This document shows positions 1 to 17,714 of a DNA stretch of 17,714 bases, one piece after another. The stretch spans positions 7,064-24,777 of the forward strand of contig PSLL01000030.1 of assembly GCA_040289575.1 (NCBI GenBank). Direction: 5' to 3'. The translations under genes were made by a program, and so were the position numbers. Below the pieces are notes generated by a model. It was not told the origin of the DNA. It ran no database searches and worked only from the letters and a program-made list of their open reading frames with translations. Each line of letters begins with the position of its first letter. Within the stretch, counting starts at the first letter, position 1. Source of the stretch: Candidatus Dadabacteria bacterium. GTDB taxonomy: Bacteria; Desulfobacterota_D; UBA1144; Nemesobacterales; CSP1-2.

Positions 1-180
1 AACTGACCTTATTGCTTCCTCAAACCCATTAAGTCCATCTACGCTAAATATCAGAACATCCCTAACTCCTCTGCTCTTTAAATCATTGGGTACTCCTACC
101 CAAAAACTGCTGCTTTCCTTCTGACTTATCCAAAACCCAAGTATCTCCTTCTTGCCATCTACCCTAAGCTCTATTACTGA
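1..180 (-). pseudogene. IS256-family transposase, internal fragment
   Basis: Open frame with DGKKEILGFW, ESSSFW, LKSRGVRDV and VDGL motifs; N-terminal part missing; not in the ORF track. Confidence 0.9.
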
Positions 181-538
181 ATTGTGCCTGAAGGCCCCCA
201 TTTGTAGTGGGGGATGAAAGGCACACTCAGTGTGATACAGTTTTGTATGACACTGAAACGTACCCCACATGATACCAAATATCACATTGTTTGGACTCCT
301 AAATACAGGGGGTGGATAGATAGGAAGGAGCTAAAGCTATGGCGAATCAATTTCTGGGAGAGAGGGTATTTTGTAAAGACAGTGGGAGATGAGGTTACAG
401 CAGAGCAGATACGCAAGTACATAGAGTATCATAAGTATGAGGAGATTTCTTGTAGACAGTTAAGTCTTTTTTAGAGGCTACTACGCTGCTCATAAGGATT
501 TTTTAAAGAAGTCCCCACCTGTGGTGGGGGAGCTTCAC
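178..538 (+). mobile_element. IS200/IS605-family non-autonomous element (tnpA-only, internally deleted)
   Basis: Left subterminal hairpin GAAGGCCCCCA-TTTGTAG-TGGGGGA (about 190-214). Right hairpin GAAG-TCCCCACC-TGT-GGTGGGGGA (508-531) ending in TCAC (535-538). Encloses a tnpA relic. Left boundary uncertain by a few nt (TTAC at 174-177). Confidence 0.8.
247..474 (+). pseudogene. tnpA: IS200-type Y1 transposase TnpA with internal deletion
   Basis: N-terminal KYHIVWTPKYR and C-terminal FWERGYFVKTVG...IRKYIEYH motifs are present, but the intervening region with the HUH motif is absent. Confidence 0.9.
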
Positions 539-642
539 TTTTTGTTGGGTTGTCATGTCTGACATTCCTCCTTTTATGTTGATATAGTTTATCTCACATT
601 TTCGAGGTAATGTCAGATTAAGTCTTAACTATCTCAAATAAT

Positions 643-718
643 TGGCTCCGGCGGAGGGATTCGAACCCCCGACCCAGTGGTTAACAGCCACTCGCTCTGC
701 CGACTGAGCTACGCCGGA
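643..718 (-). tRNA. tRNA-Asn(GTT)
   Basis: TCCGGCGTAGCTCAGTCGGCAGAGCGAGTGGCT-GTT-AACCACTGGGTCGGGGGTTCGAATCCCTCCGCCGGAGCCA; cloverleaf, T-loop, encoded CCA. Confidence 0.98.
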
Positions 719-794
719 TTTTATCTTATACCAATTTATCAAACGGAGCCGTTCTTCTATCTCTTTTCGCCGGTATCGCGCTCGAAATATTACA

Positions 795-823
795 AATTTA
801 AACTGAACCTTTAATTGAGTCAA
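795..823 (-). promoter_or_regulatory. Putative sigma-70 promoter for tRNA-Asn
   Basis: TTGACT (823-818), 17 bp spacer, TAAATT (800-795). Confidence 0.5.
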
Positions 824-837
824 GTGCAATTCAGCGT

Positions 838-1575
838 CTATTCAATCAACCCGATCTTTGGAATTGCACTCTTTAGAATTTCAAGATCATCAAAGCCCGA
901 TTTTTCAATCAATCCTAAATAATTCCCTATATCACATAAGAATGCCCCAACATCCACTCTCAGAAACACAGGTTTAAACCCCTTGAGTCCGAGGTAGACC
1001 CTATTTAGATAACTAGCCGCTCCTCCGTAGTTCCCATACTCCAGATGATAGAAAGCAACAGCGGAGTGAATCAGCCCCCGGAGAAAGGCCTTTTCTCTCC
1101 CCTTCTTTTTTCTCCACACCTCCTCAAGGAATTCATGGCACTCAAAGTAAAAACCCTCATTGAATAGAAGAATGCCCTTTTTTATATCACCCTCGATTCC
1201 GTCTTTGAATTTCTCCCCTTTGGAATATAGGTCTGAAATGAACTTCCAATACCTTCCGACCCTAATACACATATCGGAAAGATAATCCCTAAATTGCCCC
1301 TCAATCTGAATGTAACCCTCTGAATCTATCTCAAAGATATGCAGGGAGTTTAATTTCTCTAAAATTTCTCCACAACCGAGTCGCACCCAACCTATTATAT
1401 TCCCTTGAAGTTCTAATAAATCTGTGAGCCTTATCCTACCCTTTTCCTTTATCAACCAGCAGAATCGGAGGATCAAGTAAAGGAGCACAGACTCTTCGCT
1501 AAATTTAAGCGAAAGAATAAGAATCCCGCTTAAGGCATTGCGGATTTTAATCTCTATTCTACCCCTTTTTTTCAT
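838..1575 (-). CDS. DUF309 domain protein with N-terminal extension
   Basis: C-terminal GILLFNEGFYFECHEFLEEVW...RGLIHSAVAFYHL is the DUF309 signature. Confidence 0.85.
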   Translation of the reverse strand: MKKRGRIEIKIRNALSGILILSLKFSEESVLLYLILRFCWLIKEKGRIRLTDLLELQGNIIGWVRLGCGEILEKLNSLHIFEIDSEGYIQIEGQFRDYLSDMCIRVGRYWKFISDLYSKGEKFKDGIEGDIKKGILLFNEGFYFECHEFLEEVWRKKKGREKAFLRGLIHSAVAFYHLEYGNYGGAASYLNRVYLGLKGFKPVFLRVDVGAFLCDIGNYLGLIEKSGFDDLEILKSAIPKIGLIE

Positions 1576-1643
1576 ATGAAAAGAAATTGATCAAACGCGA
1601 CTAGCCCAAATAAAACCCTTTTATCAAAAACCCCACTACCTAA

Positions 1644-1672
1644 TTGAATGACTCAATCTCCCAAAGTATAAT
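1644..1672 (+). promoter_or_regulatory. Sigma-70-type promoter of rpoH
   Basis: TTGAAT (1644-1649), 17 bp spacer, TATAAT (1667-1672), 40 nt upstream of the ATG. Confidence 0.7.
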
Positions 1673-1712
1673 ATATGGGAGCATATTTATGAATGTTTAG
1701 GATGTATCAATC

Positions 1713-2624
1713 ATGGCTGAAGAAAAAGTAGACATATTAGAAAAGGAAGAGGAGCATCTTAACAAGTCACTTCCTGCCCCAACAACATCTATGGAAAAAT
1801 ACCTGGCTGAGATAAGCAATTACCCTATACTCAGCCGAGAGGAAGAGTATAAGCTCGCGATGAGATACAAAAAATACGGGGACTTAGATGCGGCAAGAAA
1901 GCTCATCACCTCCAACCTGAGATTCGTAATAAAGATTGCAAATGAGTACAGAGGCTATGGATTAAACCCAATGGATTTAATTCAGGAAGGAAACATCGGG
2001 CTTATGCACGCTGTAAAGAGGTTCGATCCAACGAAGGGGTATCGCCTTATCTCCTATGCCGTCTGGTGGATAAGGGCTTATATTCATAACTATATAATCA
2101 AAACCTGGAGCCTTGTGAAACTCGGAACCACTCAGGCCCAGAGAAAGCTCTTCTATAGGCTCCGCTCGGCAAAGCATAAGATGGATATAGAGAATGAGAA
2201 ACTGAGTCCTAAAGATTACAAAAACCTTGCTGATGAATTTGGAGTTACAGACGAAGCCGTAATTGAGATGGAACAAAGGATAGGAAGCAAAGACCTATCG
2301 CTAGACGCTCAAGTAAGGGAAGATTCAAGGACAACTCATGCCGACCTCCTCGAGAGTGAATCGTCGAATCAGGAAGAAGTACTCACAAAGGTTGAAGAGG
2401 AGGAAGAGGTTAAAAAAGGACTGCAAGTGGCTCTTAAGTCCCTGAAGGAGAGAGAGCGGTTTGTAGTGGAGAATAGAATCCTTACGGATAAACCCCTGAC
2501 GCTCGAAGAACTTGGGACAAAACTTAACCTCTCAAGAGAGAGGGTAAGACAGATTGAAAATGCGGCTTTGAAAAAAATGAGAGACGTTTTGGAGAGGATG
2601 GGAGTAAGCAGTAGTCCTTTTTAG
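1713..2624 (+). CDS. rpoH: RNA polymerase sigma-32 factor RpoH
   Basis: Region 2 DLIQEGNIGLMHAVKRFDP and SYAVWWIRA; RpoH box TTQAQRKLFYRL; region 4 TLEELG...SRERVRQIE. Confidence 0.93.
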   Translation: MAEEKVDILEKEEEHLNKSLPAPTTSMEKYLAEISNYPILSREEEYKLAMRYKKYGDLDAARKLITSNLRFVIKIANEYRGYGLNPMDLIQEGNIGLMHAVKRFDPTKGYRLISYAVWWIRAYIHNYIIKTWSLVKLGTTQAQRKLFYRLRSAKHKMDIENEKLSPKDYKNLADEFGVTDEAVIEMEQRIGSKDLSLDAQVREDSRTTHADLLESESSNQEEVLTKVEEEEEVKKGLQVALKSLKERERFVVENRILTDKPLTLEELGTKLNLSRERVRQIENAALKKMRDVLERMGVSSSPF

Positions 2625-2677
2625 TTTTCAGAATATTGAGAGATTACAGAGTGTAGATACTTTTAATAGGAATCCAC

Positions 2678-3136
2678 TTGGTGCCCACAACCTTAAGATC
2701 TCTTCAAAGGAGAGATAAAACTCAAATAGAACTCCCTCCCGAAATCAATTTGAGTTTGTCATTTATAGAGACGGGATGCCTAGTCACGCTTATAGATGGC
2801 AAGGTGACTTTTGTCTTCAAGGGGACTCAAACTGAGATTGAATTGCTTAGGGATGCTAAGCAAATAATATTCGGGTTTGAGTACATAAGAAGACCGGAAT
2901 TTCCTTCTGTGAGAATGTATTTTGAGTCAAGAGATAGAGAAAATAAGCCATACCAATTTGATTATCTCTTTGGTATCGAGTCTGATGAAGAAATGGAGCT
3001 TCTTGTCAGATTAAAAGATCAGGATTCATTCAATATAATCCTTATCGACTCTGAAATCAGGTATTCAAAAAGGGTTAATATAACTCAAGAAGGAAAGGAG
3101 ATAATTAAATCAGTGATGGATGAAGCGTTAGGTTAG
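2678..3136 (+). CDS. Hypothetical protein
   Basis: 152-aa ORF filling the rpoH-fabH gap on the same strand, AGGA upstream; no motif recognised; start (TTG 2678 or GTG 2681) uncertain. Confidence 0.7.
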   Translation: MVPTTLRSLQRRDKTQIELPPEINLSLSFIETGCLVTLIDGKVTFVFKGTQTEIELLRDAKQIIFGFEYIRRPEFPSVRMYFESRDRENKPYQFDYLFGIESDEEMELLVRLKDQDSFNIILIDSEIRYSKRVNITQEGKEIIKSVMDEALG

Positions 3137-3149
3137 CGATGCGCCTATT

Positions 3150-3177
3150 GTAGGAGCGAACCCCTTGTTTGCTCTAC
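3150..3177 (+). repeat. GTAG-type REP-like palindrome
   Basis: GTAG-GAGCGAAC-CCCTT-GTTTGCTC-TAC: GTAG tetranucleotide followed by an imperfect hairpin, just after a stop codon. Confidence 0.5.
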
Positions 3178-3217
3178 GGAATGAGACTGTTCCCCACTAT
3201 ACGACAGACTAGAATTA

Positions 3218-3246
3218 TTGACAAAATCAGTGCTTTCCCGAATAAT
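3218..3246 (+). promoter_or_regulatory. Sigma-70-type promoter of fabH
   Basis: TTGACA (3218-3223), 17 bp spacer, AATAAT (3241-3246); SD AGGAGA before the TTG start. Confidence 0.65.
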
Positions 3247-3277
3247 ATCCTTTCAAAAGGAATAGGAGATCCATAAT

Positions 3278-4255
3278 TTGAGTCCTGTAAGAATCCTCGG
3301 CACTGGCTCATCAGCCCCTGAAAAGGTACTTTCAAATTTTGATCTCGAAAAAATCGTAGATACATCAGACGAGTGGATACGCACAAGAACCGGAATAGTC
3401 GAAAGGAGAATTGCCGACTCCGATGTTGCCACATCCGACATGGCCTACGAAGCGTCGCTGAGAGCCATTGAAGCAGCCTCAATTGATCCCGCCGATATTG
3501 ATGGAATAATCCTTGGTACCGTTACGCCAGATTATTTCTTTCCCTCTACAGCCTGCATTCTCCAAAGCCGTCTCGGTGCAAGGAAGGCCTTTGGATTTGA
3601 CCTCTCCGCCGGATGCTCCGGCTTTGTCTACGGCCTCCAATTAGGAAAGGGGATGATTGAATCGGGAGATGCGCAGATTATCCTCGTAGTGGGAGCCGAA
3701 ACCATGACGAGGATTATGGATTTTAAGGACAGAGCAACATGCGTTCTTTTTGGAGACGGAGCGGGGGCGGCAATAATATCAAGATCCGATTCGCCGGGAA
3801 TATTATCCCTCCATCTCGGTGCAAACGGCGACGACTGGGAGCTTCTCCATATGCCCGCTGGTGGCTCTCGCATACCGCCCAGCGAGGAAAGCGTGAGAAA
3901 CAGGCTACATTACATAAAGATGAAAGGAAACGATATTTTTAAAGAGGCCGTAAAGGCGATGGAGTCGGCTGCAATCGAGGCAATCAGAAAGGCTGATATA
4001 ACTCCGGATGAGATTGACCTCTTCATTCCCCATCAGGCAAATCTGAGAATCATGGAAGCCGTAAGAAGGCGTCTCGACATTCCGCCTGAGAAGGTCTTTG
4101 TCAATGTGGATAAGTACGGAAATACATCGTCGGCATCTGTGCCAATTGCGCTTGATGAGGCCGTAAGAGGCGGCAGAATTAAAAGAGGCGACCTGGTTCT
4201 CTTCTCTGTCTTTGGTGCAGGCTTTACATGGGCTTCGGGCGTCGTGAGGTGGTAA
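3278..4255 (+). CDS. fabH: Beta-ketoacyl-ACP synthase III
   Basis: DTSDEWIRTRTGI, catalytic Cys in AGCSGF, LFGDGAGA, PHQAN (His), GNTSSAS (Asn), FGAGFTW. Confidence 0.97.
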   Translation: MSPVRILGTGSSAPEKVLSNFDLEKIVDTSDEWIRTRTGIVERRIADSDVATSDMAYEASLRAIEAASIDPADIDGIILGTVTPDYFFPSTACILQSRLGARKAFGFDLSAGCSGFVYGLQLGKGMIESGDAQIILVVGAETMTRIMDFKDRATCVLFGDGAGAAIISRSDSPGILSLHLGANGDDWELLHMPAGGSRIPPSEESVRNRLHYIKMKGNDIFKEAVKAMESAAIEAIRKADITPDEIDLFIPHQANLRIMEAVRRRLDIPPEKVFVNVDKYGNTSSASVPIALDEAVRGGRIKRGDLVLFSVFGAGFTWASGVVRW

Positions 4256-4297
4256 GCTGCCGATTTCGAGCTTAATCATGAGTAAACCGATTCTGTG

Positions 4298-4740
4298 CTA
4301 GTAGATGCTAGAGGTCATTTCAAAACCCTGTAAATGTACGCTCAACTATCCATCTCCTCATATATGGTTCTGACCAGATACCAACCAGGATAGATCGTCA
4401 TGAACTCAACTTTTTCACTTGCGTCCGTCACCTGATATCCGCGCAGGAACTTCTTCTAAGGTCCCTCAGTCTGTTGAGGTCTCACCACGCATGAAGGGGT
4501 TGCTGCCGTAGTCATTTGCGTCAGTATCTGAGTTGATTTCCCTATTGACTCTCTTGAGGCGAACTGTCCACGTGCCCTCCTTGCAAATGGTATGGCTGCT
4601 ATTGTGCCTATCAGGCCGAGCGCTTCACGTCGGCTAAAGCTGCGAGTTACTGGGATTTCTTTGCAAGATCTTGTTTCACTACGCCTGCCTCCGAGTTGTT
4701 TGTCTCTCGCAGATGCTGTCTCATAACACAAGCATATCAA
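4298..4740 (-). pseudogene. Tat-exported intradiol ring-cleavage dioxygenase-like relic
   Basis: Twin-arginine SRREALGLIG, then CVVRPQQTEGP*. Beyond the stop the same frame reads KKFLRGYQVTDASEKVEFMTIYPGWY, and a shifted frame reads QGFEMTSSIY*. Internal deletion, stop and frameshift. True start uncertain. Confidence 0.8.
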
Positions 4741-4775
4741 ATGTAACCATCCTAAATAAAAGAGAAATTTAGTGG

Positions 4776-4850
4776 TGGTGGCGGCGGCAGGAATCGAACC
4801 TGCGACAAAGGCCTTATGAGAGCCCTGCTCTACCTCTGAGCTACGCCGCC
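4776..4850 (-). tRNA. tRNA-Met(CAT), probably elongator
   Basis: GGCGGCGTAGCTCAGAGGTAGAGCAGGGCTCT-CAT-AAGGCCTTTGTCGCAGGTTCGATTCCTGCCGCCGCCACCA. G1-C72 is paired (not initiator); Ile2 cannot be fully excluded. Confidence 0.95.
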
Positions 4851-4903
4851 AGGCGTAATGATTACAGTAACTTAGGAATCCCTACTAGATACTACTACAA
4901 GAA

Positions 4904-4922
4904 TTCTACCCATTTTCTACCC
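4904..4922 (+). repeat. Direct repeat TTCTACCC x2, candidate integrase arm-type sites
   Basis: TTCTACCC at 4904-4911 and 4915-4922 (11-bp period), between the tRNA and the integrase start. Confidence 0.45.
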
Positions 4923-4959
4923 TTCCCTATCCAAATAAGCAACAAAAGGAGATTGTAGC

Positions 4960-5328
4960 ATGGGATACTTAACTTTCAAGGGGAAGAGCTATTATGCAAT
5001 TTTTGCTGTATCAGGTAGAAAGATTTGGAAGAAAATAGGTAGAGTAGATAAGAGAGAAGCTAAGAGAATCCTGAAACAACTATCCCTAGAGTTTGAGAAG
5101 GATAGATTAAATATCCGAGAAATCAAATATATCACTCTCTTTGATTACATAGAGAGATATCTAGAGTATTGTTTGGCTAATAAAGCCACCTCCACCTATA
5201 GGAGAGAAGCAGTAGTTATGAAGCCACAAAAAGAATTCTTTGGTAATATCCCAATAACTAGGATAGATACACAGATGATAGAGAGTTATAAAGTTAAAAG
5301 AGTTAAAGAAGGAAATAACGGCGAGTAA
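4960..5328 (+). pseudogene. Tyrosine recombinase/phage integrase N-terminal fragment (arm-binding plus core-binding SAM-like domain)
   Basis: Basic beta-rich N-terminus, DKREAKRIL, then ITLFDYIERYLEY...KATSTYRRE...FFGNIPITRIDTQMIESYKVKR. No catalytic RHRY domain. SD AGGAGA. Adjacent to a tRNA. Confidence 0.8.
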
Positions 5329-6678
5329 CTATTCGATTCGAAATTGTTTTAGCTTTCTGTAGAGAGTATCTCTTGAAATGCCGAGAATCTCAGCCGCCTT
5401 TGATTTATTCCCCTGAGCCCCACGAAGAGCCTGCTCCAGGGCGAACCTCTCAAGCTTCCCCAATGAAAGGAGTGTATGCTCCGAGACCTTATTCTCTTTC
5501 CACACAAGGTGTGCTTTTAAATCCCTCTCGGTTATCATCTCTTTATCAGTAGGAGATACGGCTATTATTCCTTCTATTAGATTCTCTAGCTCTCTAATGT
5601 TTCCGGGGAAGTGGTACTGATAAAGAGATGTGAATACACCTTCGGATACCCCTTCTATGCTCCTTGAATATTTCTGATTGAACTTCTTTATAAAATGCTC
5701 CGTAAGCAACGGAATATCCTCTTTCCTCTCTCTAAGTGGGGGAAGCTCCATTACCACAACTGCAAGCCTGAAGAATAGGTCTTCTCTTAAATATGTGTTT
5801 TTAAGCTCTTCTATAGAGCGATTGCTCGTGGCTATTACTCTTATGTCAACCGGTATCTCGCTTGTATGCCCTATCGGTCTTATTTTATGTTCCTCAAGAA
5901 CCCTAAGTAGCTTTACCTGAAGCTCTTTCGGCATCTCTCCTATCTCGTCAAGAAAAATCGTTCCCCTATTTGCTGCTACAAAGAGTCCGTCGTGGTCCTT
6001 CATTGCCCCAGTGAATGCCCCTTTCTTATATCCGAAGAGCTCCGATTCAATTAGTTCTTTAGGGATTGCACCGCAGTTTACTGCAATAAAAGGCTGGCCA
6101 CTTCTCTCACTCTTTAGATGTATAGTTTTTGCGAGGAGCTCTTTTCCCGTTCCCGTCTCACCGACAATAAAGATGGAGGCATCAGTGCGTGCTGCGGCAG
6201 TGGCTTTCTCAAACACACTCTTCATTGAACGAGAACTGCTTATAATCTGCTCAAAACCGAACTTCTCTGAAAGTATCTCCTTGAGTTCACTTATTCTGCT
6301 CTCAAGCTCGTGTGTCCTTTGGATTACTTCCAGCTTCCGCAGGAGTATGTCCTTGTCAAACGGCTTAGTAATGAAATCTGTGGCTCCACGCTTTATCGCC
6401 TCTACGGCAGTGGGTACGGTGCCGTGTCCAGTAATCATAATTGTATTTATATCGGGGTAAATCTCCTTAATCTTCTCAAGTAGTGTAAAACCGTCCATCA
6501 TCGGCATAACCAAATCTAAAAGGGCTACACAGATGTGAGCAAGAGCCGATACTTTATCAATAGCCTCTTTCCCGGAGAAGGCCGTGATTACCTCATATCT
6601 TCTTCTTTCAAGAAGCTCCTTTACGGCACTCACTAACTCTTCGTCGTCATCAACGACAAGCACACTACACTTATGCAA
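5329..6678 (-). CDS. Sigma-54-dependent response regulator (NtrC/AtoC family)
   Basis: REC domain (VVDDD, LLDLVMP, KPF), Walker A GETGTGKEL, GAFTGA, Walker B FLDEIG, FPGNIRELEN, C-terminal Fis HTH. Confidence 0.97.
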   Translation of the reverse strand: MHKCSVLVVDDDEELVSAVKELLERRRYEVITAFSGKEAIDKVSALAHICVALLDLVMPMMDGFTLLEKIKEIYPDINTIMITGHGTVPTAVEAIKRGATDFITKPFDKDILLRKLEVIQRTHELESRISELKEILSEKFGFEQIISSSRSMKSVFEKATAAARTDASIFIVGETGTGKELLAKTIHLKSERSGQPFIAVNCGAIPKELIESELFGYKKGAFTGAMKDHDGLFVAANRGTIFLDEIGEMPKELQVKLLRVLEEHKIRPIGHTSEIPVDIRVIATSNRSIEELKNTYLREDLFFRLAVVVMELPPLRERKEDIPLLTEHFIKKFNQKYSRSIEGVSEGVFTSLYQYHFPGNIRELENLIEGIIAVSPTDKEMITERDLKAHLVWKENKVSEHTLLSLGKLERFALEQALRGAQGNKSKAAEILGISRDTLYRKLKQFRIE

Positions 6679-8221
6679 ATGCTTTTTCCTCCGTATAAAT
6701 CGGAAGTCTTATCCAGACGCTTGTTCCTTTACCTTCCACGCTGTCTATACTGATTTCTCCATCATGGTCATGGATAATCCTTTTAGCCACGGAAAGCCCT
6801 AGGCCAGTTCCTTTACCTGCTGACTTAGTTGTAAAAAAAGGCTCAAAAACAAGCGGAAGAATGTCCTTTGGAATTCCCATCCCGGTATCGGATATTTTTA
6901 TATCCACCCACTCCGCCGGATTTCCCTTAGAGACGGTTACCGAAAGCTTTCCCCCTTTGGGCATCGCATCTACTGCGTTTGTTATTATATCTAAAAATAC
7001 AAGCTCAAGCAGATTAGCATCGGCTAATACCTTCAAATCCCTATCCACGCGTAAGTCAAGGTCAATTACCTGTCTTTTAGAAATAGGATTTATCATATCT
7101 ACGGCTTCTTCAATAAGTACGGAGACTCTCTCAGAAACCCTTTCACTCTGTGGCTTATTTACAAATCTTAGAAGCCTTTGGATTACTTTCTGACCATAGA
7201 AAATCTGCCTTTCAATGGAGTCAAGCTTCTCGGTAAAATCTGCATACTCTGGGACTCTGGGTATATCCTCTTTAAGCATTTGAACCCTGAGGAGTATGGA
7301 TGCAAGCGGGGTTCCCAAGTGATGGGCGATTCCTTCTGCCATCTTTCCTATTAGCTGGGCCTTTTCGAGCTCTATTATTTTACTCCTGAAGGTGATCCTT
7401 TCACTTATATCCCTTATGATTTCAATAAAGCTGCCCCCTCCCTCATTCGCATAGACGAGTGAAACACTCACAAAAATCCTTTCCCCATTTCCCTTTATTT
7501 TCTCCGTCTCGTAATCTACTAGTTTACTCCCTTGTTTCACACTCCTGAGTTTTTCGTAAAAACTAGTCTTACTGTCCTGTGGTATGATATCCCAGATATT
7601 TTTAAGCTCTTTTTTACCGTCATCACAAAATAACCTTTTTGCTTCTCTATTTATGGTAATCACTTTGCCTTGCTCATCATAGACTAAAATTGCGTCAGCG
7701 GTGCTATTAATAATAGCCTCTAGCTTTTCCTCGTTTTCTCGAAGTGCTTGTTCTGCTCGCTTACGCTCTGTTATATCAACAACGGCACTTAGAACTAGAA
7801 CCCCTTCATTTGTATGGATGGGGTTAAGACCGATTTCAACGGGAAATTCGCTCCCGTCCTTGCGCAGAGCGGATAGGTCTCGGCCCTTTCCCATCGGCCT
7901 GGCCTGGGGGTTGGCATAAAAATCTAAACGGTATTCAGAATGTTTTATACGGAATCTTTCCGGCACCAGAATCTCTATTGACTGTCCGATTAGCTCCTCT
8001 CTACTGTAGCCAAACATCCTCTCTGCCTGGGAGTTGACGAGAACGATTTTACCCTTCTGATTGACCATTAATATGGCATTGGGAGACGACTCTACGACGA
8101 GATGAAATCTCTCCTCTGCCTGATTGCGCTTGATCTCTAGTGCTTCCAACTCAGCAATTCGTCGGCGCGCCTCTACCAGTTCATCTATTAGTTGTCTTTT
8201 TGTCTTAAACTCGTCTTGCAT
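6671..8221 (-). CDS. Cytoplasmic PAS-PAS sensor histidine kinase (first PAS FixL-like)
   Basis: Likely start ATG 8221 (MQDEFKTKRQLIDEL coiled coil); two PAS domains; H-box AHHLGTP, N-box DIITNAVDAM, DTGMGI, FEPFFTTK, GTGLGL; no TM helix; 8-nt overlap with the regulator gene. Confidence 0.93.
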   Translation of the reverse strand: MQDEFKTKRQLIDELVEARRRIAELEALEIKRNQAEERFHLVVESSPNAILMVNQKGKIVLVNSQAERMFGYSREELIGQSIEILVPERFRIKHSEYRLDFYANPQARPMGKGRDLSALRKDGSEFPVEIGLNPIHTNEGVLVLSAVVDITERKRAEQALRENEEKLEAIINSTADAILVYDEQGKVITINREAKRLFCDDGKKELKNIWDIIPQDSKTSFYEKLRSVKQGSKLVDYETEKIKGNGERIFVSVSLVYANEGGGSFIEIIRDISERITFRSKIIELEKAQLIGKMAEGIAHHLGTPLASILLRVQMLKEDIPRVPEYADFTEKLDSIERQIFYGQKVIQRLLRFVNKPQSERVSERVSVLIEEAVDMINPISKRQVIDLDLRVDRDLKVLADANLLELVFLDIITNAVDAMPKGGKLSVTVSKGNPAEWVDIKISDTGMGIPKDILPLVFEPFFTTKSAGKGTGLGLSVAKRIIHDHDGEISIDSVEGKGTSVWIRLPIYTEEKAFA

Positions 8222-8415
8222 CTTATACCCACAGATGGGCTTCTTTGGGCTACTGGTGAGATTTTTTACAAACTTAAATAATGGACACAAATTGAATAGG
8301 GCTTAGAGAACCCAGTACTGACCGTTATCTAGATATATCCTTAGTGTCCTTTTCATGAGTGTAGCATCCCATTAACTAGCTTACAAGTTAGGCCAAAAAG
8401 CGATTATTTATCTTA

Positions 8416-9003
8416 TCATAAATAGAGGCTATAGAATTCAAACCTTCTTTCCCAATCCTCAAGGTTGTAAGATGCAATTACAAGGTCTTTATGCTCTCCA
8501 CTCTCCTCACATTTAACATAGCAATTAAACACCGCTTCTGGTCTGAAGCTCAAGTTATCTAGTATTCTGATAAAACTCTTACTGTCAGGTGTAAATCGTA
8601 CAATAATCTTTTCAAAGCCGTGCTTTAATCCCTCTGCTAAAAGAGCCTTAAACATTTGGGAACCCAGTCCCTTTCCTCTATGATCCGGGTCTACAATTAG
8701 CTTGATCTCTACCGCATGTTGCCAGTAAAGCCCCTCTTTATGGAGTGTCCCGTTTGCTATAATCTCACCGCTCTTTATGGCAACCAGTTGGAGGATCTTT
8801 TTATACATGGAGTTTGTAAACCAGCTTTCTATGGTCTCTAAATTTCTCACATCATCCTTGTAAATTAGGAGATCCGATTCCGGTATCTTGGAGAAGAATT
8901 TGGATAAATTCTCTAGGTTTCCTTCCTCAAGGGGTCTGAGTATTATTTTTGTTGCATTCTTAAGTACTAATTCTTTGGGATACACAACTTCAAATTTACG
9001 CAA
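8416..9003 (-). CDS. GNAT-family N-acetyltransferase
   Basis: Acetyl-CoA binding motif A VDPDHRGKGLGSQM; N-terminal YPKELVLKN...LRPL. Real start may be GTG 8985. Confidence 0.88.
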   Translation of the reverse strand: MRKFEVVYPKELVLKNATKIILRPLEEGNLENLSKFFSKIPESDLLIYKDDVRNLETIESWFTNSMYKKILQLVAIKSGEIIANGTLHKEGLYWQHAVEIKLIVDPDHRGKGLGSQMFKALLAEGLKHGFEKIIVRFTPDSKSFIRILDNLSFRPEAVFNCYVKCEESGEHKDLVIASYNLEDWERRFEFYSLYL

Positions 9004-9014
9004 GGTTTATGCCA
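9000..9014 (-). promoter_or_regulatory. Sigma-54 -24/-12 promoter (GNAT-kinase-regulator direction)
   Basis: TGGCATAAACCTTGC: GG-N10-GC, close to the TGGCAC-N5-TTGC consensus. Confidence 0.75.
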
Positions 9015-9213
9015 TAAGTGGTTTCCGTGTCTTACTAAAGCTATATATCCAAATCCGATGAAAAGGTGCTAGGGTGTAAGACCTCGGCAAGGTGCATTAA
9101 TTATTAGGAAATCCAAGGCTAAAAATGAGATGAACAATTTTGTAAATCATAAGCCAATGATCTTTCAAGGATTTTAGTGGAGTGAAAAAATGAATAAATT
9201 GATGTAAAAAAAT

Positions 9214-9238
9214 CGTCCTATTATTGGACAACTGACAC
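9214..9238 (-). promoter_or_regulatory. Candidate enhancer (bEBP upstream activator sequence)
   Basis: Minus strand GTGTCAGT-TGTC-CAATAATAG-GACG, matching the motif at 10462-10486; lies between divergent sigma-54 promoters. Confidence 0.6.
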
Positions 9239-9289
9239 GGTGTTTGGTTTATCTATAATTCTAAATCTAATTATCCTTAAATTACTCAA

Positions 9290-9304
9290 TGGAATAAAAT
9301 TTGC
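9290..9304 (+). promoter_or_regulatory. Sigma-54 -24/-12 promoter (ATPase direction)
   Basis: TGGAATAAAATTTGC: GG (9291-92), N10, GC (9303-04), about 70 nt upstream of ATG 9376. Confidence 0.6.
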
Positions 9305-9375
9305 CCATTTGCACACTCTTAAAATGTTTTTTGACTAATCATAATTATATATATCATTCATAGTAAATAAGATAG

Positions 9376-10440
9376 ATGAAAAATCTAAGACAACCGGATC
9401 CCGGGAAGTCAATATTAAGGCATAGACAGGGTGCCTTTACAGTTTTTACTATTGCCGCAATTCTGCCGCACCTTATACTGCGATTTGGTTTAAAAACAGA
9501 TACCGAGATTTATGGTTTGTCTCCGAGCGAAATGCCCCTTATTGCCAGTCCAAATTAACCGAGATTATTCCATCTCCAAGTTTTAAAGAGAAAGAGGTTC
9601 TTCATCTTGTTGCCAGTCTGGAATGTTATTCCAAGCATCCTCTATCCGGTGCAATGCTCAGTGCGGCGAAGAATGCCGACTTGAATCTACTGGAGGCAAG
9701 TGAGATTAGTGAGCGTCCTGGAGAGGGGCTGAGTGGAACTATAGACAGGTGCAAAATCTGGATTACCAGCCGCGGTAAACTCGTAGCTCAATATCCTGAG
9801 ATGGCAGATAAGATACCGCCTTCATCGGGAGGCCTCGAATGTGTAATTATGATTGATGGTTCCTATGCCGGAACGTTCCGTTTTAGAGACCAACTGTGTA
9901 CCGATGGGGCTTCTTTTATACATCACCTGAAACCAAAACACGGTTTTGAAAGGGTTATGGTTGTTTCCAGAGATCGGGAGTCTGAAGTATGTTATCCGGC
10001 TGATCAGGTTGGAATTAAGGAAATATATTCCGGTCAAAGCCCGAAGCAAAAACTAGAACTGGTTCGCGAGGAAACTAGATGGGCAAAAACCGTTTTTGTG
10101 GGAGACGGCATTAATGATGCGCTAGCCCTTTACCACGGCTACAGTGGGGATTGCGTTTGGTCAGCAAAGTGACATCACAGCTGAAGCGGCAGGAGCAGTA
10201 GTCATGGAAAACTCTCTCAAGAAGGTTGACGAGTTTCTGCATGTCAGCAGACGTATGCGATCTATTGCACTTCAAAGCGCTGTAGGAGGTATGACTTTGA
10301 GTATGTTCGGTATGATCTTAGCCGCTGGGGGTTATCTGCCCTCAGTTGCCGGAGCTATTGCTCAAGAAATTATTGATGTCTTTGCGGTTATAAACGCGTT
10401 GCGTGTATCATTTCCTCCCAAATCCCTTTCTGATTATTAG
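9376..10440 (+). pseudogene. P1B-5-type heavy-metal P-type ATPase pseudogene
   Basis: N-terminal TM fragment (9376-9550) is joined out of frame to KLTEI...SKHPL (N domain). SRD replaces S/TGD. GDGIND is followed by a frameshift. C-terminal [14 protein letters not shown] and [11 protein letters not shown] are P1B-5 helix signatures. TGE, TPCP and DKTGT regions are absent. Confidence 0.88.
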
Positions 10441-10461
10441 TTCGTGGATAAACAAATCCGG

Positions 10462-10486
10462 GTGTCAGATGTCTTAAATTCTGACA
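10462..10486 (+). promoter_or_regulatory. Candidate enhancer (bEBP upstream activator sequence)
   Basis: GTGTCAGA-TGTC-TTAAATTCT-GACA, about 77 bp upstream of a sigma-54 GG; IHF-like TTTCAA-CAAA-TTA at 10533-10545 lies in between. Confidence 0.65.
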
Positions 10487-10561
10487 TATATGACTTTTCT
10501 AAAAATGGAATTCCTCAAACAAATCTTAAATATTTCAACAAATTATATATATTGAATTTAG

Positions 10562-10577
10562 CGGTATATAGTTTGCT
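10562..10577 (+). promoter_or_regulatory. Sigma-54 -24/-12 promoter of the USP/PHA operon
   Basis: CGGTATATAGTTTGCT: GG (10563-64), N10, GC (10575-76). Confidence 0.7.
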
Positions 10578-10661
10578 AAAAGACTATAGAGATTAGTGGA
10601 AAGAAATCAGTATAATCATAAGTTGGAGAGCAGAGAAGATTAAGGGGTGTTATGAGGAGTA

Positions 10662-11383
10662 ATGATGATTAATAGGATATTATGGGCTTGTGACGGATCT
10701 AAAGACTCAATCCAGACATTGGGGTATGCGGAGATTTTAGCAACGAGGTTTAAGTCAGAGATATTGGGTCTTTTTGTCATACCCGATTACTACAATGTGG
10801 CGGAAAAGATTCCTTCAGATGAGAAGGATAAATTTATTAAGTGGGTTGAGGAGACCAGATCAAGAGAAAGGAAAACACTTGAGGACATTGCGAGAGATTT
10901 TAAGGAAAAAGGAATTAGGTTCGGAATCGAGGTCACAAGCGGTATTCCTTACAAAGGGATTCTTAGAGTCGCCGATAGGAATAAAGCAGACCTTATTGCT
11001 ATGGGGAAGGGAAGGCTAGTCGGTGAGTCTATTCTGGGGGGGACGGCGCTTAAGGTTCTAAGGCAATCCCCGGTCCCGGTTTTAACTGCTAGAGAGGGTA
11101 ACAAGAGCCCAGATATAAAGAAAATATTAGTACCCACGGATACATCTCCCAGGGCATCAAAATCACTTAAGTACACGGTTGAGTTATTAAAAGAATTTAG
11201 TGCGAACATCTACCTGCTTAATATAGTTGAGGTTGGAGAGTATGATCTTCCGATTGAGATAGTCGAAAGGATGAAGGGATTTTCCTTCAGGGAGATTGAG
11301 GAGAATATAGGAAAGACCTCAGTAGTATTGCGGAGAAGGTCATTCAGGAAGCATCATGCCCTGTTATAACAATGAAGCCTTAA
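10662..11383 (+). pseudogene. Tandem-domain universal stress protein, second domain internally deleted and frameshifted
   Basis: Domain 1 intact (RILWACDGS...DLIAMG...LGGTALKVLRQSPVPVL). Domain 2 breaks after NIGKT (about 11317). The true C-terminus SSIAEKVIQEASCPVITMKP* is in another frame at 11321-11383. Confidence 0.85.
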
Positions 11384-11425
11384 TCGAAGATTAGGCACGC
11401 ATCATGGTGCCTCACGGGGGTCTTT

Positions 11426-12319
11426 ATGGAGATAAAAAAAATTCTCTGGGCATCCGATGGCTCAAATGAATCTGAGGAGGCCTTAAGGTACGTAGAGTTA
11501 TTTGCAAACAAGTACGGTTCTGAAGTTGTTGGTCTGAGTGTGATTCAGCCCGTCGATTTAAGTGGCCTAAAGGTTACTTCCGAGATAAAAAAAGAGTTGG
11601 TCTCAATCCAGGCAACCCTAGAGAGAAGGGAGTATGAGAGGATCAAAAAAGCCCTGGAACAACTCGAACCAATGGAGATAAAATGGGATATAAATATTAG
11701 GACAGGTGTGCCGCATGAGGAGATTCTTAAGGTTGCCGAGGAAGAAAAGGTTGATTTGATTGTGATGGGAAAGCGGGGATTGGGACTTAAGGATAGAATT
11801 CTCATCGGGAGCAATACGAACAAGGTTTTAAGGGCGGCAAAGGTGCCTGTTTTAGCCGTAAGACATAAAAAGGGGAATAGATATAAGACTGATATAAAGA
11901 AGGTACTGGTTCCTACGGACTTATCGGAATCTACATCTATATCATTAGACATTGCCGTGGATTTAGCCGAGAGGTTTCATTCTGCAGTCTATCTCCTCCA
12001 CGTTATAGAGCTTCACCATAGCTATGAAAACTCGGCTGGTAGAGTGATAGAGGAGCTATGGACTCTGGCGATAAAAGAATTGAAGCTTCAACAGACTAGA
12101 ATCCCTGAAGAAAAGATAAAAGGGATTAACGTGTATGAAAAGGTAACCCTGTTCTTGAGAGCCTGGTTTGGTGTAGTGGATTTTGCGGAGAAAAAAGGGA
12201 TTGATCTTATTGTTATGACTACACATGGAAGAAAGGGTTTTTCAAGGTTTATTTTGGGAAGTGTGACTGAAAAGGTTATAAGTGAGTCTCCGTGTTCGGT
12301 TTTAGCAATAAAGCCCTAA
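11426..12319 (+). CDS. Tandem-domain universal stress protein
   Basis: Two Usp domains with DLIVMGKRG...IGSNT and DLIVMTTHGRKG...LGSVTEKV motifs. Confidence 0.95.
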   Translation: MEIKKILWASDGSNESEEALRYVELFANKYGSEVVGLSVIQPVDLSGLKVTSEIKKELVSIQATLERREYERIKKALEQLEPMEIKWDINIRTGVPHEEILKVAEEEKVDLIVMGKRGLGLKDRILIGSNTNKVLRAAKVPVLAVRHKKGNRYKTDIKKVLVPTDLSESTSISLDIAVDLAERFHSAVYLLHVIELHHSYENSAGRVIEELWTLAIKELKLQQTRIPEEKIKGINVYEKVTLFLRAWFGVVDFAEKKGIDLIVMTTHGRKGFSRFILGSVTEKVISESPCSVLAIKP

Positions 12320-12349
12320 AAAGTTAACATTAAAATAGGAGAGAAACAG

Positions 12350-12760
12350 ATGACAGAGGTAAAGAGAAAAACTCCAGAAGTTAGTATATCACGGCTGATT
12401 GAAGAACTCGGTCGGATAGGCATCGAGAATTACATGAAGGGACTTGAGTTCTTAATGTCCGTTTGGGGGGATAACTTAAACCTGTTTAATAAGCAGGTTG
12501 ATCTGTTGGTTAGTGCCCAAGAGGATTATACCCAAGTAATTAAAGATTTATATAATAGGTTAACTCCGCAACACCTATACGGCCAAGATTCAAAAGGAAT
12601 AACTACCCAGATCGAGCGCATGTTTGTCATTCAGAGGGATTATATAAATGAGATGAGAAATACATTTAATAGAACCTTCAAAAACGTGATAGGTCTTAAC
12701 CAAAATGACTTAGAAAAATTTATCTCTCTCTTTGTAAAGTATCTGGATCTCTTAGGATGA
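12350..12760 (+). CDS. Small helical protein, phasin-like (PHA granule-associated) candidate
   Basis: 136 aa, SD AGGAGA, amphipathic helical pattern, few Pro and no Cys; upstream of PHA-metabolism genes. Function is inferred. Confidence 0.6.
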   Translation: MTEVKRKTPEVSISRLIEELGRIGIENYMKGLEFLMSVWGDNLNLFNKQVDLLVSAQEDYTQVIKDLYNRLTPQHLYGQDSKGITTQIERMFVIQRDYINEMRNTFNRTFKNVIGLNQNDLEKFISLFVKYLDLLG

Positions 12761-12904
12761 AAAAATGCTGAGAAAAGTACTACAGCGTGCGATTTTAGCC
12801 CTGAAACCATGGGTAATTCGGCAAATATCTGAAACAGAATCTCAGCAACTAAGACTAATTATAAAATATCCCTAATGGGATTGTGTTTTAGGTTTAAGAG
12901 TCCT

Positions 12905-13417
12905 ATGATAGATAGAGTGTGCTTTTTTCTGTTCCAGACTCCCAAAGAAAGCGCTGGGAGAAGTGGAATAGCGTCCCATCCTACAATGAGGTATATATTA
13001 AAGCCAAGGAGACACTGGGTCCTGATCCGTATAAAAGCCAAAACGACCGGATTTTTATTGTTTATAGGGCTTGGGGACATACATTTAATCCTTTTTATGT
13101 AGAAATCTTTACGTACAAGACTTGGTGGTTCATGAGAGGACCGGAGGCTTATAATGCTATGACATACAAACTAATATTAAGGGTGAAGGTTCTGATTCTC
13201 TATTTAAGGCGAAGATGACGACATACTCGATCCATGGGAGGCTAAAGAATTATCCCGTCTGGTTTGTGAATCGAGGAATTCTGACGTAACGGTGAGATAC
13301 ATACCAAAAGCCGGCCATGATTGTATGGAAAACTTTGACGAAACTGTAAGAACCATAGTCAATTGGGTTTATTCTCTTGATTCAAAAGGAGATAAAAAGG
13401 ATAACAATAACCCGTGA
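12905..13417 (+). pseudogene. Alpha/beta-hydrolase C-terminal relic
   Basis: ORF 12919-13218 ends RVKVLILY. A shifted frame at 13208-13417 continues GEDDDILDPWEAKEL...YIPKAGHDCMENFDETVRTIVNW (acid and His motifs). No nucleophile-elbow region was found. Confidence 0.65.
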
Positions 13418-13466
13418 ACAAAAATATATGTGTGTTAAGATAAATAAAAAGCCAAGGAGATAAATA

Positions 13467-13898
13467 ATGGATATACGAAAGATACTTTTCCCTACTGATT
13501 TTTCCCTATATTCGAAAAAGGCGAGGGAATACACGCTCTATTTAGGAGAAAGACTCAATGCGAGCATATACATACTCCATGCTATAGAGCCTTTAGACTA
13601 CCCCGATGTAGATGAGGAGATCAAGCGATTCTATAAAGGACTCGAAGCCCAGATGGAAGACAAGCTAAAGGAAGAGAAAAAAATCTTTGAGAAAAAAGGG
13701 CTTCGAACCGAGACAAATATAGTTATAGGGTCGCGCTGGCGTGTCATCAATACATTCGCAAAAGAGAAGAATATTGATCTAATCATAATGGGTTCTCATG
13801 GGCTTAAAACTGAAACCGGTCAGGTTGTTATAGGAACCACAAGTCATAAGGTGATTTTTTCATCACCCTGCCCGGTCTTGTTGGTGAGATACGAATGA
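13467..13898 (+). CDS. Universal stress protein (single domain)
   Basis: KILFPTDFS...DLIIMGSHG...IGTTSHKVIFSSPCPVLLV; SD AAGGAGA. Confidence 0.95.
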   Translation: MDIRKILFPTDFSLYSKKAREYTLYLGERLNASIYILHAIEPLDYPDVDEEIKRFYKGLEAQMEDKLKEEKKIFEKKGLRTETNIVIGSRWRVINTFAKEKNIDLIIMGSHGLKTETGQVVIGTTSHKVIFSSPCPVLLVRYE

Positions 13899-14153
13899 TA
13901 AAAGCTCAGCATAGCGCTTGGCGTGGCCAAGACCGATGCGCTGAGAAGGTGGCGATTTGTAGGACTCATCCACTCTTACAATCCACCATATGGGGATTCG
14001 GCTCAATTTATCAAGGCGAGTTCTTTCCCGGATAGGCAAGACGGTGATTTAGTGATAACAGACTTTATGAAGGCACATTTCTGCAAGCCCCCGAATTCTA
14101 CCGACATAAGATTCAGTAAACCATAGAGGGCAAATAATATAGAGAGGGCAAGA

Positions 14154-15281
14154 ATGATGAAAGAAGAAAAACACGAGCTTTTCAAGTTCCCTGAGGTCGG
14201 TGTTCCGTTCCTTTGGCCGTTTGCGTTCTTTCTCGGATTGGAAAAGGCGGGACTAGAGGTGCTCAGAGATAATATCAAGTTTTTAAGGGAGGTTGATAAA
14301 ACACAGGTCGAAAGACCGGAGCCTAAGTGGGCAACGAAGAATAAGATAATACTCAATCTACATACAATGAATCTGAGGGACTTTTCTATTGAGAGCAAGG
14401 GTATATACACACTTATTGTTGCCCCTTTTGCTGGTCATACATCAATCATAGCCGATTTTCATAAAGGGCAGAGCCTTGTTGAGGCTTTGATTGAGAACGG
14501 GATTAAGAGGGTGTGCGTTACGGAGTGGAAAAGCGCGACTGGGGCAATGAAGGATTATGATATTGATATATATCTAGGTGAATTAAACACATGCGTTGAT
14601 GATTTGGGTGGGGTCGTGAATCTAGTTGGTCTGTGTCAGGGTGGGTGGCTCTCTACAATGTATGCTGCGAGGTTTCCCAAGAAGGTGAATACACTCGTTC
14701 TTGCAGGAGCGCCGATAGATACAGGGGCTGGGAAAAGTAAGATTAAGGATTACGCACATACCTTCCCAATGGAATTCTATGAAGAACTCGTTGTACTGGG
14801 AGGGGGTATTTTAAAGGGGAAATTCATGCTTGAGGGGTTTAAAAGCATGCATCCGGAGAAGCAGTATTTCGAGAAGTTCGTAGAACTGTATGAGCACATT
14901 AATGATCCCAAATACGTTAAGAGGTTCGAGGCATTCGAGAGGTGGTACGAATATACGATTGATCTTCCCGGGAGGTGGTATCTTCAGGTAATTAGGGAGC
15001 TGTTTAAAGAGAATAGGCTATTCAAAGGAAAGTTTGTAGGGCTTGGAAAGAGGCTAGACCTAAGAGACATAAAGCACCCTGTATATCTGTTGGCAGGGGA
15101 GAAGGATGATATAACACCCAAGGAGCAGGTTTTTAATGCCGAAAGGCGCCTCGGAACTGCCAAAAGCAAAGTTGTAAAGGATACAGCGGCCGGTGGACAT
15201 ATAGGTCTTTTTATGGGATCAAAGCCTCTTAGGGAGAATTGGCCAAAGATTGCCAAATGGATAAAAAGATATTCGGAATAG
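14154..15281 (+). CDS. PHA depolymerase/synthase-like alpha/beta hydrolase (Cys nucleophile)
   Basis: IVAPFAGH, GLCQGG nucleophile elbow, LAGAPID, AGEKDDITP (Asp), GGHIGLFMG (His); resembles intracellular PHB depolymerase and PhaC-like proteins. Confidence 0.85.
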   Translation: MMKEEKHELFKFPEVGVPFLWPFAFFLGLEKAGLEVLRDNIKFLREVDKTQVERPEPKWATKNKIILNLHTMNLRDFSIESKGIYTLIVAPFAGHTSIIADFHKGQSLVEALIENGIKRVCVTEWKSATGAMKDYDIDIYLGELNTCVDDLGGVVNLVGLCQGGWLSTMYAARFPKKVNTLVLAGAPIDTGAGKSKIKDYAHTFPMEFYEELVVLGGGILKGKFMLEGFKSMHPEKQYFEKFVELYEHINDPKYVKRFEAFERWYEYTIDLPGRWYLQVIRELFKENRLFKGKFVGLGKRLDLRDIKHPVYLLAGEKDDITPKEQVFNAERRLGTAKSKVVKDTAAGGHIGLFMGSKPLRENWPKIAKWIKRYSE

Positions 15282-15304
15282 TCTGGGAGGGAACAATATT
15301 TATT

Positions 15305-16696
15305 ATGGAATATATTGAGAACAAAACATTTGATGAGATAAAGGTGGGCGATTCGGCAAGCCTTGTCCGCACCCTGACAATGAATGACATTGACCTTTTT
15401 GCATTGATGTCGGGCGACATCAACCCCGCCCGTGTTAGAGCGCAATGGTTCCATAGAATCATTGCCCATGGTATGTGGGATGGGTCGTTGATCTCTGTGT
15501 CGTTGATCTCTGTGCTGATTGGAACGAAACTGCCAGGCCCCGGCACTATCTATCTCAGTCATACATTGGGTTTTAAAAAGCCGGTCATACCAGGGGATAC
15601 ACTCACCGTAACGGTAACCGTCACGGTGAAGGACGAGAAAACGCACCTCGTCAAGTTAGACTGTCAATGTGTAAATCAAAACGGTGATATAGTCATTAGC
15701 GGCAGCGCCGAGGTTATTGCCCCAACAGAAAAGATAAAACTCCCACGTGTAATACTTCCAGAGGTACATATGCACAACCATGGTGCGCGTTATAGGCAAT
15801 TAATTGATCTTACCAAAGGCTTAGAACCGATTCGTACGGCAGTTGTCCATCCGGTTGACAGAAATTCGCTTCTTGGAGCGATTGATGCGGCGGAGGCTAA
15901 ATTAATTATTCCTGTCCTTGTTGGGCCTGACTCTAAGATTCGTGCCGTTGCTGAAATCGAAGGTATAGATTTGTCGTCTTACGAATTAGTCACGACAAAG
16001 CACAGCCACGAAGCGGCCGCAAGAGCCGTAGCTATGGCCCGCGCCAGTGAGGTTGAAGCCCTGATGAAGGGCAGCTTGCATACAGATGAATTAATGCAAG
16101 AAGTGGTTGATAAGGACACCGGGCTCCGCACCGAACGCCGGATAAGCCATGTCTTTGTAATGGATGTTCCCACATATCCACGTCCTCTGCTTATTACGGA
16201 TGCAGCTATTAACATCTATCCCGATCTGGAAGATAAACGTGACATTGTACAGAACGCTATTGATCTGGCTATTGCCTTGGGAATCGAAAACCCAAGGGTT
16301 GCGATACTCTCAGCCGTTGAAACGGTAACCCCTAAGATTCAATCCACTCTAGAGGCGGCGGCTTTGTGTAAGATGGCGGATCGCAAGCAAATTACAGGGG
16401 GAATAGTTGACGGTCCGCTTGCATTTGATAATGCAATTTCTGAGGAGGCGGCGAGGATAAAGGGCATCGTTTCACCGGTTGCTGGTAAAGCCGACATCCT
16501 GGTGGTGCCTGATCTTGAGTCCGGCAATATGCTGGCAAAACAGTTGGAGTACTTGGCTGAGGCGCAGTCTGCGGGGATTGTGCTTGGGGCGCGTGTGCCG
16601 ATTGCGCTGACCAGTCGAGCAGACAATACATTGAGTCGAATGGCCTCTTGTGCAATCGCCCTGTTGTTGGCACGCAAGAGGAGGTCAAAGCTATGA
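15305..16696 (+). CDS. pta: Bifunctional MaoC (R)-enoyl-CoA hydratase / phosphate acetyl(butyryl)transferase
   Basis: Start ATG 15305 after GGGAGG; MaoC-like ENKTFDEIKVGD...AHGM...LPGPGTIY; PTA/PTB motifs LMKGSLHTD, TDAAINIYP, DGPLAFDNA, GNMLAK, LTSRAD. The MaoC catalytic motif looks damaged. Confidence 0.93.
   Translation: MEYIENKTFDEIKVGDSASLVRTLTMNDIDLFALMSGDINPARVRAQWFHRIIAHGMWDGSLISVSLISVLIGTKLPGPGTIYLSHTLGFKKPVIPGDTLTVTVTVTVKDEKTHLVKLDCQCVNQNGDIVISGSAEVIAPTEKIKLPRVILPEVHMHNHGARYRQLIDLTKGLEPIRTAVVHPVDRNSLLGAIDAAEAKLIIPVLVGPDSKIRAVAEIEGIDLSSYELVTTKHSHEAAARAVAMARASEVEALMKGSLHTDELMQEVVDKDTGLRTERRISHVFVMDVPTYPRPLLITDAAINIYPDLEDKRDIVQNAIDLAIALGIENPRVAILSAVETVTPKIQSTLEAAALCKMADRKQITGGIVDGPLAFDNAISEEAARIKGIVSPVAGKADILVVPDLESGNMLAKQLEYLAEAQSAGIVLGARVPIALTSRADNTLSRMASCAIALLLARKRRSKL
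15485..15514 (+). repeat. Perfect 15-bp tandem duplication in the MaoC domain
   Basis: TCGTTGATCTCTGTG x2, encoding SLISV-SLISV. Confidence 0.95.
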
Positions 16697-17714
16697 ATGA
16701 GGTTATACTCGTGATAAATGCCGGCTCATCGAGTATTAAATTTTCGATCTTCGCAATCGAGAACAGCGAGAAATCCCTTGCCTTAGTATATCGAGGGGAG
16801 ATAGAGGGAATCGGCACTCAACCACGCTTTTTTGTGAGTGATAATACTGGCAAGCGCTTATTAGACAAACATCTGACAACCAAAATCGCCAATAGCCTCA
16901 ACCATGAAGATGCACTTGCCGTCTTACTGGATTGGATTGAAACTCATGCCGCTGGATTAAGAGCCATTGCGGCTGGCCACAGGGTTGTTCATGGTGGCGC
17001 GACCTTTTCTAAACCTGTGATGGCTGATTCCGTAGTAATTAGCCAATTGGAGGAGCTGATTGCGCTGGCGCCATTACACCAACCTCATAATCTTACCGCA
17101 ATTAAAGCCTTGGCTAAGATTAAACCCAATCTACCACAAATCGCCTGTTTCGATACCGCATTCCATCACACTCAGCCACCCATCGCTCAGTTATTTGCTT
17201 TGCCAAGGAACCTATTGGATGCAGGTGTGAAGCGCTACGGCTTTCATGGACTCTCATATGAATACATCGCTTATGTTCTTCCAAACTTTGTGGGTACTGT
17301 GGCAAATGGTCGTGTCGTAGTGGCTCATCTGGGCAATGGAGCCAGTATGTGCGCCATGAAAGGTCGAAAGAGCATCGCCACAACTATGGGCTTTACAGCA
17401 CTCGATGGCCTGCCAATGGGGACGCGTTGCGGAGCCGTTGATCCTGGAGTTGTTCTCTACCTAATGGGTGAACGAGGCATGGATGTCTCTGAATTAACGG
17501 ATCTGCTCTACCATAAGTCTGGTCTTTTCGGTGTGTCGGGCATTAGTAGCGACATGCGTGAACTGTTGGAAAGCAACTCCCCACACGCCTCTGAAGCGGT
17601 TGACCTATTTGTTTACCGGATTGGCCGTGAATTGGGCTCTCTTACTGCTGCCTTAGGTGGACTCGATGTGTTGGTTTTTACTGGGGGCATTGGTGAGAAC
17701 GCCGCCGCCGTTAG
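16693..17714 (+). CDS. ackA: Acetate/propionate kinase (3' end outside the window)
   Basis: ATGA overlap with the pta stop. MNEVILVINAGSSSIKF, HRVVHGG, LAPLH, FDTAFH, RYGFHGLSY, HLGNGAS, MGTRCG, FTGGIGEN. Frame is open to the window end. Confidence 0.97.
   Translation, partial: MNEVILVINAGSSSIKFSIFAIENSEKSLALVYRGEIEGIGTQPRFFVSDNTGKRLLDKHLTTKIANSLNHEDALAVLLDWIETHAAGLRAIAAGHRVVHGGATFSKPVMADSVVISQLEELIALAPLHQPHNLTAIKALAKIKPNLPQIACFDTAFHHTQPPIAQLFALPRNLLDAGVKRYGFHGLSYEYIAYVLPNFVGTVANGRVVVAHLGNGASMCAMKGRKSIATTMGFTALDGLPMGTRCGAVDPGVVLYLMGERGMDVSELTDLLYHKSGLFGVSGISSDMRELLESNSPHASEAVDLFVYRIGRELGSLTAALGGLDVLVFTGGIGENAAAV

Follow-up and report, generated by a model that had tools for sequence, protein, structure and literature searches.

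The three-gene operon encoding a GNAT acetyltransferase, a PAS-PAS histidine kinase, and an NtrC-type activator is probably the master switch for low oxygen in the Dadabacteria of sediments and the subsurface, a reading to which a probability of roughly 0.75 is assigned. With heme likely bound to its first PAS domain, the kinase would phosphorylate the activator as oxygen falls. The latter would then bind a 24-nt enhancer lying in helical phase with sigma-54 promoters and drive (i) its own operon, (ii) dormancy genes, (iii) high-affinity oxidases, and (iv) the clade II nitrous oxide reductase. The presumed polarity, with the kinase on in the absence of oxygen, follows that of FixL. The three-gene unit likely runs a low-oxygen programme because it shares a DNA signal with the dormancy, oxidase, and nosZ promoters. 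Sequence alone shows the operon and the enhancer, the association of the latter with sigma-54 promoters, the genes targeted, and the distribution they have in common.

The operon lies on the minus strand of the window, i.e., the whole stretch of 17,714 nucleotides that was analysed, in a genome designated G000. Its genes are, in order of transcription:

8416..8985, minus strand: GNAT acetyltransferase, the first gene of the operon, with a Pat-like fold and a very short leader (Pfam, sequence and fold search)
6671..8290, minus strand: soluble PAS-PAS-HisKA-HATPase histidine kinase with a FixL/FG214-like PAS-A (Pfam, structure-relative search, residue check)
5329..6678, minus strand: NtrC-type sigma-54 activator with a receiver, an AAA+ domain with GAFTGA, and a Fis HTH (Pfam, residue check)

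The GNAT gene (8416-8985, minus strand) had been overlooked in the original prediction. The activator retains receiver residue Asp55, Walker A/B, GAFTGA, and the Fis-type HTH. Its orthologues are 62-86% identical, with the HTH near-invariant. The genome has rpoN, and the sites upstream are paired with -24/-12 promoters.

The kinase, whose true start is probably near 8221, is a single PAS-PAS protein with neither a globin domain nor a hybrid-kinase relay. The closest solved relatives of PAS-A are the heme-PAS domains of FG214 and FixL. PAS-A residue His117 aligns with the heme-ligating proximal His156 of FG214 and is conserved in 29/29 other orthologous sequences having PAS-A (the window's own excluded), while the conserved Met133 aligns with FG214 Met172. 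Gly takes the place of FG214's distal His175, and PAS-A retains the distal-pocket G-x-G-R typical of FixL. The protein scores 202 bits against the FixL family NF041777, below the cut-off of 850, and its partner is the sigma-54 activator, with no FixJ-type cognate regulator. The H-box is atypical, AHH(L/M)GTP. HisKA kinases usually carry Glu or Asp at the position that is His here, and kinase activity is thus not assured.

The same wiring may respond to a different signal, with the heme-PAS domain reading redox state, NO, or CO and not O2, which is rather improbable. FG214, the closest PDB match, is described in the accessible part of its source as a redox switch and not an O2 sensor (bioRxiv 10.64898/2026.03.15.711900; PDB 10JX). 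It shares the proximal His and the Met position with PAS-A, and the predicted targets include nosZ, hemerythrin, nitroreductase, and cytochrome c peroxidase. However, FG214 is an HTH regulator of the one-component kind, its distal His has no counterpart in PAS-A, and the FixL-type pocket argues for oxygen. Furthermore, the accessible parts of PMC11841059 and PMC6515984 describe cbb3/ba3 oxidases, USP, CBS, HSP20, and hibernation factor as outputs typical of oxygen limitation.

The low-oxygen switch would act through the following elements of the window, located with matrices trained on relatives:

9000..9013, minus strand: sigma-54 promoter (-24/-12) of the GNAT-kinase-activator operon
9214..9237, unstranded: Enhancer 1, slightly degenerate, between two divergent promoters (enhancer matrix)
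9291..9304, plus strand: sigma-54 promoter directed at the P1B ATPase relic, with 52 nt between it and Enhancer 1
10463..10486, unstranded: Enhancer 2, the top-scoring site of the whole genome (enhancer matrix)
10563..10576, plus strand: sigma-54 promoter before the USP operon, at a distance of 75 nt from Enhancer 2

Two enhancers thus serve three sigma-54 promoters. The operon promoter has an equivalent position in 20 of 25 relatives' upstream regions, and the counterpart of Enhancer 1 in a related genome, G001, is a perfect copy in an equivalent place. Three further enhancer-promoter pairs lie on another contig of G000, C88, bringing the genome total to five enhancers; the system is not self-contained, as had been proposed. 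The bare GG-N10-GC motif, proposed as the start of each transcription unit, occurs 90 times in the window and is uninformative as a promoter signal. On the plus strand it is missing from the gaps downstream of USP1, including those before USP3 and the PHA/Pta/AckA block. Likewise, a GG-N9-TGC scan of the window (24 observed, 22.4 expected) and the textbook sigma-54 consensus with three mismatches allowed (7 observed, 8.9 expected) perform at chance level.

No FNR box above chance was detected in the window or before the nos operon of genome G024, and sigma-70 promoters and terminators showed no enrichment in the window scan. An IHF-like motif occurs in 13/147 enhancer-promoter spacers versus 18.2 in shuffles. 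Among six intergenic gaps, only 12755-12900 folds better than shuffles (z -2.6). The Rfam scan returned two tRNAs and nothing else, and the repeat scan no relevant repeats.

The enhancer was defined by a de novo palindrome search of 25 relatives' upstream regions, G000 excluded, which converged from random starts on TGTC-N9-GACA, the core of the 24-nt element. The enhancer comprises three half-sites and reaches as many as 25 sites per genome. When G000 was scanned with this motif, the top 4 matches were all flanked by a sigma-54 site, compared to 0 of the next 56. Across 61 Dadabacteria-type genomes (kinase present in 30, absent in 31), a strict 24/25-nt pattern, drawn up after the G000 matches were known, yields 221 matches versus 6 for the reversed control; up to 25 of these matches and 20 promoters are training sites, which renders the count partly circular. 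The enhancer is present in 29/30 kinase-positive and 2/31 kinase-negative genomes, counts that overstate independence because the genomes are kin. A sigma-54 site lies within 300 nt of 142/163 enhancer sites examined versus 221/2295 control positions (9.6%); the 21 others lack a canonical promoter, with a variant -12 in many. Enhancer-promoter spacing clusters at 41-45, 50-56, 62-67, and 73-77 nt and is helically phased (R=0.70 at an 11-nt period, n=147).

A scenario in which some other regulator recognizes the enhancer, with the two-component pair merely among its targets, is very unlikely. This would accommodate G009 (93% complete), which retains three enhancer-promoter pairs and in which orthologues of the kinase, GNAT, and activator were not found, as well as the approximately 12 further sigma-54 activators of G000. 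Yet G007, G017, G018, and G056, which possess rpoN along with 6-10 further sigma-54 activators but are missing this one, have zero enhancer matches. G024, where the activator orthologue is split and the kinase was not found, also lacks the site and has a Crp/Fnr gene adjoining its nos operon. Direct binding of the enhancer by this activator is the favored assignment. Outside the phylum, the orthologue scan found, among the matches listed, full-length matches at 51-64% in 7 records labeled as Dadabacteria, Thermodesulfobacteriota, Desulfobacterota, or Deltaproteobacteria MAGs, the others reaching at most 37%. The named best matches of further orthologue searches carry the same labels, except for one "Ignavibacteriales".

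G000 gave no match to a Crp/Fnr HTH, and only 9/30 kinase-positive genomes have a full-length Crp/Fnr protein. A broader and tentative proposition, with the odds somewhat against it, is that a single heme-PAS/sigma-54 switch replaced the Fnr/FixK layer phylum-wide, co-activating clade II N2O reductase, high-affinity oxidases, and dormancy. In it, the Pat-like GNAT would acetylate lysines of the switch or of its targets, tuning them and tying oxygen sensing to acetyl-CoA status. The best matches of the GNAT are 3f8k by sequence and PatZ/SlPat by fold, with small-molecule acetyltransferases scoring nearly equally.

Predicted targets were tabulated among the 30 genomes, many of them in part, and are assigned through sites and not expression. 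The enhancer lies upstream of the operon itself in 18 genomes, suggesting positive feedback, and upstream of USP in 11, a ccoI-led cbb3 operon in 10, CBS in 9, HSP20 and a TIGR04053 radical SAM protein in 8 each, and a ribosome hibernation factor in 3. Genes for ba3 oxidases, hemerythrin, nitroreductase, and cytochrome c peroxidase are also enhancer-linked. The nos operon has an upstream enhancer in 25/25 kinase-positive genomes with upstream DNA and in 0/2 kinase-negative genomes; these counts were redone by hand because the nosZ target cluster had absorbed COX2 proteins. Clade II nosZ is the most constant metabolic target. The G000 NosZ, a regulon target on C88, scores 938 against a TIGR04246 cut-off of 625 and is thus Sec-dependent and clade II. 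No enhancer precedes the cbb3-like operon of G000, a genome with a small, partly decayed regulon of five enhancers. Mycobacterial DosRST relies on GAF-heme kinases and a NarL-type regulator, with no sigma-54, and its outputs comprise USPs, HSP20, CBS, hibernation factor, phosphoribosyltransferase, AAA_33 kinase, cation ATPase, and nitroreductase. The Dadabacteria targets share this list, whereas their switch has neither GAF-heme kinases nor a NarL-type regulator. In light of the enhancer-promoter pairing, the distribution, the targets, and the PAS-A relatives, the earlier claim that a low-oxygen output of the DosR/FixK type is driven here by a FixL-like kinase together with a sigma-54 activator is very likely correct, and better supported than when it was first made.

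Downstream of the divergent promoters, the window encodes:

9406..10440, plus strand: broken P1B ATPase, lacking residues 67-340 of the 639-aa G001 orthologue and carrying frameshifts (orthologue comparison)
10662..11380, plus strand: USP1, tandem-domain, with a frameshift near 11306-11324 and an ORF ending at 11369 (Pfam, orthologue comparison)
11426..12319, plus strand: USP2, tandem-domain, intact (Pfam)
12350..12760, plus strand: 136-aa phasin-like protein (paralogue search)
12916..13396, plus strand: relic of an alpha/beta hydrolase of about 300 aa (orthologue comparison)
13467..13898, plus strand: USP3, single domain (Pfam)
14154..15281, plus strand: Cys-nucleophile hydrolase of the PHA synthase/depolymerase (PhaC/PhaZ) family with Cys-Asp-His motifs (Pfam, family profiles)
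15305..16696, plus strand: MaoC-phosphate acyltransferase fusion (family profiles, G001 comparison)
16693..17714, plus strand: acetate/propionate kinase ackA, continuing past the window end (Pfam, family profiles)

The genes named in the original prediction, namely the PAS-PAS kinase, the NtrC-type activator, the P1B ATPase relic, three USPs, the 136-aa ORF, the PHA hydrolase, MaoC-Pta, and ackA, are all there. The alpha/beta-hydrolase relic had been overlooked; other genera have an intact copy of the gene next to the regulator. P1B-5 ATPases are marked by PCP in TM6 and QEXXD in TM8. Both occur in the intact G001 protein, whereas the window copy retains only QEIID, the remainder being deleted. 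Other assemblies have the same short USP1 product, and USP3 has no sigma-54 promoter before it. The 136-aa protein has no Pfam match; it has five paralogues in G000, one of them adjoining phaE/phaC, and only one, a different copy, with a weak Phasin_2 match (E=8e-5, below cut-off).

PHA is a side issue of the system, although its mobilisation had been proposed as the point of it. A local module that turns stored PHA into ATP via acyl-CoA, acyl-phosphate, and acetate kinase at low oxygen is unlikely. The gene order is common to G001, G000 has a class III phaC, and no strong plus-strand terminator was found between 10563 and ackA. Moreover, the gene after a window-type hydrolase resembles ADP-forming acyl-CoA ligases in G008 and G014, and by N-terminal likeness in G002 and G018, which amounts to a second acyl-CoA-to-ATP route. 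Against this, among the 30 kinase-positive genomes whose flanks were examined, just two, G000 and G001, have the PHA/Pta/AckA block next to the regulator. In addition, seven other genomes have no enhancer near the hydrolase orthologues in the DNA examined. The window enzyme scores 95 against a cut-off of 300.75 for the intracellular depolymerase PhaZ (TIGR01849), and the MaoC domain is damaged, lacking a His found in G001 and bearing a small deletion and duplication. The block has no promoter of its own: a matrix scan found no sigma-54 site or enhancer from 10577 to the window end, and the block would be reachable only through read-through from the promoter at 10563.

The reverse arm, in which low oxygen would favor making PHA as a sink for electrons while Pta/AckA feeds in or draws off acyl-CoA, is doubtful. 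An enhancer-driven PHA gene of G002 is synthase-like (341 bits against a class III PhaC cut-off of 365), and its relatives lie behind enhancers in G005. The window enzyme scores higher on PhaC (TIGR01836; 134.9, below the cut-off of 365.3) than on PhaZ, and Bradyrhizobium PhaC2 is induced by microoxia in the accessible part of PMC6515984. However, the window enzyme is far more PhaZ-like than the true PhaC of G000 (95 versus 28 bits), it lacks an adjacent phaE, and a plasmid protein with 58% identity is annotated as a "PHB de-polymerase domain protein". Pta-AckA, in turn, probably does belong to the low-oxygen regulon on independent evidence: separate maoC-pta-ackA operons sit directly behind an enhancer and promoter in G002, G014, and G028, as does ackA in G005.

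A sigma-54 hypoxia regulon is already known as a principle. The NmpRSTU system of Myxococcus xanthus is a published oxygen-limitation example with USP, CBS, cbb3, HemN, and hemerythrin targets, which overturns the earlier statement that no described example was known. In the accessible part of its description (PMC11841059), it matches the Dadabacteria system in its NtrC-type activator, sigma-54 promoters, heme oxygen sensor (here predicted), and autoregulation. The targets also agree, here by sites: own operon, USP, CBS, a P-type ATPase with cbb3, an oxygen-independent heme enzyme, and hemerythrin. NmpRSTU differs in (i) its sensor, a protoglobin kinase in a four-protein inverting relay versus one heme-PAS kinase here, (ii) its site, GCGCA-N5-TGCGC versus the de novo motif with three half-sites, and (iii) its reach, with seven bound promoters and no mention of nosZ in that part versus nosZ and up to 25 sites per genome. 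The co-transcribed GNAT is likewise a feature of the Dadabacteria operon. Given this precedent, the Dadabacteria system is a new variant with another sensor, another site, and the addition of nosZ.

According to the accessible parts of PMC6515984 and PMC5582078, rhizobial FixLJ-FixK2 likewise employs a heme-PAS kinase with the proximal His and G-x-G-R, and shares the outputs cbb3, USP, CBS, PhaC2, and nos. Its output runs via FixJ and a Crp/Fnr protein, whereas here it would run directly via the sigma-54 activator, mostly in genomes in which no full-length Crp/Fnr was found. Treponema denticola Hpk2-Rrp2 also combines a heme-PAS oxygen-sensing kinase with a predicted sigma-54 activator; the accessible part of PMC12070737 describes its regulon as unstudied and mentions neither a GNAT nor an enhancer, both of which are present here. 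No description of this regulator was found in the accessible Dadabacteria literature (including bioRxiv 2020.06.22.165886).

For an uncultured phylum, a global oxygen regulon is thereby predicted together with its exact binding site, which makes the regulon claim readily testable. In the accessible parts of PMC1274295 and PMC5582078, the nos regulators are Crp/Fnr proteins and, in one species, NsrR, and no sigma-54 control of nos was found in the literature searched. If true, this would be the first sigma-54 enhancer defined for nosZ and a further independent wiring of one low-oxygen gene set, and the site would predict when the N2O consumers among Dadabacteria turn on their reductase.

The regulatory core of the window is a single operon of three genes, hereafter the triad:
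8416-8985 (-), GNAT
6671-8290 (-), PAS-PAS kinase
5329-6678 (-), NtrC-type sigma-54 activator

The original prediction described a self-contained sigma-54 hypoxia regulon linking a FixL-like sensor to USPs, PHA mobilisation, and Pta-AckA; the genes it named are all present, and the GNAT gene was overlooked. Kinase-positive genomes number 30 among 61 related Dadabacteria-type genomes scanned; 29 of them have GNAT directly 5' of the kinase, and in the thirtieth (G037) the contig starts inside the kinase. Close GNAT orthologues (at least 44%) occur in 44 of 120 phylum genomes searched, mostly in families f1 and f2, and none was found in f7, f8, or f9. The first structural matches of the GNAT model (pLDDT 80) are PatZ and the GNAT domains of Streptomyces Pat, with small-molecule acetyltransferases scoring close behind. 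Full-length kinase orthologues in named public records, among the matches listed, belong to Dadabacteria-type MAGs, on which basis the host genome is assigned to this uncultured phylum. The host genome (G000; 3.06 Mb, 95% complete; window at C50:7064-24777) encodes rpoN, about 13 sigma-54 activators, and class III phaC with phaE (contig C12); no Crp/Fnr HTH was found in it. At window 4776-5328, a 122-aa N-terminal stub of a phage integrase comes after tRNA-Met(CAT) and ends where the activator gene ends, possibly a scar of insertion or rearrangement, and a fragment of an IS200-like transposase lies at 214-474.

A palindromic Gibbs search of the regions upstream of GNAT in 25 relatives, with G000 left out, converged on TGTC-N9-GACA, the predicted activator site (enhancer). 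An additional half-site at 7-8 nt yields a 24/25-nt element with three half-sites. In G000, a sigma-54 site lies beside each of the four best matches and beside none of the next 56, and refined matrices give five enhancer-promoter groups:
window 10463, serves USP1
window 9214, serves both divergent promoters
contig C88, operon for a ba3-like oxidase (subunit I split)
contig C88, cytochrome c-nosZ-nosDFLY operon
contig C88, AAA_33 kinase

One more strict match (C59:153040) falls within an ORF, without a promoter. The ba3 label derives from general likeness together with COX1/COX2/SCO matches; subunit I (L067:1159-2798) is in two ORFs here and intact, at 544 aa, in G004.

The strict pattern, drawn up after the G000 matches were known, has 221 matches in the 61 genomes versus 6 with the reversed control and is present in 29/30 kinase-positive and 2/31 kinase-negative genomes, which, as for all enhancer counts, are kin. 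rpoN was found in 53/61 genomes, and four genomes (G007, G017, G018, G056) with 6-10 other activators, without this one, have no strict match. A sigma-54 site lies within 300 nt of the enhancer at 142 of 163 sites with fetched DNA versus 221 of 2295 control positions, with up to 25 enhancer sites and up to 20 promoters having served as training data. Spacings fall into four clusters about 11 nt apart. Counting against the pairing of activator and site, G009 has three enhancer sites and no triad orthologue was found in it. The GNAT start is about 14 nt past the -12 element in the window (8985-9013); in 23/25 relatives the distance from that element to the closest plausible start is 13-22 nt, so the leader of this master operon is very short.

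The link to nosZ extends across the phylum. nosZ occurs in 30/61 genomes, 28 kinase-positive and two kinase-negative, and the enhancer precedes the cytochrome c-nosZ operon in 25/25 of the former (three with missing upstream DNA are not counted) and 0/2 of the latter. In 23/25, the nos enhancer and a -24 element are 42-46 nt apart. At -12, the nos promoters have GT in one case (G005) and TC for GC in seven f2 cases (L361, L362, L365, L375-L377, L158), which keep a spacing of 43-44 nt. Full-length Crp/Fnr proteins were found in 10/61 genomes, nine of them kinase-positive. G024, where the activator orthologue is split (L380:7838-9198), the kinase was not found, and nos has no enhancer, carries a Crp/Fnr gene with N-terminal cysteines adjoining nos (L371:3394-4125), a possible regulator swap.

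First genes behind enhancer-associated promoters (30 genomes tabulated, site lists complete for some only)
GNAT operon, 18/30
USP, 11/30
ccoI-led cbb3 operon, 10/30
CBS, 9/30
HSP20, 8/30
TIGR04053 radical SAM, 8/30
YbaK, 5/30
hibernation factor, RtcB, ACS, PpsA, ADH, P-type ATPase, 3/30 each

Counting against the regulon reading, the cbb3-like operon of G000 (C86) has no enhancer. Each of three small unnamed protein families (L034:8831-9241, 136 aa; L182:1152-1415, 80-87 aa; L118:10354-10587, 77 aa) turns up repeatedly behind the enhancer, in 4-5 genomes.

The closest solved structures to PAS-A of the kinase are the heme-PAS domains of FG214, FixL, and DosP. His117, invariant in 29 other orthologous PAS-A sequences, aligns with the proximal His156 of FG214. 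The distal His of FG214 is missing while the G-x-G-R of FixL is kept, which favours an open, gas-binding pocket. Orthologues range from 484 to 957 aa through additional N-terminal PAS or GAF domains, and the H-box is AHH(M/L)(G/S)TP in 20/20 aligned sequences. A second kinase of 415-430 aa with the same H-box and no heme-type PAS occurs in four f1 genomes (L046:2165-3412; L047:5787-7076; L048:14089-15375; L049:13861-15111), itself behind the enhancer in G003 and G010; it may feed another signal into the same activator.

Conserved synteny is limited to the triad. Its neighbours vary with the family: USP, HSP20, CBS, ADH, PFOR, and ribonucleotide reductase in f1, and in f2, f3, and f6 the cluster for the cbb3 oxidase. 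PHA hydrolase, MaoC-Pta, and ackA stand beside the regulator in just two genomes, G000 and G001, with several flanks truncated at contig ends. The divergent arm of the window copy is decaying: relative to G001, the P1B ATPase has lost residues 67-340, and the His of the D-x4-H motif is missing from the MaoC domain; USP1 is frameshifted (its short product is found in other assemblies too), and an alpha/beta-hydrolase remains in two pieces. No enhancer or sigma-54 site occurs in the window 3' of 10577, so USP2 to ackA rely on more than 7 kb of read-through, a stretch in which no strong + strand terminator was found.

MaoC-Pta occurs at 18 loci in 16 genomes, two being the G000 and G001 copies. 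It stands directly behind an enhancer and promoter at three (G002, G014, G028), and no enhancer was seen within 1.5 kb of the remainder. The ackA gene of G005 likewise follows an enhancer site. Acyl-phosphate metabolism was thus recruited into the regulon more than once. In G002, a 474-aa unrelated ORF separates an enhancer and promoter from a cluster labelled by likeness (L322:450-6558; hydroxyacyl-CoA dehydrogenase-like, DUF3141-like, maoC-pta), possibly an interrupted fourth regulon copy.

The PHA hydrolase has close orthologues in eight other genomes; besides G001, 0/7 have an enhancer within fetched DNA, and an acyl-CoA ligase-like gene follows four of the seven. The PHA arm may serve breakdown, yielding ATP, or synthesis as an electron sink. 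The hydrolase scores 135 as class III PhaC and 95 as PhaZ, under both cut-offs, whereas the PHA gene that an enhancer drives in G002 comes near a true synthase. At this locus (L381:7835-10992), the enhancer drives rtcB, the class III PhaC-like gene, and a second GNAT, a paralogue at 37% identity. Six helical proteins of 136-173 aa without a Pfam match (window 12350-12760; C12, C69, C82, C86, C111), one adjoining phaE/phaC, form a single family and are candidate lineage-specific phasins.

The triad system functions like NmpRSTU, Hpk2-Rrp2, FixLJ-FixK2, and DosRST and by the features tested is a member of none. DosRST has similar outputs via other regulators. Myxococcus NmpRSTU employs a sigma-54 activator to drive USP, CBS, cbb3, HemN, and hemerythrin genes at limiting oxygen; unlike the triad, it senses with a protoglobin, signals through an inverting relay, and has a different site (PMC11841059). 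Treponema Hpk2-Rrp2 shares the two-protein architecture of kinase and activator, and its regulon is described as unstudied (PMC12070737). FixLJ-FixK2 has similar outputs under other regulators (PMC6515984). In the literature searched, which includes few subscription papers, neither this regulator nor its site is described, and nos is not reported to be under sigma-54 control.

The core idea of the original prediction stands. The triad system is real, conserved, and testable, and what stands out in it is the phylum-wide enhancer with its link to nosZ rather than a self-contained PHA module.
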